Below are positions 1 through 64,000 of a DNA stretch of 64,000 nucleotides, in pieces. The stretch lies in contig CP147778.1 of NCBI GenBank assembly GCA_037305845.1, positions 3,104,001-3,168,000 on the forward strand, written 5' to 3'. A model generated the notes under the pieces. That model did no database searches, was not told the DNA's origin, and was given only the letters and a program-made list of their open reading frames with translations. How positions within the stretch are numbered: the first letter of the stretch is position 1; the number at the start of each line of letters is the position of its first letter. Position numbers and translations under genes: made by a program. Source of the stretch: Candidatus Freyarchaeum deiterrae (GTDB taxonomy: Archaea; Asgardarchaeota; Jordiarchaeia; Jordiarchaeales; Jordiarchaeaceae).

Positions 1-415
1 AGCAGCCTGGATCAATTATGACTGCTTTATTATTATTTTTAATTAGATAACAGTTGCAAGAGTTAAAATTTACAGAAGTCTTATCTTGAAATACCATATA
101 CGCGTTATAACCTATTTTATAGAAAGGCTTGTTCTTCTTAATCTCCCGGAATTCGTTTTCCAGTTGCATATACTATCCTTCTTTTTTCCACATCTTCCTT
201 CATATATGAACTCGGTTTAAATTCTCTAGGAAGGCGTCTACTATATTCTTCAGTTTTATTGAACCAGTTAATATAAAAACTATTTAAGAGTTTATGCTGA
301 AAAAAGTTAAGATATATATAATAATTTAATTTGTTGTAAAGTTGCCTACCAATAATCCAAAATTCTTTAATAACAAACAACCCTAACAAAATTTATCGAT
401 TCCGGAGGAAAACTT

Positions 416-2302
416 GTGAAAGAATTCGCTATAAGGTTCGAACCAGACGGCAAAAAAATCGCAGCTGATAATGGGCTAAACATACTAGATTTAGCTAAAG
501 AAGGAGGTGTGGGAATCCGCTCTGAATGTGGCGGGAAAGGGAAATGTGGGAAATGCCGAATCAAAGTCGAGAATCAGCGTAACCTAAATGAAGTAACCGA
601 TACAGAGAGAGAACACCTGACACTAGAAGAAATTAATCAAGGGTATCGGTTAGCCTGCATGGCCTCGATCCGTGGGAATTTGGTGGTGTTTATTCCGAGT
701 GAGAGTCGATTGAGTGTGAGAAGAATACAGGTACATGGTATGGAACAACCTGTTAAACTAGAACCGAACGTTAAGAAAATTAATCTATTTTTGGAAAAGC
801 CCACAATTCAAAATCCCATAGCAGATGATCTAAACATTTTTACTAATCCGGAGAAGTTATCTAATCTCCAAGATTTGGAATTTGAATATGAGCTGCTGAG
901 AATAATTCCGGATGTTGTAAGGAAGGGGGATTGGAATGTTACAATTACCATTCTGGGTGATAGAAAAATTATTGATTTAGAGCCTTTCAATACGACTGCA
1001 CGAATTTTTGGATTCGCAATTGATATAGGCACTTCCAAGCTCGTTGGATATCAGGTAGATTTGAACAGTGGCGAAGTTGTTGGAGTTGGATCCATAGAAA
1101 ATCCCCAGATTGCTTATGGAGAAGACGTGCTTTCTCGAATATCCTATGCCGAAGAGGGATACGAGAACAAGCAGAGATTACAGAATCTGACAGCAGAGGG
1201 AATTAACAAAATAATTCAGATGGCTTGCGAAGAATCGGGAGTAGATCCAAAAGAAATTTACGAGTTGACCGTCGTGGGCAACACCGCCATGTTCAGCCTA
1301 TTTCTAGGCATCCAAACCAAGTATCTACACTTGGCACCCTATGTTCCGGGAGTGAAGTTCCCAGTCACCGTTGGAGCGAAAACACTAAACATAAATGTTA
1401 ACCCTAGAGCAAGTGTTTACGTTCTGCCTAATATTGCGGGCTACGTGGGCGCAGACGCGGTTGGCGACGTATTAGCGACCGGTATTTATGATCTGGATGA
1501 AATATGCTTGCTTGTGGATGTTGGAACCAATGGTGAAGTCTTCGTCGGCAATAAGGAGGACATTGTCAGTTGTTCCTGCGCCGCGGGACCCGCTTTCGAG
1601 GGAGTCCACATTCAGTACGGCATGAAAGCTGTAACCGGGGCAATTGAGAGAGTGCAAATAAAACCCAAAACCTTTGATGTTAAGTGCGAAACAATTGGAG
1701 GTTCAAAGCCAGTCGGTATATGCGGCTCAGGAATAATTGACATTGTAGCAGAAATGTTCAGGTGTGGAATTATTACCGAAAGAGGAAAATTCAACGACCT
1801 AGATACACCAAGAATAATTAGAGCCGAAGGAAGACCAGAATTTGTGGTAGCTTGGAAAGAAGAAACCGCCATTGGGAAAAACATTACAGTCTCTATGAAA
1901 GACGTGGAAGAAATCCAATTAGCAAAAGCCGCAATACACGCGGGCTGCGTTGTCCTAATGAAGAAGAAAGAATTGACCGACAACGAGATAGACAAGGTTT
2001 TCATAGCCGGGGCTTTTGGCAACTACATTAACCCCGAGAGCGCAAAATTCTTGGGACTCATTCCAGACATACCCACCGAAAAAATCACGTTTGCAGGAAA
2101 CACCGCCCTCGCGGGAGCCAAAATGGCCCTCGTTTCAAGGGAGGTTCGAAACATCGCACGAAGGTTGTCCAAGTGGATAAGATACGTGGAGCTAATGGCT
2201 GAGCCGGGCTTCAAAAGCGAATTCGTGAAATCAAACCTGATCCCCTACAAAAATCTGGAAGGGTATCCCTCAATAAAGAAATATTTGGAAGAAAACAGGT
2301 AA
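416..2302 (+). CDS. Reductive activator of corrinoid proteins (RACo/RamA-like; 2Fe-2S + ASKHA ATPase)
   Basis: N-terminal 2Fe-2S motif CGGKGKCGKC...RLAC; ASKHA motifs DIGTS, VDVGTNGE, CAAGPAFEG, GICGSG, IAGAFG; GGAGG SD before GTG. Confidence 0.93.
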   Translation: MKEFAIRFEPDGKKIAADNGLNILDLAKEGGVGIRSECGGKGKCGKCRIKVENQRNLNEVTDTEREHLTLEEINQGYRLACMASIRGNLVVFIPSESRLSVRRIQVHGMEQPVKLEPNVKKINLFLEKPTIQNPIADDLNIFTNPEKLSNLQDLEFEYELLRIIPDVVRKGDWNVTITILGDRKIIDLEPFNTTARIFGFAIDIGTSKLVGYQVDLNSGEVVGVGSIENPQIAYGEDVLSRISYAEEGYENKQRLQNLTAEGINKIIQMACEESGVDPKEIYELTVVGNTAMFSLFLGIQTKYLHLAPYVPGVKFPVTVGAKTLNINVNPRASVYVLPNIAGYVGADAVGDVLATGIYDLDEICLLVDVGTNGEVFVGNKEDIVSCSCAAGPAFEGVHIQYGMKAVTGAIERVQIKPKTFDVKCETIGGSKPVGICGSGIIDIVAEMFRCGIITERGKFNDLDTPRIIRAEGRPEFVVAWKEETAIGKNITVSMKDVEEIQLAKAAIHAGCVVLMKKKELTDNEIDKVFIAGAFGNYINPESAKFLGLIPDIPTEKITFAGNTALAGAKMALVSREVRNIARRLSKWIRYVELMAEPGFKSEFVKSNLIPYKNLEGYPSIKKYLEENR

Positions 2303-2338
2303 AGAAGAAAAATTCCATTTTTTGTTTAATTCTTTCTC

Positions 2339-4048
2339 TTAAAGTTTTAAATCATAGACCTTTTTCAGAGCCTCTAACTGCTCTTTCCCGGTTTCTTTTT
2401 CGGGTTTGGGTTCACCTTCTTCTTTCTTGTGGCTCTTGGCTGGTAGTATTTCGTCTATTCGTAGCACGATTCTTGCAACATCTGTAGCTGAATTTAACGC
2501 ATGAACCTTTACCCTGAGCGTATCATAGATTCCTATTTTTTGCATATCATCGATCTGACCATCGATTGCGTTTACCCCCGCCCAGATCATTCCCTCACTG
2601 TGTTTTGCCTTTAGTTCGGTTAGAATTTGTAATGGGTCTAGTCCCGCGTTATCCGCTAGGGTTTGCGGTACTATCATGATTGCCTCTGCGTAAGCTAAAA
2701 TCGCCAACTGTTCTTTTCCCTCGAATGTCTGTGCGTATTGCCCTAAACACCTAGAGAGTTCTATTTCTGACGCTCCGCCGCCGGGTATAATTCGAGGGTC
2801 TTCTATGATGTTCCTAATGGTGTAGAGCGCGTCGTAAAGGCTTCTTTCCGCTTCTTCCAGAGCGTATTCGTTTCCTCCTCTTATAATGACGCTTGAAGCT
2901 CCCTGAGCTGGGCATCCTCTAACCATAATATAATTTTCTTTTTCGGAGGGTTTCCATTCTTCAATCACTTCTGCTTTTCCCAATTTGTCACTTGTTAAAT
3001 CTTCATTAAAAATGTCGGACACTACTGATGCCTCAGTCAACTTGGCAATCCTGTTAGTATCGGGTAGAAGAACACGCTTAACGGCCAGTATCTCCGCTCG
3101 TGCGAGATAATGTTCAACTATCTCATCTATTCCCTTATTCACAAGAGCAACATTTGCTCCAGACGAGATTAGTTTATTCACTATTTCTTTAACTATCTCT
3201 ACTCTCTTTTCTATGAAGGCTTCGTGCTCTTGAGGTGCTCTGACCTGTATCTTCATATTTTTTCCAGCAGCTTCCCACCAGCTCCCCGAAATTTCCTTCA
3301 ACTCCATACTTCTTATCAGGGCGACCTTGGCGTTTTCAACTCGCCTAGGCATATCAGGATGCACGATTTCTCTATCCTCAATAACATAACCGTCCACAAC
3401 GTAGGAGTCGCTGAGAGTACCCCCTCTCCTTTTAATCACTTTGATGTCTTCAATGTTCGTTCTCGGTTTTCCAGTAACTTCACTTACAACTCGTTCGGCT
3501 AATTCGAGAGCAATTTCGCTGAACTCATTCACAGTTTCAGGTGCACTTGTGATCTTCGTGTTTATGGCGGTCGAAGCCGACTTCCTTAAGATGTCCTTAT
3601 CACTGGGTTTTACAGGAACAGCGATTTCCTCTAATCTTTTAATTGCTCTTTTTAACGCTAAATCGTATCCTTTTAGAATGGTTGAAGGGTGAAGCCCTTG
3701 GTCCATTAGGGTTTCCGCCTTTCTGAGAAGCTCACCAGCTAAAATTACCGCGGTGGCTACTCCGTCGCCCACTATGGCATCCTGCGCCTTCGCCATCCCA
3801 ATCAAAATTCTAGCTACGGGGTGCTCTGCCTTAAGATTCTTAAGTATGGTGAATGAATCACCGGTTATCAGCACTTCTCCATCCTTTTTGAGGATTGCCT
3901 TATTCACACTATATGGTCCAATGGTTTTTCTTACAATCTGGCAAATGATACCGGCTACCATAATGTTACTCTTAAGAGACGCTAAATCTAACCCGTGTTC
4001 CAGTTTGTACACTGGCTTAAACCTTAGAGAGGTATCTTTTCCCAGCAA
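2339..4048 (-). CDS. Divergent group II chaperonin (thermosome/TCP-1 family) subunit
   Basis: TIGP, HPVARIL, QDAIVGDGVAT (canonical GDGTTT), IRGG...EAERSLYDA, PGGGASE, LADNAGLD, VLRIDEI. Confidence 0.92.
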   Translation of the reverse strand: MLGKDTSLRFKPVYKLEHGLDLASLKSNIMVAGIICQIVRKTIGPYSVNKAILKKDGEVLITGDSFTILKNLKAEHPVARILIGMAKAQDAIVGDGVATAVILAGELLRKAETLMDQGLHPSTILKGYDLALKRAIKRLEEIAVPVKPSDKDILRKSASTAINTKITSAPETVNEFSEIALELAERVVSEVTGKPRTNIEDIKVIKRRGGTLSDSYVVDGYVIEDREIVHPDMPRRVENAKVALIRSMELKEISGSWWEAAGKNMKIQVRAPQEHEAFIEKRVEIVKEIVNKLISSGANVALVNKGIDEIVEHYLARAEILAVKRVLLPDTNRIAKLTEASVVSDIFNEDLTSDKLGKAEVIEEWKPSEKENYIMVRGCPAQGASSVIIRGGNEYALEEAERSLYDALYTIRNIIEDPRIIPGGGASEIELSRCLGQYAQTFEGKEQLAILAYAEAIMIVPQTLADNAGLDPLQILTELKAKHSEGMIWAGVNAIDGQIDDMQKIGIYDTLRVKVHALNSATDVARIVLRIDEILPAKSHKKEEGEPKPEKETGKEQLEALKKVYDLKL

Positions 4049-4166
4049 AGGCTCTCACTTTCCTAATTTCTAACTAAATATAAGATATAGAGGACACTAA
4101 ACTTATGCTATTCTCTCGCCTGCTTCAGTGCCCACTGATTGATTGTAGACCTTGTTAAATGTTAGT

Positions 4167-4505
4167 TCATGTCCAACTCACAACTTTCTGGTATTTTTCC
4201 ATTGTGAGGTCGACCCATCCTCCGTAATCTACCAGCTGCACGCCCTTTATCATTCTTTCCTCAGGAATTCCTCTAGCTTCAGCGTCCGGTTTCAAGACGT
4301 ATACATTAACGCCTACGTCGAGTGCGTTTTTCAAAAGTTCCGCTACTAGTCCCTTCTCTTCCCTGATTGCACTAAGTACTGCATCCTGGATCAACATCAA
4401 ACCCACTTCTTCGTCCATTTTCCTCAAATTTAAGGACGCTTCAAACGCGTACGTGTCATCCTTTGTGAAATAAGGCGACTTGGATACTAGTATCAATGTT
4501 GCCAT
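4167..4505 (-). CDS. DsrH/TusB family sulfur-relay protein
   Basis: SKSP, LIQDAV, VYVL..DAEARG, VDYGGWVDL; third gene of a dsrE-F-H-like trio. Confidence 0.85.
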   Translation of the reverse strand: MATLILVSKSPYFTKDDTYAFEASLNLRKMDEEVGLMLIQDAVLSAIREEKGLVAELLKNALDVGVNVYVLKPDAEARGIPEERMIKGVQLVDYGGWVDLTMEKYQKVVSWT

Positions 4506-4521
4506 CTTTAATCATCTCCTT

Positions 4522-4881
4522 CTAGAAAGCCATTGCTATATCATTTTCAGCAATGATTTTAGCTACATCCCCCTGAACTATGCTTTCAATGGAAAGACCT
4601 GGGATTAAATCGTTCATGGTGAGACCTCTCTCATAAAGCGATTCTTCAACCACATAGAGTTTGGACTCAAAATTCTGTAACATTTTAAGAAACCGGTCAA
4701 TGGCTGAGTATCCAATAGCTTTTGGAAACTGATTCTTCATCGGACAGTAAACACCATCATCAATGAAAAGAAGAGTTACCGGAATTGTGAGAGCCCCAGC
4801 CGCGGCCGCTAATCGCACAGCTTCCACAACATGTATCCAGCCGAACGGAGGCTTCCTAATTATAAGCAGCAACTTCATCAC
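4522..4881 (-). CDS. DsrF/TusC family sulfur-relay protein
   Basis: IIRKPPFG...EAVRLA, LFIDDGVY, ESLYERGL. Confidence 0.85.
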   Translation of the reverse strand: MMKLLLIIRKPPFGWIHVVEAVRLAAAAGALTIPVTLLFIDDGVYCPMKNQFPKAIGYSAIDRFLKMLQNFESKLYVVEESLYERGLTMNDLIPGLSIESIVQGDVAKIIAENDIAMAF

Positions 4882-4898
4882 ATCATCTCCCTATCTAC

Positions 4899-5255
4899 CT
4901 ATATTGTAATAGCGAAAAATCGGTCCGCGTCCCTTATGATTTCTAGAACTGTGGTTGTGCTCTCCATGGTAGCGCCAGGGATGAAGTCTGTCTCGGGTTT
5001 TAAGCCACGAGCGGTGCAACAAGGGAAGCAGTTAACGAACTTCACTCCCTTCTCGCTCAGTTCCTTAAACCTGCCCACGGGGGAAGGCATATCCTCCACG
5101 ATCAAAAATTTTGCAGCATTATAAACGCCGTCTCCCATACCAATAACTGTTACCTCATGTCTCTTCTCAAGAGCCGCGTTTATGAACTCAATCGCGGTGT
5201 CCGAATTCTCAAACTGTAGAGGAGTAGTAAACAGTAAAATCGCTACTTTACCCAT
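4899..5255 (-). CDS. DsrE/TusD family sulfur-relay protein
   Basis: TTP..., GDGVYNA, NCFPCCTARG containing the persulfide-carrying Cys position; start placed at ATG 5255. Confidence 0.85.
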   Translation of the reverse strand: MGKVAILLFTTPLQFENSDTAIEFINAALEKRHEVTVIGMGDGVYNAAKFLIVEDMPSPVGRFKELSEKGVKFVNCFPCCTARGLKPETDFIPGATMESTTTVLEIIRDADRFFAITI

Positions 5256-5304
5256 AAAATCACTACGCAAACTTCTTAGACTAACATGGTCTGCTTATCT
5301 ATAC

Positions 5305-6225
5305 CTAGAATATTTTGTTTAAAGGATGTGAGGGCTCCTGCCTTACCCGATATTTTCTTCTGTTATAATATCCTACAAGACCGTTGACCATAGCACAGGC
5401 AGGGAAAACCGATTCCGCCTCCTCAATGGGACCGTATAAGGCGAAGTCAGCACCCATCATTGCCGTTACCAGCACTGAGCCGGATATGCACGACTTGTAC
5501 GAAACGGGTGGAAACTCTTTCTTAATCTTTTTCCAAGCGGTAATGGCGTTCGCGGGGCCGCATCCTGAAGGAAGCCCGAACTCATTTTTCACAGAGTATA
5601 TGGTCTGCGCTGCGAAGGATATACTAACCACATCGAGCACCGCGGTGTCCACGAGCATGTTTTGGATTCCCGCTTCCTGCGCCTTTTGGATTAATCCCTT
5701 CTCACCACCAGTACCCTTTAACAATTCTATTCTGCCTTCCGGCATCAAAGCCTTGGGACTGAACACGAGTAGCATGCTGGATTTTACACCGAGTTCTCGA
5801 AGAGTGTTAAGTTCACTCTCTTTGGAGTGCACATCTATCGAATTGTAGATAGCCCGCTCAGCTAATCCCGCTTCAACAGCGTACTTAATAGCCGCCAATC
5901 GAGCCTCTGGGAGAGTGCTGTCCACGAGAAAGGGAGCCTTTGTTAATTGAGCCACAAAATCAATTTGTTTTTCGAGAGCCTCAGCAGTATCTCCCACAAT
6001 ATCCAATATGCCGGGGTTCCCAGTTTTATCGGACATCTCATCCTGCTTGTTGATTAGCTCCTCCGCCTTTTTCTTATCGAATATTCCCTTTTGACGGTCA
6101 GAAACAATCTTGTGTTTATCATAAAAAATGCTTCCAATCAGTACTGTGGGATAAGCACCCGGTTGGCCACCGATTTTTACACCATTAATGTCCCAAACCT
6201 TTTGTTCCTTTTCAAAAGCAAACAC
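5305..6225 (-). CDS. mtrH: MtrH/MtgA family corrinoid:pterin (H4MPT/THF) methyltransferase
   Basis: FEKEQKV..I.GVKIGGQPG.YPTVLIGSIFY, IYNSI, VDTAVLD, GLPSGCG..NA, GADF.LYGPIE; GTG 6225 has a GAGGT SD; no other mtr genes nearby. Confidence 0.92.
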   Translation of the reverse strand: MFAFEKEQKVWDINGVKIGGQPGAYPTVLIGSIFYDKHKIVSDRQKGIFDKKKAEELINKQDEMSDKTGNPGILDIVGDTAEALEKQIDFVAQLTKAPFLVDSTLPEARLAAIKYAVEAGLAERAIYNSIDVHSKESELNTLRELGVKSSMLLVFSPKALMPEGRIELLKGTGGEKGLIQKAQEAGIQNMLVDTAVLDVVSISFAAQTIYSVKNEFGLPSGCGPANAITAWKKIKKEFPPVSYKSCISGSVLVTAMMGADFALYGPIEEAESVFPACAMVNGLVGYYNRRKYRVRQEPSHPLNKIF

Positions 6226-6589
6226 ATCGCATACCTCACTTTTCAAAATTCACAGTCGTGCACCAGTTTATCAGAGTAAGTTAATTGTTCTTCCATCCGA
6301 CCTCTAATCTCGTTTGTTAATCCACGTTTTTTGTGTTTGTGTGATTCTAAATCGTATAGAGTAGTATACCATGAACTTGTTGTTATTTTAGCTTATTAAT
6401 TTTTATTACGCTACTGCGAAAATCTCAACTACTGAATATGAGAACAGTGCAAAACTTCTAGGCAATCCATAAAATATAATGAAAGGGTCGACAAAAAATT
6501 AATCTGTATGGAAACTTAGTATGCCTCAACTGAAAATCTACAAATTTTTCACAAGCAGTAAGAAGAATTTTTATTTAAAGGGACTCGAA

Positions 6590-9500
6590 TTGTCTGGAGA
6601 CAACTATTCCTATAATTCTTCAGGGGACTTGTCTTCTCTTCGGGAGACTATCGCCGCAGTCAAAACCTTAGCGGATTTCATAAAGAGTTCCTTTGGTCCC
6701 ACTGGCATGAATAAACTTATTGTTGATGAAAAAGGAGACGTTACGATAACAAGGGACGGTTTTACTATTTTAGATAAAGTGGGAGGAGGTCATCCTGCGG
6801 TCAGGGTCCTTAAGGACGCCGCCGAGACACAAGACTTGGAGGTTGGGGATGGAACAAAGACAACGGTGATACTAGCCAGCGAGCTTTTGAGCAGGGCTGA
6901 ACAACTGCTCGATAAAGGAATTCATCCCACGACCCTAATACGAGGATACTCAAGAGCCTTTAAAGAAGTATTGAAAATTCTTGAAGAGATTGCCATTCCT
7001 ACTGATTCAACCAACAGGGAGATACTGAAAAAAGTAGCAGTCAATGCTATGACGGGTAAGCTTAACTTAGAGGAGTGCGAATTTCTTTCGCAAATGGTTG
7101 TGGATGCCGTCTTACACGTCTCAAAAAATATTGGTGAAAAGCGTTTCGTTGATGTTCAAAAAATCGTAATTGAAAAGAAACTGGGGGGCGTAGTTGCAGA
7201 CAGCGAGTTGGTTAAGGGCGTGTTATTAAGCAAAGAAGCCTCCCATAATGAAATGCCGAAAAGTGTTGAAAACGCAAGAATAGCTCTCCTTAAATGTCCT
7301 CTGGAAATTGAAAAAACCGAATTCGATACCAAAATTCTAATAGAGAATCCAGAGAGAATAAAAGATTTTTTGGAAGAAGAAGAATCAGTAATAAAACAAA
7401 TGGTTGGAAAACTATCAGAACTGGGTGTGAACGTTGTCTTCTCCGAAAAAGGAATCGACGACCTAGCCCAATATCTTTTGGCTAGTAGGGGAATTCTCGG
7501 TGCTGAGTGGGTGGGAAATGCTAACATCAAAAACGTGGCTTCAGCAACAGGCGGCAAACTCGTAGCGGATATTAACGACCTTAAATCCGACGATCTGGGA
7601 TACGCGGGTTTTGTCCGAGAAAAAGAATTCGGAGAAGAAAGAATAATACTCGTTGAACAGTGTGAAAACCCATTCACCGTGACCATTCTTCTGAGGGGAG
7701 GAGCCCAAAGCATTCTGGACGAGTTGGAAAGAGCAGTTCATGACGCAGTTTGTGCAGCAAAAGACGTGGTCGAGAACCCCCTGATACTAGTGGGAGGGGG
7801 AGCCTCAGAAACCGAAATCTCAAAAAGGATCAGAGCCGCTGCCCAAGGAAATGGAAAAGAGCAATTGGCGTACACGGCCTTCGCAGAAGCTCTGGAAGCG
7901 TTAACCTTTTTGCTCGCCAAAAATTTGGGTCTTGACGCGTTGAACAAGGTTGCTGAGCTGACAAGGAGACATAGTTCGGGAGAAATCTACGCCGGAATAG
8001 ATGCGATTGATGGGGAAATCAAAGATCTAATGAATCTTGGAATCTACGAACCTTTCCTCGTAAAAACCCAAGCCATGAAATCCGCTTACGAGGCAGCAAC
8101 AATGATTCTCAGAATAGACGATATATTTACAGCCGAAGAACTTGAAAAAGAATCGGAAACACTGGACTATATGCGTCCTCTAAAGGGGGTCAAAACGCGG
8201 GAAAAAGTTTTCGAAACCACCCTCAACAATATATCAGCTTTTAGTGTCATCGCCGACGCAGTAAAACCCTGCTTTGGTCCCCGAGGAAGAAGCAAACTGC
8301 TCATAGACAATATAGGAGGCCTAAAATATACCGGTGACGGGGCAACTATTCTGGGATTCATGTACATTAAGCACCCCGCAGCAAAAATGTTAGTCGACCT
8401 CACAGAAGCCCAGAGCAAATACATCGGTGATGGGACAAAAGCCAGCGTCATCCTAGCAGGCGAGTTGCTGAAGAATGCTGAGGAACTATTAAGCCAGAAA
8501 GTACACCCCACTGTGATTATAAACGGTTACAAAAAAGCTACACAAAAGGCTCTGGAACTTTTGAAGAATATGGCACTACCAATAAATCACGAGGATTCTG
8601 GAACTCTAAAAAAAGTCGCCCTAACAACTATAAGCGGGAAAATCACTGATGGAAAAGAGCTATTCGCTGAAATGGCTGTTAAAGCTATAAACAGTGTAGT
8701 AGAAGCAAAGAAAGTTCCCAATATTGATATTAGAAAAATCAAGATTTTGAAGGAACAGGGGAAAAGTCTTGGTGAAAGTGAACTCTTCGCGGGAGTTATT
8801 CTGGAAAGAGAGGTCATCAGTCCCAAGATGCCCAAAAGAGTTGATCAAGCCAGAATCGCATTACTTGATTGTTGGTTGAGGGTCTCCCAACAGAATTTTA
8901 GAAGAGATCTGGAGATTCGTATCCAAAGCTCCGATGAGTATAAAGTTCATTTAGACACTCTAAAAGAATTAGCAAGGGACATGGTAAAGAAAATAGAGAG
9001 TACGGGAGCCAATGTTGTCTTGTGTACAAAAGCGGTAGATGACTTAACAGCACATTTTCTCGCAGAATCTGGGATTTTAACTGTTGCTCAGCTGACAAGT
9101 ATAGATCTCAAAATAATATCTGAGGCAGCCGGTGGGAAAATCGTAACCGACCTAAATGATTTGAGAAGAGAGTATCTTGGAATGGCGGAAACTGTAGAGG
9201 AAAGAAAAATCGGTGGGAAGGAGCTTGTTTTCGTTAACTGTTCTGGATTAAGATGCGCCAGTGTTGTTATCAGGGGGGGCGCCGAGGACATATTGGGCGA
9301 AGCGGAGAGAGTATTCCGTAACGTGTTAAAAGTTTTAAAAGTTGTAATTATGGAAGGTAAAGTGGTCGCGGGGGGCGGCTCAGTGGAAGTAGAACTCGCC
9401 AAAGAGGTAAAAAGACACGCAAAGAACTTTTCTAAAAGAGAGCAACTAGCCGTGGAGAAATACGCAAAGGCCCTTGAATCTATACCCAAAACCTTGGCTG

Positions 9501-9766
9501 AAAACTCTGGATTGAATGCATTAAAAACTTTGGCCGAGCTCAAGGCTCTGCACGAAAACCCCCAAAATGTGTGGATAGGGATCAGCGAAAAGGGAAAACT
9601 AGAGAACATGAGGACTCTAAACGTTTTAGAACCTTTAAGTCTCAAAACACATCTAATCAAGTCTGCAAATGAGATAGCAGAAACCATTCTGAGGATAGAC
9701 GAGGTAATATTAGAAAAAGAAAAAGTGACGGCAGATAAATCTGAAAAGGCGTTAAACGGAAATTGA
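6590..9766 (+). CDS. Tandem-fused double group II chaperonin (two complete TCP-1 domains in one ORF)
   Basis: Domain 1: SSFGP, TRDG, GDGTKT, ERAVHDA, MILRIDD. Linker of about 15-20 aa. Domain 2 from ~8171: PCFGP, TGDG, GDGTKA, GGGSVE, TILRIDE. No stop between them; probable start TTG 6590 (ORF open from 6521). Confidence 0.92.
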   Translation: MSGDNYSYNSSGDLSSLRETIAAVKTLADFIKSSFGPTGMNKLIVDEKGDVTITRDGFTILDKVGGGHPAVRVLKDAAETQDLEVGDGTKTTVILASELLSRAEQLLDKGIHPTTLIRGYSRAFKEVLKILEEIAIPTDSTNREILKKVAVNAMTGKLNLEECEFLSQMVVDAVLHVSKNIGEKRFVDVQKIVIEKKLGGVVADSELVKGVLLSKEASHNEMPKSVENARIALLKCPLEIEKTEFDTKILIENPERIKDFLEEEESVIKQMVGKLSELGVNVVFSEKGIDDLAQYLLASRGILGAEWVGNANIKNVASATGGKLVADINDLKSDDLGYAGFVREKEFGEERIILVEQCENPFTVTILLRGGAQSILDELERAVHDAVCAAKDVVENPLILVGGGASETEISKRIRAAAQGNGKEQLAYTAFAEALEALTFLLAKNLGLDALNKVAELTRRHSSGEIYAGIDAIDGEIKDLMNLGIYEPFLVKTQAMKSAYEAATMILRIDDIFTAEELEKESETLDYMRPLKGVKTREKVFETTLNNISAFSVIADAVKPCFGPRGRSKLLIDNIGGLKYTGDGATILGFMYIKHPAAKMLVDLTEAQSKYIGDGTKASVILAGELLKNAEELLSQKVHPTVIINGYKKATQKALELLKNMALPINHEDSGTLKKVALTTISGKITDGKELFAEMAVKAINSVVEAKKVPNIDIRKIKILKEQGKSLGESELFAGVILEREVISPKMPKRVDQARIALLDCWLRVSQQNFRRDLEIRIQSSDEYKVHLDTLKELARDMVKKIESTGANVVLCTKAVDDLTAHFLAESGILTVAQLTSIDLKIISEAAGGKIVTDLNDLRREYLGMAETVEERKIGGKELVFVNCSGLRCASVVIRGGAEDILGEAERVFRNVLKVLKVVIMEGKVVAGGGSVEVELAKEVKRHAKNFSKREQLAVEKYAKALESIPKTLAENSGLNALKTLAELKALHENPQNVWIGISEKGKLENMRTLNVLEPLSLKTHLIKSANEIAETILRIDEVILEKEKVTADKSEKALNGN

Positions 9767-9864
9767 GATTTTCCCAATTCCTCTACAAAAACTTATATAA
9801 CAGTTTACTAAGATATAATGAAATAAGTATTTCTTTTTAAAAAATTTTTTGAGCGAGTGATAAC

Positions 9865-10512
9865 ATGTCGGAAAGCGAAATTTTAGAAAAGTTATCTCAA
9901 GCATTAACAAACGGTGACGACTTACTCGCTGCAGACCTTGCAAAGCAAGCACTTAAAAAAGGAATTTCCGCCATCGATATACTGAACAAGGGATGCACAC
10001 CGGGAATGCTCAAAGCCGGAGAAATGTACGCGTCCGGGCTCGGAGGGGCCTCACTCACCGACCTTCTAATGAGCGGCGAATCCATGCAGGCGGTACTCGC
10101 AGTGATCAGGCCCTACCTGAAAGCAGAAAAAGCTGAAGCAGCTGGCAGACTAGTTATCGGAATGATAGAGGGAGACCTGCACACCATAGGAAAATCCGTT
10201 GTTGTTTCAATGTTTGAATCTGCTGGCTGGGCAGTCACAGATTTAGGCGAAGATGTACCCGCAGAAAAATTCATCGAAGCCGCCAAAAGAGAAAAGGCAA
10301 ACATAATTGGCGCAGCATCCGCAATTTCCGGCTGTCTAGACAAGCTAAAAACATTGAAGGAAATGATTGATAAGGAGAATCTTTCCGTCAAATACCTGGT
10401 AGGCGGATGGGCAACAGGCCCCGAATTCGCCAAATCTATTGGTGCCTACTTTGCGAGAGACGCTTTAGCAGCAGTACAATTAGCCTCAGAACTAATAGAA
10501 GAGGCTGAATAA
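9865..10512 (+). CDS. Corrinoid (cobalamin-binding) methyl-carrier protein, MtaC/MttC-like
   Basis: N-terminal helical cap domain, then EGDLHTIGK (DxHxxG), DLGEDVP, LVGG. Confidence 0.93.
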   Translation: MSESEILEKLSQALTNGDDLLAADLAKQALKKGISAIDILNKGCTPGMLKAGEMYASGLGGASLTDLLMSGESMQAVLAVIRPYLKAEKAEAAGRLVIGMIEGDLHTIGKSVVVSMFESAGWAVTDLGEDVPAEKFIEAAKREKANIIGAASAISGCLDKLKTLKEMIDKENLSVKYLVGGWATGPEFAKSIGAYFARDALAAVQLASELIEEAE

Positions 10513-10533
10513 AAAGAGTAGAGGTATAGAAAA

Positions 10534-11910
10534 ATGCCCGAAGGTGAAGAATACTTATCTTGGTATAAGAAGCCCGAGCCATACACCACCGTCTCTGATA
10601 AGCCGACCGAAGCCGGTGGAAAGAAGGCGGCTCCTTGGTGCGACTACACCTACAGCGAATGGGAAATATACGAGAAACAGAAGATACCCGACTGGTATTG
10701 GAACTTCAAACCCCCAGAATGGTCTGAGGAAGAGCAGGTCATAATGGAGCGAATAATGCTCAAGCTACAGGAAAATATCGCCAAAGAAAAAATGACCCCA
10801 TTGGACAGATATTGGGCTACTGCCTATGGTGTAGAAAGAGACCGTTGCCCTGTGATGGGAGGCAACTACGCACTTGCAACCAACTCCCCGAGACTATTAG
10901 ACTCCTATGGTGTAATTTTGAAGGGAGTGGACTTTCACAGGTATCCTAAACTACACATACTGGGAACCACTATGGCTGTGGCGAGGTTCGCTACAGACAT
11001 CATATTCACCCACAAAATCACTTACTCTGAAGCCGAGTGGGGTGGACATGTTTACTTGAAGGAAACCTCTGCTCCTGTGTGTAGAAGCTCCGGAGCAATG
11101 GAAACAGGCTTCAAGGTTCCATTTCTACCGTACCGAACTGCGCCTTTCCTCTCACACAAAATACCAGAAGCAGACTACGGAGCTTACGCCCACCAGTTAT
11201 GGGAAATCAGAACCATCAAGGAGTATCTCAGAAAAGCAGGACTCTGGGGAGTACTGCCCCTCATGACAAACACCTGCGTAGGTCCCATAGGTACAGCTGG
11301 AGCAGCCATCGGTCCCACTCTGGGTATTCGAGAGAGAGCCATAATGTATAAGCGAAATCCTGAATGGTACCACATGTGTATGAGAGAGGCTCTCAGATTC
11401 TGCATAAGACACCACAGAGCAGTAAGGGACGCTGGCACGGACATAATGTTCTTCTGTGACGGTCTTAACACCATGGGAACGGATATGACCGCAGACCTAA
11501 TACCATACCACGTGGATTTGTGCAAGGAAGTCCACTGGCCCCCAGGAGGAACATGTATAACCGGTGGAGACTTCCGTCGCCATGTGGACATCATACTTCA
11601 GGCACACGGAAAATACGCATACTTGGTGGGCAGCGACCACGTGTGGCCGATACAGGATGCCCTTAAAACAGCTCTCCAATATGACAAGATGTGGTTCGAC
11701 TTCCCGGACTGGGATAAGATTAAGGCGGCTAAACTTGAGGATATCGCTGCCTATGAGAAAGAGAGATTCAAGATTGCCTGTGAGGATCCGAAGAGCAAGT
11801 ACTGGAACCCCGGACCGGCTGACTACTGGATACCCATGGAAAATTATCAAGCTTGGGCGGATGCATCTAAAAAGTACGGCTCCTACCCTAATGGCTGGGA
11901 ACAACCGTAA
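10534..11910 (+). CDS. Highly divergent UroD/MtaA-fold methyltransferase with Trp-rich N-terminal extension
   Basis: MTPLDRY...ERDRCPV resembles the MT.xER...DRxPV start of the family; SEAEWGG resembles EAEAxG; GPIGTA resembles GPfT.A; lies directly after the corrinoid gene. Confidence 0.65.
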   Translation: MPEGEEYLSWYKKPEPYTTVSDKPTEAGGKKAAPWCDYTYSEWEIYEKQKIPDWYWNFKPPEWSEEEQVIMERIMLKLQENIAKEKMTPLDRYWATAYGVERDRCPVMGGNYALATNSPRLLDSYGVILKGVDFHRYPKLHILGTTMAVARFATDIIFTHKITYSEAEWGGHVYLKETSAPVCRSSGAMETGFKVPFLPYRTAPFLSHKIPEADYGAYAHQLWEIRTIKEYLRKAGLWGVLPLMTNTCVGPIGTAGAAIGPTLGIRERAIMYKRNPEWYHMCMREALRFCIRHHRAVRDAGTDIMFFCDGLNTMGTDMTADLIPYHVDLCKEVHWPPGGTCITGGDFRRHVDIILQAHGKYAYLVGSDHVWPIQDALKTALQYDKMWFDFPDWDKIKAAKLEDIAAYEKERFKIACEDPKSKYWNPGPADYWIPMENYQAWADASKKYGSYPNGWEQP

Positions 11911-11943
11911 AAATTAGTATGACTACTATAAGCGAGGTGAAAT

Positions 11944-12339
11944 ATGGTGGCTACTGCAGAAATGACTGATGCGTGTTTTCAACACAGTGCTAAAAGAATC
12001 AAAGCCATGGCCGAGGAAGGATATGGTGAAGGATGGGAACCCTTCAAAATGTGTTTCTGGATGAGAGACCTGAACAGGGGATACCTGTTTACATTTAAAA
12101 AGGACGGCGTACTTGAAAACACGGAAATAGTGACCAAGGAACCAACAGGCATAAATGCTGTGGTCATAATGTCCAGCGATGATTGGGTCGGCCAGCACAC
12201 GAAAGAAGTGGATTTATCTGAGAAATACTTTTCTGGAGAAATGCAAGTCAAGGGCGATGTCGCTGTTCTACAACAGTACAAAACCTTTGAGTCCTTCGAA
12301 CCATATTACCCGCCTGGTCACCCCAAATACAAAAAATAA
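11944..12339 (+). CDS. SCP2 (sterol carrier protein 2)-like domain protein
   Basis: C-terminal MSSDDW...DLSEKYFSGEMQVKGD matches the SCP2 D...afxxGklkvxGD signature; GAGGTGA SD. Confidence 0.7.
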   Translation: MVATAEMTDACFQHSAKRIKAMAEEGYGEGWEPFKMCFWMRDLNRGYLFTFKKDGVLENTEIVTKEPTGINAVVIMSSDDWVGQHTKEVDLSEKYFSGEMQVKGDVAVLQQYKTFESFEPYYPPGHPKYKK

Positions 12340-12493
12340 TCAAGCAAACATCTACCAGAGAATTCCACCAAACTCCTTTCAACATTTTTTTCTTCTAAAA
12401 ATAAGATAAATAGTGATAATGAAAATTATGCGAAAGCCAAATTTATTTTATGGATTAGAATCTTTAAAAATTTAAATAGAGGTGTGATTCTGC

Positions 12494-12673
12494 ATGGCTA
12501 AAGTAGCAAAATGTGCAAAATGTAAATCTGATAAAATCCAGAAAAAAGAAGTTTCGGTTCCCTCAATACTTGAGGTGGGAAGAAATTTTCCGGCTGATGC
12601 ATATGTCTGTTTAAATTGTGGATATGCGGAATTTTATTTTAGGGAACTCGATTACACAACCCGAACACACTAA
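12494..12673 (+). CDS. Small zinc-ribbon protein, 59 aa (below the ORF-track cutoff)
   Basis: Translated by hand: MAKVAKCAKC...AYVCLNCGYAEFY...; two CxxC pairs; GAGGTG SD. Confidence 0.8.
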   Translation: MAKVAKCAKCKSDKIQKKEVSVPSILEVGRNFPADAYVCLNCGYAEFYFRELDYTTRTH

Positions 12674-12742
12674 AAGAGTAGAGACAGCGGAAAATAATAC
12701 ATAAAAGGTTTACAAAATAAAATAAACAGTTCAGGGATTAGA

Positions 12743-13267
12743 ATGGCCAAAGTCGCAAAAATAGGAGAAATGTTCTTTCCACTAGAACTTTACTATTCAC
12801 ACAATAAGAGAGGTCATACCTGGATAAAAAAAATGGATGATGGAAATCTACAGATAGGCTTGGACTACTACGGCGCTATACCCATGATGATTACAACAAT
12901 ATCTCATCCCCTGCCTTACGTTATTGAACTTCCTCCAGCAGGAACTCAACTCAAACAGGATCAGCCCTACGGTCTTCTAGAAACCGTAAAGTATATTGGA
13001 CCATTCTATGCACCACTAACCGGAACCATTGTTAAAATTAATCCGGATAGAGTATCCTCACCACCCCATAATATTAGAAATTCATACGTAGACGGTTGGT
13101 TCCTTATTCTCAAACCCGCAAATTACGAAAAGGAAATAAAAAATCTTCTAACCGGCGAAGAGGCAGTAAAGTGGATTATTAAAGATATAATCGAGTACTC
13201 GGAAGCGGAAGACGAAGAACTCACAAAACAAGCAAAGCAAGGCTACACCATTGAGGAAATGAAGTAA
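12743..13267 (+). CDS. Glycine cleavage H-protein-like lipoyl carrier
   Basis: YY...HTWI...IGLDYY, LPPAG..L....PYGLLETVK (lipoylation Lys) YIGP.YAPLTGTI..IN, Y.DGW. Confidence 0.85.
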   Translation: MAKVAKIGEMFFPLELYYSHNKRGHTWIKKMDDGNLQIGLDYYGAIPMMITTISHPLPYVIELPPAGTQLKQDQPYGLLETVKYIGPFYAPLTGTIVKINPDRVSSPPHNIRNSYVDGWFLILKPANYEKEIKNLLTGEEAVKWIIKDIIEYSEAEDEELTKQAKQGYTIEEMK

Positions 13268-13312
13268 CCTTAATTTACCAAAACATTCTCTTTTTCGTAT
13301 ATTTCTAAAACG

Positions 13313-13795
13313 TTAATCAGCTGACTCCCTTTTTATTACAAGTATCGTAATATTTTCTGATTTACTCTCAATGGTTCTTTTAAACTCTTCTGGATTTTTT
13401 ATAACCTCGTCACTATCGTAGACTAGAAAAAGGACATTTCTATACATGCTACTGAAAGCTGGAATGTGTGAAATTATTGCCGGCACTGCTACCTGTAAAT
13501 CCTCCTCATTTCTGACCAGTTTTACCTCCATAGCCAGCAATCCACCCAAAAGAATGAAATCCACGTTATGGGCACCCATATAACCCTGTATAATCTGGTC
13601 ACGCAGAAGAGTAGGATCAAAGGATAAGCAAATGTCCCTGACACTATCCTTCAAATCCTCCTCATCCCCGAAGTCTTTCATCCCTTTACTCAACTCTACT
13701 TTCAACATATAAACTATTTTTTGAACCTGATCCTCACCCTTCGACTTCTCAGAAAAATATTTAGAAAAATCTTTGAAAGACATTCTGCAACCCAC
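13313..13795 (-). CDS. PD-(D/E)xK nuclease-like domain protein
   Basis: VDFIL....AMEVK motif followed by FLVYD. Confidence 0.55.
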   Translation of the reverse strand: MGCRMSFKDFSKYFSEKSKGEDQVQKIVYMLKVELSKGMKDFGDEEDLKDSVRDICLSFDPTLLRDQIIQGYMGAHNVDFILLGGLLAMEVKLVRNEEDLQVAVPAIISHIPAFSSMYRNVLFLVYDSDEVIKNPEEFKRTIESKSENITILVIKRESAD

Positions 13796-13839
13796 TAAAT
13801 CTTACCTTAATTTCGTTATATAAAGTTAGTCGATACGGA

Positions 13840-15456
13840 TTATAAATTGACTTGGGGTGCAGCCCTTTTCTCCGCACACCACTCTTCTTGCGTCTTGCCA
13901 AATTTATCCTCTATCTGCTGTCTATAAATGTTGTTGTAGGTACAAAATGGAATTATTCTGCCATCGGGAGTAGGATAGTTAATGTCGCAATACTGGATTC
14001 GCTCCAAGTCAAGATTGTAAGGATCCATAAAATGCATCAAACCCAACATAATCACGTTGTGCATGAAGTTTCTCAGAGAGCTGTAACTACCCCTTTTTAG
14101 AAACATTGATGTGAGATCCTTAATCAACCCCTTCTTCTTGATGTGCCTAAGGGAACCCGCTAGTTTAAGTTTAGCACGTACACTTGCAAACTGCTTTCCT
14201 TCAGCGTAGAGATTACATATGTCCCCCAGAACATTCAAGATTTTATCTATATCAATAACCTCAGTAATCGGATAATAGGAACCATCATTTCTGAGAAACA
14301 AGAAGCTCGCCATACCGCACGCAAAATGCGCGCTCAGCTCAAGCTCCGGACTTCCCTTGATAAGCCCCAACGCCCTTCCTAGCAGAACCATTGAAGGAAT
14401 AGTATACCAATCGGCTACCTTGATCTTCCCGGCGGTCTGCTCTTCAATGAGATGTATTACTTCTGGTATAGTGATACGCATCTTTCGGAGTTCTTCGTGG
14501 TCGATTCGGCCAGTAATGCTTACGGGCTGAAAGTTGACGCATCGAACAATGTCTCGGTTCTCCAATGCAAACTGAATAATCTGTCCCACTTGGTTGTCGT
14601 TGACACCCTTCATAATTGTTGGTACTAATATGACACCATCCAGACCCGCTTCCTCACAGTTATTCAATACCTTCTGCTTAATAGGCCTCAGATCCACGTT
14701 TCTCGCAGCTAAGTATGGTTCAGCTGTTACGCCGTCAAACTGAAGATATATAGTGTTTAGACCAGCTTCCACAAGCTCACGTACATAATCGATGCTCTTG
14801 GCCATTCTGATTCCGTTGGTAGCAATCATAATATGATTGAAGCCGAGTCCTTTAGCCCACTTAACATATTGCGGCAGATTCTCGCTTAGTGTAGGCTCAC
14901 CACCAGCGAACTGAATTCCCGGACAAGGTACAGGCAAGTTATGCCGGAGATTCTTCATCATCTTAAGCACTTCTTCTGGAGTCGGCTCATAAACGGTTCC
15001 AGAATCACCAGCATTGGCGAAGCAGATTGGACAACTCAAATTACATCTATTGGTTACATCGATTATAGCCAGAGCGGTGTGCGACCTGTGATTAGGACAC
15101 TGACCGCAGTCCTTCGGACAGCCCTCAATAGACTCGGTTCTTGGGTTGTCAATACCTATCGACTTATACCAGTATGGCATAACACGTTTGAACATCTCTG
15201 CATCCGACCAATACACATCCACAAACTCACCATGTTTGTCGCAGGCCTTCTTCATCATAACCTTGCCATCTTCTTCATAGACCGTAGCATCTATAACCGT
15301 CACTACTTCATCTTCGAGTTTACACAAGGGGCAAATTGACTTGGTCTGATAGGGCAGTACCCGAACAGGATGCTTCTCAACGCGATATCGGGAGAGATCC
15401 TTATCCTTGTGTGTGGGTAAAACTTCAGGCACAGGTTTAATCCCCGTTGTTCCCAT
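13840..15456 (-). CDS. tes: Tetraether lipid synthase (Tes/GDGT-MAS, MJ0619 family radical SAM)
   Basis: N-terminal CPLC..C..HG, CPKDCGQCPNH, DVTNRCNLSCPICFANA, GGEPT, YLQFDG, NFQPVS, H.ACG, MHFMD, TPDGRIIPFC. Confidence 0.87.
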   Translation of the reverse strand: MGTTGIKPVPEVLPTHKDKDLSRYRVEKHPVRVLPYQTKSICPLCKLEDEVVTVIDATVYEEDGKVMMKKACDKHGEFVDVYWSDAEMFKRVMPYWYKSIGIDNPRTESIEGCPKDCGQCPNHRSHTALAIIDVTNRCNLSCPICFANAGDSGTVYEPTPEEVLKMMKNLRHNLPVPCPGIQFAGGEPTLSENLPQYVKWAKGLGFNHIMIATNGIRMAKSIDYVRELVEAGLNTIYLQFDGVTAEPYLAARNVDLRPIKQKVLNNCEEAGLDGVILVPTIMKGVNDNQVGQIIQFALENRDIVRCVNFQPVSITGRIDHEELRKMRITIPEVIHLIEEQTAGKIKVADWYTIPSMVLLGRALGLIKGSPELELSAHFACGMASFLFLRNDGSYYPITEVIDIDKILNVLGDICNLYAEGKQFASVRAKLKLAGSLRHIKKKGLIKDLTSMFLKRGSYSSLRNFMHNVIMLGLMHFMDPYNLDLERIQYCDINYPTPDGRIIPFCTYNNIYRQQIEDKFGKTQEEWCAEKRAAPQVNL

Positions 15457-15615
15457 AAACAAAAACCCTCCATAGATAATGATATGGATAATAACGGCGT
15501 TTTATATTTTAAAAGATTATGTTCGTTAATGAGCGTTTCAATGACTTATTTCATTTTATAATACTAGCCATAGTGAATCCTAAACTGGATACTCCTATCA
15601 TTAGTCCCCCTAACC

Positions 15616-16022
15616 TCATCTTAGCTTATCGCCCAGCTTACCTGATACAAATTTTTTGATTTTTATACACAACTCCACTGCTTCTTTAGCTTTGTCTATT
15701 GTTATTTCCTCATCAAGTACACCAGGATATCTTATTTCAACCGCGTAGGGTGTAAGTTTTTCTCCCATTTCCGAGATTTTTTTAAAACTCTTATCTATTT
15801 ATGCGGCTAATAGTATAAGGTCACCTAAATTATGAGTTTTTCAAATTCTATTCCGTGATATATGAGGAACGCTTTCAAATATTTTTCAGCACATTGCTGA
15901 GCATGGAAACAAATAATATCCAATGGTGGCTCGGGCAGTATATTCAATAAATTTTCAGCTGTAATTAAATCATTCTCTGCCTTCTTTATCCAAAATTTCA
16001 CAAGATCAATCTTTTCTTTCAT
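15616..16022 (-). pseudogene. HEPN domain protein (MNT-HEPN pair), disrupted
   Basis: ICFHAQQCAEKYLKA; 1-nt frameshift in an A-run at ~15840; continues KTHNL..., in-frame TAA at ~15800, then LTPYAVEIRYP. Confidence 0.85.
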
Positions 16023-16359
16023 AGACTACTCGCCCTTTCCTCACAATCGTCGTTATGAACGCCTGAGAAACATTCTCCCATTCCTTTACCATCCTTGGAG
16101 TTACAACCACAATGTTCTTTGGAATAAGAATCCCCGTAAGGGCACTATAAGCCTTAACCGTCATATCGTATTTGGGGATGCTGTCGTCATCAATAACGAT
16201 AAGGATGTCGAGATCACTTCCTCTGTGAGGTTTACCATATGCCCAAGAACCAAAAAGAATTATCTTCAACGGATTCAAAACACTTAGAATCCTCTTCACA
16301 ACCTCTTTTACCAGTTTCTCATCCACTTTTTCAACTTTTACCAATTCAACCTTATCCAC
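16006..16359 (-). CDS. Minimal nucleotidyltransferase (MNT) antitoxin
   Basis: IILFGSWAYG....SDLDILIV; overlaps the HEPN start. Confidence 0.9.
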   Translation of the reverse strand: MDKVELVKVEKVDEKLVKEVVKRILSVLNPLKIILFGSWAYGKPHRGSDLDILIVIDDDSIPKYDMTVKAYSALTGILIPKNIVVVTPRMVKEWENVSQAFITTIVRKGRVVYERKD

Positions 16360-16983
16360 TTTTCACGCACTCCATCACTCTAACTTCAAAACCTCTACTT
16401 TTATTAACAGTCGGCACAACCTCCAGATACAGCCAAGTTCCAATTAGATTCTTAACACATGGAACATAACATCAGGACGCACCTGCGACGCTTGTCATCC
16501 AAACCCACACGTGAATCAATATCAATGAACTTCGCACAAACACCACTAACATTTAATTTTTCGGTCACACAAAGAACTAATTAAACTAAGTGAACAATAA
16601 CATATTTAAATAAATAGCTCTTCCTGTAAGAACCGCCATACGGCGGAGAGATAAGATGGAAGAAAAACTTGAAGAAGGATTTTGATGTTACCCACGCCCT
16701 CAAAGCTTCTAAGAACATGGAAAGACTAGGGGCTAAAACAACTGGTGAATGGTCAGGTGTAAAGGAGACAAGGAAATGGAGAGAATTCAGAAGTTGAATT
16801 TGAAAAATCTCCACAGTTTCTTCAATTTCTAAAATACTACATAAACAAATTGATAACTCAAGGTGTAAATTTTTAAAGTGAAAATGCGTTTCTTACACTT
16901 ATTAGGCAAATTTGCTTTTCATCTATTCAACTTAAATTCTAGAAAACTCTTGGAAGAACGGAAAGAAAGGAGGCTGTTAAGCC

Positions 16984-17190
16984 ATGAATGAAGTCAAGAA
17001 GTGCCCCGAGTGTGGTGGAGAACTTGAAAAGGGTTTCGTACATGTTCCACGAGGACTTTTTTGGGACACGAAGGAACATAAATATGGTATTGGCTCTTCA
17101 GAAAGATTACTGTCTTCGTGGTCTTGGACTATGCCGAGAGCTAGCGGTTTGATATGTAAGAACTGCAGACTTGTTCTATTTCATTATTGA
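16984..17190 (+). CDS. Small zinc-ribbon protein, copy 1
   Basis: CPECGGELEKG...CKNCRLVLFHY; GGAGG SD. Confidence 0.8.
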   Translation: MNEVKKCPECGGELEKGFVHVPRGLFWDTKEHKYGIGSSERLLSSWSWTMPRASGLICKNCRLVLFHY

Positions 17191-17216
17191 AAAAAGTGCA
17201 AAGCTATTATGCCAAC

Positions 17217-17321
17217 CTATATGACCTGTGGTTTGAATTCTCCAAATACCTCCCTTTACACTTCGCACATTTCTCCAAGTGTTGCGTAGGCTTTAACCGT
17301 CTCTATTAGGGTTAGCATTAG
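17217..17321 (-). pseudogene. Relic copy of the 3' end of the methylmalonyl-CoA mutase gene
   Basis: Translates [33 protein letters not shown]; the intact gene ends [34 protein letters not shown]. Confidence 0.9.
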
Positions 17322-17466
17322 AAAGGTTTCTGAAGAAGTTGTGGTTTTTTTCGAAGGAGGATTCTCATAGATATTCTCCAATTCAGAAAGGCTTATGAAA
17401 GGTTAAACTCAATTGAAAACTTATACTGGGAAACTCTTGGAATAACAAAAAAGAAGGTGGTAATCT

Positions 17467-17673
17467 ATTAGTGAAATTAGAAAATGTCCTAAATGCGGTG
17501 GAGAACTTGAAGAAGGGTTCATAATTTGTTCGCATGGTATTTATTGGGATATCAAGAAACACCAACTTGCAGCACGCGCTTCGGATGTAATAGTACCTTT
17601 GGGATGGTGGACTGCGCGGAACACTCTAAGCTTGAGATGCAGGAAATGCAGACTTATTCTATTTAACTATTGA
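17467..17673 (+). CDS. Small zinc-ribbon protein, copy 2 (ATT in place of ATG)
   Basis: ISEIRKCPKCGGELEEG...CRKCRLILFNY; same 207 nt length as copy 1; in-frame TAA just upstream. Confidence 0.7.
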   Translation: MSEIRKCPKCGGELEEGFIICSHGIYWDIKKHQLAARASDVIVPLGWWTARNTLSLRCRKCRLILFNY

Positions 17674-17844
17674 AGTGGATGTTAATCCCTGAATAAGAAC
17701 TAAATTAGAAAATTTACTAGTGTAACGTAGAAGTTGAACTAAAGTCGATTACAGCCTTATTATGTGGTATCCTTCAAAAAGAAATACGAAATCTAATTGA
17801 GCAAGGGTTATATCATTTTTTTCTCTTCCATTGTAAGATTGCGG

Positions 17845-19920
17845 TCATATAACTTGTGGTTTGAATTCTCCAAATACTTCCCTTAACACTTCGCATATTT
17901 CTCCAAGTGTGGAATAGGCTTTAACTGTCTCTATTAGAGTTGGCATAAGATTATGTTTTTCATCTTCGGCTTCTTTTCGCAGTTTTTCAAGAAGGCTTTT
18001 AACAAGCTTGTTATCTCGTTTAGCTTTGATTTTTTGTAGGTTTGAAATCGCCTCTTTCTCAATCTGGGGGTCAATTTTTTGTAGGGTGAGCTTTGGTTCT
18101 TCTTCGGTTTGAAACTTGTTCAGACCTACGATGATTTTCTCGTTTCTTTCCACTTCCTTCTGGAACTTGTAGGCCATTGCAGCTATTTCCTTCTGGACGT
18201 ATCCCTTCTCTATGGCTTTCACCATTCCTCCCATCTCATCGATATCTTTGATGTACTGGGTAGCTGCGTCTTCCAGTTTGTCTGTTAGGGTTTCTGCGAA
18301 GTACGATCCGCCAAGAGGGTCTATGGTGTTGGTAACCCCGTTCTCGTAGGCTAGTACCTGTTGGGTTCTTAGCGCTATTGTTACCGATTCTTCGGTTGGG
18401 AGGGCTAGGGCTTCGTCTCTGCTGTTGGTGTGCAATGATTGGGTTCCTCCCAGTACCGCCGCCAATGCTTGGATCGCTACCCTTATGATGTTGTTCTCGG
18501 GTTGCTGGGCGGTTAGGGTTGATCCGGCGGTTTGAGTGTGGAATCTCAGTTGCATGGAGTTTTCGTCCTTGGCCTTGAATCGATTCCTCATTATCTTGGC
18601 CCAGAGTCTCCTCGCAGCTCTGAATTTTGCGACCTCTTCAAAGAAGTCGTTGTGAGAACTGAAAAAGAAGGACAGTCTTCCCGCGAACTGGTCTACATCT
18701 AATCCTCTCTTCAGAACCGCGTTCACGTAAGATATGCCGTTAGCTAGAGTGAATGCTACCTCCTGTATGGCGTTTGAACCAGCTTCTCTTATGTGGTATC
18801 CTGAGATGGATATGGGATTCCATCGGGGCATATTTTTTGAGCAATACTCTATCACATCAGAAACTAGCCGCATGGAGGGCTCTGGGGGGAAAATGTATGT
18901 TCCTCGGGCGACGTACTCTTTCAGAATATCGTTCTGCACGGTGCCTGAGAGTTTTGAGACATCCACTCCCTGCTTCTGGGCAACCGCAATATACATGGCT
19001 AGTATGATTGCAGTGGGAGAGTTAATAGTCATAGATGTGCTGACCTTATCTAACGGTATTCCCTCAAACAGAGTTTCCATATCCTTCAGAGTGTCTATGA
19101 TTACACCCACTCTACCAACTTCTCCCCGGGCCAAAGAGTGGTCGGAATCATAGCCCATCTGTGTGGGGAGGTCGAAAGCTACGCTGAGACCAGTCTGTCC
19201 CTGCTCAATGAGATATTTGAATCTACGGTTGGTTTCCTTCGCGGAGGCGAATCCAGCATACTGCCGCATGGTCCATAAGCGTCCCCTATACATGGTGGGG
19301 TAAACGCCTCTGGTGAAAGGATATTCTCCGGGTAATCCCAGCACTTCAGAATAGCTTTTTCTAACTTGGTCAAGTGGAGTGTAGATTCTCTTCTCTTCTA
19401 TTTCCGACGCTGAGGAGTACTTTTTTTCACGTTCCGGATTCTTTTCTAAAAACTTTTTGAGCTTTCCTTCCTCCCATTTCTTAAGCTCTTGCTCCAAGCT
19501 TTCCTTATTATCTTCATTTTCTTTTTCGTCCAATTTACTAGCACTCTCGCTATCCAATTTAAAAATGATGCCAAAAGACGGCTTTCCCTCGGAGTCCACC
19601 GATACCTGACCGTAAGTCGGTTTAACTCTCATTCCTATCTCTACTTTTTCCTTTTCGGATATCTGCCCAAAGGCTCTAATCCCGTTATCAAATTCTACTA
19701 TTCCAAAAACATATGGAGGTTCACCTTTTAGGGTTTCAGGGAGAGCGTAAAGCTTTGTAAAGGTTATGACCGTGCCTCTGTCTAAGGGTTCAGGGTAAAT
19801 ATTCTCAAATTCTGAGGACCTACATTTAATACATCTCACCCTTCCTGGGAACTGAATTTTTCCGCATCTTTTACATTTGATCCGCAGTAATTCTGCCATT
19901 ATTTTCTCCTTTTCCTCCAT
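17845..19920 (-). CDS. Methylmalonyl-CoA mutase large subunit with an N-terminal DUF35 (Zn-ribbon/OB-fold) fusion
   Basis: About aa 1-125: [32 protein letters not shown]. Then [51 protein letters not shown]. Confidence 0.92.
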
Positions 19921-20138
19921 TCGAGAATCACCCTTCAATTTTATGCGTGCACTAATCCACTTTTGGTGGACAATTCAAATATATAAATCATTTCAATGGT
20001 TTTAAATCAAGCCCAATTTTTAATTTTAATCTTTTTGGTGAGAAATATCTAGAAATGCACAAAGACTTGAAATAGTGTACTTTTTTCCTATTAGAACCCT
20101 TTAAAGATACTTCAAATAATAGTCTATTGGTCATAGGA

Positions 20139-20331
20139 ATGCAGTTCGTCGTAGTAGTTATAGAGCCTGACGTAGAGAGAGAGAAAGGGTTACGTGGCTT
20201 TCTATCTCACGCTTCCCAGATGCTTCTCTCAGGTAGATACAAGAGAGGAAGCTTTGGCGAACATCAAGGGAGCCAGAGAAGCTTATATCGAGAGCCTTAA
20301 GAAGGACGGATTGCCAACATTAAAAAAATAA
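20139..20331 (+). pseudogene. HicB-family antitoxin, frameshifted
   Basis: MQFVVVVIEPD...; after a +1 shift near the (AG)n run: YVA...LPRCFSQVDTREEALANIKGAREAYIESLKKDGLP. Confidence 0.75.
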
Positions 20332-20344
20332 AATCTAGGGAAAA

Positions 20345-21214
20345 GTGGCTCTGTTGAAAGTTTTAATAATTTATTTCTCTCAAACTGGCGGAACTGAAAA
20401 AATAGCTGAAATGGTCCAAAGAGGCATTCTGAAAAGTGGTAATAACTGCGAAATTGCCCGAATTAAAAATGTAAATATGAAAAGGTTAAAGGCTTTTGAT
20501 TTAATTGGCATCGGCACCCCAACCTTCTTTTACAGGGAACCAGTTAATGTTAAGAATTTTATCCAAAAAATCGATATTATGAACGGGAAACACTGCTTTA
20601 TTTTATCGACACATGGCAGTATAATAGGAAATACCCTATACTACATGAAAGAGGAATTAAGCGAAAGAGGCTTTTTGGTAATAGGTTCGTTTGATTCGTA
20701 TTCCAGCACTTCCCTTCAATTTTATCCAAAAATTATGCATACTGCTAATCATCCTGATGAAATTGAACTTGAAGAGGCAGAAAAATTCGGGGAAAAAATA
20801 TGCGATATTAGTTCAAGAATTAAGAAAGGGGAATCGGAATTGATCCCAGAGTTTGAATTAATTGACACCACTTGGTGGGCGAATGATTCAAAAAAGGCGA
20901 CACCAGAATCATTAAGAAATTTTTCTCCCAAATTAAAAATAAACCTCGATAAATGCACAAAGTGTTTAGCATGCCAAGAAAACTGCCCCGTAAACGCAAT
21001 TAATGTAGAAGCCAACCCTCCCGAAATTCAAAATGAGGGATGCATTTTTTGCTGGTTCTGTGAAAAGTTGTGCCCCGTTGGAGCAATTGAAGCGGACTGG
21101 TCTTTAATGAAAAAGATAGTGAAACCTAACTTGAAAAAATATATTGAGATTTTAAAACAAGCAGAAAGAGAAGGAAAATTCAGACCTTACGTTGATTACG
21201 AAAAAATATATTAA
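20345..21214 (+). CDS. Flavodoxin + 2x[4Fe-4S] ferredoxin protein (EFR1-like)
   Basis: YFSQTGGT flavodoxin loop; CTKCLACQENCP and CIFCWFCEKLCP. Confidence 0.88.
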   Translation: MALLKVLIIYFSQTGGTEKIAEMVQRGILKSGNNCEIARIKNVNMKRLKAFDLIGIGTPTFFYREPVNVKNFIQKIDIMNGKHCFILSTHGSIIGNTLYYMKEELSERGFLVIGSFDSYSSTSLQFYPKIMHTANHPDEIELEEAEKFGEKICDISSRIKKGESELIPEFELIDTTWWANDSKKATPESLRNFSPKLKINLDKCTKCLACQENCPVNAINVEANPPEIQNEGCIFCWFCEKLCPVGAIEADWSLMKKIVKPNLKKYIEILKQAEREGKFRPYVDYEKIY

Positions 21215-21320
21215 AATAAATCATTCTCCAGAGTCTACGTTATCCAGTGAGTGGAGTAAACGCTTCTCAATAAAAAAAGAAGAAAAAGGATTGGAGCGAT
21301 TTTACTTGGTACTCGCATCA

Positions 21321-21515
21321 TTATGTTTGTCCTTTTATTTGCTTTAGTTTCTCTTCTACGCCCGTAAGCTCTTTTTGTAACTGCTTCTTGTAGCTTTCTA
21401 GTATCTCTGCCTCTTCCTCAGAAGTCATGAATCGTCTCATTCCTAAACAACCACAACCACCATATTCAGACTTTACTAATTTGCGAGATTGTGCTCCTGT
21501 AAAACATTCACACAT
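21321..21515 (-). CDS. Small Cys-containing coiled-coil protein (DUF5320-like)
   Basis: RRF.T.EEE...LE.Y...L..EL..VEE.L pattern; GGAGG SD. Confidence 0.6.
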   Translation of the reverse strand: MCECFTGAQSRKLVKSEYGGCGCLGMRRFMTSEEEAEILESYKKQLQKELTGVEEKLKQIKGQT

Positions 21516-21622
21516 TTTTTTATCGCCTCCTATACTTTATTCTTAATAGTAGATATAGATAGTAAAGTATTTAAACTATCAAGTTTATAGTAATATAGAA
21601 AGTTAAAAAAAGGTTACATACT

Positions 21623-22027
21623 ATGCAAAGAGAAAGTAAGAATCAGTGTACCAATCATTGTACCGATAGAAACGACGGAAAAAATGAAATTTGTTTTTGC
21701 CCAATTGAAGGTATCATAAACACTATCAGCAAAAAATGGGCACTACAAATCATTGCCACAATAGGCAATAATAAAAAATTAAGATTCAACAAAATTATGG
21801 AAATCTTAGGAAATATAAGCCCAAAAGCATTAACAGATAAATTAAAAGAATTAGAAAAAGCAGGATTAATAAGAAAGGAAATTTTTGCAGAAATACCACC
21901 CAGAGTAGAATACTCATTAACTCAGGATGGATTCGAACTTAGAGACTCAATTATGCCATTAATGGAATGGGCTTCCAAAAAAGAAAACATGAAGTGCAAC
22001 CATAAATGTGAAATACTCCCAGATTAA
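21623..22027 (+). CDS. HxlR-family winged-helix transcriptional regulator
   Basis: CPI...ISKKW, RFN, ISPKALT..LKELE..GLI....EIPPRVEYSLT. Confidence 0.92.
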   Translation: MQRESKNQCTNHCTDRNDGKNEICFCPIEGIINTISKKWALQIIATIGNNKKLRFNKIMEILGNISPKALTDKLKELEKAGLIRKEIFAEIPPRVEYSLTQDGFELRDSIMPLMEWASKKENMKCNHKCEILPD

Positions 22028-22522
22028 GCATGAAGTGTTCCTGTGGGGGAGAAGATTAGTATTTTTTAGAAACCACAAAAAATTATCTCTTCTTGTTTTC
22101 ACATTTTGGTAGGACTGCGTTCCACTGCTTCTCAAGACTTTCATTTGCGCCGTAAACACAGTTTTCTTCCAACCACTGCACGACAATTAAAGATTGAGTC
22201 TCCCGACGAAGTAGAAAAAGTATATAAATTTTTTAATTGCGTTTAATTACAGCGAGTTTGTTTCTAAAAGGGAAAGCGAAAAATAGTGTCGAGCTTTGGT
22301 AAAAGCACTCTTGGCTCATTCAACTACAAATGAAACAAAATAAGATGAACTGAGAAATCATCAAGCCCATTGTGTTCAATATTTCAATTTGTTTGAAAAC
22401 TAACAATTTTTAGGCACCTCATCAACCCCTAGTCCCTGAATTCTAGCTTCGCTCCAAATTTGTGTTTATTCTTGTACAGCTCGCAAAAATTAACCTTTTC
22501 TGTAAATTAGGAAGGTGAAAAA

Positions 22523-22834
22523 ATGAAAATTGGAGCTAATCTAAATACTCTAATTGTTTTTTTGTCCGTCGTAGGTGTCTTAAACCTAATTGATTTGGTG
22601 GAAACTAATTTTGCTTTATCAAATGGATTTGTAGAGTTGAACCCAATAATGGCGTGGATGTACGGTAATAATTTGATGACAGTCTTTAAAATATTGATGG
22701 TAACTATCCAACTTCTAGTTACCTATAAATTATTCAAAATGGGAAGCGAAAAACTATCAATAGGGATTACTGTAGGTAGCATAGCCTATTATGCATTTAT
22801 TGTTGTGTCAAATTTTGTCCATTTAATAGGCTAA
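22523..22834 (+). CDS. Small membrane protein (DUF5658-like)
   Basis: LNLID...T..AL..G..ELNPIM, K in a hydrophobic helix. Confidence 0.65.
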   Translation: MKIGANLNTLIVFLSVVGVLNLIDLVETNFALSNGFVELNPIMAWMYGNNLMTVFKILMVTIQLLVTYKLFKMGSEKLSIGITVGSIAYYAFIVVSNFVHLIG

Positions 22835-22987
22835 AAATCTACAATTACATACTCCCCACTAAAGGGTAGGAGATTCTACACTTCTACGATAGTTGTCTGA
22901 CTTGAAAACAAATCTTAATTAAGATTAAAAATATAATCGTTTAAAAAAATTATAATAAATGTAAAAAAGAGAGGGGAAGGGTTGTAC

Positions 22988-23941
22988 TTATTTCAGGACG
23001 TTCATTATTATTCCTGCTAATTCTTCACCTTTTGGAGCTTTTTTTACTAGCTCTTTTAGTTTAGGCCCTATTTCTTCAGGCTTCCAGTATCCTGGTGGAC
23101 TGCGTTTAACCGCCTCGCTGGACTTCCAGCTTTGCATTACCCACAGGTTTCCGCCAACCACCCTGATCACCTGGCCGGTTATGTCTTTGGCGTCATCCGA
23201 AGCCAGATAAACGACTAGGGGTGCCATAGCTTCCGGTCCTAGGGGGTCGTATCCGTATCTTTTTTCAAAGTCCTCCTTGGTTCCCATCAGGGGTGCCATG
23301 GATGGAGTGGCCTCGGTTGTTAAACGGGTTCTAGCTACTGGTACTATCACGTTCGCTGTTACTCCGTATTTTACCATTTCTTTGGCTGCGATGAGTGTGA
23401 AGGACGTTATCCCTGCTTTTGCGGCTCCGTAGTTGCTCTGACCGGGATTGTAGAGTAACCCTGCATCAGAGGTGGTGCTTATCAGTCTCCCTGCGACTGG
23501 TTTTCCCTCTTTTGATTCAGCTCTCCAATAGTTGCAGGCGTGTCTGGTGCAGTTGAAAGTTCCCTTTAAGTGAACCGCTATAACAGAGTCGAACTCCTCC
23601 TCTTCCATGTTGAAAATCATCTTGTCCCTGAGAATTCCCGCATTGTTAACCAGAATATCCAGCCTACCGAATGTGCTTATAGCTTGGTCTATTATATTCT
23701 TTGCACCCTGAAAGCTGGTAACGCTCTCATAGTTTGATGCAGCCTGACCTTTCATCTTCTTGATCTCTTTAACCACATCGTCCGCTGGTCCCTGGAACTC
23801 ACCCTTTCCATCGTGACTTCCACCCATATCGTTAACAATCACTTTTGCCCCGTGCTTTGCGAGTAGTAAGGCTTCTTCTCTGCCTAACCCTCTTCCAGCA
23901 CCGGTTACTATAGCTACCTTTCCTTTAAGTGATATCGACAT
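22988..23941 (-). CDS. Short-chain dehydrogenase/reductase (3-hydroxyacyl-CoA/HSD17B4-like)
   Basis: TGAGRGLG, VNDMGG, NNAGILRD, NYGAAKAG (YxxxK). Confidence 0.92.
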   Translation of the reverse strand: MSISLKGKVAIVTGAGRGLGREEALLLAKHGAKVIVNDMGGSHDGKGEFQGPADDVVKEIKKMKGQAASNYESVTSFQGAKNIIDQAISTFGRLDILVNNAGILRDKMIFNMEEEEFDSVIAVHLKGTFNCTRHACNYWRAESKEGKPVAGRLISTTSDAGLLYNPGQSNYGAAKAGITSFTLIAAKEMVKYGVTANVIVPVARTRLTTEATPSMAPLMGTKEDFEKRYGYDPLGPEAMAPLVVYLASDDAKDITGQVIRVVGGNLWVMQSWKSSEAVKRSPPGYWKPEEIGPKLKELVKKAPKGEELAGIIMNVLK

Positions 23942-24068
23942 TTTATATCACCCCAAAAAACTGACTACTAATGAATCGATTAAGATTTAGTAAACAAATT
24001 CATAAGCATTTCGTTTCCCATCAAGCACCATTAATCTGGCATATAATATTTTTCGAAGATAATGATTG

Positions 24069-24210
24069 TCTCTAAAAAATGCGTACCACAATGTTGTCGC
24101 CAAACCCGGCTGAAACTAACCTGCAACACTGTTTCAGAACCGACACTTGGAGTTTATATGCTCTCCACTCAACGGTCATTGTGGTCTCTACCGCCTTAAG
24201 CCACACCGGT
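24069..24210 (-). pseudogene. Degraded relic of the thiolase 3' end
   Basis: Aligns by eye with 25381-25521, e.g. accacaatgttgtcgccaaa vs accacaatattgttgccaaa and a shared agccacaccggt; translates ...GFGDNIVVRIF vs GFGNNIVVHIF. Confidence 0.85.
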
Positions 24211-24384
24211 CTGAGCACACCTAAAGGCGGTTTGAGTGAAAGCCTTTCCGAAATGGAAAAGAAATAGTTATGTAGCCTCAATACATAATGATAATATTTT
24301 TATGCTAAAAATTACATATATACTTCTAACAACGCTATAAGACCGCTTAGAGCTATAACACAGTTGTAGCTAGAATAATGGCAA

Positions 24385-25104
24385 GTGAGGAACAGCAAAG
24401 TGTCAGAAATTAGAATTTCCGATTTTAAAATGTTAGGGAAAGCTTCACACGAAATACCCCCTCCTGGACCCCTAACAGCGATAATCATAAGCGGGCTAAC
24501 AGAAATAGAAAAAACGTTCGGCCCAGTATTCACAGCCAAATTCATAAAGTACGCTCTACAATTTGAAGCTCAAAAAATCGGAGAAAAAACAGACAAGGAT
24601 ATTAAAACCTTGAACCAGTTAGAAGAGTATTTAATTTCAAAATCTTATAAATACCCCTCTCCGTACTGCTCAATTCTTTACGCCCAGTACAAGACTGAAA
24701 ACGAGTTCCAGGGGCAAACTGGAGCATGGACTCGGGTTGGGCACCTAGGTGCCATTAGAGGCATGTCGGAAACTGTGAATTCTATAAATAGGAACGTTGA
24801 CGTGGACAGTATATTATCAAAGCTTAGCCAGGTCCTGAATGAATTGAAGCTAAGTCCCCGTGAGTGGGGATATAAACAAAAAGGAGACGGAAGTGTAGAC
24901 TTACTACTGCGAAAGTGCTACTTTTTGGACGCATGCAGACAAGCTTATGATGAGAAGGTGTTAAAGAGGCCTGACCGGAGATTGGCATGTAGTATCGCCT
25001 TTTCTGTGGCCGAAGATTTTAAAATAGCTACTGGCTATGAATGGGACTATACCCTATTAAAATTCAATAAGCCACATTGTATAGCGCATTGTTATGTGCT
25101 CTAA
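24385..25104 (+). CDS. Hypothetical protein, V4R/ligand-binding-like, paralog 1
   Basis: C-terminal CYF.D.C...C...C pattern; clear paralog of 27431-28150; probable start GTG 24400. Confidence 0.6.
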   Translation: MRNSKVSEIRISDFKMLGKASHEIPPPGPLTAIIISGLTEIEKTFGPVFTAKFIKYALQFEAQKIGEKTDKDIKTLNQLEEYLISKSYKYPSPYCSILYAQYKTENEFQGQTGAWTRVGHLGAIRGMSETVNSINRNVDVDSILSKLSQVLNELKLSPREWGYKQKGDGSVDLLLRKCYFLDACRQAYDEKVLKRPDRRLACSIAFSVAEDFKIATGYEWDYTLLKFNKPHCIAHCYVL

Positions 25105-25377
25105 TCACCGGACATATTCCTATAGAAGCTTCCCCATGAAAAACCAAAATATTTTTTATTTTTTCGACTCATTTTCCAAAAATTCTTAACAAATCTAAAA
25201 AAACCAGAATACCCCTGAAAGGAACTAGGAGTCTAGTTAAGACCTTTTATGACCCGCTCTCTGATACTTTTTTTTGAATGCTTCAGATTCTTGTTTTTTC
25301 AAGTAAAGCCTTTTGTTCCAGATTTTTTAGACTTGTAAGAGTGACTGAGCAATTTCGACCCATTGGTGATTATTGGT

Positions 25378-26550
25378 TCATCTTTGGAAAATGTGCACCA
25401 CAATATTGTTGCCAAAGCCCCCGAAATTAACGGACAATGCTGTTTCTGCACCGGACACTTGGCGTTTATCTGCTTCTCCCCTCAACTGCCATGTGATTTC
25501 TACTGCCTGAGCCACACCGGTAGCCCCTACAGGGTGCCCCCTTGCCTTTAACCCCCCACTGGGGTTTATGGGGAGTTCACCCTCAAGGCCGGTTTTGCCT
25601 TCCTCCACTGCTTTTGCCCCTTCTCCTTTTTTGAAGAATCCCACATCCTCGGATTGAATTATTTCTAATATGGTGAAGGCGTCGTGCAGCTCCGCGAAAT
25701 TGATATCTTTCGGTTTGATTTTTGCCATGGTGTAGGCTTTTTCTGAGGCTTTTCTCAAAGCTTCTAAAACAGTGGGGTCATCGCGTTCGGCAACTATTTG
25801 AACATCTGTAGCCTGTCCAACTCCTTTAATCAGTACCGGTGTGTCACTGTACTGCTTCGCCTTCTCAGCCGGGCAGAGCACTAGGGAAGCCGCGCCGTCG
25901 CTTACCGGACAAACATCATATAGGCGGAGCGGATCTGCAACAATCGGTGAAGCTAATGCCTTCTCGAGTGTTATTTCCCTCTGAAAGTGAGCGAAGGGAT
26001 TGAGAGCTCCATTTTTGTGATTTTTAACCGCTACTAGGGAAAGTGACTCGCGTTTGACGTTGTATTTTTTCAGATACAACCGGGCTAGAAGCCCACCTAA
26101 AGAGGGTAGTGTGACACCATACTTATATTCGGCACTTTGGTGTGTTAGGGTTGCCACGGCGGAGCTAACACGGGGATTCGGCAAAGAGGTCATTTTCTCA
26201 ACCCCGGTAACCAGCACGAGATCGGAAACTCCGGACGCAACTGCTTGAAAACCCTCCTTGATCGCCGAGCCCCCACTAGCGGGGCCGTTCTCAATCTTAT
26301 CCGCGGCTGCCGGCATCAAATTAATTCGATCCGCAAGGACGCTCGCGATTCCCGTTATTTTATTAAACTCACCAGAAAACATGTTACCCACATAAACCGC
26401 GTCGAAATCACTTTCAGAGGCGTTAGCGTCAGAAATAGCCTTCAGAGAAGACTCCACCATCAGGTCAGTGAGAGACTTGTCTTCCAACTGCCCAAACCGT
26501 GTCATACCACAACCAATAATAGCAACACCTTGCATGTCCAAAACCCTCAT
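25378..26550 (-). CDS. Thiolase-fold protein (SCP-x/archaeal type) lacking catalytic cysteines
   Basis: GMTRFG, GVEKM, CPVSDGAA, ELHDAF, NPSGGLKARGHPVGATG; nucleophile motif reads ENGPASG instead of xxCASG. Confidence 0.9.
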   Translation of the reverse strand: MRVLDMQGVAIIGCGMTRFGQLEDKSLTDLMVESSLKAISDANASESDFDAVYVGNMFSGEFNKITGIASVLADRINLMPAAADKIENGPASGGSAIKEGFQAVASGVSDLVLVTGVEKMTSLPNPRVSSAVATLTHQSAEYKYGVTLPSLGGLLARLYLKKYNVKRESLSLVAVKNHKNGALNPFAHFQREITLEKALASPIVADPLRLYDVCPVSDGAASLVLCPAEKAKQYSDTPVLIKGVGQATDVQIVAERDDPTVLEALRKASEKAYTMAKIKPKDINFAELHDAFTILEIIQSEDVGFFKKGEGAKAVEEGKTGLEGELPINPSGGLKARGHPVGATGVAQAVEITWQLRGEADKRQVSGAETALSVNFGGFGNNIVVHIFQR

Positions 26551-26730
26551 AAATTAATAAACTCCGCCAACTCATACAAAACATTAATCATCGAGTATCT
26601 TATTTTTCTGTTATTCTGGTATAAAAGCCTTCTGAAAGTTTTTATGTCTTCAGATTCGCCTTTGAAGCAACTGTACAAGGTTTGCCCTAACCATAATTTT
26701 TTTATATGCAAGCGAATAAATTTTTGTCGC

Positions 26731-27129
26731 ATGTTTGGAGTTAACAAAAAAGGCTATCTAGCCTTTTTAGCAGTATCTTACAGCACCGCTTTTGTCTTTG
26801 AACTTTTAGCAAATACGATAGGTGACGGAAAACTCTTCGAAAACGCAGGATGGCCCTTCATCTTCCTAGGCTGGTACGGTCTAATCTATTCCGCAACATT
26901 CCTTGTCTTTCACAAAAGAGCTTGGTGGCAACCCGTTTTAGCATGGGCGATTCTAGGACCAGTTGTAGAGTACTTTGTCTTCCATAGGCTCAATATAATA
27001 ATAGATCCAATAATTTACGCCGTAATGTTCTTTGTTCCATTCTGGATATATCACAAATATATCACTAAACGATTCGAGAGCAAAGAGTCTTTTGAGCAAT
27101 CCAAACCGAAAAGATGGAATAGTGTTTAG
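26731..27129 (+). CDS. Hypothetical membrane protein
   Basis: About 4 hydrophobic helices from ATG 26731; the upstream part of the tracked ORF is antisense to the thiolase. Confidence 0.65.
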   Translation: MFGVNKKGYLAFLAVSYSTAFVFELLANTIGDGKLFENAGWPFIFLGWYGLIYSATFLVFHKRAWWQPVLAWAILGPVVEYFVFHRLNIIIDPIIYAVMFFVPFWIYHKYITKRFESKESFEQSKPKRWNSV

Positions 27130-27430
27130 CGCCGAATAGTCTCAGTGATAAAAATATACGAAACACTACCCCAAGCCTTTATTCTACTCACTGCCAATTC
27201 ATGTCTTTCTAACAATCCTTACTAAAAAATTCAAAAGTGAAATAGAGCTGGCTACACATTAAGCATTAATCAGACTGCAGGTTATAGCAGACGAAGCTGC
27301 AATTCGAGAATCATATCCTAAAAAACGAAGAGATAATTATGTAATATAGCTACAAAATAGATAAATTTTTATACTTAGCATATAATATTATTATATAGTG
27401 CTATAAAGAGTTTAGTCAGAATAATAGCAA

Positions 27431-28150
27431 GTGAGGTTTTGGAAAGTGTCAGAATTAAAATTGTCCGATTTTAAAATGTTTGAAAAGCCCCCGTACGAAA
27501 TACCTCCTCCCAGACCCCTCACAGAGATTATTATAAGCGGGGTAAGAGAAATAGAAAAAACGTACGGCCCCGTATTCACCACCAGATTCATAAAGCACGC
27601 TCTAGAGTTCGAAGCCAAAAAAATCGGGGAGAACCCACCCGAAGACATCAAAACTCTAAACGATTTGTTAGAGTATCTAGTTTCAAAATCCGATAAGTAT
27701 CCTACTCCTTACTGCACAACCATATATGCGCAGTATAAGGCTGAAAACGAGTTCCAAGGAAAAGCTGGAGCAGGGACTCGGATTGGGCATTTAGGTGCTG
27801 CCAGAAGCATGTCTGAAGCCCTAAGTGTTAAAGACAGGAAAATTGATGTGGACGGCTCTCTATCAAAGTTAAGCCAGATCCTGATTTCGATGAATTTCAG
27901 TCCCCGCGAATGGGGATATAAGAAAAATGCAGATGGAAGTGTAGACTTACTCTGGCCAAAGTGTCACTACTTTGACGGGTGTCGATCGGCTTTCGATGAG
28001 GACTTGCTTAAACGACCAGACGGCAGATTGCAATGTGTTGCCGCCTTTGCAGTGAGTCACTATCTTAAACTGGCTACGGGTTATGAATGGGACTATGAAG
28101 TCCTGAAAAATTATGGACCACATTGTATAGCGAGGTCTTACATGTTCTGA
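27431..28150 (+). CDS. Hypothetical protein, V4R/ligand-binding-like, paralog 2
   Basis: Paralog of 24385-25104 (EIPPP, AQYK.ENEFQG, SPREWGYK, ATGYEWDY); flanking DNA also conserved. Confidence 0.6.
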   Translation: MRFWKVSELKLSDFKMFEKPPYEIPPPRPLTEIIISGVREIEKTYGPVFTTRFIKHALEFEAKKIGENPPEDIKTLNDLLEYLVSKSDKYPTPYCTTIYAQYKAENEFQGKAGAGTRIGHLGAARSMSEALSVKDRKIDVDGSLSKLSQILISMNFSPREWGYKKNADGSVDLLWPKCHYFDGCRSAFDEDLLKRPDGRLQCVAAFAVSHYLKLATGYEWDYEVLKNYGPHCIARSYMF

Positions 28151-28410
28151 GCATCCATTCAAAGAAAGGCTTTCGAAGAAAGTTCAACACAAAAACCAAA
28201 ATATTTTTTTATTTTTTTGGATCATTTTCCCAAAGCTAATTTTCACCTAGGTTTACAGAGCTGCTACTATGTCGTTTAAATTTAAGATAGCTGGTCGTGC
28301 AGTTAAGGTTAAATAATTTTTAACTTAACTTTCTGAGACTTTTTTTGAGGTATTTTTTCTTTGTAAACAAAGTTGGGGTAAGCGTGGTTAAAAACCATTC
28401 TAGACTTTTT

Positions 28411-29037
28411 TTAATCGATTAGCACGAGGGCTGTGAGATTCATCGACTCTTTTGTTCCCCACTGTATTTTGAAGCCGGCGTTTTCCGCGGTTTTTGAAAC
28501 ATCTATTCCCACGGCTTCCATCGATGGTCTGGCTTCCCATGGGTGTTTACAGAGGTTTTTGGGGTCGCATTTTTCGCATAGTCTGCAGTGTCCCGATGTT
28601 AGTCCCAGTGCGAAGTGGTATCCTCTTTTGAAGGCTTCTCTCTCGAGTGCGGATATTATTTTGTTGGTTTCTGCTCCTTCTATCCATACGCCCTTTTTTA
28701 AAAGAAGTTCTACGAATTTTTCATCTTTGTACAGATCTGGGAGAGTTGTCTCCTCGTTTTTGATGTATTTTTGTACCTCTTTGTCTATGGTTTTATCTAC
28801 TTGGAAAATTATGGCGTACTTGTATTTTTCGAGGATTTCTCTGAATTCCTTAGCGGTTAGTGTATAGGGTGGGCACATCAGGCTTCTCCCGTAATTGATG
28901 CAGGGTGGGTATCTGCATTTTAACTGTACTCTCTCATCCACAACGATTGAGCCGATATCAATTATCTTGGCTCTTGACGCTCCTTCTTTTACTGCTAGTT
29001 CACGGATTTCTTCCATGTCGTTTTCGATTTTTAACAA
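28411..29037 (-). CDS. DUF2284 metal-binding protein
   Basis: RVQLKC..C..YG....CPP; G.CRLC..C...C..P..ARPSMEAVGIDV. Confidence 0.85.
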   Translation of the reverse strand: MLKIENDMEEIRELAVKEGASRAKIIDIGSIVVDERVQLKCRYPPCINYGRSLMCPPYTLTAKEFREILEKYKYAIIFQVDKTIDKEVQKYIKNEETTLPDLYKDEKFVELLLKKGVWIEGAETNKIISALEREAFKRGYHFALGLTSGHCRLCEKCDPKNLCKHPWEARPSMEAVGIDVSKTAENAGFKIQWGTKESMNLTALVLID

Positions 29038-29137
29038 GTCGTGAAGGCTCCTTTCTTATTTGAAGTCTCTGCTGATTTCTGTCGCAATTTTTCGGGTTTA
29101 CTTTTTCTGATTAGACGAGAAATAATGAACTTATATA

Positions 29138-29563
29138 CTATTCGTAGAGTTCCTCCTCGCTGACCAGTTTGAATCCCTCATCTCTCAGTGCCTCCATAGC
29201 GGTTTCCATATCGTAAACCCTTAAAATCATGATTGCTTTCCCCTGCTTCATGGTGGTGTAAACATACTCTATATTTACGTTCTTTTCTCCCAAAACAGTC
29301 GCTATCTCATACAAGCCTCCAGGTTTATCCGCAGCCTCCACCGCTATAACATCAGTTTCCGAAACCAGAAACTCACTGGTCTTCAAAATTTTTAGGGTTT
29401 TATCCGGGTTGTCCACTATAATCCTAACAATTCCATAATCCGCGGTATCAGCAACTGTAAGAGCCCTCATATTTATTTCATTATCCAGCAGTATTTTAGT
29501 TAACTCCGCCAAGGTGCCCGGTCTATTCTGAAGAAAGACCGAAATCTGTTTGACCATCTTCAT
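29138..29563 (-). CDS. Tandem ACT-domain protein
   Basis: QISVFLQNRPG.L, INMRAL..ADT.DYGIVR, DKPGGL, NIEYVY; typical paaK neighbour. Confidence 0.9.
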   Translation of the reverse strand: MKMVKQISVFLQNRPGTLAELTKILLDNEINMRALTVADTADYGIVRIIVDNPDKTLKILKTSEFLVSETDVIAVEAADKPGGLYEIATVLGEKNVNIEYVYTTMKQGKAIMILRVYDMETAMEALRDEGFKLVSEEELYE

Positions 29564-29581
29564 CTATTCCTCCTTTATCAC

Positions 29582-30895
29582 CTAAACATTTTCTTTCCTC
29601 AAGTCTATAACCCTTTTCGCCTTACCCATAGATCTGGGAATCTTGCCAGGGGCAACCAGTTCAATATTAGCCTTCACTCTGAGCGTCTCGAACAACTCAT
29701 TTTCAACTTTTCTCTGGAAGTTCTCCAAGTCTTTGACTTCATCAGAAAATACTTCCGGAGTAACCTCAATCCTAACTGTTAAAATGTCTAGGATGTCTCG
29801 GTCAACCAATATCTGATAATTCTCACTGACACCCGGAATCCCCATCAGAATATGCTCTACCTGCGACGGATACACGTTTACTCCTCTAATAATCAGCATG
29901 TCGTCCGCTCTACCAGTAACTTTGCTCATTCTAGCCATTTCTCGTCCGCAGTTACACTTCTCATAGTCCAAAGATGTTATATCATTAGAAATGTACCTGA
30001 GTAAGGGAATTCCCTCCTTAGTTAGAGTAGTGAACGTAAGAACACCTTTCTCTCCGGGTGAAACCGGTTCCTTCGTATCGTTGTCAATAATCTCTGGAAT
30101 AACCAAATCCTCCCATATGTGTAATCCATTCTTCTCGGGGCATTCTACGGATACTCCTGGTCCGTAAATCTCGGAGAGTCCGTATATGTCGAAAGCATCG
30201 ATGTTTAAAGCTTCCTCGATTTTGTCTCTAAGAGTCTCTGAAGAGGGTTCCGCTCCAAAAATCCCTATACGTAGCTTGATATCTTTTGAAAAGTCAACCT
30301 TTTCCTGCTTAGCATACTCCGCTATGTAAAGGGAGTACGAGGGAGTGCAGGTAAGAATTGTTGAGCCGAAATCCTTCATCAACTTTATCTGAAGGGCTGT
30401 GTTTCCGCCAGAAATCGGAATAACCGCTGCACCAATCCTCTCACCGCCGTAATGGAATCCCAGACCACCCGTAAATAATCCGTAACCGTAAGCGTTCTGT
30501 AGAACGTCACCCTTGTGACCCCCAGCGCAAGTTATAGTGCGAGCCATCATCTCGGTCCAAGTCTCAATATCGTTACGAGTGTAACCTACAACGGTAGGCG
30601 ACCCACTGGTCCCTGAACTGGCATGCAGCCTAACAATCTCTTCCAAAGGCTTAGCAAACATTTTAAACGGATAGTTATCCCGGAGATCAGTTTTCAGAGT
30701 GAGGGGAATCTTTGCAATGTCCCCAACAGATTTAATATCTCCTGGCTTTATTCCTGCCTTCTTAAATTTCTGATTATAGAAAGGAACATTATCGTAACAG
30801 TATTTGACCATGTTCCTCAATCTCTTAGACTGGACCTCCTTAATTTCCTCTCTCGAAGACAATTCTACATCCTTATTCCAGTACAAGTAATCCAA
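29582..30895 (-). CDS. paaK: Phenylacetate-CoA ligase family protein
   Basis: HASSGTSG, YGYGLFTGGLG, CTPSY, GAEP, YGLSE, GRADDMLIIRGVNVYPSQVE; probable start TTG 30895 (ORF open to 30949). Confidence 0.92.
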   Translation of the reverse strand: MDYLYWNKDVELSSREEIKEVQSKRLRNMVKYCYDNVPFYNQKFKKAGIKPGDIKSVGDIAKIPLTLKTDLRDNYPFKMFAKPLEEIVRLHASSGTSGSPTVVGYTRNDIETWTEMMARTITCAGGHKGDVLQNAYGYGLFTGGLGFHYGGERIGAAVIPISGGNTALQIKLMKDFGSTILTCTPSYSLYIAEYAKQEKVDFSKDIKLRIGIFGAEPSSETLRDKIEEALNIDAFDIYGLSEIYGPGVSVECPEKNGLHIWEDLVIPEIIDNDTKEPVSPGEKGVLTFTTLTKEGIPLLRYISNDITSLDYEKCNCGREMARMSKVTGRADDMLIIRGVNVYPSQVEHILMGIPGVSENYQILVDRDILDILTVRIEVTPEVFSDEVKDLENFQRKVENELFETLRVKANIELVAPGKIPRSMGKAKRVIDLRKENV

Positions 30896-31136
30896 GTGAA
30901 CACACCTTCCTAGCCAACTCCAAACTCGATAATAAATTATCACAGCCAAGATTTAAACTAGGAAAACCACATATAAATTCTCAAACTTATTTTTATTCCT
31001 TTTTACGCTCTCCACAAAGCATTTCTAAACATTAAGGAGCTCAAAAATAAAGAAATTCGACGCTTAATATTCATTGCACATATCAAAACCATAATTAAAA
31101 AGTTATGAATATTCTAAATTTAGGGAGGGTTTAAAA

Positions 31137-31568
31137 ATGTCAAACACGAGTCCAAATAGTAGAAGAAGAGAGCCGAAAAGAGATGAGAACTTGAGCTGGT
31201 TTGATAGAATCATCGAGGAAGGGATGAAAAAGGAAGAGGAGAATCAAAGAAGTGCGGATACATCCCGCTGGGAGTCTAGAGAGAGAGTCGAGAAAACGGT
31301 TGAGAACAAGGTTACTATTAAAGATAAAAACCCATACTGTGTATATTGCGGCACACAGATTCATGAGGGTGACAGATTCTGTCGAGTATGTGGTAACGTG
31401 ATTATGTATTGTACCCTCTGTAAAAGGTACCTCTTTTCGTGGGAAAATGTCTTAGAGTGCCCTAACTGCGGTGCGACGTGCCACAGAGATCATCTATTAG
31501 AATGGATTAAGGTGAAGGGGTGCTGCCCAAATTGCGAGAAAAGGTTGAACCAGTCAGAAGTCATCTAA
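31137..31568 (+). CDS. Zinc-ribbon + RING-like zinc-finger protein
   Basis: CxxC-CxxC ribbon, then CTLC-x12-CPNC-x4-H-x2-H-x3-W-x6-CPNC. Confidence 0.7.
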   Translation: MSNTSPNSRRREPKRDENLSWFDRIIEEGMKKEEENQRSADTSRWESRERVEKTVENKVTIKDKNPYCVYCGTQIHEGDRFCRVCGNVIMYCTLCKRYLFSWENVLECPNCGATCHRDHLLEWIKVKGCCPNCEKRLNQSEVI

Positions 31569-31812
31569 ATTTTCTCTCTTTGAACAAGCAGTTATCCCTT
31601 TCAAAGATTTTTTGTTGAGGTAAAAATCCCTAGAAAACGAGGCGCAAGAGAATAAATTCAGACGGATTACTCTTTTTGAAAGCGTCAATAGGTAAAAAAA
31701 GGCTTCCAGAATGTAAACTCACCTCTTGTAAAACTTTAGCTGGTCACATGTCTTTCAATACGATAGAGACAATGTTTAAATCTTTTAACTTCGATTTTTA
31801 ACCAGACAAACA

Positions 31813-32619
31813 ATGCAGGAAGCTTGGAAAGTGAACAAATACGCAAAAATTGGTATAGCGTTAGCTATCATCGGCAGCGTTCTTGCAGTAATTGGCTTAA
31901 TTTCAGCAGTTTCTACATCAGCAAACACTTTTGCTTTTCTTACGTCTAACTCTCTTCCAATATTATTGCTTGGAATTATAGGATTATCACTCCTTATTAT
32001 TGGCGTAATACTAATTTGGTTCGGTCCTAACCTAGAAATAGCAGCAGCGAAGCCAGCGAAACCAGTAAAGAGAGAAGTAGCAGCGAAAAAAGTAAAGCCG
32101 GCGAAGAAAAAGGTAGCAGCAAAACCAGTAAAGCCAGTAAGGAAGAAAGTAGCAGCGAAACCCGCCAAGGAAGAAGAGGAAGAGAAAGAAGAAGTTGACT
32201 TGTCTTTAGTGGAAAAATTGCCAGTTATAAAAATAGAGGGAATCGGCCCGATATACTCTGAGAAACTTAATACAGCAGGAATTAAAACAATGCGAGAATT
32301 AATGAAAGCTGGACGAAAAGCCGGTGGAAGAGAAGAACTAGCCCAAAAAACAGGCATCTCCAAAAAACTCATCTTAGAATGGATTAGAGACGCAGACTTT
32401 TCTAGAATAAAAGGGGTCTCTGTTGAATACTCTGACCTGCTCGATGAGGCGGATGTTAAAGATGTAGTGGATCTAGCGAAAAGAAACGCTTACACTCTAC
32501 ACCCTATGTTACTGGAGACAGCTAAGAGAAAGAGAATTGTACGAAGAATACCGGGCCTAAACGAAGTATCCAAATGGATTGATCAAGCTAAGCAATTACC
32601 AAAATTAATAGAATACTAA
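31813..32619 (+). CDS. Membrane-anchored DUF4332 (HhH) protein with Lys/Ala/Pro-rich linker
   Basis: Two N-terminal TM helices; VAAKK/KPVK repeats; IEGIGP.Y..KL..AGI, W...AD..RIKGV..EY..LL. Confidence 0.82.
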   Translation: MQEAWKVNKYAKIGIALAIIGSVLAVIGLISAVSTSANTFAFLTSNSLPILLLGIIGLSLLIIGVILIWFGPNLEIAAAKPAKPVKREVAAKKVKPAKKKVAAKPVKPVRKKVAAKPAKEEEEEKEEVDLSLVEKLPVIKIEGIGPIYSEKLNTAGIKTMRELMKAGRKAGGREELAQKTGISKKLILEWIRDADFSRIKGVSVEYSDLLDEADVKDVVDLAKRNAYTLHPMLLETAKRKRIVRRIPGLNEVSKWIDQAKQLPKLIEY

Positions 32620-32823
32620 ACCGATTCGTCTTTGTTTAAGTTTTTAAAACACTTCAAAAAATTAAATTCCTTTCTTTTTTTGTATAACCAAGTTTCTAGT
32701 TCTGGTTTAAATATTGAAGGAAGTGTGATTCTGTAGCCCCTTCAATAGTCTGTCACCTGATAGATTCAAAGTACAGGGATAATTCGTTTTTCTTTTTTAA
32801 AGGATGCCTCAGAGACATTATTT

Positions 32824-33255
32824 TTAGCCGCAGGCTCCTATGTCTTTCATGGAATAGAGATCGGTTGCCAGTTGGTCCAAATCTAGGGGTGTTGCGTTGT
32901 ATTCCTTAAACATGTTGTAAATATCCCATTTGTTATTTTCATAGACTCTAGGGTAGAACCAGTATACTCCATAAGCCGAAAGTATGAAATTTGTGATTTC
33001 GTTTAAGGCTTCCAACAAATTCATCTTACATTCGATGTTGGGGCCATTTTTCTCCAAAATATTGTTAATCTGAGCATAAATGGGATCCGTCTTACTCTCG
33101 CTCTGCACGTAGTCGTAGTAGTAGCATCTCCTAGAGCAATAAATGTTGGAGTTATCCCTACACAAAATATAATTTTCATTTGGATCAATATATTTTCCGC
33201 ACAGATGGCAGGAAAAAACATTCGGCATATCCTCTGCTTTTCTCATTTTTATCAA
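32824..33255 (-). CDS. Hypothetical protein with N-terminal Cys motif
   Basis: CHLCG...YCSRRC (TRASH/MYM-like); GAGGT SD. Confidence 0.55.
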   Translation of the reverse strand: MIKMRKAEDMPNVFSCHLCGKYIDPNENYILCRDNSNIYCSRRCYYYDYVQSESKTDPIYAQINNILEKNGPNIECKMNLLEALNEITNFILSAYGVYWFYPRVYENNKWDIYNMFKEYNATPLDLDQLATDLYSMKDIGACG

Positions 33256-33528
33256 CCTCTGCTCACTTGCTCAAATATTGTTGGTTAAGTAAAAATAAGG
33301 TAAAAATAATTTTTAAATATATTCAAAAATCGATTTCTCTTCCAAAAAAAGGCGCCTAAAAAGCAATAGATAGTTTTCCTTCGGTCTCTCCTTTTCTTCT
33401 TGAATTATTTGTGATTTCTGATTTTTTTGGTATAGAAAAATATATCTCTAAAATAGAGAAATATATCTTATATAGCTTCTTTATTAAAGCTTTTTCGCTG
33501 ATTTTTGATATCTTTGGGTGGTAAAATT

Positions 33529-35106
33529 ATGGAAAACTTGAGAATCACTAATACTGGCATTCCCTTCTTGGATTCACTTATGGGTGGTGGATTCCTATCA
33601 AATTCATCGATTGTATTTTCGCTGCAGTCAGGTGTTAAATTTTGGGAGTTTGTCCATAGAATAGCACATAAAAATTATGAAGAAAAATCTCACCTAATCG
33701 TAGTTCTCTATCACCTTTCTCAGCCGCAAGTCTTAGACCAGCTAAAATTTTCCCCGCAATCCGCCGAACATTACAAAGAAGCTATAAGGCGGCTTTCAAC
33801 TGAAATGGTCAGCACTATCGACTGTTTCAGCATACATGAAGGAGAAAAAAGGGATTCACAAAAGGGCAATGCCTACTACGTCTCTAATCCTTTTAACACA
33901 GATAGTCTTCTATCAGCGATGTCAAACGCAAGAAACAGTATACCCAAAGATAAATCTGTTTTCTGGATATTCTCCACCCTAACGGATATGAGTATAGGCC
34001 TCCCTGAGGACGAAGTATTAAAATTTTGCAGAAGAGTGTTTCGCTACCAAAAACAGAATGGAGACCTAGCAATCTACCTCTTGAACGAGTACGCTCATTC
34101 GGACAAATTTTTTGCCAAGATTTACCAGTTATCTGATGTTTTCATCAAGCTCATCGCCGAAGAAACCCCGTGGGGACTTGAGAACGGTATTCAGGTTATA
34201 AAGGGAGTTTTTCCCTTCCAATCAAAAAGGTTCTTTTATGACGTAAATGAAAAAGGAGAGATAATATTCAGAACCAGTAAAATGGATACTAAACCAGAGA
34301 TGCCCCCCATAACTTTTTCTACTACCAAGAATCTTGAAGGAGAGAGCTACAGCGGGGGGGAACATTCAAACCTTATAAGAACCGGAATACCAAAGTTGGA
34401 TTCGTTGTTAGGAGGCGGAATGTTAACGAATTCATTGGTCATTTTTTCCCATCAGTACGGTATCCGAATTATTGAACCCCTACATCACATTTTCCAAAAC
34501 GCTATTCGTGGAAAAACCCATGTAATTCAAATTTCTTATAATTTCTTACTTGAGGAATATTTAAGCCGTTTCAAACTATCGGAGCGACAAAATGAGCCCA
34601 TAAAAGAAGCCCTTGAAACCCTTTCACAGGGTAACGTAAGCTTTATTGACTGTCTCAACGTGCAGAAGGATGAAACCAACACTCAGGGACATAATGTTTA
34701 TCATCTCTCTAATCCCTTTGACGTGGATAAAATTTTATCATTAATGACAAAGGTTAGAGATAGTATTCCATCCGACAAGTCAGTTTTGTGGGTATTCTCC
34801 AGCTTAACGGACATGAGCATCGGTATTCCTGAAGATGAACTGTTAAAATTCTGCAGAAGAGCCTTCCGATACCATAAAAAGTGCGGAGACATCGCGATAT
34901 ACCTAATGGTCGAACAAGCTCACTCCGAAATATTTCATGCCAAGCTCTACATTCTTTCGGATGTTTTCATCAAATTTATCGTGGAAGATGTGCTTGAAGG
35001 AAAAAATACGCGTATTCAAATATTAAAGTCATCATTTAATTATGATTCCAAAAAGACAAAATACATACTGGATGAGAAAGGCAGAATCCAATTCTTGGAA
35101 GATTAA
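33529..35106 (+). CDS. KaiC/RAD55-like tandem-domain protein with degenerate Walker A
   Basis: TGIP.LDSL.GGG twice; internal repeat LTDMSIG.PEDE.LKFCRR; no GxxGxGK[TS] in either domain. Confidence 0.75.
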   Translation: MENLRITNTGIPFLDSLMGGGFLSNSSIVFSLQSGVKFWEFVHRIAHKNYEEKSHLIVVLYHLSQPQVLDQLKFSPQSAEHYKEAIRRLSTEMVSTIDCFSIHEGEKRDSQKGNAYYVSNPFNTDSLLSAMSNARNSIPKDKSVFWIFSTLTDMSIGLPEDEVLKFCRRVFRYQKQNGDLAIYLLNEYAHSDKFFAKIYQLSDVFIKLIAEETPWGLENGIQVIKGVFPFQSKRFFYDVNEKGEIIFRTSKMDTKPEMPPITFSTTKNLEGESYSGGEHSNLIRTGIPKLDSLLGGGMLTNSLVIFSHQYGIRIIEPLHHIFQNAIRGKTHVIQISYNFLLEEYLSRFKLSERQNEPIKEALETLSQGNVSFIDCLNVQKDETNTQGHNVYHLSNPFDVDKILSLMTKVRDSIPSDKSVLWVFSSLTDMSIGIPEDELLKFCRRAFRYHKKCGDIAIYLMVEQAHSEIFHAKLYILSDVFIKFIVEDVLEGKNTRIQILKSSFNYDSKKTKYILDEKGRIQFLED

Positions 35107-35417
35107 CATAAAATAAGCAAAAAATCCAGCCTTTAGGTAAAGAATATATCCTAAAGAAGGTAAATTATCTATTAAGTAAATAATTCATAATGATGCAATA
35201 GTAACTGAAAACAGGATTAGAAATTGAACAAAAATCCAAAAATGTAAAAAAACCAACCCCTACAAGTCGAGGGATTAAATCATCACGATTCATATGAATA
35301 ACAGTTTCATAATATTCACTCGGCTTAGCACGCCGTGCTGTGCTGTTTACATCAATTTGCATTTTGAAAGTGTTCAAATAACCAAAAAGGATTTGAGGCA
35401 AAAATTAGTCAAGTGAG

Positions 35418-35807
35418 GTGAAAAAATTGAGAATGATTGTAGTATTTGACAATGAGAGAGTGAGGAATGCAATCACCTCAACTGTGATATTGGAAAAGAA
35501 GGTAGCCTTAAACATAATAACCGCGAATATCGATGAAAAAGGCGGCGAAATGCTGATAGAGGCACCTGATGATAAAGCATCCGAGCTAGCTGAGGCATTT
35601 AAAGAAAAAGGAGCTAAAGTCGAAACAAGAAAGTTCGTAGCACTCACACACAAATGTATGTTCTGCGGGGATTGCCTTCTCGTTTGCCCTGTGGACGCAA
35701 TAGTATTCGACGATGAACACAGGATAGCTATAAATCAAGATGAGTGTATCGGCTGCCTTCGATGCGTTGACAAGTGTCCATCTGGAGCCATCATCAAAAT
35801 AGGTTAA
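35418..35807 (+). CDS. NIL domain + 2x[4Fe-4S] ferredoxin
   Basis: LNII.ANI...GG.MLIE; CMFCGDCLLVCP, CIGCLRCVDKCP. Confidence 0.85.
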   Translation: MKKLRMIVVFDNERVRNAITSTVILEKKVALNIITANIDEKGGEMLIEAPDDKASELAEAFKEKGAKVETRKFVALTHKCMFCGDCLLVCPVDAIVFDDEHRIAINQDECIGCLRCVDKCPSGAIIKIG

Positions 35808-35975
35808 AAAGAATATTTTTTTAATTTCCTCCTCTAATTTTTCTATTTTTGTAAAATTATTTATGAATCTTAGTGGTTTTTGGGCTTAGATAAGAAAGAT
35901 ATGTTTATTACTCTACTTTTTTTATGATAAATTGAGCGTTTAAAATTATTTGATTATGATGTAAGGGCGTCAAAC

Positions 35976-36458
35976 ATGTCAGCGAAATCTATTGATGAGA
36001 TAATGATTGAATTGAAAAAGCAGTATGATAGAAGCAAGCACAAAGAGTTGTGGAGGGTCTTAACCGGCAGAAATCCCAAGGACAATTATGATACGTTTAT
36101 CACCACGGACAAAGACGTGTGGCAGATAAAATCCGAGTTTGTCGGTTCCGGTCAGGCGGTGGGCGTAGGCTCCAATGTTCGGAGAATCGACGATGAGATA
36201 AGAAGGGTAGTGAATCAGGGAACACCAGTACCATTTGGAATGCTGATCCCCCAAAACAGAGACCTAGCCATCATACTTGCGGGAATCCAGAATTACTCTT
36301 CGGAATCTGTGGACAAATTGGCAAGGCATCATGTTTCAGACAAGCAGCCAGAATTGGAAGAAAAGCTGGACGAAGAACTGGAAAAACTTTTGCAGAATCC
36401 GGATTTCAAAAAAGAGTACGAGAGACACAAAGACCGCTCGCAAAGACTTTACGGTTAA
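35976..36458 (+). CDS. Hypothetical protein
   Basis: 160 aa ORF with normal composition; no motif recognised. Confidence 0.6.
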   Translation: MSAKSIDEIMIELKKQYDRSKHKELWRVLTGRNPKDNYDTFITTDKDVWQIKSEFVGSGQAVGVGSNVRRIDDEIRRVVNQGTPVPFGMLIPQNRDLAIILAGIQNYSSESVDKLARHHVSDKQPELEEKLDEELEKLLQNPDFKKEYERHKDRSQRLYG

Positions 36459-36548
36459 GTAAAGAGAAGATAAAAAAATTACTTAAGAGGGGGAAATTAA
36501 CAACTTCTAATTGGCAAAGTAATACAATCAAAACTCGGAGTTCTGCGT

Positions 36549-37079
36549 ATGAGAACATTGGATGAAATTGACAAAGAGGAAATAAAAGATTATCTAGGGA
36601 AGGGCTGGCTAACTCATGACGGAATGTGGTTTTATAGTGTTTACAAGGAATTTGGAATATATGTTGCAAATAGGTTAAATAAAGAGGCAATAAAATCAAA
36701 TTCATACTTTGAAGTCGAAAGAGCCAAAAGAGTATTCGGTATTGAAGACAAAAATATCGATTCATTTGAAGAATTGACAGAATTTCTACAAAAAATATTA
36801 GAATTGATAGTACCTCATTCAATTTTTAGTAAAATTCACATGAGCATACCTTCAAAAAATATTGTTCATTGGGAATGGGAAAATAAAGAATGCTTCGCGT
36901 TTAAAGGCATGGAAAGGTTGGGAATAGTAGACCAATACAAATGTGGGGTAATTTACAGAATTGAATGCTGGTTTAACGTTCTAGGAATAAAATATACCTC
37001 AAATCCAAAAATTGATAATTGTTTAATGGCTGAAAATGGGACGTGTTCTGGAGATTTCACTTTTTATTTCAATGTTTAA
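36549..37079 (+). CDS. DUF6125-like hypothetical protein
   Basis: W.THDGMWF, CFA..G, Y.CG...RIE.W, C......C. Confidence 0.65.
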   Translation: MRTLDEIDKEEIKDYLGKGWLTHDGMWFYSVYKEFGIYVANRLNKEAIKSNSYFEVERAKRVFGIEDKNIDSFEELTEFLQKILELIVPHSIFSKIHMSIPSKNIVHWEWENKECFAFKGMERLGIVDQYKCGVIYRIECWFNVLGIKYTSNPKIDNCLMAENGTCSGDFTFYFNV

Positions 37080-37248
37080 AATGCTACGCTTATGATAGGT
37101 TACTTATATGAAATTCAGGTTCACTAACAAATCTAAAAGAAGTTTGGGTAATTTTTTACCAGTTCAAAAACACATTGAATCAGCAGATTGATTTTTAAAA
37201 GCTTGCCACAGGCAAATAAAATAAATAGAGAGAAAAATAGTTGAAAAT

Positions 37249-38841
37249 TTAGCCTTCAATTATTCTTCTCATTGCTTCTTTTTCAGTCTCTTCTATGAGT
37301 GGAATTCCTGTTATGTTTCTAGCTCGTTCCGTTAGTGAGGCTATGTCGTGTCTGTTTATCAGGTTCAGCTTCCATTTTCTCACACCAGCCATCAACTGTT
37401 TTAATCCTACCGCTATTTTGTCAGAGTAGAAGCTGTACAGCCCTATTGCACCTGGGGGTAATGTCTCATAGTCTTTACCGAATCTCTCGCGAAGCTCGGT
37501 GCTGCACACAAAGAACTTATTCGGCTCATCGCCATACTGGACTACAAAATCTGGCGGTAGTGAGTCTTCCTTGGCAAGTGTCGTGAAGTAGGAGGCTTTC
37601 ATAACTGCGGTGATGGGAGCTCTAGCCATAGCAATCGATTTCACGAAAGGTTGACTATCAAAATTACCAAGCGCAATGGATTTGAATATCTGAGTCTCAC
37701 TAGTGAAGCCGCCCGCCATAACAATATCCGGTATGTACATGTTACTCTCTTTCAACATATTAACGCATTCTAAAACCTGCGCTTCCAGGAAAACTGTCGG
37801 TGTGGCACACTCCATCATCATTGGAACGGGGCTCATGCCGGTTCCACCACCTGCACCATCAAAAGTGACCGCGTCAATCTTAGCCTCCGAAGCACATCTC
37901 AAAGTGAAAGCAACAACGGCTGGCTTATAAGCACCCGTTTTCAAAAATACATGTTTTGCGCCCTGCCCTCGTAGCTGGTCTATGTCCTCTAGAAAGTTTT
38001 TCTCCACAGGCATCCCTACTCTGCTGTGACGCTCAAAGGACTTGAAGGTCCCCTGCTTAAATGCCTCTATAACATTTGGATCCTCAGGATCTGGAATAAC
38101 TATGTAACCCCTGTCCTTAAGCATCTTGGCATGGTCAATATCAGTTATTCTGACCTCACCACCCAGAGCTTTTGCGCCCTGTCCCCACTTTCTTTCGATA
38201 ATGTTGACTTCCAGTTTTGATAGAGCGTATGTATCTACGCCTAATCTTTGATCCTCGACGTTGGTTTGTACAACGATGTCTCCATATTGTCCGTCCCAAA
38301 ACTCTCTGTAAGATTCAACCCTGTTGTTCATATCAGGAGAGTTTGTAACCATTCCACCGGTGAACTCTGCATCCATATCCATTCCACAAACATTTTCGCC
38401 TATTACCTGCATAGTTCCGGATATCGCCGCGCCTATGGCTAAGCCTTTCCAATTATACTTGGCTACGTAGGTTGAACCTAGTCCCGCTGTGAAGACTGGA
38501 ACTTTGAGTTTGACCCCACCGACGGAGGTTCCAATATCTACAGCAGGAAAGATTGCTTTATCGGAATCGGGCTCTATACCATGTGCTCCAATAACATCCA
38601 CCATTATTTGGTAGTCGGACCAATCGACCACGTAATACTTGTTGGATGCGGCAGTGCTCATTCCGTACTGTTCCGGGAGCGGATAGAGCGCTTCTCTTCC
38701 CCTAAAAGCAGCCTTTCCAACCTCACAGAGAGATCTACACTCATAGACACAAATGGGGCACATTCCACTAGTTGGGGATACATCCTTAACTCTGGTCTTG
38801 GCTCCAAGAATTGACTTTTCACTATGGCTTCCTTCTGGCAT
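37249..38841 (-). CDS. FMN-binding glutamate synthase family protein (archaeal stand-alone domain)
   Basis: SGMC..C...C...CEVG, GLGST, GENVCGMD, KWGQGAK..GGE, DGAGGGTGMSP..MM, AGG. Confidence 0.9.
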   Translation of the reverse strand: MPEGSHSEKSILGAKTRVKDVSPTSGMCPICVYECRSLCEVGKAAFRGREALYPLPEQYGMSTAASNKYYVVDWSDYQIMVDVIGAHGIEPDSDKAIFPAVDIGTSVGGVKLKVPVFTAGLGSTYVAKYNWKGLAIGAAISGTMQVIGENVCGMDMDAEFTGGMVTNSPDMNNRVESYREFWDGQYGDIVVQTNVEDQRLGVDTYALSKLEVNIIERKWGQGAKALGGEVRITDIDHAKMLKDRGYIVIPDPEDPNVIEAFKQGTFKSFERHSRVGMPVEKNFLEDIDQLRGQGAKHVFLKTGAYKPAVVAFTLRCASEAKIDAVTFDGAGGGTGMSPVPMMMECATPTVFLEAQVLECVNMLKESNMYIPDIVMAGGFTSETQIFKSIALGNFDSQPFVKSIAMARAPITAVMKASYFTTLAKEDSLPPDFVVQYGDEPNKFFVCSTELRERFGKDYETLPPGAIGLYSFYSDKIAVGLKQLMAGVRKWKLNLINRHDIASLTERARNITGIPLIEETEKEAMRRIIEG

Positions 38842-39290
38842 TTTTGATACCTCTTTTTTAAATTTTTATTACCCGAACCCAAGATGTGGGAACTGGTTTC
38901 TAGATTCCTCCATTATTGCTTGAATATTACTCCAAGTAATAAATTGCTTTTTCTTTATTACAATTATTTCTTGTAAAGGAAAGAAATGAGAATTTAAATT
39001 TTTTGCAAAGTTTTTTATTACCTTTTGACAAGCTGGGATTTGTCAGTCGCGTTAATAAGGAATTGGTTGGTTTCCCCCAAGAAGCAGACTTCCCATATGA
39101 GCGCCTCACACAGTTTAAGCAGAGTAAGCAAGGAACTCCAAATTTTTTGAGGTTAAGAGCAAAATCAGCTAGTTCGCATCAATGTATCTATAGTGGGTAC
39201 TGTTATTTTCGTTTGCGAAAAAAGGCTTTAATGCCCAAAAAATAAATATTTCATATTTCATACGCTTCATATTTCTCTGGAGGTTTATGT

Positions 39291-40067
39291 TTGAAAACCT
39301 ATATTATTGCAGTGGGCGACGAGCTGTTAAACGGCAAAACCCTAGATTACAATAGCCACTGGATAGCAAAGAGGCTCACCGGCCTCGGATTTGAGGTCTC
39401 GGGCATAAGTGTGGTGCCCGACAGTTTAGAGGAGATAGGTGAGGTTGTTAAAAGGTATTTGGAGAAAGGTGCTGAGCTTATTGTTATTACTGGGGGTTTG
39501 GGTCCCACTCCCGGAGATATAACTTTAGAGGCGATCTCAAAGGCTCTCGGGAGAAGGATGAGTGTTGAGCCTAGAGCTCTGGAGATTGTTAGAGATAAAT
39601 ACAGTCAGTTCTTTGAAGTAGGGCATGTTTCTAGCCCTACTATAACGGAGGATAGGAAGAAGATGGCGGTTCTACCGGAGAATAGTATTCCTATTTTTAA
39701 TGTAGTGGGCGTAGCCCCAGGAGTCTTCTTAAAACAAGACTCGGCGAGTATTCTGGTTTTGCCAGGGGTTCCATCGGAGATGATGTATCTTCTCGAAATG
39801 GCGATTCCCTTCTTATCCGAGAAAACAACAGGAGTTTTTAGGACAGCGGAAATGGTAGTGGATGTTGGTGATGAATCTACACTCGCCCCACTTCTCAGAA
39901 AAGTTATGGAAAAGTTTCCAACAGTTTCAATAAAGTCATATCCTTCGGGTTTTGGGGACCGAGTTAGAATGAGGATTATCGCCTCCACAAAAGCCGACGA
40001 TGCTAAGGAAGGAGATAAAATTCTGAGCAAAGCCCTAGAGCTAATGAAAAATCTCATTAAAAAATAG
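39291..40067 (+). CDS. CinA-like / molybdopterin-binding (MoCF) domain protein
   Basis: VGDELLNG.TLD.N, TGGLGPT.GDIT, KMA.LP, G.APG, LPGVPSEM, ES.LAP. Confidence 0.88.
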   Translation: MKTYIIAVGDELLNGKTLDYNSHWIAKRLTGLGFEVSGISVVPDSLEEIGEVVKRYLEKGAELIVITGGLGPTPGDITLEAISKALGRRMSVEPRALEIVRDKYSQFFEVGHVSSPTITEDRKKMAVLPENSIPIFNVVGVAPGVFLKQDSASILVLPGVPSEMMYLLEMAIPFLSEKTTGVFRTAEMVVDVGDESTLAPLLRKVMEKFPTVSIKSYPSGFGDRVRMRIIASTKADDAKEGDKILSKALELMKNLIKK

Positions 40068-40289
40068 GATTGCTCAAACAAAAAGTTGGGTAAAATAACC
40101 TCCCAATTTTTTCCAACATTCAAGCTTTACAATACATTCCAAACAGTTATGCATCACAGTCTTTGTGAAATAGGGCATGTAACTGTTGAAGGAAAAAGTG
40201 TATAAACATATATTTTCCTGTAATGCAAAGTTCTCGACGCAAGTAGAAGCAGCAAAAGAGCAAGAGGGAGAAGAAACCCCCTACATACA

Positions 40290-40577
40290 TATGTACCTTT
40301 AAACGACTATTTTTTCCAGATTAAACTTAAATTTCGTACTACGACTTTTTAAAATAAAACCCTCTCAAGAAGAACTTGCGAAGGAAACTGTTTCCATCCA
40401 TCGTAGCAAGCTTACCCCCCCTCTCAGCAGGCTCTACGACACACATATACACCCCAAACAAGACCAAAAAGTGGTGGAAAAAAGGAAATGAACAGTAACC
40501 ATAAATGGGGCTCCAGCGGCGAGAAACGCACCATCACCTGGGAGTATGAACCATCGCCAGAACTCCTGCAGTACCTA
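40290..40577 (+). mobile_element. IS607-like relic: degraded tnpA 3' end plus first 30 codons of a putative tnpB
   Basis: Broken SQEEL...SIVAS...SRLY...KVVE resembles the C-terminus of IS607 serine recombinases. ATGA overlap at 40488, then MNSNHKWGSSGEKRTITWEYEPSPELLQYL in a GC-richer patch. Confidence 0.5.
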
Positions 40578-40591
40578 ATACAAAAAAGTCT

Positions 40592-40606
40592 TTCCAATTA
40601 ATTTAT
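40592..40606 (+). promoter_or_regulatory. Shared 15-bp promoter-like motif TTCCAATTAATTTAT, copy 1
   Basis: Identical to 43772-43786; about 45 nt upstream of the CDS; AT-rich TATA-like core. Confidence 0.5.
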
Positions 40607-40652
40607 TAATGACAATAACCAACTTATAGAAAAGTATTGAAAAAATACTTTT

Positions 40653-41840
40653 TTGGAGGGTTTTTCCTTGTTAGGCGATTTGAATATTGATAGAGTTAAT
40701 CAGCTAATAAGTAAAGTTAGTGATGTTTCAACCAGACTTCTTTCTGAAAGAGCAATTGTGGAATCAAAGCTGTTCAACGTGACTGCTTACAATGGTTTAG
40801 CTTGTTTCCAGCTTTACAACGGATACCAGTACAAGATAATGAAAGAACTAGCCAAGCACATCGACCCAGCCGAAATAGGGAGAAAATGCAAAACACTGGC
40901 AATGATACCAAACGCTCTGGGCATGTGGGCTTTTATAGGGCTGTACATGCTAGGGAGAATGCAAACACTCCACGATCTGGGAGGCCCTCAAAATGAACCA
41001 GAGGAGAGGAGAGAAGAGGGAAAATTCATACTCGATTTTTGGCAGAGAATGGCTAGCGCATACTATGACGGATTCCTATTCGCTGATGATAACGGTTTCA
41101 GGATCCCAGTATTGCCGGGTTCCATACTGAACATGGTTAAGGAAAATCTCGTGGAGCTAGATAAAGATAAGATTCCCAAATTGAAGAGAACCATGGCTCA
41201 GGTGCAATTGACGGAGTTCCTATACTACTGTGAGTGTAGGGCTTCCATACACGAGATGGGGCCTTACAAGATAAGTGATGACGAGATACTTCTGTTCAGA
41301 GAGTTCTCACCCCTATGGGATGGAACCAATCTTAAATTTGAATGGGGCAACTTGGAAGCAAAGTCTCCGCTACCGAATATCTCCATAGCTTTAACTCTCA
41401 AGGGAATAGACTCAGTTGATTTCACAGACTATGGAACGATGTTCGTCAAACCCGAAGATTACACCAACAACATCCGAAAAGTTGCAATGTTCACCCGAAG
41501 AGGCGACAAGATAGAACCCGTGGGATTGGATATACTTGAACCCTTAAACCAGTTTGCAACGGATGCCCAAACGGAGCTCTACCTCAAATTCGCGGAGTGG
41601 CCCGAGGACATGAAGGTTCTCTCGGGAGCAGAGGTTTTCGCGAAATACCTTTTCACTTTCACAGACATCGCAGGCATAACAAACAAATTCAAACTAGGCA
41701 TAAATGATGAAACCAAGAAAAAATGGTTCCCAAAAATAATGACTGAGTGGAAAATAATGCATCCTTCCTGGGCACGAATCTTCAGACCCAAAGAAGAATG
41801 GAAAGTAGATCCAACATTCTACTGGATGGTAGAGAAATGA
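40653..41840 (+). CDS. Unknown protein, paralog A of a pair flanking a phosphohistidine domain
   Basis: Shares ESKLF.VTAY, DFW.R.AS, CE.RA...GPYKIS, FRE, AQ.ELYL.F.EW with 44320-45477. Confidence 0.8.
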   Translation: MEGFSLLGDLNIDRVNQLISKVSDVSTRLLSERAIVESKLFNVTAYNGLACFQLYNGYQYKIMKELAKHIDPAEIGRKCKTLAMIPNALGMWAFIGLYMLGRMQTLHDLGGPQNEPEERREEGKFILDFWQRMASAYYDGFLFADDNGFRIPVLPGSILNMVKENLVELDKDKIPKLKRTMAQVQLTEFLYYCECRASIHEMGPYKISDDEILLFREFSPLWDGTNLKFEWGNLEAKSPLPNISIALTLKGIDSVDFTDYGTMFVKPEDYTNNIRKVAMFTRRGDKIEPVGLDILEPLNQFATDAQTELYLKFAEWPEDMKVLSGAEVFAKYLFTFTDIAGITNKFKLGINDETKKKWFPKIMTEWKIMHPSWARIFRPKEEWKVDPTFYWMVEK

Positions 41841-42739
41841 ACGCGGAGAGAACGGTAAAAGACTCAGAGGAGCACCCACACGACTACCCCTCAAGATTGG
41901 ACTGGAAGGAATCATGGTACTTTACCTACATGGATCCGAGAAGCAAGATCTGTGGAATATTCTACATATCCACGTACCCAAATAACGGAAGGACAGATTA
42001 CCTCACGACCTATCTGATAGACGGAAAAGTTGACGGATACATGAACACTACCGGAGTGAGCGGGAAACTGAGTGATATAACTGACGGAAAATTAAAATTT
42101 GAATTAGTGAAGCCCAATAAGAAATGGAATGTTTTCTTGGAAACCGAGAAGTTCAATATGGACTTCAAATTCAATGGAAGGTTTCCTCCATTTCGCTTTG
42201 ACCCCAATAAAGCCTACGTCAAGGATGTTCTTGAACAGGAGCATTACGAGCAGAGTTGCAAGGTTAATGGAACAATAAGATTCTCCGATGGAACCTCTCT
42301 TGAGGTTGATTGCTATGGTCACCGGGACCACTCTTGGGGCTTAAGAGACTACTCCAAAATAACAAAATGGGACTGGATGCAAGCCCAATTCGACGACTAC
42401 GCTATGAACATAATACGATTAACGATAGGCAAGAAAACCGAAATCAGCGGCTTCGTCTCAAACAAGAAAGGAAACATCGAAATAGTAGACACGAAAATCG
42501 AAACCCAGTACATGGAAGACCAGAAAACACCTCGGACGTCAACATACCTAGCGATAGATGAGAATGGGCGGTCGAAAACAATTCAATCCAAGAAGATTTA
42601 TGGGATAGTTTATCCGCCATGTCAGTCTAAGGAAGGAATCCGCACAGACATTTACGAAAACTTTTCCGAGTTTGCAGTCAAAGGAGAAAAAGGGAAGGGT
42701 TACGGGATTTCAGAATATCTGTTAACGGTAAAAGTCTAA
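41837..42739 (+). CDS. AttH/CrtC/tocopherol-cyclase-like beta-barrel protein
   Basis: WKESWYF, EHYEQ...G, GHRDHSWG.RD, WDW; ATG 41837 overlaps the upstream TGA. Confidence 0.65.
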   Translation: MNAERTVKDSEEHPHDYPSRLDWKESWYFTYMDPRSKICGIFYISTYPNNGRTDYLTTYLIDGKVDGYMNTTGVSGKLSDITDGKLKFELVKPNKKWNVFLETEKFNMDFKFNGRFPPFRFDPNKAYVKDVLEQEHYEQSCKVNGTIRFSDGTSLEVDCYGHRDHSWGLRDYSKITKWDWMQAQFDDYAMNIIRLTIGKKTEISGFVSNKKGNIEIVDTKIETQYMEDQKTPRTSTYLAIDENGRSKTIQSKKIYGIVYPPCQSKEGIRTDIYENFSEFAVKGEKGKGYGISEYLLTVKV

Positions 42740-42993
42740 ACTGAAGCGGATAAGGCTAAGCAGACAGCTTAAGGCCTCCACGAGTGGGAGCTACTACAAC
42801 TTGGACTTTGTTACCCGAAACGCCTAGAGGAAAAAATCGTAGTGTAGATAGGGATGTAAATTTTGTCAATCCCGAAAGGCACAATTCAATAAATCTGCTA
42901 TTGCAAGGATTAAGATAAATAATTTTTTAAACAAAATAGACATAAGCTTTAAATATAAGAAGCTCTCTATAAAATAGATAATAATCTCCCTTT

Positions 42994-43620
42994 GTGGAGG
43001 AAATGGAGGGAGAATCTCTGAAATCTTCTACTATTCTTATATTGGTCGGGTGGATTCTCGTAATAATCAGTCTCATTATTGTTTACATTAACTGGATGGG
43101 ACTACCAGCGGCAAATACTAATGTTACTATAGGAGGATACGGTTTTTGGATGACTACTTCTTTTGATTGGGTACCCTTTCTTATCATAGGTCTTGGTCCA
43201 CTTTCTTCTGCTAGCACAATGATATTGATATCTGTAATTATCTTAGTTGTTGCACTAATAATGCAATTAGTCGGCGTAATATGGGCTAGGCGAGAGGGAA
43301 CTGGAACTTCAGTCGCTCTTGTTTTGGTCGGCTGGTTTGTCGTTTTACTCAGTTTCATTTTGCTTCTCATTGGCTGGATAGAACTATTCATGGCGGTTAA
43401 TAATTTAAATCAGTTTTTTGTCTATAACACCACTGGTTGGATCTTGGCGGTCTTAGGTAATTTATCTGGTTTAGGCCTAGTGTTTACGGCTTTGATGGAC
43501 TTTTTCGCGGGTATTGGTGCAATTTCCACCGTTAGCACAATGATAATGATATCGACTATTATCTTAGTTGTTGCAGCAGTAATAGAATTAGCCGGCGTAA
43601 TATTGGCATTGCGAAAGTAA
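42994..43620 (+). CDS. Multi-pass membrane protein with internal duplication
   Basis: Two repeats: LVGW...STMILIS.IILVVA...L.GVI.A.R. Confidence 0.65.
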   Translation: MEEMEGESLKSSTILILVGWILVIISLIIVYINWMGLPAANTNVTIGGYGFWMTTSFDWVPFLIIGLGPLSSASTMILISVIILVVALIMQLVGVIWARREGTGTSVALVLVGWFVVLLSFILLLIGWIELFMAVNNLNQFFVYNTTGWILAVLGNLSGLGLVFTALMDFFAGIGAISTVSTMIMISTIILVVAAVIELAGVILALRK

Positions 43621-43771
43621 ATCAAAGGGCGGATTAATAGTAATTTGGAGCCCTAGTAAACCATCCAAAAATTTCCCCTCTTTTTTATTTTTAAACACTC
43701 TAGTTTTATTTTTAGGGTTAGTTATTTATTTTAAAAGTTCAGGAATTCTGGCATCTTGGCAAGTTTCAGTG

Positions 43772-43786
43772 TTCCAATTAATTTAT
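43772..43786 (+). promoter_or_regulatory. Shared 15-bp promoter-like motif, copy 2
   Basis: TTCCAATTAATTTAT, about 40 nt upstream of 43827. Confidence 0.5.
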
Positions 43787-43826
43787 AAGCAAATTATATA
43801 ATTTAAGTAAATAACATCAACGAGGA

Positions 43827-44192
43827 ATGAATATGTCGTATCGGAAAGTTGCTGACGGGCTCATAAGTTGTGAAAAAAATGTAGAGGGAGTACTCCGAGT
43901 AATAAATAGTGTTCAAGATGTAATAGCTCTTCTTAAATCGGGAGCGGAAGGGAAAATACCTATAGTACAGGACGCGGGAACCACAACCCTTGCGCCGGTG
44001 CTTTCACGTGTCCGCGGGGTTGTTTGCTTATCGGGTGGCGTGGGTTCCCATTTGGCGATAGTTACAAGAGAGTTCGGCATACCCGGGTTGATGGGTACAG
44101 TAATCCAGTACGACGGAGATCTGAACGGGAAAAAAGGGAAAATTGTAGCGTGCGGAGACGCTAAAGGTGAGCTGCACATTCTAGAAGATTAG
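43827..44192 (+). CDS. Stand-alone PEP-utilising enzyme mobile (phosphohistidine swivel) domain
   Basis: GVVC.SGG..SHLAIV.REFGIP signature with the catalytic His. Confidence 0.87.
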   Translation: MNMSYRKVADGLISCEKNVEGVLRVINSVQDVIALLKSGAEGKIPIVQDAGTTTLAPVLSRVRGVVCLSGGVGSHLAIVTREFGIPGLMGTVIQYDGDLNGKKGKIVACGDAKGELHILED

Positions 44193-44319
44193 CATTAAAA
44201 AGGGGAAATGCCCCTAACTGATTTTTTTAATTTATCCTTTTTTTAAGTAAAGACCAAACTTTTATATAACATATTTATGCACCGTTCTAATAATTTTAAT
44301 GAAATTCTAGGGGTGTCTA

Positions 44320-45477
44320 TTGATGAATATTAAAGAAGCTAATGAGCTTATTCCCCACCTTTCCGAGGTTATTGATTACCAGGTCACCCATAGGGGGCTT
44401 TTGGAATCGAAGCTATTCCCCGTCACCGCGTATATCTGTGTATCTTTTTATAACAGCTACGACATGCTATACGACGTATTGAAAATGGTATCAGAGAAGA
44501 CTACACCCGAAAAAATGGGTGAGGAAAGCAGAAAGATACTCTCGGAACTGCATGCGATGACGCTTTTTTACATACCATTGTATTATATGGTAGGCAGAAT
44601 GGGAGAGATTTTTGCCAACAAGGGAGACCCGAAAAGCGAGCTCAAAAAAAAGAGAAGGCAGACCGTGTTTATCCTCGACTTTTGGAAGAGGCTAGCATCC
44701 TCTTACTTCCCTGGCGGCAGGTTGACAGTGTATGACTCCAACGGAGAGAACCTAGCTCTAAATCAACCTGATGTAGATTGGGTTAAGGAACAAATCGTAG
44801 ACGTGACCCCGGAGGAAGCGACTAAAATCAAAAGGGTGGCGGCTAATTTGGACTTGTTTTCATTTCTCGATGAGTGCGAAGCCAGAGCAAAGCTCGGAGA
44901 ACACGGACCCTACAAAATAAGCAAAAACGAAACACTGATTTTCAGGGAAATATTGCACCTCTACGATGGTAGAAAACCGCACTTCCCCTGGTCGGCGACA
45001 GAAGCCAAAGCACCATACACGAACATCGCCTTCGCCTACAGGTTAAAAAATGTGGAAGCAAAATTCGACGACTTCTCAACCATGACCACAACGCCGGGCG
45101 ACTTCACAGAAAAAATAACCGGAATCGCCCTACTAAGAAGAGACCGAAAAAAAATAAAACCAGTAGACATGGACGAGTTGGAAGCATTCAACGACTACGC
45201 CGTGAAAGCCCAAGAAGAATTGTATTTGAGGTTCTCTGAATGGGATAAAAGGCAACGCCTAATCGCTGGAGCATTCGCATACTGCTACGGTTACGCCCGA
45301 TACACAAATTTTGTAGGAATCACGGATCAAATAAACTGGGATCTCACGGAAAGAACAATGAAAAAATACGTACCCTTCTTTACGGAGAACGATTTAGACC
45401 CCGGAATCCCCAGACTATTTAGAACCGAGGAAGAGAGAAAGAAAGACCCCTCGCTTTATCTAATATCCGAAGACTGA
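44320..45477 (+). CDS. Unknown protein, paralog B
   Basis: Paralog of 40653-41840 along its full length. Confidence 0.8.
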   Translation: MMNIKEANELIPHLSEVIDYQVTHRGLLESKLFPVTAYICVSFYNSYDMLYDVLKMVSEKTTPEKMGEESRKILSELHAMTLFYIPLYYMVGRMGEIFANKGDPKSELKKKRRQTVFILDFWKRLASSYFPGGRLTVYDSNGENLALNQPDVDWVKEQIVDVTPEEATKIKRVAANLDLFSFLDECEARAKLGEHGPYKISKNETLIFREILHLYDGRKPHFPWSATEAKAPYTNIAFAYRLKNVEAKFDDFSTMTTTPGDFTEKITGIALLRRDRKKIKPVDMDELEAFNDYAVKAQEELYLRFSEWDKRQRLIAGAFAYCYGYARYTNFVGITDQINWDLTERTMKKYVPFFTENDLDPGIPRLFRTEEERKKDPSLYLISED

Positions 45478-45574
45478 ACAAAACCAAGCCAAACAAGTAA
45501 CAATAATAAAAACAGATTAAAAGAATAGAATCAACTAGCAAGAATATTTTTGGTAGGGGCTGCTTTCTACTCTT

Positions 45575-47188
45575 TTATTTTCTTTGTTCAATTTTTGATT
45601 CGACTTTTTTAGCTTTTACTTTTCCTTTTCCTATGTCTGCCCATTTCCACGTTATTGTGTGGTCATCCTTAGTGCATTCCAGTAGTCCCTCGTTAATAAG
45701 TTGGGTTAAGCCCCATTCCACCCACTCTCTTGAGAGGGCATCCGATACTGCCTTAATGGAATATATTTCGTCCGCGAGGAGTTTCTTTGGATCTTCTCCG
45801 TTGTTTTCAAGTTTCCCATGTCTCTCAATGCGGTCGTTTTTCAGGAGTCTCCAAGCTAGGGTGCGTCTTTTCCTGAGGAGGTAATCTTCCTTCGCCTCCG
45901 GTGTGTTCAGTGTTCCTTCCTCAACCTCTTTTTGTTGGTCTCTTATGAGTCCTTCTAGGTTGTAGTTGAAATCATTTACCGTCTTGTTCAGAAGTTCTTT
46001 GGGAACCTCATCGCTTTCTGTCACAGCTTGGTTTGCGTCGTATCTGAGCCAATTGCTGTGAAGTATTCTTAATCCGAACTCTTTGGCTCTCTCCCTCACT
46101 TCTGTTCCTGGGAATGGTGAAAGAATGTGGAAGCCGTGGGCGGTGTCCAACTCATTGCCGAATTCCATTGATTCCTTCATGGTTTGGGGTGTTTCGCCAG
46201 GCAGTCCCATTATAAATGAGGCGAGAACCTTTACTCCTGAATCTTTCGCTATCTTAACTCCTTTCCTCAACTTTTCCCTAGTTTGCCTCTTCCTCGCTAG
46301 CTCGAGTATTCTATCATCCCCGCTCTCCGCGCCGTAGCAGAAATAGTAGCACCCAGCCTCACTCATTCTTTTCACGAGATCCGGGGTAACGGTATCGCAT
46401 CTAGAGAATGCACACCATTTAATCTTTAACCCTCTATTCAGTATCTCATCACAAATCGCGTAGACGTGTTTGTGATTCATAGTTAACTGGTCATCTTCTA
46501 CACATATGTCATCGAATCCCTGACCCATAATTACTTCCATCTCATCAACAACGAGTTTCGGGTCTCGGTAACGGGCTTTTGCGCCAACCATTTTGTGCCC
46601 AACGCAGAATATACAGTGGTAAGGGCATCCACGAGCGGTAATCATGCTGGCTCCCACCTTGTAGGCGTGATATTTCGCCAGCGGTAAAAGGTGACGCGCC
46701 GGAAATGGAAGTTCGTCTAAATTCTGTATAAGCGGCCTATCCGGATTAACAACTATTTTCCCATCTTCCCTGTAGGTAATCCCCAGAATATCTTTAAGGT
46801 CTTTACCCTCAACCAAGTCTAACAAAGTGTATTCTCCTTCCCTCCTTACGATAACGTCAATGTAAGGGGCCTCGTTCAAACACTCCTCATCCCAAAAAGT
46901 GACGTGGCACCCGCCCATAACGGTCATGGCACCCATTTCGTTGCAGACCTTCAACGCCCGCAATGCGGTGGGATAATTCATGGTTACGGGTCCAGCTCCA
47001 CAGACGTCTGGTTTAAATTCCTGAATCTTCTCCTTAATCCTTTGCGGGGAAAATTTTGAAACAACCATATCCAAAATTTCAACTTCGTGACCCTTCTCTT
47101 CAAGAACAGCAGCAAGATAACATAATCCAAGGGGTAGGGTTGGGCATTCCGCGAAAGGATAGGGCGCATTTATCAACAGAGTTCTCAT
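45575..47188 (-). CDS. B12-binding radical SAM protein (class B-like), paralog 1
   Basis: PLGL.YLAA B12 domain; RGCPYHCIFC; GAESG; P.PGT. Confidence 0.92.
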   Translation of the reverse strand: MRTLLINAPYPFAECPTLPLGLCYLAAVLEEKGHEVEILDMVVSKFSPQRIKEKIQEFKPDVCGAGPVTMNYPTALRALKVCNEMGAMTVMGGCHVTFWDEECLNEAPYIDVIVRREGEYTLLDLVEGKDLKDILGITYREDGKIVVNPDRPLIQNLDELPFPARHLLPLAKYHAYKVGASMITARGCPYHCIFCVGHKMVGAKARYRDPKLVVDEMEVIMGQGFDDICVEDDQLTMNHKHVYAICDEILNRGLKIKWCAFSRCDTVTPDLVKRMSEAGCYYFCYGAESGDDRILELARKRQTREKLRKGVKIAKDSGVKVLASFIMGLPGETPQTMKESMEFGNELDTAHGFHILSPFPGTEVRERAKEFGLRILHSNWLRYDANQAVTESDEVPKELLNKTVNDFNYNLEGLIRDQQKEVEEGTLNTPEAKEDYLLRKRRTLAWRLLKNDRIERHGKLENNGEDPKKLLADEIYSIKAVSDALSREWVEWGLTQLINEGLLECTKDDHTITWKWADIGKGKVKAKKVESKIEQRK

Positions 47189-47330
47189 TAACGATTTACC
47201 TCGTTCTTTTTGTGATTCAAATTGTTTATCGCAAACACATAGTTAAATATACTTAAAGTTTACGTTTTTATAAAATTTAGCTCGCAAAAGGTTAGACTCG
47301 TGGAGCAAAGAGTGAAATAGTTGTTAGCTA

Positions 47331-48929
47331 CTACGCGTTTCGTAAGATTTCTGCTTGGCGATTTTTTCTGCTTGCATTGTTCCAGAACCATGTTATCGAG
47401 CTGTCATCTTTAGTGTAATTGAAAATGCCTTCTTCGAGCATTTTCCTTAATTCTTCAGCAATTCGATCTTTTGTCATGAAGGTTGAAATAGGTTTAAGTT
47501 TGTGTATCTCTTCTGCGAGAAGTTCAACAGGATCCCCATTTTCTGTAAACTTGCCGTGCCTCTCTATGTAATCTCTCTTCAAAAGATGCCAGGTGAATAC
47601 TCTTCTCTCCCTGAGCTCTATTAAGTCTCTATCTTCTTTGCTGAGTTTTCCCTGCTTTTTTCGTTCTTCTTCACTTTTCGTTATTGTTTCTATTAATGTG
47701 CCATAAAACTCCTTGGCGACCTTGTTTATGTACTCGGCGCTTGCGCCCTCTGTTTCCGTAATGGCTTGATTGGCATCATACCGATACCAGTCGCTGTGAA
47801 GAATCTTTATCCCAAGCTCCTCCGCTTTCTCCCTGATCTCTGTGCCGGGGTAGGGGGTAAGTATGTGGAAACCGTACCAATTTCCCAGGGACTTTCCAAA
47901 CTCAAGAGACTCCTTAACCGTTTCTTCTGTCTCTCCTGGAAGTCCTAGTATCATTGAGGAGAGTGTTGTTAGTCCCACCTCGTTTGAGAGAGTTATACCC
48001 TTCCTTATTTTCTCAATCGTTAGTCTCTTCTTTGCCAAGTCCAGTATACCCTGGTTTCCGCTCTCAACGCCGTATAGAATGAATATGCAGCCGGCTTCTT
48101 TCATTTTGCTCAAAAGTTCCTTTGTAACAGTGTCTACTCTTGCAAAAGCTGTCCACTGAACCTTAATTCCTCTATTGATTATCTCGTCGCAGAATTCGAA
48201 AATCCTCTTGATTTTAAATGTGAGAAGATCATCCACAACGTTAACTAGGTCGAAGCCGTAATCGAAGACTATTTCTTCAAGCTCGTCAACACACAGTTTT
48301 ATGTCTCTGAACCTCGGCTTCCTGCCAACCATTCTGCCTCCGACACAAAAGGTGCAGTTGTAGGGGCATCCTCGCCCGGTCATCATGGCACAGCCAGTTT
48401 TGTAGGCTCTGTACTTGGACAGGGGGAGTAGGTGCTTCGCTGGGAAGGGAAGTTCGTCCAAGTTCTCTATAAACGCTCTAGGAGGGTTCTTTACGATTTG
48501 TCCGTCTTCCCTGTAAGTTATACCGTCGACATCTTTTAGGTCTCTACCTTTAACAATATCCAGTAAAGTGTATTCGCCTTCCCCTCGGGCTACGATATCC
48601 AGATAGGGTGCTTCCTGCAGAGCTTCCTTATCGTAGAAGCTGACGTGGCATCCTCCCATAATTGTGGTGGCTCCGAACTTCTTGCAGACTTCCATGGCAC
48701 GAAGGGCGGTCGGATAATTTATGGTAATGGGGCCTGTGCCAGCGATATCGGGTTTAAACTCTTTCATCTTATCCGCAATTTTTTTAATAGAAAATCTTGA
48801 AACCAGAAGGTCGAGAATCTGAACTTCAAAGCCCTCTCTCTCAAGTACACCTGCTATGTAACAGAGCCCTAGGGGAGGTGTAGGTCCCTCATTGAAGGGG
48901 TATGGAACATTTACAAAGAGTACTTTCAT
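47331..48929 (-). CDS. B12-binding radical SAM protein, paralog 2
   Basis: RGCPYNCTFC; probable start ATG 48929 (ORF open to 48989). Confidence 0.92.
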   Translation of the reverse strand: MKVLFVNVPYPFNEGPTPPLGLCYIAGVLEREGFEVQILDLLVSRFSIKKIADKMKEFKPDIAGTGPITINYPTALRAMEVCKKFGATTIMGGCHVSFYDKEALQEAPYLDIVARGEGEYTLLDIVKGRDLKDVDGITYREDGQIVKNPPRAFIENLDELPFPAKHLLPLSKYRAYKTGCAMMTGRGCPYNCTFCVGGRMVGRKPRFRDIKLCVDELEEIVFDYGFDLVNVVDDLLTFKIKRIFEFCDEIINRGIKVQWTAFARVDTVTKELLSKMKEAGCIFILYGVESGNQGILDLAKKRLTIEKIRKGITLSNEVGLTTLSSMILGLPGETEETVKESLEFGKSLGNWYGFHILTPYPGTEIREKAEELGIKILHSDWYRYDANQAITETEGASAEYINKVAKEFYGTLIETITKSEEERKKQGKLSKEDRDLIELRERRVFTWHLLKRDYIERHGKFTENGDPVELLAEEIHKLKPISTFMTKDRIAEELRKMLEEGIFNYTKDDSSITWFWNNASRKNRQAEILRNA

Positions 48930-49062
48930 GCACACACTCACCAGATGCCTTGGGAACAATACATAGGAACTCAAGTTGCTTAATAGCATATTACGGCGCT
49001 TTTTAGAAATAAAATGCTTTTCCTATTTAAGCATTATTCTAATTTTATTTTATAGAGGTTAG

Positions 49063-50682
49063 CTATTGTGGGTTTCGTAGGGTTTCCATTTGATTCTTCT
49101 CTCGCTTACCTATGTCAGTCCAGAACCAAATCACCGAGTTCTCATCCCGGGTGTAGCTGAGAAAACCTTCCTCAACCATTTTCTTTATTTCCTCAGCGAC
49201 CCGATCCTTCTTTACAATGGATGAAATAGCCTTGAGGGTGTAAAGCTTTTCTGCGAGAAGCTCTTCTGGGTTCCCTTTTTCTGTGAATCTGCCATATCTT
49301 TCTATGTAATCGTGTTTCAGTATCTGCCAGACGAACCTTCTCGTTCTTTTAAGTTTTATTTCCTCGAAGTCCTTCTTTGTAAACACATCCTCTTTGAGTT
49401 CTTCTCCTCTGTCCATAGCTGCTTCTATCTTGTCCGTAGCATCTTCAAGTGATTTATAAAATGCCTTTGACGCCTCGCTTATGTACCTGGCGCTCGCTCC
49501 CTCCGTTTCTGAAACAGCATGGTTCGCATCGTACTTTAGCCAGTCGTTGTCGAGAATTTTTAACCCGAGCTCCTCCGCTCTTTCCCTGACCTCGGTACCC
49601 GGGTAAGGCGAAAGGATGTGGAAGCCGTACATGTTTCCAAGAGACTTTCCAAGCTCAAAAGACTCCCTAATCGTTTCCTCCGTCTCTCCTGGAAGGCCTA
49701 GTATAAATGATGAGACGGTTGGTATTCCCACCTCATTTGAGAGGGCTACGCCTTTCCTTATTTTGTCCAAGTTTGTTCTTTTTCTTGCCAATTCTAGTAT
49801 TTTTTGGTTTGCGCTTTCAACACCATATAAAATGAAAAAGCATCCAGTTTCTTTCATTCTGGTTAAAAGTTCCTTTGTCGTGGTGTCTACTCTGGAGAAG
49901 GCACTCCACTCGATGTGAAGCCCTCTGTTATCAAGTTCGTCGCAGAACTCGAAAACTCTTTTGTGATTAATTGTTAAAAGGTCGTCCACAATGTTGACTC
50001 TGTGGAAGCCGTATCTGTAAACTATTTCTTCAATCTCGTCAACACATCGTTTTATGTCCCTGAACCTGGGCTTTTTGCCAACCATTTTGCCTCCGACACA
50101 AAAGGTGCAGTTGAAGGGGCATCCTCGTCCAGTCATCATGTCACAGCCGGATTTGAAGGCTTGGTACTTCGACAGGGGGATAAGATGCCAAGCGGGCCAG
50201 GGAATTTCATCCAGATTCTCGATGAGTTTTCTTGGAGGATTCTTTATGATTTCCCCATTCTCCCTGTAGGTTATACCTTCAACATCTTTCAGGTCTCTGC
50301 CTCTTAAAATGTCTGAGAAAGTGTTTTCGCCTTCACCTCGGACCACGATATCCAAGTAGGGTGCTTCCAGCAAGGCTTCCCTGTCGGCAAAGGTGACATG
50401 GGGGCCTCCCATAACCGTGGTAGCCCCGAATTTTTTGCAAACTTCAATACAACGGAGGGCTGTGGGGTAACTTATGGTAACGGGACCTGCGCCTACGATG
50501 TCTGGTTTGAATTCTTTCATCTTGTCAGAAACCTTCTTGAGGGAAAATCTTGAAATGAGAAGGTCGAGAATCTGAACTTCAGCTCCTTCCTTTTCAGCTA
50601 CAGCTGCAATGTAGCAGATTCCTAATGGAACAGTGGGACACTCGGTATACGGGTAAGGAACATTCAGTAGGAGTACTTTCAC
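49063..50682 (-). CDS. B12-binding radical SAM protein, paralog 3
   Basis: RGCPFNCTFC; probable start GTG 50682 with GGTGA SD. Confidence 0.92.
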   Translation of the reverse strand: MKVLLLNVPYPYTECPTVPLGICYIAAVAEKEGAEVQILDLLISRFSLKKVSDKMKEFKPDIVGAGPVTISYPTALRCIEVCKKFGATTVMGGPHVTFADREALLEAPYLDIVVRGEGENTFSDILRGRDLKDVEGITYRENGEIIKNPPRKLIENLDEIPWPAWHLIPLSKYQAFKSGCDMMTGRGCPFNCTFCVGGKMVGKKPRFRDIKRCVDEIEEIVYRYGFHRVNIVDDLLTINHKRVFEFCDELDNRGLHIEWSAFSRVDTTTKELLTRMKETGCFFILYGVESANQKILELARKRTNLDKIRKGVALSNEVGIPTVSSFILGLPGETEETIRESFELGKSLGNMYGFHILSPYPGTEVRERAEELGLKILDNDWLKYDANHAVSETEGASARYISEASKAFYKSLEDATDKIEAAMDRGEELKEDVFTKKDFEEIKLKRTRRFVWQILKHDYIERYGRFTEKGNPEELLAEKLYTLKAISSIVKKDRVAEEIKKMVEEGFLSYTRDENSVIWFWTDIGKREKNQMETLRNPQ

Positions 50683-50810
50683 ACAATCACCATCAAAACA
50701 GTTCAAACAAGACTGAGATAAGAAACAGCTCCACGCTAATATAACTATAACGTGTAATCTGAAGAAAGATAAACTTTCCTATCGAACCGTTTCTAGAAAT
50801 GTGTATATTT

Positions 50811-51989
50811 TTATACAGCGTTTCCATTCGGAGCGTTGGCCGGCTCAGTCCAACCCGCTCTGGCGACATCAGGCTTGTCACCAGCGTACAGGTATTCCTT
50901 CTTCAGCGTCGGCCAAGAGGCGTCCGCACTCACGGTAAACGGGAAGCCGCACAGACGCAGACCCCCACGGAGAATCGCCAGACTGGCGAGCCTGTCCCGG
51001 TGGTAGTCCACGCCACAGGTTTCGCATCTGCTTATCCCCCACGCTGGGTGCTCAAGGTTTCCACCGCAGACGGGACATCGGGAGGAAGTCCCCCGTGGGT
51101 TCACGTAAAGAGTCCGGTGAGAAGACTTGTAATCCACCAGCCGCTGATACAAGCGGTAGGGCCAGCGATTAAGCTGGGTTCGAAACTTCTTGCTCTTGTT
51201 AGCCTCTCTTCGCCCGTTGTTCCTGATGCCTGTGAGGTTTTCGAAAATGAAGATGGTGTCCTGGTTTTCGCGCACTGTTTTTGTGGTCAGCTTGTGAAGC
51301 GCGTCTACCACGCGGTGTCGCTGCCGATTTCTGGTTTCCTTGAGTTTTCGCGCTCGTTTCTGGGGATTCGGGATGTGGCTTTGCAGTCGGCGTCTTCTCC
51401 GCGAAAAATCGTTTTGGATCCGGGTGATTCTGCGCAGCGGCTCTGTGGATGCTGCTTCAAGATGAACGGTGCCTTGGGAGTCTTTTACGGCAGCTGTGGA
51501 GTCTATGGTGGAGAAGTTGAGGTCGGAAGCCGCAAACCGGGTGCTGAGGGGCTTGTTTCCGGAGCCGATTATAAAGGTGAGGCAGACTTTCCGCTCGGTG
51601 AGCAGTACCTCGGAGACTCGTCCGTGATCATAGTCTTTGTATTTTTTGTGGTTGGTGTTTATGGGTATCCAGACGTAGCTGAAGGGCTGCAGGGTGATGC
51701 GGAGCTGACCTTCGACCAGTTTGAAGAGTTCCGCGTCGATGCGTGCGGCTAACTTTTTCACTGCGGGGATGCGGAGCTGTCCTTCGTGGTGGTTTTTGCG
51801 GTACGATTTGAGCAGAGCTACCGCCGATTTGCAGACCGGGTTTATGTGGTGGCGGGCGTACGGGTAACGTGAATAGAACCAGTCTTTGATCATGCGCCGC
51901 AGTTCTATGGGGTGGGGTATTTTGTGTTGTTTGTTTCGGGTTGCTATTAGGTATGCGGCCTGTAACGCGTAGCGCAACGCTTCCTGCAT
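50811..51989 (-). mobile_element. tnpB: TnpB RNA-guided endonuclease (IS200/IS605 or IS607 family), apparently 5'-truncated
   Basis: RuvC SDLN, FENL, HRD; Zn finger CPVC/CETC; VNPRGTSS; GC-richer than flanks; in-frame TAA two codons before the ATG. Confidence 0.9.
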
Positions 51990-52086
51990 ATCCTTTTACC
52001 TTTCAAGTCAATGAATGGTTTTATTATAGAATTGACTCGAATAATCTGGATAAGACTTAAGTACTGCGTTTAAAGGTTGTAGAAAT

Positions 52087-53685
52087 ATGTCAGCCAGAAC
52101 TCTCCTCATAAATACACCGTATCCTTTCTCCGAGTGCCCTACAATTCCACTAGGGCTTAATTATCTAGCCGCAGTTCTTGAGGATAGAGAATTCGAAGTG
52201 GACATACTGGATATGGTGGTCTACAAGTTTTCCAGAGAAAAGATTATCGACAAAATTAGGGAGTATAAGCCGGACATCGTGGGAGCCGGTTCAGTTACCA
52301 TGAATTATCCTCATGCTAAAAGTATACTCCAAATCGCAAAGGGAGAGGGAGCTACAACAATTATTGGTGGTCCACACGCCACATTTGCGGATAAACTGGT
52401 TCTAACTGAAGCTCCGTGGATAGATATCATAGTGAGGAGAGAGGCGGAATACACACTTCTAGACATTGTTAAGGGTAGGGAGCTCAAGGATATTAGGGGT
52501 ATAACCTATAGAGAGGACGGGGAGATAATTAGAAATTCCGATAGAGAATTGTTAATGAATTTGGATGAGCTGCCTTTTCCAGCCAGACATCTGGTTCCCT
52601 TATCCAAATACCTTGCCTATAAAACCGGTTGCAGCATGGTTACGGGCAGGGGGTGCCCCAACAGGTGTATTTTCTGTGTAGGCCCCAAAATGACTAGTAC
52701 CAAGATGAGGTTCCGCGACCCTAAACTTTGCGTGGATGAGATGGAAGAGGTTCTGGATTATGGTTTCGAGGAAATAATTGTAGAAGATGACACTTTCACC
52801 GTCAATAAGAAACACGTTTTCGCAATCTGCGACGAGATTATGAGCCGAGGACTAAAGTTCAAGTGGAGTGCCAATGCACGAGTCAACACCGTGACCAAAG
52901 AGATAATTGAGAAAATGTACGAAGCGGGATGCATATTCATACAATACGGTGTAGAGAGCGGAAACCCTGAGATTCTGAAAACTTGCAAAAAGGGAATAAC
53001 CCTAGATCAGGTGCGCGAAGCGGTGAAAATCGCGAAAGAGGTGGGCATAGGAGTTCTATGCTCCTTCATAATAGGATTACCGGGAGAAACCAAAGAAACC
53101 ATAAAGGAAACAATGGACTTCGCGCAGAGTCTGGGAACCTACTACGGTTACCATGTCCTCGCACCATTCCCGGGAACAGAGGTCAGAGAACGGGCAGACG
53201 AATTGGGAATAAAAATCCTCACGGACAACTGGATGAGATACGATGCCAACAGATCGGTAACTGAAACAGGGGGAGCCTCAGCAGAGTACGTGAACAAAAT
53301 CGTAAGGGACTTTTACAAGGGTGTAACGGAATACGTGAAAAACCAGGTTAAAGCAGAAAAGGCTGGAAAAGCAAGCGAAGCAGACCTGAAAGACGTAGCA
53401 ATCAGGAGAAGACGAGCCCTAGCCTGGCACCTCCTAAAGAACGACCTGATAGAGAACTATGGCAAATTCAAGGACTCGGGAAAAACCCCCATACAAAAAC
53501 TTGCGGACAACCTCTACACTTTTAGGGGAATAGAAAACAATTTCACTAAAGAATACATTCAGAGCGAGATCAGCGAAATGGTTAAGCAAAACTTGCTTAC
53601 TAACACGAATAGTAAAGGGGAAATTATATGGGAATGGAAAATGCCGGAAAAGCCCGGAAGATTAAGCGTTGTCAAAAAAGTGTAA
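52087..53685 (+). CDS. B12-binding radical SAM protein, paralog 4
   Basis: RGCPNRCIFC; shares C-terminal RRxLAWxLLKND with paralog 1. Confidence 0.92.
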   Translation: MSARTLLINTPYPFSECPTIPLGLNYLAAVLEDREFEVDILDMVVYKFSREKIIDKIREYKPDIVGAGSVTMNYPHAKSILQIAKGEGATTIIGGPHATFADKLVLTEAPWIDIIVRREAEYTLLDIVKGRELKDIRGITYREDGEIIRNSDRELLMNLDELPFPARHLVPLSKYLAYKTGCSMVTGRGCPNRCIFCVGPKMTSTKMRFRDPKLCVDEMEEVLDYGFEEIIVEDDTFTVNKKHVFAICDEIMSRGLKFKWSANARVNTVTKEIIEKMYEAGCIFIQYGVESGNPEILKTCKKGITLDQVREAVKIAKEVGIGVLCSFIIGLPGETKETIKETMDFAQSLGTYYGYHVLAPFPGTEVRERADELGIKILTDNWMRYDANRSVTETGGASAEYVNKIVRDFYKGVTEYVKNQVKAEKAGKASEADLKDVAIRRRRALAWHLLKNDLIENYGKFKDSGKTPIQKLADNLYTFRGIENNFTKEYIQSEISEMVKQNLLTNTNSKGEIIWEWKMPEKPGRLSVVKKV

Positions 53686-53816
53686 TCACCTTCTAAATAA
53701 TTAATTCTTTTTTTTATTAAACTAGGACAAAGAATTCGAAAAGTTCTTATTTACAAAATAAAGTAGAGTATAATAAAATGTATTAAAACACTCTTTTTTG
53801 AGAAAGGGGAAGGAAA

Positions 53817-54476
53817 ATGCAAGATAACGGGCTGCTTCATGTTATAAATCAACTGTCAGGCAAAAAGGCAAAGATTCGTGAAAGAGCATGCGAAACTCTC
53901 GGAAGATACGCTGAAGGGGAAATAGTTGATGATAGGGCGCTTGCGCCACTAATGGTACTTCTAGATGATGAGAACCGTAGAGTTAGGAGAACAGCGGCAT
54001 ACGCACTAGGAAGATACGCGGAACAAGGATTATTCCGAAAAGAAACTCTAGACAAATTGATCACACTAATGTATGACAAAAAGGTAGATGTTCGCCAAAA
54101 CGCCACTTTCGCCCTATTGATGTACTCCTACCAAAACTTAATGGATGATAAAGCCCTCAAACCCTTAATAAAAATGTTGAAAGAATCAGATTACCTAGCC
54201 AGCGGAGAAGCCGCCTACACACTAGCCACATACGCGGAAAGAGGACTAATAGACGAAACAGCAATTAAACCCCTAATTAAACTCCTTGAATCCAGCGACA
54301 AACTCGCCAGAGCAAACGCAGCCTACGCCATCTCAAAATACGCCGAGAAAGGAATAATAAACCAAAAAGCAGTAAAAGTTCTCACCAAGCTTTTGGAAGA
54401 CAAAGAATACAAAGTACGCGAAAACGCCACAATGGCACTCAACGAATACTCGAAACACGGAATCTCCGCCAAATGA
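53817..54476 (+). CDS. HEAT-repeat protein
   Basis: About 5 repeats of L..L..LL.D....VR..A..AL..YA..G. Confidence 0.9.
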   Translation: MQDNGLLHVINQLSGKKAKIRERACETLGRYAEGEIVDDRALAPLMVLLDDENRRVRRTAAYALGRYAEQGLFRKETLDKLITLMYDKKVDVRQNATFALLMYSYQNLMDDKALKPLIKMLKESDYLASGEAAYTLATYAERGLIDETAIKPLIKLLESSDKLARANAAYAISKYAEKGIINQKAVKVLTKLLEDKEYKVRENATMALNEYSKHGISAK

Positions 54477-54661
54477 AAGCAAACTAATTTAAGTGGCTAC
54501 TTTTTTGAGATGTGCACTTGAAAAATAGAAAAAAGTTGACTAATTATTGGTAACTTATTTTAAATTAACACGAAAATATTATTCTCATAAAATAAAAAGG
54601 AAAACCTTATAATTAGGAAAAATTAAAAACCAAAATAAAAACTATTGAGGAGGAAGAGAGA

Positions 54662-57196
54662 CTGCTAAGGAAAAAAATCCTAGGAGGCACTATAGCCGCC
54701 CTTTTTGTCACTCTTCTACTAGTTACGGGATACGGCTTAGCAACAAGTGGAGTTAATAATCATACTGGTATCCTTGCTTTTCCGACGAATTCCAATCAGG
54801 GGATACAAATCAAGTCTGGTGGAGAAACTGTAACCATCACCAGAGACATATACGGTATTCCCCACATTAACGCGAGTACTCAGCAGGGGGCATTCTTCGG
54901 CCACGGTTACGCTCAGGCTGAGGACGGAATAGAACTACTAATGCTAAACCTTCTCACAGCCACAGGAACCCTATCCAAAACATTTGGACCCTACGCATAC
55001 AATAACACTTTGGAACCGGGGTACCAGTTTGGAGCCCAAACCCTACAAAACGGACTGTTTGATGGGTTGATAAGGGAGTTTAAGATACCTGTGAGCGACT
55101 CGGATTACCTGAAGATAAATGAAACGATGAGAGGAGTAATGATTGAACCGTTCGCCGCCGGCATTAACTACTACCTCTACACACACTGGGATACGCTACC
55201 CTCATGGATAAAAGAAAACACACCAGTTAAAGCAACAGACATAGCATCAATAGGAGCGCTTGTAAGCTTGGCATTCTCAAGTCAAGTACTTAGCGATTGG
55301 ATGACCGCAGATACCCAAATTAAACAAATGGGAGTCACTCAATACCTCGACACATACCAGAATCAGAGTGGTCCCCATACGCTCTCCGCGGAAACTCTTG
55401 GCGTTTCAAATATGGGCAGTAACGAGTGGACAGTTAACAATACTCTTTCTGCCACGGGATTTCCCATGATAGGTACTAATCCTCACCTAGACTGGGATGG
55501 ACTCACACAATGGCACATGGCACACCTAATGGCTCCTGCTCAAGGTACACTGCCTCCACTAAACATTTACGGCGTTATATTCTATGGACTGCCCTTCATA
55601 GGAATAGGGCACAATGATTACATTTCTTGGATGTCCACGGTAAACCAGCCAGACCTCGGTGACATATGGATAGAGCAGCTTAGCACGGACAACACCATGT
55701 ACAAATACCAGGGAATGTGGCTTCCTTTAATCCAAGAAACCGTGAATTTACCTGTAAAAGTTCCTGGCATCGGTATAATAGTTAATATACCGATAACGGC
55801 TTACTACACCCGCCATGGGCCCCTATTGACTTTTAACACTACAGATCATTGGGCGTTAGCGGTAAACTATTCTTCGAACCAGAACTCTATCGGTTTTCGA
55901 CAGTTTTACTTAATGGATACTGCGCAAAACGTTACCCAGTTTAAGAACGCTTTATCATTGCTAGGAGTGCCGATGTTCAACTACATGGTAGCAACAGTAT
56001 ACAATGAAACCTTCTATGTCTGGAATGCAATCTGCCCGGTGCGAAACGATATATACGATTGGACCCACGCTGTACCCGGATGGGAGAGCAGCACAGACTG
56101 GGGCGGCCCTATACCGTTCGTAAGTTTGCCACAGCAAAAGGATCCAGCGCAAGGGTGGATGCAAAACTGCAATATTCCATGCTGGAATATCACCACACAG
56201 CCAAACGCCATAACCACAGCTAACTCCACAATTCCATTCCCGAGGTATCTAGTAGACTGGTACAATTACACTTCAGGTACATATGTAGGAATGAGTAACC
56301 ACACCAGAGGATATAACCTGTTCCAAATACTAAACGAAGCCACATCAGTCAACTTCACTGATATGCTGGGTATTATCGGTAACGCTTCGGTTCCTTACCT
56401 GGCAGCTGATTACATAAATATGCTGCCTGCCAATGTTCCCGGTGTCGGAAATGAGACCCTGAATAATACGGTAGTTCTTCTGAAAAACTGGGATAGACAT
56501 GCTACTAATCAAACAGCTATGACGGTATTCGAACTCTGGGTTGATCAATTTACTACAGGAGTCCCTATCTCACAAGATAATGCGCTCACTACTTTAAACA
56601 ATACTGTGAACTTCATGGTGTCAAAGTATAATAGTTCTACTGGTGTCTATTGGGGCAATGTGCATATTGTGGTTAGAGGTAATCATACAGTGGGCTTAAA
56701 CGGGACTGTCGGTGAACCCTATGGTTGCCTGAATCCTCATTACGGCCGATTTGATAGCACTACTGGAAATTGGTACTGCTACGGTGGCTCATCTTTCATG
56801 ATGGTCACGAACCTACAACTCAACAACGTTACCTCTTGGAGCTGCTTGCCCTACGGAGATAGCAATAATCCTAATTCCCCACACTTCGCCGACATGCTGA
56901 TTAACTACTATAGTAAGGATATACTTCACCCCGACTTTTTCATTGCCAATGACATCCAAAACACGAGCAACCAAGACCCAACACAGGGCAATTATACTAT
57001 CCCAGTACACACTCTCGGAGAAACTATCAGCATGATCAATCAGCTGCTTTTGTTGCAATTAATTCCAAGTCTCCTTGTATTCGCACAGATATATTTCGCT
57101 CAGCAGGCTACCACACATCTGATAGTACTTGGAACTGGGGCTATTATTTTAGTAGCAGTAGTAGCGGTTGCAGTAATTGCCTCTAGAAGACCATAA
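54662..57196 (+). CDS. Secreted, membrane-anchored penicillin-acylase-family Ntn hydrolase (probable CTG start)
   Basis: Frame stays open upstream of ATG 54941 through RDIYGIPHI and GYAQAED and a signal peptide; GSNEW nucleophile, NPHL, TRHGP; C-terminal TM + RRP. Confidence 0.88.
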   Translation: MLRKKILGGTIAALFVTLLLVTGYGLATSGVNNHTGILAFPTNSNQGIQIKSGGETVTITRDIYGIPHINASTQQGAFFGHGYAQAEDGIELLMLNLLTATGTLSKTFGPYAYNNTLEPGYQFGAQTLQNGLFDGLIREFKIPVSDSDYLKINETMRGVMIEPFAAGINYYLYTHWDTLPSWIKENTPVKATDIASIGALVSLAFSSQVLSDWMTADTQIKQMGVTQYLDTYQNQSGPHTLSAETLGVSNMGSNEWTVNNTLSATGFPMIGTNPHLDWDGLTQWHMAHLMAPAQGTLPPLNIYGVIFYGLPFIGIGHNDYISWMSTVNQPDLGDIWIEQLSTDNTMYKYQGMWLPLIQETVNLPVKVPGIGIIVNIPITAYYTRHGPLLTFNTTDHWALAVNYSSNQNSIGFRQFYLMDTAQNVTQFKNALSLLGVPMFNYMVATVYNETFYVWNAICPVRNDIYDWTHAVPGWESSTDWGGPIPFVSLPQQKDPAQGWMQNCNIPCWNITTQPNAITTANSTIPFPRYLVDWYNYTSGTYVGMSNHTRGYNLFQILNEATSVNFTDMLGIIGNASVPYLAADYINMLPANVPGVGNETLNNTVVLLKNWDRHATNQTAMTVFELWVDQFTTGVPISQDNALTTLNNTVNFMVSKYNSSTGVYWGNVHIVVRGNHTVGLNGTVGEPYGCLNPHYGRFDSTTGNWYCYGGSSFMMVTNLQLNNVTSWSCLPYGDSNNPNSPHFADMLINYYSKDILHPDFFIANDIQNTSNQDPTQGNYTIPVHTLGETISMINQLLLLQLIPSLLVFAQIYFAQQATTHLIVLGTGAIILVAVVAVAVIASRRP

Positions 57197-57728
57197 TATC
57201 CAAGAAAAAATACTGAATTAATTCCTCGAAAAGAGAAGGTTAAGCAAACCTTCCCCCATTTTTTAATATTTGACCAATTATTATTCCGCTTTTTAAAGTG
57301 TGATTGTCTTTGTATCTGAGGTCAATAATAAGATAATTTTTGAGTTGACAAAGTTAATTCCTTTAGGAGTATACTCTCCTTAGAATTAATCATATCCCCT
57401 GATTATTTGAAACTGCTATTAAAAACATTAGGGCAAATAGTATCAATGCTTTTCCTTTTTTGTTTTCCCTCCTTCCCCCCTTGCATTCCCCCCTTTCTCC
57501 CTTTGGGGTGGGGCTGGGTTGGTGTTTTTTCTCTTTTTGGGGTTCGTTTTTTGAGGGCGGTCTCTTTAATAATGGTTGTTTTTTGTGGTGGGACTCTGAA
57601 ATTTCTACTTTAGTGGATAGTTGGTACTTTTTTACATTTTGATATGTATCATATTATCACAATTTCTGGGACTTTTAAAACTAGATTTGTGTGGGTAGTT
57701 CTGTTGGAATGGGGTTGGGGTAATTGGT

Positions 57729-58565
57729 TTATGTGGTTTGGTCTGTTCTTATTTTTGAAGGGGGTTGTGTCAGTTCTGGTTTTTTCTCGGTGGCTTTGCT
57801 TATGGCGTCTTGTACTGCTCCTCTGATGGTGTATCCTGCCACGTGGAGTATTGTGTCTCCTAGTGTTTTGTCTACTTGCATGCTGGCTGTGCAGGGGTAG
57901 GAGTGGTGGGCTTCTGAGATTCTTTCGTTTAAACCGTTCATTATGTTTCTCTTTTCTATCTGCCTCATAACGTACCAGGTACTTCCGCATGGTGCGCTTC
58001 TAATGACCTTTGTTTTGGTGATAATGTCATCGTTTACTGTGACTTCAACTATGGGCTTGCCGACTTTGTATCTTTTTATGAATTCATCTATGATGGTGTT
58101 ATGTCCACTTTCTTCAAGGGTGCAGAAGGGTTTGGGAAAGGCGTGTGCTACGCCCATACTGTTCAGTTCTTCTTCAACCTGTTTCTGTAAACCGGTAGGG
58201 CACCATTCGGCTTCTTCTAGAGGCACTATTACGCCCTTGGCTTGTGTTTTTTCAACTAAAATGGGTATGCTTGCTAGTAGGTCTTGGTGGAGGCCTACCG
58301 CGATTATTATTTCACATTTGGGGGGATTTTTTGGAAAGTATTTTTCGGTTTCTTCTATGAAGGTTGGTAAATTTGCGGGTATTCGGTCTGCTCCAACTAT
58401 ATCACTGGAAAAAGAGCCGTATTCCAATCGGCAGTTTCCGCATGTTTCTCCGCAGGAGGTGCAGAAAGTTGAAAAATTCATGAGGTTTCCTACAACCCGT
58501 TCCCCGAAATCGTCACCATAAATAACGTATATGTGCATAGTCATCCTGCTACCATCAACCTTCAT
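57729..58565 (-). CDS. DUF166 family protein
   Basis: HQDL, FPKPFC.L, G.P.VEV, V.RSAPCGSTW, HHSYPCTASM. Confidence 0.8.
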   Translation of the reverse strand: MKVDGSRMTMHIYVIYGDDFGERVVGNLMNFSTFCTSCGETCGNCRLEYGSFSSDIVGADRIPANLPTFIEETEKYFPKNPPKCEIIIAVGLHQDLLASIPILVEKTQAKGVIVPLEEAEWCPTGLQKQVEEELNSMGVAHAFPKPFCTLEESGHNTIIDEFIKRYKVGKPIVEVTVNDDIITKTKVIRSAPCGSTWYVMRQIEKRNIMNGLNERISEAHHSYPCTASMQVDKTLGDTILHVAGYTIRGAVQDAISKATEKKPELTQPPSKIRTDQTT

Positions 58566-58678
58566 TTTTGATGCAAATCTCTGTGATTACATTGGTCAAA
58601 ATGCCTATATACCTAGAATAAAACCTGGATTTTTACGAGTTTCAGTATTTTATCCGGATTATAAAAAGAAGAATGAGC

Positions 58679-59314
58679 TTAATCGGAGAGGGGTGTTTGT
58701 TGAGTTACTTTTTTTAGGAAAAATTCGTGGAATCTCGTGTCGTCTGTTAGCTCAGGGTGGAATGATGTTGCTAGTATGTTCTGTTGCTGGACGGCTACAA
58801 TTCTTTCGTCAAGGCGGCAGAGGGTTTTAACCTTGTCTCCGAGTCTATGGACTACTGGGGCTCGGATGAATACTCCTCTGAACTTTTTTTCACCCAGTAA
58901 TGGAATATCTAAATCGTTCTCGAAGGATTCACTCTGATGTCCGAAGGCATTTCTCTCCACGGTTATGTCCACGAGTTTCAGGGTGGATTGATCTGTTTTG
59001 CCTACTACCCGGTCGTAAACATCTTTGGCTAACAGTATCATTCCGGAACAGGTTCCGAGTATTGGTTTACCATCGTTGGCGAATTTTTTGATAGCGTCTA
59101 AAAGTCCACTGGTTTCCAGTATTCTTCCTATGACGGTGCTTTCTCCTCCCGGAATTATCAGCCCCTGAATTTCCTCCAGCTGTTTGGGCTTCTTGACCCA
59201 TAGTACCTCGCCGTTCATGTTCAAAGATTTGAAGGCTAGTTTGGTCATTGAGACGTGTTCTTCTATGGCACCCTGAACGGCTAGTACTCCTATTGTCACC
59301 TGTGAGTTGCTCAA
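58679..59314 (-). CDS. pdxT: PLP synthase glutaminase subunit
   Basis: GVLAVQG...EH, IPGGEST, GTCSG, RNAFG.Q.ESF, FIRAP, FHPEL. Confidence 0.95.
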
Positions 59315-60270
59315 CTATCTGCGCCTCTTTCCTGCATTTTTAACTCTAGATTTTTGACGTCGAATCCGTTCATGGCTTTTCTTTCGTCTATCATTTTTTG
59401 TGCTTCTGCTACTATCTCAGGGTCGTCCCAGTAGGTGCATGCAAGAACGATGGCTTTCGCCCTTTCAAGGGGGTCTTCGGATTTGAAGATTCCCGAACCC
59501 ACGAATATTCCATCACACCCAAGGGACATCATGAGAGCCGCATCCGCAGCTGTTGCTATGCCTCCGGCGGCAAAGTTTACTACGGGAAGTCTTCCCAGCC
59601 GAGCAGTTTCCACTACTAGATCAAAGGAGGACTTGAGTTCCCGGGCTAGTTTGATTAGTTCCTGATAGTCCTCGTTCTCCAGTAATATTTTTGCGTGCCT
59701 TATCTCACTGTTCACCATCCTCATATGTTTCACCGCTTCCGAAACGTTTCCGGTTCCGGCTTCTCCCTTGGTCCTTATCATGGAGGAACCTTCCTCGATT
59801 CTTCTGAGAGCACCTCCCAGATCTTTTGTACCGTTGACGAATGGTACAGTGAAATCCCATTTCCACACATGTCGCTCCTCATCGGCTGGAGTGAGAACCT
59901 CGGATTCGTCGATAGCGTCTACTCCGATGACTTCCAGTATTTTAGCCTCGTAGGTGTGTCCTATGCGGCACTTAGCCATCACGGGTATTGTGATGTGGTC
60001 CATCACTTCTTCTATGACTTTTACACTGGCTGTGCGTGCTACACCTCCGGCCTTCCGAACATCGTATGGGAGTTTGTCTAGAGCCATTACGGCTACGGCA
60101 CCCGCTTCCTCAGCGGTCTGTGCTTGCTCCACATTGGTTACATCCATTATGACTCCGTGTTTCTGCATGTTCATGAAGCCGCGTTTCACCTTTACTGTTC
60201 CCTTCATCCATCCTAAATCTGATTTTTTAATGCTCCCTTCTTCTAATTTTTTTGCTTCTAAGGAGGTCAT
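59311..60270 (-). CDS. pdxS: PLP synthase lyase subunit
   Basis: [49 protein letters not shown]. Confidence 0.96.
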
Positions 60271-60450
60271 GTTTTATCACCCAAATACTATACAAGAAGT
60301 AAATTGTATACTACCATTGATTTTATTTATATAAAACTTACCCCCTACTCGGGAAAAAATAAAGGCACATTTTTCTTAATATGCTTTCCCTTTTTCACTG
60401 TAGGGATGAGTGATCTAAAAGAGATTGGTGTATTTTTGAAGAAGTCTATT

Positions 60451-60879
60451 TTACTGTATTTTCGATTTTTCCATAACTATTTTGTGCGCTTTCTTTAGGG
60501 TCTTTTTGGAGTTTTCGTAACTCAATTTTTTAAAAGTTTTATCATAGTCTAACCAGTCGTAGCCTACATGTTCGTACGAGATTTTTACTTGGCTGGTTTT
60601 GGTTTCTGCTAGATGGAAAACGACTTCTTTGTAGACGGTTTGTCCCTCTCTCTTGTAAAAGTAGTTGATTCTTTTTTCAAAATCATCATTAAATTGTAAA
60701 TCTTGGATCCCTGTCTCTTCTTGGGTTTCTCTTATTATGGTGTCCCTAATTTTTTCGTTTTTTTCCACGTTTCCCTTAACAAAGTCCCAGTGCCCTCTCT
60801 CATGCTGTAGAATAAGATATTGCGGGTTACCGTTTTCCCATCTGTATATTACAACTCCAGCAGAGAACTCTCTAGGCAA
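60451..60879 (-). CDS. Nudix hydrolase, Ap4A hydrolase-like
   Basis: SAG, HWDF.KG.VE..E.....RETQEETG Nudix box, S.EH. Confidence 0.88.
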   Translation of the reverse strand: MPREFSAGVVIYRWENGNPQYLILQHERGHWDFVKGNVEKNEKIRDTIIRETQEETGIQDLQFNDDFEKRINYFYKREGQTVYKEVVFHLAETKTSQVKISYEHVGYDWLDYDKTFKKLSYENSKKTLKKAHKIVMEKSKIQ

Positions 60880-61151
60880 TTTTTCATCAGCTCAATTGTT
60901 TTTCAAAATTTTCGAGTCAATTAGTATAGTATAATGGTTTTTTTCGTTATAAATTTTGATATCTAAAAAATATATTAGTTCAGGCTTAGAGAAGGTAAAA
61001 TCACAGCATTTTTTAAAAAATATATTAAGAAGTAAGATAACCTTTTTTAAACATTAAAGAATAGGTATCGACAAGGAATGTTTCCAATTATGAAAGTGCC
61101 CATTCATAAATCTTATTTCATGTGATTTAAAATCGTGATGAGGTTAATGTA

Positions 61152-62216
61152 ATGTCTGGTGATCCTTACGTTAAGCTTGGTGAATTTTTGAATCAGTTTC
61201 CTTTAGGATTTCCCAAAACATCTTCAGGCGTTGAGATTCGCATACTCAAAAGGCTTTTTACGGAGGAGGAAGCGAAAATAGCGGTATTGTTAACTCCCAT
61301 TCCGGAAGAGGCGGCTCAGATCGCGAAGCGGGGTGGACTGGATGAAAAGGAACTGGAAGAGAAACTGGAGTCTATGTCAAAAAGGGGGCTCATCTTCCGA
61401 ACCAGACGCGAGGATAAAACACTCTACAATTCAGCACCCTTCATGATAGGCTTGTACGAGTACTCTGTGAAGAAGATCGACAAGGGACTTGCCAAACTCT
61501 TCAAAGAATACTACGACACCGCCTACCAAGACGAAATGGGAGCAAGCAACGTGCCAGGATTCAAGATTCTGCCAGTCGAGGAAAAAATACAAGTTGACAC
61601 CGTGCTCTACCCGTACCATAAACTCAAGGAGAGCATCAAAGAAGCCAGAAAAATCTCTGTCGCGGAATGTATCTGCCGCAAGGAAGCCAGACTAAACGGA
61701 GAAGGGTGCAATCACCCCATAGAAACCTGCCTCAGCTTCGGAACTGCAGCAGAATATTACATTGAAAACGGCATAGGGCGAGAAATAACCGCTGAGGAGG
61801 CAATAAAAATAATCGAAGAAGCCGACAAAGCGGGACTGGTTCACGCCGGAGCCAACTCCAAACACCTATCCAATATCTGCAACTGCTGCCCCTGCTGCTG
61901 CGCCTCCATGAAGGGAATAACCAAAATGGGACAAGACAAACACAAATACCTGAACGCACTATTCGAATCCATCATAGACCCGGAGAAATGTATCAACTGC
62001 GGAACCTGCGTAGACCGATGCCCAGTGGGAGCAGTAACCCTAGAGGACACCGCTACGGTAAACAGAGAAAAATGCCTTGGGTGCGGATTATGCGCCACCG
62101 CTTGCCCCGAGGAGGCAATAACCCTACAATTGAGAAAAGACCGCGAGGAGCCCTTCAACAGAGTATTCGAGATGGGCATAGCAATCCTAGAAGGCAAAAA
62201 GAAGACCTCTGAATAA
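61152..62216 (+). CDS. 4Fe-4S dicluster protein with N-terminal HTH-like region
   Basis: LFTEEEA, C.CR, CNCCPCCC, CINCGTCVDRCP, CLGCGLCATACP. Confidence 0.85.
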   Translation: MSGDPYVKLGEFLNQFPLGFPKTSSGVEIRILKRLFTEEEAKIAVLLTPIPEEAAQIAKRGGLDEKELEEKLESMSKRGLIFRTRREDKTLYNSAPFMIGLYEYSVKKIDKGLAKLFKEYYDTAYQDEMGASNVPGFKILPVEEKIQVDTVLYPYHKLKESIKEARKISVAECICRKEARLNGEGCNHPIETCLSFGTAAEYYIENGIGREITAEEAIKIIEEADKAGLVHAGANSKHLSNICNCCPCCCASMKGITKMGQDKHKYLNALFESIIDPEKCINCGTCVDRCPVGAVTLEDTATVNREKCLGCGLCATACPEEAITLQLRKDREEPFNRVFEMGIAILEGKKKTSE

Positions 62217-62543
62217 AAATCTGTCAAAATTTCCTCTACTTTTTTAAGGATACTTTTTAAATGTTATATATTTGTTAATTTTAGTGGGTGTATAAACTTA
62301 TATCTAAGAGGTTTTTAAGGGTAAAAGAGATATGGTAATTGATGGATATGAACATAATTTTCAGCTTCTGGGAGAACGCTTTGCACTTTGCTTCGTCCTC
62401 ACTTCATTTGGGTCTTATAACCAGAGTATATGGAGTTTGCTTTGTTCATCTAAATTTTCACCTTCGGTCGCAACTTTGCATGGAACTAGGACTAGTAAAA
62501 AGTTTAAAAATAAGGGAGATAATTGAAGGGAAGTGATTGTAAA

Positions 62544-63347
62544 ATGAATGAAAGGCTATACTTCCAATCAAATGATATTTACATATTTAACGATGACTTT
62601 TTGACCTCAAAGTGCGTTGAGGAGAACTCAATAGACTTGATTGTTACATCGCCTCCCTATAATGTGGATATCCGGTATAATTCTTACGATGATAGAATTC
62701 CACATGATATCTATCTTGAGTTTACTCAAAAGTGGCTTGAGAAAGCATATAACCTTTTAAAGAATGATGGACGCTTCTGCTTAAATATTCCCCTAGATAA
62801 GAACAAGGGAGGACAGCAAAGCGTTTATGCCGATATTGTTACAATTGCGAAGAAAATCGGCTTTAAATATCATTCCACAATTATATGGAATGAACAAAAC
62901 ATTTCAAGACGAACTGCATGGGGTTCTTGGCTTTCTGCTTCCGCCCCATATGTAATAGCACCTGTAGAAATGATTGTAATTTTATACAAAAAGGAGTGGA
63001 AAAAAATCAGTGGAAGCGGAAAATCAGATATAACTAAAGAAGAGTTTATAGAATGGACAAACGGTGTCTGGACATTCATGGGCGAAAGCAAAAAAAGAGT
63101 TGGACACCCTGCTCCCTTTCCCTTAGAACTCCCAAGAAGATGTATTAAACTTTTTACTTTTGTAGGTGATACAGTTCTTGACCCCTTCCTTGGTAGCGGT
63201 AGCACCCTGATAGTATGTGTTTTGACGGAAAGAAAAGGCATAGGCATTGAGATTGATAGAAACTACTGCGAAATCGCTAAACAGAGATTAATAAATGAAG
63301 CAAAAATAAATCAGCTCAAACTTGACACGGTTCAAAAAGAGATGTGA
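62544..63347 (+). CDS. Site-specific DNA methyltransferase (N4/N6, beta class)
   Basis: TSPPY precedes HPAPFP and DPFLGSG. Confidence 0.92.
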   Translation: MNERLYFQSNDIYIFNDDFLTSKCVEENSIDLIVTSPPYNVDIRYNSYDDRIPHDIYLEFTQKWLEKAYNLLKNDGRFCLNIPLDKNKGGQQSVYADIVTIAKKIGFKYHSTIIWNEQNISRRTAWGSWLSASAPYVIAPVEMIVILYKKEWKKISGSGKSDITKEEFIEWTNGVWTFMGESKKRVGHPAPFPLELPRRCIKLFTFVGDTVLDPFLGSGSTLIVCVLTERKGIGIEIDRNYCEIAKQRLINEAKINQLKLDTVQKEM

Positions 63348-63943
63348 CTATGGGCGAAAGAAGAAAGACAATTGCAGACTTAATCTTGGAATATTTTCGC
63401 GAGCACCCCAAAGAGGATCTGGAACATGGTCCAGTCGTAGATTACGTAGAAGAACAATATCTCAAGCTATATGGAAAGAAACCAAGAGATCCATGGAGAC
63501 AAATACGCAAATTTTATCAAGAAGGTATTTTGATACAAGTCAGAAAAGGAGTTTATAGGTACGACCCTAATCATGTTCAGCACAGAGAGCTGTACGAATT
63601 TCCAAAAGAAGTTAAGGAAGAAATTTTCAAAAGAGATGGTTATAGGTGTGTAGTTTGCGGTAGAGGAAAAGAGGATAGTGTAGAGATAGATGCCGATCAT
63701 AAAATACCACTTGATAAAGGTGGTATGAATACCGTGGAAAATGGGCAGACTCTTTGTTCAGAGCATAACCTTCTTAAAAAGAGTTATTCGCAAACAGAAT
63801 TCGGCAAGAGATTTTTGATAAGGCTTTATGAGGACGCTGTAAAAAAAGGCGACGAAAGAATGATAAATTTTTGCAAGGAAATTTTCGATGTTTATAACAA
63901 ATACAAAGTCAATAGCCACATAAAGAGACCTAATAAAGAATAA
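63344..63943 (+). CDS. HNH endonuclease, probable type II restriction enzyme
   Basis: RDGYRCVVCG...DH.IP...GG.....N.Q.LC..HN; overlaps the methyltransferase stop. Confidence 0.85.
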   Translation: MTMGERRKTIADLILEYFREHPKEDLEHGPVVDYVEEQYLKLYGKKPRDPWRQIRKFYQEGILIQVRKGVYRYDPNHVQHRELYEFPKEVKEEIFKRDGYRCVVCGRGKEDSVEIDADHKIPLDKGGMNTVENGQTLCSEHNLLKKSYSQTEFGKRFLIRLYEDAVKKGDERMINFCKEIFDVYNKYKVNSHIKRPNKE

Positions 63944-64000
63944 AAACAAAATTAAAAATGTAGAAATAAAAAAACGCCGAATTCTTTGCAAAAATGTTTA

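What the first reader, a model, noticed from the sequence alone, without database searches (positions are those of the whole stretch)
6590..9766. Naturally concatenated two-subunit group II chaperonin
One ORF encodes two complete, mutually divergent thermosome domains joined by a short charged linker (ILRIDDIFTAEELEKESETLDYMRP, about 8105-8180) with no stop or frameshift. Chaperonin N- and C-termini lie close together at the equatorial domain, so the fusion is structurally plausible and would fix neighbour order in the ring. With the single subunit at 2339-4048 there are three distinct domains. Possible rings are (AB)4 octamers or (AB+C)3 nonamers: a genetically ordered hetero-oligomer like eukaryotic CCT, and notable if the host is Asgard.
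Basis: partly seen in the sequence, partly recalled or inferred. Interest (0 to 1): 0.88.

Follow-up and report, generated by a model that had tools for sequence, protein, structure and literature searches.

The report
Naturally fused two-subunit archaeal chaperonin
An Asgard archaeon makes two different subunits of a ring-shaped protein-folding machine as one continuous chain; it is a real, conserved fusion of an extra alpha/beta gene pair that sits with a third subunit beside B12 methyl-transfer genes, probably a specialised folding ring rather than a forerunner of our own CCT chaperonin.

Summary
Confirmed. Window 6590-9766 encodes two full Cpn60_TCP1 domains (A, B; 36% identical) with no stop. 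The host is the complete Freyarchaeia genome (3,576,204 bp). The fusion recurs in 11 other Freyarchaeia/Jordarchaeia clusters (65-88% identity) and, at about 36%, in an Atabeyarchaeia-like lineage with the same gene order; both halves and the junction are under purifying selection. Unfused A-then-B gene pairs occur in a Bathyarchaeia-labelled lineage, again beside subunit C. A is alpha-type and B beta-type; trees reject self-duplication, so an accessory alpha-beta operon lost its stop. The genome holds seven chaperonin domains, not three; canonical alpha/beta lie elsewhere. B lacks the catalytic Asp in 14/14 fused copies and keeps it in 3/3 unfused. A/B/C-type genes sit in corrinoid-methyltransferase clusters in all six lineages examined, canonical thermosomes in about 2 of 42 loci. 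All domains score far higher on thermosome than CCT profiles. Best reading: a pathway-linked accessory chaperonin with fixed A-B adjacency and uneven ATPase sites, convergent on CCT. Ring size, (AB)4 or (AB+C)3, and clients are untested. The scan had noted this only on this same DNA.

The parts
6590..9766 (+). Fused two-domain group II chaperonin AB, 1058 aa (TTG start; an in-frame ATG at 6521 is less likely)
6668..8134 (+). Domain A, alpha-type. P-loop GDGTKT (aa 86-91); catalytic Asp385 kept (10/12 Freyarchaeia copies, 0/2 Atabeya-type); own N-terminal S1 strand degenerate or absent; conserved Trp307 in the apical domain
8129..8167 (+). 13-residue charged linker between A's last strand (RIDDIF) and B's S1-equivalent (YMRPL); homologous to the C-tail of unfused A; low pLDDT; dN/dS 0.09-0.12
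8168..9718 (+). Domain B, beta-type. Full chaperonin fold (pLDDT 89, TM 0.94 and rmsd 1.5 A to 1Q3S); P-loop GDGTKA; catalytic Asp replaced (Asn911 here; absent in 14/14 fused copies); distinctive basic/aromatic lid segment
2339..4048 (-). Stand-alone subunit C, co-inherited with A and B; eroded P-loop GDGVAT, catalytic Asp kept, charged tail
5305..6246 (-). MtrH-family methyltransferase, divergent from AB, first gene of the MtrH-DsrEFH-C run
4167..5270 (-). DsrE, DsrF, DsrH-like genes, syntenic in Freyarchaeia and the Atabeya-type loci
9865..10512 (+). Corrinoid (B12-binding) protein directly downstream of AB
10534..11910 (+). 458-aa URO-D/MtaA-like putative methyltransferase (no Pfam hit itself; its 68% ortholog has a weak URO-D hit and lies between unfused A-B and C)
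416..2302 (+). RACo, reductive activator of corrinoid proteins, convergent with C
11944..13267 (+). SCP2-like and GcvH-like genes; the GcvH-like gene is also syntenic in the Atabeya-type loci

Best explanation
AB is a genuine, selected single-chain dimer of an accessory alpha-type (A) and beta-type (B) thermosome subunit, formed when an A-B operon lost its stop codon and roughly 10-25 residues of tail. With subunit C it most likely builds a second, specialised group II chaperonin, separate from the housekeeping alpha/beta thermosome, that helps fold or assemble the neighbouring corrinoid-dependent methyl-transfer proteins, much as MmoG serves soluble methane monooxygenase. The 13-residue tether forces A next to B in the ring and fixes them 1:1; B has since lost its hydrolytic Asp and C has an eroded P-loop, so A is the main ATP-hydrolysing position. 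Shown: fusion, conservation, origin from an A-B pair, A/B/C co-inheritance, motif loss, gene-context enrichment. Inferred: ring formation, C as partner, clients, ATPase gradient. Within this reading I put a ring containing C (such as (AB+C)3) at about 55%, (AB)4 alone at 30%, and mixing with canonical subunits at 15%.
For: Fused in 11 other clusters and in a second, about 36%-identical lineage with the same gene order, whose neighbours match Atabeyarchaeia (thiolase 90% to LC30, MtrH 84% to Atabeya-1). Unfused A-then-B pairs with 21-45 bp gaps (L081, L085, L181), with a Bathyarchaeia-labelled member in the cluster. A, B and C each form a supported group with their unfused counterparts; A lies on the alpha side and B on the beta side; A+B as one clade rejected, p-AU 0.017 and 2.4e-5. 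dN/dS 0.15-0.23 for both halves. Catalytic Asp 0/14 in fused B vs 3/3 unfused. Corrinoid/methyltransferase/RACo genes near A/B/C-type genes in six lineages vs 2 of 42 canonical loci with at least 8 kb of flank. The one same-genus genome lacking AB also lacks C and the MtrH ortholog. Engineered covalent group II chaperonins work (PMC5413064).
Against: No single neighbour is shared by all three AB+C lineages (MtrH-DsrEFH in the Asgard ones, the URO-D-like protein in the unfused ones), so no client is identified. G005 keeps the corrinoid, URO-D-like and GcvH genes without AB or C. C-type genes also occur without A/B nearby. In the Atabeya-type copies all three domains lack the catalytic Asp, which fits a holdase or scaffold better than a cycling foldase. 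An alpha/beta pair fits an alternating octamer without C. No expression, proteomic or structural data; the full-length model failed. Lineages are few and the context control is not phylogenetically independent.
Confidence: 0.55

Rival explanations
1. AB, C and the other divergent subunits are incorporated with the canonical alpha/beta subunits into one general, CCT-like multi-subunit ring (up to seven different positions); the gene context is incidental.
For: Seven domains in the genome, close to CCT's eight; graded loss of ATPase motifs and of the Gly-Met tail; one prefoldin-alpha gene and no second cochaperone found.
Against: A, B and C move as a unit independent of T3/T4; G005 has T3/T4 without AB/C, and both complete Atabeya genomes have only two chaperonin genes; A does not derive from the host alpha (p-AU 1.3e-4); strong methyltransferase-context enrichment.
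Confidence: 0.15
2. AB (with or without C) is an ATP-independent holdase or structural scaffold/compartment for the methyl-transfer and sulfur-relay proteins rather than a folding engine.
For: Catalytic Asp lost in all fused B and in A, B and C of the Atabeya-type copies; second catalytic Asp lost in B of five Jordarchaeaceae-type copies; still under purifying selection.
Against: Freyarchaeia A keeps both Asps, the GDG core and the sensor Lys in most copies; CCT with single ATPase-dead subunits still folds clients (PMC5413064).
Confidence: 0.2
3. The complex is an evolutionary intermediate on the line to eukaryotic CCT.
For: Asgard host; paralog expansion with unequal ATP sites.
Against: All domains score 490-600 bits on thermosome profiles and at most about 400 on any CCT profile, lower than the canonical subunits score on CCT (up to 541), and none reaches a CCT cut-off; found in one genus among 400 Asgard genomes; closest unfused relatives are Bathyarchaeia-labelled.
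Confidence: 0.04
4. Artefact or neutral read-through: mis-assembly or a recent lost stop codon with no functional meaning.
For: Reads could not be inspected; tandem alpha-beta genes with short spacers are common.
Against: At least 13 other independently assembled fused sequences at 36-88% identity; the junction is shorter than simple read-through would give and conserved at dN/dS about 0.1.
Confidence: 0.03

Closest known systems
Archaeal thermosome, alternating (alpha-beta)4 ring of Thermoplasma acidophilum (PDB 1A6D) and Thermococcus KS-1 chaperonin (1Q3S)
   Same: Same fold (TM 0.93-0.94); one alpha-type and one beta-type subunit; passes the NF041082/NF041083 cut-offs
   Different: The two subunits are one chain; P-loop GDGTK; B lacks the catalytic Asp; no Gly-Met tails; accessory to a canonical pair; below the TIGR02339 cut-off
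Sulfolobales TF55/rosettasome (nine-membered rings; alpha, beta, gamma subunits)
   Same: Three co-occurring paralogs, two on the alpha side and one on the beta side of the tree; precedent for nine-membered rings (PMC11596651; three-subunit composition from own knowledge)
   Different: There the subunits are separate housekeeping heat-shock proteins; ring size here is untested
Eukaryotic CCT/TRiC
   Same: Paralog-specific apical surfaces, unequal ATP sites, fixed neighbour order (here enforced covalently)
   Different: No sequence affinity to any CCT subunit; CCT order is set by interfaces and its subunits are separate chains; B here has lost the catalytic Asp outright
MmoG / GroEL-like chaperonins of soluble di-iron monooxygenase operons
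   Same: Divergent chaperonin encoded in an enzyme gene cluster beside a housekeeping system (PMC7994243)
   Different: MmoG is group I and single-domain with a tested role; here group II, three domains, client only inferred
Engineered covalent or circularly permuted chaperonins (Thermococcus KS-1 covalent mutants; circular permutant, probably P0021)
   Same: C-terminus joined to an N-terminus by a short linker and still functional (PMC5413064; P0021 has a 7-residue link)
   Different: Laboratory constructs of one subunit type; this is natural and joins two different paralogs
Methanosarcina acetivorans five-subunit thermosome set
   Same: Expanded, divergent group II paralogs
   Different: Five was the highest archaeal count in a 2019 review (PMC6420498); this genome has six genes and seven domains, one gene fused

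Membership tests
Group II chaperonin (thermosome) | Full Cpn60_TCP1 domain with equatorial, intermediate and apical parts and built-in lid | tested here: met
   Both halves cover 488-489/490 profile positions; the B model matches 1Q3S at TM 0.94
Group II chaperonin (thermosome) | Scores above thermosome HMM cut-offs | tested here: inconclusive
   A 582/577 and B 533/537 bits pass NF041082 (450) and NF041083 (400) but fail TIGR02339 (671)
Group II chaperonin (thermosome) | Intact ATPase site (GDGTT(T/S) plus two catalytic Asp) | tested here: not met
   A GDGTKT with both Asp; B GDGTKA with the catalytic Asp lost in 14/14 fused copies; C GDGVAT
Group II chaperonin (thermosome) | Double ring of 8 or 9 subunits with ATP-driven folding | not testable with these tools
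   Full-length model failed, pLDDT 33; no biochemistry
CCT/TRiC | Orthology to one of CCT1-8 | tested here: not met
   Best CCT scores 403 (A), 381 (B), 368 (C) bits, below cut-offs and below the canonical subunits' scores; no tree with CCT sequences was built
CCT/TRiC | Eight different subunits in a fixed order | not testable with these tools
   Seven domains in the genome, inherited in separate sets
CCT/TRiC | Uneven ATPase capacity around the ring | tested here: inconclusive
   Motif-level gradient A > C > B; activity not measured
Pathway-dedicated chaperonin (MmoG-like role) | Encoded with the client gene cluster, in addition to a housekeeping chaperonin | tested here: met
   Six of six lineages vs 2 of 42 canonical loci; canonical T1/T2 elsewhere
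Pathway-dedicated chaperonin (MmoG-like role) | Required for maturation of the neighbouring enzyme | not testable with these tools
   No experimental data

The most novel reading that the evidence does not exclude
AB and C form a three-position, genetically ordered (AB+C)3 chaperonin with one active and two impaired ATPase sites, dedicated to maturing B12 methyl-transfer enzymes: an independent invention of CCT-style subunit order and power-stroke asymmetry inside Asgard archaea, with a living unfused, ATPase-intact precursor for direct before/after comparison.
Probability: 0.3. Interest if true: 0.88.

Novelty: new variant of a known kind. Interest (0 to 1): 0.72.

Why it matters
I found no description of a natural tandem group II chaperonin in the searchable literature (the library is incomplete), and among 1.84 billion representatives only two natural double-domain clusters appeared in the top 150 hits. 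How a chaperonin goes from interchangeable subunits to fixed positions with unequal ATP sites is the open question behind CCT. This system offers a natural series that can be expressed: unfused A, B, C with intact sites; fused AB with a dead B; fused AB with all three sites eroded. It also suggests that archaea carry operon-linked group II chaperonins for corrinoid methyltransferases, which could help heterologous expression of those enzymes.

Tried and rejected
Full-length AlphaFold2 of AB: alignment too shallow, pLDDT 33, so the A-B geometry is unmodelled; linker reach is an estimate from known ring geometry, not a measurement. Apparent 1110-1126-aa 'open frames' in G012 and G021 are two adjacent genes with a stop, not fusions. 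P0021, P0034, P0078, P0084 and P0109 are not double chaperonins. A search with B alone found no close stand-alone ortholog (best 46-48%); unfused B surfaced only through profile and context searches. No B ortholog among 401 sampled genomes of the Bathyarchaeia class, so the host of the unfused form rests on two NCBI labels in the same 90% clusters. An MtrH-centred scan of species genomes found the trio only in the four Freyarchaeia genomes: MtrH does not generally need a chaperonin neighbour. FastTree joined the three long Atabeya-type branches; the mixture model and group profiles separated them. Horizontal transfer from Bathyarchaeia is suggested but not shown: A+C with all Asgard alpha subunits was not rejected (p-AU 0.087). 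GC and GC3 of A, B and C match the genome. Rfam found nothing; the promoter scan is bacterial-type and uninformative. Complex prediction was not run: AB exceeds the size limit and any two thermosome subunits would tend to pass by likeness to solved rings. CCT sequences could not be brought into the trees.

Full report
Observation. The window holds one open frame from 6590 (TTG; an in-frame ATG lies at 6521) to 9766 with two near-complete Cpn60_TCP1 domains, A at 6668-8134 and B at 8249-9718. They are 36-37% identical. The genome is one contig of 3,576,204 bp at 40.7% GC, the length given for the complete Freyarchaeia (Asgard) genome in PMC11291895, whose topology was validated by long reads. 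That paper's main text does not mention chaperonins.

Reality of the fusion. Eleven other clusters of 1053-1076-aa double chaperonins exist at 65-88% identity; those with names are labelled Freyarchaeota/Jordarchaeia, one 'Lokiarchaeia'. Four of five same-genus genomes have an open frame over the junction. A profile search of 1.84 billion representatives gave one more natural double protein, P0013, about 36% identical. Its locus has the same order, C, DsrH/F/E, MtrH, then AB and a GcvH-like gene, and a second strain confirms it. Neighbouring genes match Atabeyarchaeia, the sister group of Freyarchaeia. dN/dS is 0.15-0.23 for each half and 0.09-0.12 across the junction. Reads could not be checked.

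Origin. Three metagenomic loci carry separate A and B genes in the same order, 21-45 bp apart, and two of them have C on the other side of an ortholog of the window's 458-aa URO-D-like gene. Members of their clusters are labelled Bathyarchaeia. Under LG+C20, A, B and C each group with their unfused and Atabeya-type counterparts (93-99 SH-aLRT). A falls on the alpha side and B on the beta side of the thermosome tree. A+B as one clade is rejected (p-AU 0.017; fused halves only 2.4e-5), and so is A with the host's own alpha (1.3e-4). Canonical alpha-beta tandems are common in Asgard and Bathyarchaeia. The simplest history is a duplicated alpha-beta operon that specialised and then fused. The junction joins the remnant of A's tail to B's first strand and is shorter than plain read-through would give. 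The direction of any transfer is not settled. Whether the two Asgard lineages share one fusion event is likely from the gene order and weak tree support (81-82) but unproven, as their linkers do not align.

Anatomy. B folds as a normal group II subunit (pLDDT 89; TM 0.94 to Thermococcus 1Q3S) and the linker is low-confidence. Thirteen residues separate A's last strand from B's S1-equivalent, about ten in the Atabeya type. From general knowledge of ring geometry this can span neighbouring subunits but little more; that is inference. Engineered covalent group II chaperonins function (PMC5413064). Fused A has lost its own S1 strand, which unfused A keeps. The catalytic Asp of B is missing in all 14 fused copies and present in all 3 unfused ones. 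A keeps it in 10 of 12 Freyarchaeia-type copies. C keeps it but has GDGVAT for GDGTTT. In the Atabeya type all three domains lack it. Each class has its own conserved apical signature and none has a Gly-Met tail.

Genome and context. The genome has seven chaperonin domains: canonical alpha and beta near 2.03 and 2.01 Mb, plus A, B, C, T3 (0.87 Mb) and T4 (1.98 Mb). A 2019 review gives five as the archaeal maximum (PMC6420498). AB and C sit among RACo, DsrEFH, MtrH, a corrinoid protein, a URO-D-like protein, SCP2 and GcvH-like genes. More distant B-type and C-type genes also lie beside corrinoid or methyltransferase genes, six lineages in all. Of 42 canonical thermosome loci with at least 8 kb of flank, two have such a gene, and one of those was fetched through MtrH (44 rows minus the two fusions misfiled by summed score). 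T3 shows the same link here and in Jordarchaeales family f2 but not in four congeners. G005 (96% complete) lacks AB, C and the MtrH ortholog together while keeping the corrinoid and URO-D-like genes; an unassembled contig cannot be excluded. Among 400 Asgard genomes the fusion and the URO-D-like marker were found only in the host genus.

Relation to CCT. A, B and C score 490-580 bits on thermosome profiles and at most 403 on any CCT profile. The canonical subunits score higher on CCT than they do, and none reaches a CCT cut-off. The CCT resemblance (fixed order, unequal ATP sites; PMC5413064) is therefore functional and convergent at best. No tree with CCT sequences was made.

Mechanism. Most likely (0.55) an accessory chaperonin for the methyl-transfer cluster, by analogy with MmoG (PMC7994243), in which the tether fixes A beside B and A supplies most ATP hydrolysis. 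C accompanies A and B in all three lineages, which favours a ring that includes C, such as (AB+C)3; nine-membered rings are known in Sulfolobales (PMC11596651). An alpha/beta pair equally fits an alternating (AB)4. Rivals are an ATP-independent holdase or scaffold (0.2), a general mixed ring with the canonical subunits (0.15), a CCT precursor (0.04) and an artefact (0.03). The weak point is the client: no neighbour gene is common to all three lineages.

Verdict. A real and apparently undescribed architecture: a new variant of group II chaperonins, not a new class and not a CCT ancestor. Earlier scan notes on this same stretch proposed the island and the ATPase asymmetry; I saw them after reaching that reading, and they are not independent evidence. 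Interest 0.72.

Noticed in passing
G000:C1 873,4xx-875,164 (L031:10429-12165): Divergent chaperonin T3 beside a corrinoid protein, MttB and a second RACo; orthologs in Jordarchaeales family f2 follow MtrH directly and face corrinoid-MttB-RACo genes (L028, L047, L193). A second chaperonin lineage tied to methyl-transfer clusters; four congeners lack the link.
   Followed up: partly
G000:C1 1,976,119-1,977,735 (L032:10120-11730): Chaperonin T4 with GDGGKI and no catalytic Asp, conserved at 75-80% across the genus in a housekeeping context (CysRS, acyl-CoA synthetase, SHMT); a candidate pseudo-ATPase subunit.
   Followed up: partly
L049:8417-10114 (G012), L050:2352-4070 (G023): Another Asgard family has a separate divergent thermosome among corrinoid, MtaB-like and RACo-like genes.
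   Followed up: partly
P0078 (863 aa, Logan): Thermosome with what looks like an intein, starting with Pro and ending His-Asn, inserted inside the GDG|TT P-loop.
   Followed up: no
P0021 (UniParc UPI0001FC8766): Circularly permuted crenarchaeal-type thermosome with a Gly-Ser linker and no contig on record; almost certainly an engineered construct.
   Followed up: partly
window 17845-19938 (-): A zinc-ribbon/OB (ChsH2-like) domain is fused to methylmalonyl-CoA mutase in one frame; in L053 and L191 these are two genes (124 and 561 aa).
   Followed up: no
window 4048-4167: Relatives carry a 138-141-aa gene between DsrH and C (L036-L038, L052, L053) that is absent here.
   Followed up: no
window 12743-13267 (+): GcvH-like protein keeps a Lys at the apparent lipoyl position and is syntenic with AB in both Asgard lineages; L183 has GcvH and a lipoate ligase beside a C-type chaperonin.
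   Followed up: partly
L051:5026-6249: A TnpB/Cas12f-like gene is inserted between MtrH and AB in one strain and absent from the sister strain L182.
   Followed up: no
L052:19398-21233, L053:17948-19772: The 458-aa plus SCP2-sized gene pair appears duplicated downstream of the cluster in two relatives (judged from gene lengths).
   Followed up: no

Follow-up and report, generated by a model that had tools for sequence, protein, structure and literature searches.

Known DUF35 systems

To our knowledge, DUF35 proteins are known solely as scaffolds, bringing thiolase-fold enzymes together with HMG-CoA synthase-like proteins or with MaoC hydratases. Hydratase-fused DUF35 domains dock Cys-less thiolase-fold aldolases, and HMGS-DUF35 fusions also exist (PMC12329534, PMC12960953). 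In the ChsH1-ChsH2(DUF35)-Ltp2 complex (PDB 6OK1) and the Shy(DUF35)-Sal complex (PMC12329534), a non-thiolase enzyme bears the DUF35 domain on a flexible linker (N-terminally in Shy), and the docking target of this domain is a thiolase-fold dimer without the nucleophilic Cys. In the archaeal thiolase/HMGCS complex (6ESQ), DUF35 serves as a scaffold that joins a thiolase-fold protein to another enzyme from its pathway, and this second enzyme is also known in natural fusions with DUF35.

Here we describe a DUF35 domain fused to the large subunit of a B12-dependent acyl-CoA mutase. The gene was found in a 64,000-nucleotide stretch of the Candidatus Freyarchaeum deiterrae genome (CP147778.1, positions 3,104,001 to 3,168,000; hereafter the window). 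With DUF35 covalently joined to one enzyme and the putative thiolase-fold partner encoded by a gene of its own, the architecture is that of the DUF35-tethered two-enzyme complexes (ChsH2-Ltp2, Shy-Sal, HMGS-DUF35); the partner gene is conserved in an operon in other lineages, and the two reactions may be consecutive. As in ChsH2-Ltp2 and Shy-Sal, the presumed docking partner is a Cys-less thiolase-fold protein, but a B12 acyl-CoA mutase is tethered where those complexes have a MaoC hydratase, HDAF and Pro stand in the partner where Ltp2 and Sal have YDCY or YDHF and Gly, and these are anaerobic archaea with nothing like the steroid side-chain context of those complexes. In the thiolase/HMGCS complex the second enzyme is itself thiolase-fold and the thiolase is catalytically competent; in the present case a TIM-barrel mutase is the second enzyme, and neither Cys is left in the thiolase-fold protein. 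The first-pass annotation knew of no description of such a fusion, and a literature search on DUF35 and methylmalonyl-CoA mutase likewise gave nothing relevant. With a B12 radical mutase as the fused enzyme, the docking principle would reach a very different class of enzyme, and a DUF35-tethered complex of mutase and Cys-less thiolase-fold protein, as the data suggest, would be an undescribed enzyme complex.

The mutase half resembles the split-subunit mutases (McmA + McmB + MeaB; HcmAB, PDB 4R3U), whose large subunit of ~555 aa also lacks a B12 domain. It is 68-70% identical to Thermoanaerobacter/Tissierellales proteins, with HcmA being overall the nearest (633 bits), and this genome likewise encodes MeaB and, in a gene apart, a small subunit. 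The window protein differs from them in its N-terminal DUF35, and the specificity residues of HcmAB are of 2-hydroxyisobutyryl-CoA mutase (HCM) type, unlike those described below.

Domain structure of the fused protein

The features discussed are collected in Table 1. An uninterrupted single open reading frame spans 17845..19938 on the minus strand; judged by the N-termini of relatives, translation starts at a conserved ATG at 19920. The gene is monocistronic, its upstream neighbour being a divergent plus-strand gene at 20345.

Table 1 Features of the fused gene and its neighbours in the window.
Feature	Position	Strand	Basis and remarks
Fused DUF35-MCM large-subunit gene	17845..19920	-	691 aa + stop; ORF calls, Pfam
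DUF35 domain, residues 1-122	19555..19920	-	C4 zinc ribbon, then OB fold; Pfam, PDB matches, AF2
GAG (Glu125) codon	19546..19548	-	Aligns with the TAG that ends the DUF35 gene in G002 and G004, of the same genus; DNA alignment
Acidic linker, residues 123-138 (~16)	19507..19554	-	Former intergenic spacer and 5' end of the mutase gene, read through
MCM-type acyl-CoA mutase large subunit (predicted)	17848..19506	-	Substrate-binding barrel without B12 domain; PF01642, TIGR00641
MFE-2-type (3R)-hydroxyacyl-CoA dehydrogenase-like SDR	22988..23941	-	Pfam; best PDB match 2ET6; lies between the putative partner and the fused gene
Putative docking partner, SCP-x-type thiolase-fold protein	25378..26550	-	Pfam; alignment to 6ESQ/7YVY/4YZO

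In the DUF35 domain, Pfam places OB_ChsH2_C at residues 47-101 (42 bits against a cut-off of 27.1) and zf-ChsH2 at residues 15-39, the latter at 21.8 bits and so slightly below its cut-off of 23.2. The zinc ribbon is nevertheless intact, with Cys16, 19, 30 and 33 (19822-19875) in the C-x2-C-x10-C-x2-C spacing described for DUF35 (PMC12329534) and shared with ChsH2-Ltp2 and Shy-Sal. Among PDB sequences the best match is the DUF35 chain of the thiolase/HMGCS complex (6ESQ_E, E 5.7e-12), and BbsA (7PXP_A) matches at 6.3e-8. AlphaFold2 predicts residues 1-120 to be a β-rich domain (block-mean pLDDT 71-91), within a model of the whole protein that is of moderate confidence (pLDDT 73.7, pTM 0.67).

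The first-pass annotation had read the protein as DUF35 joined through a charged linker to a mutase large subunit that keeps the MCM residues, and the reading frame, Pfam matches and alignments confirm this. The linker is acidic, as described, but shorter than had been implied. The alignment with HcmA, like homology to unfused mutases in general, begins at residue ~139, so only residues ~123-138 are new linker; pLDDT falls below 50 across residues 126-137.

The mutase half and its subunits

MM_CoA_mutase (PF01642) matches residues 171-684 (777 bits) and is covered from position 3 to 512 of its 512, and TIGR00641 scores 829 bits against a cut-off of 304. The score with NF006944 is 683 bits against a cut-off of 876, this model spanning the B12 domain, which is absent here. 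Aligned with MCM references that include the P. shermanii and human enzymes (1REQ_A, 2XIJ_A and 6OXC_A), residues Tyr221 (RQYAGF), Arg339 (KEYVARG) and Tyr375-His376 correspond to MCM Tyr89, Arg207, Tyr243 and His244. We take Tyr89 and Arg207 of the P. shermanii enzyme to be the carboxylate-binding specificity residues. HCM carries Ile, Asp and Gln where the two types are told apart, and the genome's own ICM-type paralog has Phe and Gln in the specificity positions. HCM or ICM specificity was therefore rejected, the discriminating residues being of MCM type. By its residues the mutase half is an MCM-type large subunit, the only one among the three mutase paralogs of the genome, and its predicted activity is on succinyl-CoA/methylmalonyl-CoA.

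It was noted earlier that the B12 small subunit is not in the window, and this is correct: the B12-binding domains there are those of radical-SAM enzymes and of a corrinoid protein of 219 aa. Elsewhere in the genome, a gene at 2566903-2567286 encodes a protein 62% identical to the small subunit of the MCM operon of the Archaeoglobi genome JdFR-42, and is likely to be the small subunit of the fused mutase. A MeaB gene lies at 1417191-1417970, also outside the window.

Origin and inheritance of the fusion

Where the window reads GAG for Glu125, two genomes of the same genus (G002 and G004) have an in-frame TAG, which ends their DUF35 gene. In two other genomes (G003 and G005) the DUF35 and mutase genes are separate and ~20 nt apart, with the mutase having its own GAGG and ATG start. 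By this comparison the fusion arose by loss of a stop codon, TAG to GAG, a single T to G change between adjacent DUF35 and mutase genes. The mutase start position in G002 and G004 corresponds to an internal TTG in the fused gene (Leu130, 19531-19533), which could still give some unfused mutase.

The first-pass annotation had considered that the fusion might be unique to this assembly, through a lost stop codon. The stop loss is real, yet two further fused copies are known, P0003 (L049, on the 195-kb contig Ga0315314_1000035) and P0004. These are ~90% identical and have the same SES junction as the window, and their assemblies come from different projects. Between the window genome and L049, dN/dS is 0.096 for the DUF35, 0.049 for the mutase and 0.29 for the linker, with dS ~0.8-0.9. 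Both halves are thus under purifying selection, and the fusion has been inherited by at least three lineages. The junction differs from that of relatives by one base, at the stop codon, as might be expected of an assembly or sequencing artefact or a decaying pseudogene; but the genome is a closed single contig, the identical junction recurs in the two independent assemblies, purifying selection is strong on DUF35 and mutase alike, and the protein keeps its Zn ligands as well as the active-site residues of the mutase. An artefact is thereby effectively refuted and hardly credible.

The fusion is nevertheless rare. The suggested architecture search for DUF35 with MM_CoA_mutase was run and found it in three clusters among 5.8 billion clustered proteins, all of them the same junction-bearing set. 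A region search with residues 1-130 and a profile search of longer proteins gave no DUF35-mutase fusions beyond these three clusters, an absence that such searches support weakly. In an exhaustive phmmer search with the DUF35 domain, the best 150 matches were nearly all of 91-203 aa; six were of 312-1455 aa, and none was of ~690 aa. The fusion is restricted to one sub-clade of a single genus, which implies that the covalent link is dispensable.

The thiolase-fold protein

The product of 25378-26550 has Pro90 at the position of the nucleophilic Cys (ENGPASG), and HDAF replaces HDCF; both His motifs are kept. In the 6ESQ thiolase the nucleophile is Cys85, with the acid/base Cys in HDCF. With both catalytic Cys absent the protein cannot be a thiolase, and this candidate function was rejected. 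The ENGPASG and HDAF state is conserved in all orthologs and across phyla, and the family also has conserved residues of its own (His137, Tyr142 and Arg209, and also Arg75). Thiolase look-alikes with Pro at the nucleophile position are a widespread family, usually annotated as acetyl-CoA acetyltransferase or thiolase; a functional study of them was not found in the literature, and the fusion offers a functional lead.

The best match among solved structures (336 bits) is ST0096, a "thiolase-like protein" of Sulfolobus tokodaii (PDB 4YZO), in which the nucleophilic Cys is also absent; a literature search found no paper on its function. A further Cys-less relative is the SCP2-thiolase-like protein of T. 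brucei (TbSLP; PDB 5AB4-7), a weak malonyl-CoA decarboxylase (PMC12329534), which differs in having a YDCF motif and no DUF35. The searchable literature connects neither protein with a mutase, and a search on SCP2-thiolase-like protein and malonyl-CoA decarboxylase gave nothing relevant. The catalytic motifs that define Ltp2 and Sal, with Tyr and either Cys or Tyr, are YDCY and YDHF (PMC12329534). These are lacking in the window protein, which has HDAF in their place, and this counts against an aldolase of the Ltp2/Sal type.

Gene neighbourhood and comparative genomics

The closed genome encodes seven SCP-x-type thiolases and seven DUF35s. Six pairs are adjacent; the window thiolase, alone in having no adjacent DUF35 of its own, and the fused DUF35 make up the seventh. 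In a tree of DUF35s, the 13 that adjoin Cys-less thiolases, the fused one included, form a clade (99/97 support) that excludes the genome's own DUF35 paralogs. This is a clade of DUF35s encoded right after Cys-less thiolases, and most of its members have no mutase nearby.

In sister lineages the DUF35 and mutase genes are separate yet abutting. G007 has four genes that adjoin or overlap one another, encoding an AtoB-type thiolase, a Cys-less thiolase, DUF35 and the mutase, and the last three are arranged in this way in G008 and G009 too. The 25378-26550 product is 72-73% identical to the protein encoded upstream of DUF35-mutase in these three genomes, and is the ortholog of the thiolase-fold gene of this sister-family operon. 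In the genus studied here the thiolase-fold gene has moved 5.6-21 kb from DUF35-mutase and the two are not co-transcribed, despite which the DUF35-mutase adjacency (2-30 nt) is held across the two families.

More distantly, an operon of the Archaeoglobi genome JdFR-42 contains mutase, B12 small subunit, MeaB, Cys-less thiolase and DUF35, and one of Lokiarchaeon CR_4 contains thiolase, DUF35 and mutase. The mutases of both are of MCM type, and in a quick tree the mutases linked to the thiolase/DUF35 triad group together. G006, of the same order, has neither the mutase nor a thiolase-fold ortholog. A Hadarchaeales-like genome (G063) has the Cys-less thiolase/DUF35 pair and no mutase at all, which implies that the reaction of the pair is independent of MCM. 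A conserved neighbour of such pairs in other phyla, of unknown function ("fam2"), was not found in the window genome.

The tethering model and its alternatives

We propose that the inherited fusion tethers an MCM-type mutase to the Cys-less thiolase-fold protein and couples isomerisation to a non-thiolytic step, and consider this probably correct. The first-pass annotation had the mutase tethered to the 25378-26550 product for acyl-CoA channelling. The proposed tether is well supported by comparative genomics, namely the ortholog preceding DUF35-mutase in the sister family, the lone DUF35-less thiolase, the DUF35 clade and the recurrence of the trio in other phyla; channelling of a thiolase product is the wrong picture, since the partner has no catalytic Cys.

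In this model the ancestor had an operon opening with the Cys-less thiolase-fold gene, with the DUF35 gene immediately upstream of the mutase gene. The T to G change then joined the two proteins through a flexible acidic linker of ~16 residues. The fused DUF35 would dock on the flank of the thiolase-fold dimer, as in all solved DUF35 complexes, so that each dimer would carry two tethered mutase large subunits, and the separately encoded B12 small subunit and MeaB would complete the mutase. The complex may couple the isomerisation of succinyl-CoA and (R)-methylmalonyl-CoA to a reaction other than thiolysis, taking place in the active site of the thiolase-fold protein. The analogy is with the steroid hydratases, whose DUF35 binds the enzyme of the following step, an aldolase of Cys-less thiolase fold. 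The fused protein should also be a handy reagent, as a single polypeptide should pull down the partner.

The fusion might instead be selectively neutral, a stop codon having been lost between adjoining genes that were co-translated, with DUF35 still serving the thiolase-fold protein, the mutase being an ordinary MCM, and the linkage reflecting shared acyl-CoA regulation without consecutive steps or channelling. Its origin by one nucleotide, its rarity, the sufficiency of unfused genes in the closest relatives and the mutase-less pair in G063 all fit such a reading, and channelling has been doubted even for the hydratase-DUF35/aldolase complex, given its flexible linkers (PMC12329534). We still think it unlikely, though worth serious attention. 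The DUF35-mutase adjacency outlasted the move of the thiolase gene; the trio is met again in Archaeoglobi and Lokiarchaeota, accompanied by the complete MCM set (small subunit and MeaB); mutase and thiolase-fold ortholog were lost together in G006; and the triad-linked mutases cluster. A tethered domain of ~560 aa that disturbed docking should moreover be selected against, yet dN/dS is below 0.1 in both halves.

Nor need the DUF35 dock a thiolase-fold protein: it might act on the mutase itself, by binding or gating the CoA ester or by replacing a subunit contact. It is the mutase gene that the DUF35 stays beside in this genus, with the thiolase gene ~5-21 kb away, and in the archaeal complex of thiolase and HMGCS a CoA-binding site is formed in part by DUF35 (PMC12329534, PMC12960953). 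Such a role is improbable, because DUF35 flanks a thiolase-fold dimer in every solved case (PMC12329534), the clade of the fused DUF35 is one whose thiolases are Cys-less and whose members mostly have no mutase nearby, and the window thiolase would become the only DUF35-less one in the genome. The AlphaFold2 model, judged by pLDDT and pTM (0.67) only, has a low-confidence linker and gives no hint of a fixed intramolecular interface.

The proposed coupled reaction and metabolic context

The tethering proposal is at its weakest on the question of which reaction is coupled. A PF01039 carboxyltransferase, one of the usual neighbours of split-subunit mutases, is absent from the closed genome and from all 11 genomes of the order searched, whereas one is found near MCM in other Asgard lineages. 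For the epimerase, the other usual neighbour, no TIGR03081 or Glyoxalase_4 match was found in the genome or the order, and a literature search on Freyarchaeia and methylmalonyl-CoA gave nothing relevant. The lack of both permits a biotin-free decarboxylation of methylmalonyl-CoA. Given the complex, our preferred but tentative guess is enolate chemistry on methylmalonyl-CoA, as a biotin-independent decarboxylation to propionyl-CoA; a retro-aldol/aldol reaction and non-catalytic binding of CoA esters are alternatives. The sole biochemical precedent, TbSLP, decarboxylates malonyl-CoA with a kcat of 0.005 s-1 (PMC12329534), which counts against the decarboxylase guess. The genome also contains 13-14 crotonase-family genes, any of which could encode a YgfG-type methylmalonyl-CoA decarboxylase; these are other candidates for the same reaction and likewise weigh against the guess.

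With an MCM-type mutase and no carboxyltransferase or epimerase found, the complex may explain the connection between succinyl-CoA and propionyl-CoA in Jordarchaeales, a link of relevance to any reconstruction of how Asgard archaea ferment. A bolder and rather unlikely version is that the Pro-for-Cys thiolase-fold protein and DUF35 form a new kind of enzyme acting on the mutase product, for example a biotin- and epimerase-independent (R)-methylmalonyl-CoA decarboxylase, which with MCM would make a dedicated succinyl-CoA to propionyl-CoA module. If true, Jordarchaeales, some Lokiarchaeota and Archaeoglobi would use this module in place of the carboxyltransferase route, and the complex would have its Rosetta-stone evidence in the fusion.

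It is worth adding that the SDR gene may belong to the same system, its tie being through conserved neighbourhood only. In L052, L054, L058 and L064 the SDR ortholog and the thiolase-fold gene are ~3 kb apart, and a paralog is directly upstream of DUF35-mutase in L041, L042 and L049.

The fused protein

The gene occupies a single uninterrupted open frame (17845..19938, minus strand), and its start was placed at the ATG at 19920, giving a product of 691 residues, because all relatives share the N-terminus Met-Glu-x-Lys. The first-pass annotation had read it as a DUF35 domain fused to a methylmalonyl-CoA mutase (MCM)-type large subunit, and this is borne out. Pfam identifies a zinc ribbon, an OB fold and a mutase barrel, and the DUF35 part has four zinc ligands in the spacing C-x2-C-x10-C-x2-C, which is canonical for DUF35 (PMC12329534). 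Alignment with the P. shermanii, human and M. tuberculosis MCMs places Tyr221, Arg339 and Tyr375-His376 at MCM Tyr89, Arg207 and Tyr243-His244. The closest mutase overall is the split-subunit HcmA (4R3U), from which the fused mutase differs at the specificity sites, with Tyr/Ala/Arg where HcmA has Ile/Asp/Gln. Unfused mutases align from residue ~139 onward, and therefore the new linker consists of only ~16 acidic residues (123-138), the low-confidence part of the AF2 model. Close homologs are labelled Candidatus Freyarchaeota, Jordarchaeia or Jordarchaeum (Asgard archaea).

Of the mutase large subunits encoded in the closed, single-contig genome (G000, 3.58 Mb), three in number, the fused one alone is MCM-type. 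The second is ICM-type: its specificity sites carry Phe and Gln, and it has the motifs RMFSGY and KEYIAQ. The B12-binding small subunit is indeed absent from the window, as had been noted from the sequence; the best candidate lies elsewhere in G000, and its product shares 62% identity with the small subunit from the MCM operon of Archaeoglobi JdFR-42.

Positions of the features discussed (window positions unless a genome or locus is named)
Feature	Location	Strand	Remarks
ChsH2-type zinc ribbon	fused protein, residues 15-39		Pfam
ChsH2 OB fold	fused protein, residues 47-101		Pfam, 42 bits against a cut-off of 27.1
MM_CoA_mutase barrel	fused protein, residues 171-684		Pfam, complete, 777 bits
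Thiolase-fold gene (proposed partner)	25378-26550	-	
SDR gene	22988-23941	-	
Flavodoxin/2x[4Fe-4S], HxlR regulator, DUF5658	20345-22834	+	three genes
PaaK-type phenylacetate-CoA ligase, ACT-domain-pair protein	29138-30949	-	
Relic of mutase 3' end	17220-17339	-	
DUF6487 zinc-ribbon ORF	16984-17190	+	
MNT-type nucleotidyltransferase	16006-16359	-	within the apparent insertion
HEPN-like fragments	15825-16022, 15616-15768	-	after the MNT-type gene
ICM-type mutase large subunit	G000 C1:3220451-3221992	+	
Divergent mutase large subunit	G000 C1:3243189-3244742	-	odd residues at specificity sites
B12 small subunit	G000 C1:3242796-3243131		adjoins divergent mutase
Candidate small subunit for fused mutase	G000 2566903-2567286		
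MeaB (mutase chaperone)	G000 1417191		
DUF35 in 472-aa frame; distant thiolase-like protein	G000 C1:2816955-2818438, 595499-597363	-, -	
SDR fragments	L043:6128-6402		G002
Broken Cys-less thiolase	L073:7157-8135		Lokiarchaeon CR_4
Flanking protein of ~210-250 aa	L059:1634-2269, L060:9544-10179, L065:7240-8001, L067:7298-7972, L063:273-650		

Origin and maintenance of the fusion

Other genomes of the same genus have the two genes unfused. In G003 and G005 a DUF35 gene of ~120 aa stops ~20 nt short of a mutase gene that has its own GAGG and ATG, and in G002 and G004 the two are in the same frame with only a TAG between them. On DNA alignment, the GAG at 19546-19548 in the window occupies the position of this TAG. 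The first-pass annotation had named a fusion unique to this assembly as grounds against its reading; the fusion was found in two further assemblies, at ~90% identity and with the identical Ser-Glu-Ser junction, namely as P0004 and as P0003, the latter encoded on Ga0315314_1000035 (L049), a metagenome contig of 195 kb. Comparison of the window copy with that of L049 gives a dS of ~0.8-0.9 and dN/dS values of 0.096 (DUF35), 0.29 (linker) and 0.049 (mutase). The GAG in place of TAG, the shared junction and the low dN/dS thus show the fusion to be one stop-loss event that has been inherited and maintained. An assembly error or a decaying gene is ruled out by the same junction in two other assemblies and by the dN/dS values, and it is extremely improbable that the fusion is an artefact.

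Architecture searches returned DUF35-mutase proteins in these three clusters only, so that, within the reach of the searches used, the fusion is confined to one sub-clade; it appears to be undescribed in the literature searched. The internal TTG (Leu130) of the fused gene is the counterpart of the mutase start in G002 and G004, and therefore some unfused mutase may still be made from it.

The proposed thiolase-fold partner

G000 has seven SCP-x-type thiolases and seven DUF35 domains, forming six adjacent pairs. Left unpaired are the thiolase encoded at 25378-26550 and the DUF35 of the fused gene, which lies 5.6 kb from it in the same orientation. In three genomes of the sister family (G007, G008 and G009), a ~385-aa SCP-x-type thiolase-fold gene lies directly 5' of DUF35-mutase, with frames that abut or overlap; the G007 operon runs AtoB-type thiolase, ~385-aa thiolase-fold gene, DUF35, mutase. 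The partner shares 72-73% identity with this sister-family protein and no more than 44% with any of the six remaining G000 thiolases. A tree of DUF35s puts the fused domain in one clade (support 99/97) with all 12 others sampled beside orthologs of the partner, and the other G000 DUF35s lie outside it. Elsewhere in G000, the frame that contains one of the DUF35s, next to its own thiolase, runs 472 aa from stop to stop and is either a fusion or merely a long upstream frame; Gly occupies the nucleophile site of a seventh, distant thiolase-like protein.

Alignment with the thiolases 6ESQ and 7YVY shows Pro90 (ENGPASG) at the site of the nucleophilic Cys and HDAF at the HDCF site, with both His motifs retained. 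The Cys-less state is common to all orthologs within the order, and, lacking the catalytic Cys residues, the partner is not a thiolase. Proteins with the signature, 55-65% identical, are encoded in MAGs that carry the labels Hadarchaeales, Helarchaeota, Gemmatimonadota and unclassified bacteria, and Thermoproteota and Archaeoglobi have Thr and Ser variants; outside the genus, a DUF35 gene lies directly 3' of the thiolase-fold gene in all these lineages. The nearest solved structure is ST0096 of Sulfolobus tokodaii (4YZO), likewise Cys-less, for which no functional paper was found in the literature searched. The partner differs from the retro-aldolases Sal and Ltp2 in having no Tyr/Cys motif of the type YDCY or YDHF (PMC12329534). 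Residues that are invariant and specific to its family include His137, Tyr142, Arg75 and Arg209.

In several MAGs (Hadarchaeales-like, Thermoproteota, Gemmatimonadota and other bacterial ones) the Cys-less thiolase/DUF35 pair has beside it a conserved protein of ~210-250 aa that matches no Pfam family; in two of these loci (L059 and L060) an aldehyde:ferredoxin oxidoreductase is encoded nearby. No homolog of the conserved protein was found in G000.

Association with the mutase across lineages

The link of the thiolase/DUF35 pair to MCM predates the fusion. A single operon in JdFR-42 contains mutase, B12 small subunit, MeaB, Cys-less thiolase and DUF35, and the order in Lokiarchaeon CR_4 is thiolase, DUF35, mutase. 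The adjacent mutases are MCM-type in all loci examined. Within the order, mutase and partner ortholog occur together in nine genomes, G010 has DUF35-mutase at the edge of a contig, and G006 (95% complete) has neither mutase nor partner ortholog. The link has an exception in a Hadarchaeales-like genome, which has the pair without any mutase. A quick tree joins the order's triad-linked mutases with that of CR_4 (SH-aLRT 98), with JdFR-42 close by, and sets them apart from MCMs belonging to other Asgard families; the placement of CR_4 is unsure, since its long branch joins another long branch. The Cys-less thiolase gene of CR_4 is broken into two overlapping frames, possibly by a frameshift or assembly error.

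Carboxyltransferase (PF01039) was found neither in G000 nor in any of the order's 11 genomes, and the JdFR-42 and CR_4 genomes, which may be incomplete, likewise gave no match. Nine other Asgard genomes do contain it, often a few kb from MCM. Neither a methylmalonyl-CoA epimerase model nor the Glyoxalase_4 domain gave a match. G000 has 13-14 crotonase-family genes, so a YgfG-type decarboxylase is possible.

Proposed function

All solved complexes have DUF35 on the flank of a thiolase-fold dimer. The preceding enzyme in steroid catabolism, a hydratase, bears DUF35 on a flexible linker, C-terminal in ChsH2 and N-terminal in Shy, which docks a Cys-less thiolase-fold aldolase, and HMGS-DUF35 fusions are also known (PMC12329534, PMC12960953). 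On this precedent and the genomic evidence, we consider it reasonably likely that in the fused protein the DUF35 domain tethers an MCM large subunit to a dimer of the 25378-26550 product. That the fusion is neutral, with no coupled chemistry, seems unlikely to us, and that DUF35 acts on the mutase itself more unlikely still. The fusion is real, conserved and informative: it probably marks a mutase/Cys-less-thiolase complex, extending the known principle of DUF35 tethering.

For the proposed partner, we favour, by inference, enolate chemistry on methylmalonyl-CoA, which would give biotin-free decarboxylation to propionyl-CoA, because the oxyanion-hole histidines are kept, the covalent nucleophile is lost, the link to MCM is found in three lineages, and no carboxyltransferase or epimerase was found in the genomes. 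T. brucei SLP, with a kcat of 0.005 s-1, is a weak precedent (PMC12329534). Aldol chemistry and a non-catalytic role in binding CoA esters are alternatives. The SDR gene is of the MFE-2 (3R)-hydroxyacyl-CoA dehydrogenase type, which fits a β-oxidation-like context and is not decisive for the chemistry.

The surrounding locus

Between the fused gene and the SDR lie three plus-strand genes. An SDR paralog instead lies directly 5' of DUF35-mutase in L049, L041 and L042, so the locus has been rearranged in the window genome; in G002, short low-identity SDR fragments just 5' of DUF35-TAG-mutase resemble a pseudogene remnant. The PaaK-type ligase and ACT-pair genes lie 5' of the thiolase-fold gene, in the same orientation and beyond a DUF2284 gene, and their products may supply aryl- or acyl-CoA to the neighbourhood. 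About 500 bp 3' of the intact fused gene, beside the DUF6487 ORF, is a relic of the mutase 3' end (~40 codons, 70-75% identity, one internal stop). In G002 ~480 nt lie between the mutase and the radical-SAM gene that comes next, which suggests that the 2.4-kb stretch in the window is the scar of an insertion or a duplication. The MNT-type gene and HEPN-like fragments there form a toxin-antitoxin-like pair, the HEPN part being apparently split.

What the first reader, a model, noticed from the sequence alone, without database searches (positions are those of the whole stretch)
40592..45477. Split phosphohistidine system: two paralogous unknown proteins + free swivel domain + AttH-like protein
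Established: in PPDK, PEP synthase, rifampin phosphotransferase and phenylphosphate synthase, a His swivel domain shuttles phosphate between an ATP-grasp domain and an acceptor domain. Here the swivel domain is a free 121 aa protein between two ~390 aa paralogs with conserved polar motifs (ESKLF.VTAY, CE.RA..(H/G)E.GPY, FRE), and no ATP-grasp gene is in the window. Inference: a new phosphotransferase or phosphate-mediated dehydratase/isomerase in which the paralogs serve as donor and acceptor sites, acting on a lipid-like substrate handled by the translationally coupled AttH/CrtC-like protein.
Basis: partly seen in the sequence, partly recalled or inferred. Interest (0 to 1): 0.8.

Follow-up and report, generated by a model that had tools for sequence, protein, structure and literature searches.

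The report
Split phospho-histidine kinase with phosphate lyase
An Asgard archaeon carries a free phosphate-carrying "swivel" protein, two old copies of an undescribed partner protein with no known fold, and a relative of the 25-phosphosteroid lyase; together they most likely remove an unreactive hydroxyl group by phosphorylating it and then expelling the phosphate, but this genus lacks the ATP-binding protein that related archaea encode beside the swivel.

Summary
Two 36%-identical ~390 aa paralogs ("Par") flank a DUF7065/DUF7064 barrel protein and a free 121 aa PEP-utiliser swivel domain with its catalytic His.

- The barrel protein's closest solved relative is 25-phosphosteroid lyase (Foldseek E 2e-16, TM 0.77). 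That enzyme eliminates phosphate from a tertiary phosphoester.
- Par immediately followed by the lyase-like gene recurs in 38 of 43 other Asgard loci.
- In 14 of 15 sampled loci that have a swivel, a free 330 aa PPDK_N ATP-grasp protein follows it.
- Natural swivel–Par fusions exist in Actinobacteria.
- The system is therefore best read as a split dikinase (ATP-grasp, swivel, Par as acceptor subunit) feeding a phospho-lyase. The net reaction would be an ATP-driven dehydration.

The "paralogs are donor and acceptor" idea is not supported. parA and parB belong to two old lineages. Each co-evolves with its own lyase, and each works alone elsewhere.

This genus has no dedicated ATP-grasp, so its phosphate donor is unknown. 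Par has no Pfam or NCBIfam family, and a pLDDT 94 model has no structural match in the PDB. The substrate is unknown.

The scan reached the same reading earlier on other Asgard genomes.

The parts
40653..41840 (+). parA: 395 aa member of an unnamed family (clade A), the proposed acceptor/substrate subunit of the split phosphotransferase
   Evidence: ORF. No Pfam, NCBIfam or PDB sequence hit. AF2 pLDDT 93.8 with no fold match: Foldseek found nothing at E<=0.001, and the best VIA Z was 4.8. Orthologs are 81-85% identical within the genus and 51-54% in another family.
41837..42739 (+). DUF7065/DUF7064 beta-barrel protein, a 25-phosphosteroid-lyase homolog. Its ATG overlaps the parA stop (ATGA), so the two are translationally coupled
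   Evidence: Pfam DUF7065 2.9e-15 and DUF7064 7e-6. PDB 25-PSL hit at E 1.6e-5 with the single sequence and 3.7e-8 with a profile, sharing G-x-RD-x-SWG-x-R. AF2 pLDDT 91.2, with 9g4c/9fzn as top Foldseek hits at E 2.4e-16 and TM 0.77. Overlap seen.
42994..43620 (+). 208 aa membrane ORF with an internal duplication. It is an insertion specific to this genome and not part of the conserved module
   Evidence: Absent in genus relatives, where the barrel gene and swivel are about 120 bp apart. Single copy in the genome. No Pfam hit.
43827..44192 (+). Free phospho-histidine swivel domain (PEP-utilizers mobile domain), His75
   Evidence: PF00391 at 34.4 bits, above the cut-off. Aligns to the PEPS, Enzyme I and RPH swivels with the His in register. 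His and the G-S-H-x-A-I-V-x-R-E motif are invariant in 16 orthologs.
44320..45477 (+). parB: 385 aa paralog (clade B), 65-72% identical to single-copy Par proteins of other Asgard families
   Evidence: Its co-evolving lyase partner is unlinked, at genome position 3,275,860-3,276,792.
45575..50706 (-). Three B12-binding radical SAM paralogs. They are neighbours at genus level; a functional link is unproven
   Evidence: Pfam B12-binding plus Radical_SAM. Orthologs flank the module in genus relatives. B12-rSAM genes were seen near only 2 of 20 loci from other families.
50811..51989 (-). TnpB (IS605 OrfB / Cas12f-like) at the far end of a segment that is inverted relative to genus relatives
   Evidence: Pfam hits. 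Gene order compared with G117.
52087..53685 (+). Fourth B12-binding radical SAM paralog. In genus relatives it is transcribed divergently from parA

Best explanation
The locus encodes parts of a split dikinase-type phosphotransferase coupled to a phosphate-eliminating lyase.

Proposed mechanism in the full system, as found in other Asgard archaea:
1. A free PPDK_N ATP-grasp protein loads the His of the free swivel protein from ATP.
2. The swivel carries the phosphate to Par. Par is an undescribed ~390 aa protein that binds the acceptor and places the phosphate on a hydroxyl, probably a tertiary or otherwise unreactive one on a hydrophobic or isoprenoid molecule.
3. The translationally coupled DUF7065/DUF7064 barrel, a homolog of 25-phosphosteroid lyase, expels the phosphate to give an alkene.
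4. The net reaction is an ATP-driven dehydration.

This genome holds two such Par/lyase pairs of different ancient lineages: A (parA plus the coupled lyase) and B (parB plus a lyase 127 kb away). They share one swivel and probably act on two substrates or positions. The dedicated ATP-grasp gene is missing in this genus, so the donor that charges the swivel here is unknown.

Shown: homologies, gene linkage, fusions and co-evolution. Inferred: the direction of phosphate flow, Par as the acceptor site, and the nature of the substrate.
For: 1. The barrel protein is a homolog of 25-PSL. Profile E 3.7e-8 with a shared RD-x-SWG-x-R motif. 25-PSL is the top Foldseek hit at E 2.4e-16 and TM 0.77, ahead of AttH, kievitone hydratase and pericyclases. 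25-PSL eliminates phosphate from a kinase-made tertiary phosphoester (PMC8449060; PDB titles).

2. Par immediately followed by the barrel gene occurs in 38 of 43 distinct Asgard loci. In the window they overlap as ATGA.

3. The swivel is present in 15 of 20 extended loci. A free 325-335 aa PPDK_N protein (PF01326, E 4e-82) lies right after it in 14.

4. Orthologs of that ATP-grasp occur in at least 61 of 400 Asgard genomes. Nearly all lie within 6 kb of a Par gene on the same contig.

5. Natural fusions exist. Swivel–Par proteins of 516-575 aa, and 772-794 aa forms with a further C-terminal region, occur in Gordonia, Citricoccus and metagenomes.

6. Fifteen actinobacterial loci were found, most with two or three swivel–Par genes and about ten with a detectable DUF7065 match. 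Near the Pseudonocardia and Nocardia loci examined lies an ATP-grasp gene, shown in Pseudonocardia to be an ATP-grasp–swivel protein.

7. The Par and lyase trees are congruent in their major clades, so the two proteins co-evolve.

8. DUF7065 genes also sit next to APH-type kinase genes in Nocardia. This is the same kinase class as 25-HSK, so kinase plus lyase is a recurrent pairing.

9. The swivel His is invariant, and all ORFs are intact at 75-85% identity within the genus.
Against: - No ATP-grasp gene accompanies the module in this genome or its genus, so the proposed relay is incomplete here.
- Par has no detectable nucleotide- or substrate-binding signature and no structural relative. Its assignment as the acceptor site rests on analogy with RPH and PpsA and on gene context only.
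- I do not know the catalytic residues of 25-PSL, because the structure paper is not in the library. Lyase activity is therefore inferred from family membership.
- The score against the NCBIfam Rv3169 model is below its cut-off (76.7 against 150 bits).
- No substrate is identified. The link to B12-rSAM genes holds mainly within one genus.
Confidence: 0.5

Rival explanations
1. Par is the phosphate-donor module. It binds PEP, another phosphodonor or a nucleotide and charges the swivel, and the swivel then phosphorylates the substrate held in the barrel protein. Under this reading the ATP-grasp of relatives is an alternative or additional donor, and the genus in hand manages with Par alone.
For: The genus lacks any dedicated ATP-grasp, yet keeps an intact swivel with its invariant His and two Par genes. 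Par has three to four invariant Arg residues and an invariant R-x5-6-GPY motif, which would suit binding an anionic phosphodonor.
Against: In most Asgard loci, and near the actinobacterial clusters examined, a canonical ATP-grasp is encoded beside the swivel and Par. That leaves Par in the position of the third, acceptor domain of dikinases. Par has no nucleotide-binding loops and no similarity to PEP-binding barrels.
Confidence: 0.15
2. The pathway runs the other way round or ends at the phosphoester. The barrel protein acts as a CrtC/kievitone-type hydratase (or an isomerase or cyclase), and the swivel system phosphorylates the resulting alcohol. This pulls an unfavourable hydration forward or makes a phosphorylated product.
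For: The same fold includes AttH, kievitone hydratase and pericyclases. Tertiary phosphoesters have a very high group-transfer potential, so the steps are near-reversible (PMC8449060).
Against: 25-PSL is clearly the closest solved relative, with E 1e-16 against 1e-10 for the hydratases, and shares sequence motifs. No Pfam model other than DUF7065/DUF7064 reached E 0.01. Gene order puts Par before the barrel gene, with coupling.
Confidence: 0.15
3. One reading: the two paralogs of this locus are the donor and acceptor sites of a single enzyme, bridged by the swivel.
For: The swivel lies between two paralogs and no ATP-grasp is present. The actinobacterial clusters also carry several Par copies.
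Against: Most Par-positive Asgard genomes have one Par with swivel and lyase. parA and parB are deep paralogs, each with its own co-evolving lyase. Each clade occurs alone with ATP-grasp and swivel elsewhere. The actinobacterial copies each carry their own swivel, and an ATP-grasp gene lies nearby.
Confidence: 0.05
4. In this genus the module is a decaying or idle remnant. The ATP-grasp is lost and the B-type lyase displaced, so there is no working phosphotransfer.
For: The ATP-grasp is absent. The B-type lyase is unlinked. The locus has suffered an IS-associated inversion and an inserted membrane ORF.
Against: All four genes are intact in six genomes of the genus at 75-85% amino-acid identity, with the His and family-invariant residues kept. 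The same genome has a second swivel protein without an ATP-grasp, which hints at a shared unknown donor rather than decay.
Confidence: 0.1

Closest known systems
25-hydroxysteroid kinase (25-HSK) plus 25-phosphosteroid lyase (25-PSL) of Sterolibacterium denitrificans
   Same: The logic is the same: a kinase step followed by a phosphate-eliminating lyase, giving an ATP-dependent dehydration of an unreactive (tertiary) alcohol. The lyase component is homologous (PMC8449060).
   Different: The kinase there is a single 40 kDa APH-type phosphotransferase working through a ternary complex. Here the kinase function would be a multi-protein phospho-His relay with an unrelated acceptor protein. The Sterolibacterium genes are unlinked, whereas here Par and the lyase are translationally coupled. 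The substrate here is unknown, in an archaeon not known to make or degrade steroids.
Rifampin phosphotransferase (RPH) and PigC/RedH-type enzymes (ATP-grasp, substrate domain and C-terminal swivel in one chain)
   Same: A three-part dikinase design that puts phosphate on a hydroxyl of a hydrophobic molecule through a swivelling His. The free ATP-grasp of Asgard relatives scores E 5e-72 against the RPH model, and the swivel matches the RPH/PigC swivels.
   Different: Here the three parts are separate proteins. The middle part (Par) shows no sequence or fold similarity to the RPH substrate domain. The phosphate is expected to be removed again by a lyase. The ATP-grasp is absent in this genome.
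Phenylphosphate synthase PpsABC (from my own knowledge: a split system with a separate ATP-binding subunit and a His-carrying subunit)
   Same: A precedent for a dikinase-type phosphotransferase split into separate subunits that phosphorylates a hydroxyl. The swivel's best NCBIfam hits are PRK08296-type proteins, about 600 aa with a C-terminal swivel.
   Different: In PpsA the swivel is fused to the acceptor part, whereas here it is free. Par matches none of the NCBIfam models, PRK08296 included, at E<=1. There is no lyase step in that pathway.
AttH / CrtC / kievitone hydratase barrels
   Same: Same overall beta-barrel fold (Foldseek E 1e-10, TM 0.63-0.72).
   Different: 25-PSL is a much closer match. 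No Pfam model other than DUF7065/DUF7064 reached E 0.01.

Membership tests
PEP-utilizers mobile (swivel) domain, PF00391 | Match above Pfam gathering score | tested here: met
   34.4 bits against a cut-off of 23.1. The whole-genome scan also rings.
PEP-utilizers mobile (swivel) domain, PF00391 | Catalytic His in the G-G-x-x-S-H-x-A-I-x-x-R-E-x-G-I-P context | tested here: met
   GGVGSHLAIVTREFGIP aligns with the His of the PEPS and Enzyme I swivels. The His is invariant in 16 orthologs.
His-swivel dikinases (PEPS/PPDK/RPH type) | PPDK_N ATP-grasp domain that charges the His | tested here: not met
   None in the window. The only PF01326 match in the closed genome is in PEP synthase, 1.5 Mb away, and the same holds in the genus. 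The feature is met in relatives: a free ATP-grasp lies beside the swivel in 14 of 20 loci.
His-swivel dikinases (PEPS/PPDK/RPH type) | Third domain homologous to the PEP/pyruvate TIM barrel or to the RPH substrate domain | tested here: inconclusive
   Par has no sequence match to either. No fold match reached Z>=5 or Foldseek E<=0.001. A missing fold match does not prove that the folds differ.
DUF7065/DUF7064 (Pfam) | Both domains above gathering score | tested here: met
   57.2 against 27 bits, and 26.8 against 24.7 bits.
25-phosphosteroid lyase family | Sequence and fold homology to solved 25-PSL | tested here: met
   phmmer E 1.6e-5 and profile E 3.7e-8. Top Foldseek hits are 9g4c, 9fzn and 9g2i at E 2.4e-16 and TM 0.76-0.78 over about 335 columns.
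25-phosphosteroid lyase family | Catalytic and phosphate-binding residues of 25-PSL conserved | not testable with these tools
   The paper describing the 25-PSL structure is not in the library. Only the shared RD-x-SWG-x-R and G-x-G-x-x-E motifs can be noted.
NCBIfam Rv3169 family (NF053593) | Score above the curated cut-off | tested here: not met
   76.7 bits against a cut-off of 150. It is related, but not a member of that subfamily.
AttH / CrtC hydratase families | Match to the family's own sequence model | tested here: not met
   DUF7065 and DUF7064 were the only Pfam models that reached E 0.01. There is fold-level similarity only (2ich at E 1e-10).

The most novel reading that the evidence does not exclude
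Par defines a new-fold acceptor subunit of a fourth, fully split branch of His-swivel dikinases. This branch is dedicated to ATP-driven dehydration of tertiary alcohols in isoprenoid lipids. In this genus it would work on archaeal membrane-lipid intermediates together with the flanking B12 radical SAM enzymes. It would also run without any ATP-grasp, so the swivel would be charged by a so far unknown donor, possibly one shared with the genome's second swivel protein that also lacks an ATP-grasp.
Probability: 0.15. Interest if true: 0.85.

Novelty: new variant of a known kind. Interest (0 to 1): 0.62.

Why it matters
ATP-dependent dehydration by phosphorylation and elimination is so far known from one bacterial steroid pathway, with a simple APH-type kinase. 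Here the homologous lyase is wired to a different, multi-protein phospho-His kinase. The acceptor subunit of that kinase belongs to an unnamed family with no known fold.

The family is present in about a quarter of the sampled Asgard genomes (113 of 400, 29 of 85 genera) and, in fused form, in Actinobacteria.

A dikinase spends two phosphoanhydride bonds. That would make phosphorylation of a tertiary alcohol irreversible. The ADP-forming 25-HSK is fully reversible (PMC8449060), so this is a testable rationale for the design.

Identifying the substrate could reveal an unknown step of lipid or isoprenoid metabolism in the archaeal relatives of eukaryotes. The ATP-grasp-free state of this genus raises the question of how a free swivel domain is charged.

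Tried and rejected
- **Par sequence searches.** Par against Pfam, NCBIfam and PDB sequences, singly and as a profile, gave nothing.
- **Par fold searches.** Foldseek against the PDB and VIA-align against 48,161 chains gave nothing above noise, with a best Z of 4.8. The ESM Atlas gave no useful lead.
- **Par against the genome's RPH-like protein.** hhalign probability was 0.15%.
- **Extra C-terminal regions of the long bacterial Par proteins.** hhalign against the lyase profile found no similarity, so these are not Par–lyase fusions.
- **Longer fused forms.** A search for forms above 798 aa found none; this is weak evidence.
- **The search for related loci with two alignments.** Both failed because no stretch was conserved enough. 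A single Gordonia protein worked.
- **Second DUF7065 gene.** I looked for an ATP-grasp, kinase or Fe-S partner near it (L057). It sits beside ABC-2 transporter genes.
- **The 289 aa Fe-S protein.** It follows B-type lyases elsewhere. In this genome its homologs are only distant and unlinked.
- **Literature.** Searches for DUF7065, Rv3169 and 25-PSL found no description of this system.

Full report
**What is in the window**

On the + strand lie five genes.
- parA, 40653-41840 (395 aa).
- A DUF7065/DUF7064 protein.
- A 208 aa membrane ORF, 42994-43620.
- A 121 aa free PEP-utiliser swivel domain, 43827-44192.
- parB, 44320-45477 (385 aa).

parA and parB are 36% identical over their full length, E 3e-83. 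The barrel gene's likely ATG at 41837 overlaps the parA stop as ATGA. That start gives a 300 aa product, like its orthologs.

The swivel passes the Pfam threshold and carries the catalytic His in the usual G-S-H-x-A-I-V-x-R-E context. That His is invariant in 16 orthologs.

The window belongs to a closed 3.58 Mb Asgard genome. Named homologs come from Thor-, Hermod- and Helarchaeota MAGs. Jordarchaeum; I did not check that.

**The barrel protein**

A plain sequence search of the PDB hits 25-phosphosteroid lyase (9fzn, 9g2i, 9g4c) at E 1.6e-5. A profile of 25 Asgard orthologs hits it at E 3.7e-8, with a shared G-x-RD-x-SWG-x-R motif.

An AF2 model (pLDDT 91.2) has 25-PSL as its five best Foldseek matches, at E 2.4e-16 and TM 0.76-0.78. 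AttH, kievitone hydratase and fungal pericyclases follow at about 1e-10.

[quoted passage not shown] A kinase makes a tertiary phosphoester, and the lyase eliminates phosphate to give the alkene (PMC8449060; PMC11061730). "AttH/CrtC-like" is therefore right at fold level, but the closest characterised relative is a phosphate lyase.

**Par**

Par has no Pfam, NCBIfam or PDB sequence match, singly or as a profile.

A confident AF2 model (pLDDT 93.8, pTM 0.92) shows three parts:
- a helical N-terminal half;
- a seven-stranded sheet;
- C-terminal helices.

Foldseek finds nothing in the PDB. VIA-align against 48,161 chains reaches only Z 4.8.

The family is real and broad. It is present in 113 of 400 Asgard genomes and 29 of 85 genera. 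A profile search of 1.8 billion representatives finds 390 clusters at E<=1e-3. Invariant residues include several Arg and an R-x5-6-GPY motif.

**Gene context elsewhere**

This evidence decides the interpretation.
- In 43 distinct Asgard loci, Par is immediately followed by the lyase-like gene in 38. Three of the five exceptions are cut by a contig end.
- Among 20 loci fetched with 18 kb of context, 15 have the free swivel. In 14 of those a free 325-335 aa protein follows the swivel. It is a full PPDK_N ATP-grasp (PF01326, E 4e-82), and it is equally close to the PEPS and RPH ATP-grasps.
- A phylum-wide search finds orthologs of this ATP-grasp in at least 61 genomes. Nearly all lie on the same contig within 6 kb of Par (compare).

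The standard module is therefore ATP-grasp, swivel, Par and lyase. This is the three-part design of dikinases such as rifampin phosphotransferase, but fully split, with Par in the place of the acceptor domain and followed by a phosphate lyase.

**Fusions and bacterial clusters**

Rosetta-stone fusions confirm the Par–swivel link. Swivel–Par proteins exist of 516-575 aa (Gordonia otitidis, annotated "PEP-utilizing enzyme"). Forms of 772-794 aa with a further C-terminal region also exist, in Citricoccus.

A scan with the Gordonia protein found 15 actinobacterial loci. Most carry two or three swivel–Par genes, and about ten show a detectable match to the Asgard lyase-like protein.

In the loci whose conserved neighbours I annotated (Nocardia, Pseudonocardia), these also include:
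- a DUF7065 gene;
- a LuxR regulator;
- an acyl-CoA synthetase;
- an ATP-grasp gene a few kb away, shown in Pseudonocardia to be an ATP-grasp–swivel protein of the truncated-PPDK type beside biotin carboxylase genes.

In Nocardia higoensis, two of six DUF7065 genes sit beside APH-type kinase genes. That is the kinase class of 25-HSK. The lyase family therefore pairs with two unrelated kinds of kinase, which supports reading the swivel system as the kinase.

**Why the "donor and acceptor paralogs" idea fails**

Most genomes have a single Par.

In maximum-likelihood trees, parA and parB fall in two deep, fully supported clades. The lyase tree shows the same clades.

The lyase coupled to parA is of the A type. 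A second DUF7065 gene in this genome, 127 kb away, groups with the B-type lyases. Those are the partners of parB's closest orthologs, which are 72% identical.

The window thus holds two parallel Par/lyase systems that share one swivel. It is not one enzyme with two halves.

**What is odd here**

Neither this genome nor the other five of its genus has a dedicated ATP-grasp. The only PPDK_N is in PEP synthase.

All four genes are nevertheless intact and 75-85% identical across the genus. The genome has a second swivel protein, a 727 aa RPH/RedH-like protein, that also lacks an ATP-grasp. How the swivel is charged in this lineage is open.

Within the genus the module is flanked on both sides by B12-binding radical SAM paralogs. 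In the window the stretch from parA to the third rSAM gene is inverted relative to a relative, with a tnpB at one end. Outside the genus the rSAM link is weak, seen at 2 of 20 loci.

**Mechanism and confidence**

I put 0.5 on the split-dikinase-plus-lyase dehydration model. The main rivals are:
- Par as donor module, 0.15;
- a hydratase or phosphoester-end-product direction, 0.15;
- an idle remnant in this genus, 0.10;

One inference is worth testing. PMC8449060 shows that an ADP-forming kinase is fully reversible on a tertiary alcohol (Keq 0.34). A dikinase that spends two anhydride bonds would make that step irreversible.

**Novelty**

I found no paper describing this system. It combines two known kinds, the swivel dikinase and the kinase/lyase dehydration, with a new protein family. 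I rate it a new variant of a known kind.

Follow-ups of this scan on other Asgard genomes reached the same reading. I saw them only after my own analysis.

Noticed in passing
L058:106-2121:- and L058:2137-2553:- (G000:C1, about 1,659,600-1,662,100): PEP synthase is split into a 138 aa N-terminal ORF and a 671 aa ORF, at position ~114 of the PPDK_N domain. In this genome the two are separated by an in-frame TAA. The same split point recurs in most genomes of the order searched, there in two frames.
   Followed up: partly
L104:6394-8577:- (G000:C1, about 3,399,400-3,401,600): A 727 aa RPH/RedH/PigC-like protein has the substrate-domain end and a C-terminal swivel but no ATP-grasp. It lies next to an AlkZ-like gene. 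It is a second swivel system in this genome without a dedicated ATP-binding partner.
   Followed up: partly
window 42994-43620: A 208 aa membrane ORF made of two similar halves. It has its own AT-rich upstream region and is inserted between the lyase-like gene and the swivel. It is absent from genus relatives and single-copy in the genome.
   Followed up: partly
window 40290-51995, compared with L100 (G117:C389): The stretch from parA to the third B12-rSAM gene is inverted relative to a same-genus genome. A tnpB (50811-51989) lies at one end and a short ORF (40488-40601) at the other. This agrees with the earlier notes on an IS-mediated inversion.
   Followed up: partly
L041:6138-7007:-, L041:5851-6129:-; L042:10416-11264:+, L042:11265-11540:+: In B-type loci of three Asgard families, the Par–lyase pair is followed by a 282-289 aa protein with a C-terminal 2x[4Fe-4S] domain and a 91-92 aa ferredoxin. 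This could be a redox step after the lyase. These genes are not linked to the module in this genome.
   Followed up: partly
L035:10406-10852:+ (and the matching ORF in L036): In A-type loci of family f14, a 148 aa dual-specificity/PTP-type phosphatase gene directly follows the lyase-like gene.
   Followed up: no
L096 (Pseudonocardia oceani), L073 (Nocardia higoensis): The actinobacterial cluster has three swivel–Par fusions, a DUF7065 gene, a LuxR regulator, an acyl-CoA synthetase and an unknown 323 aa protein. In Pseudonocardia it continues with a truncated PPDK (ATP-grasp plus swivel, PRK05878 type) and biotin carboxylase plus carboxyltransferase genes. It looks like a catabolic gene cluster.
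   Followed up: partly
G401:C8:21012-22306 and G401:C116:50191-52214 (Nocardia higoensis): DUF7065 genes lie directly beside APH-type kinase genes. This is the 25-HSK/25-PSL pairing as linked genes.
   Followed up: no
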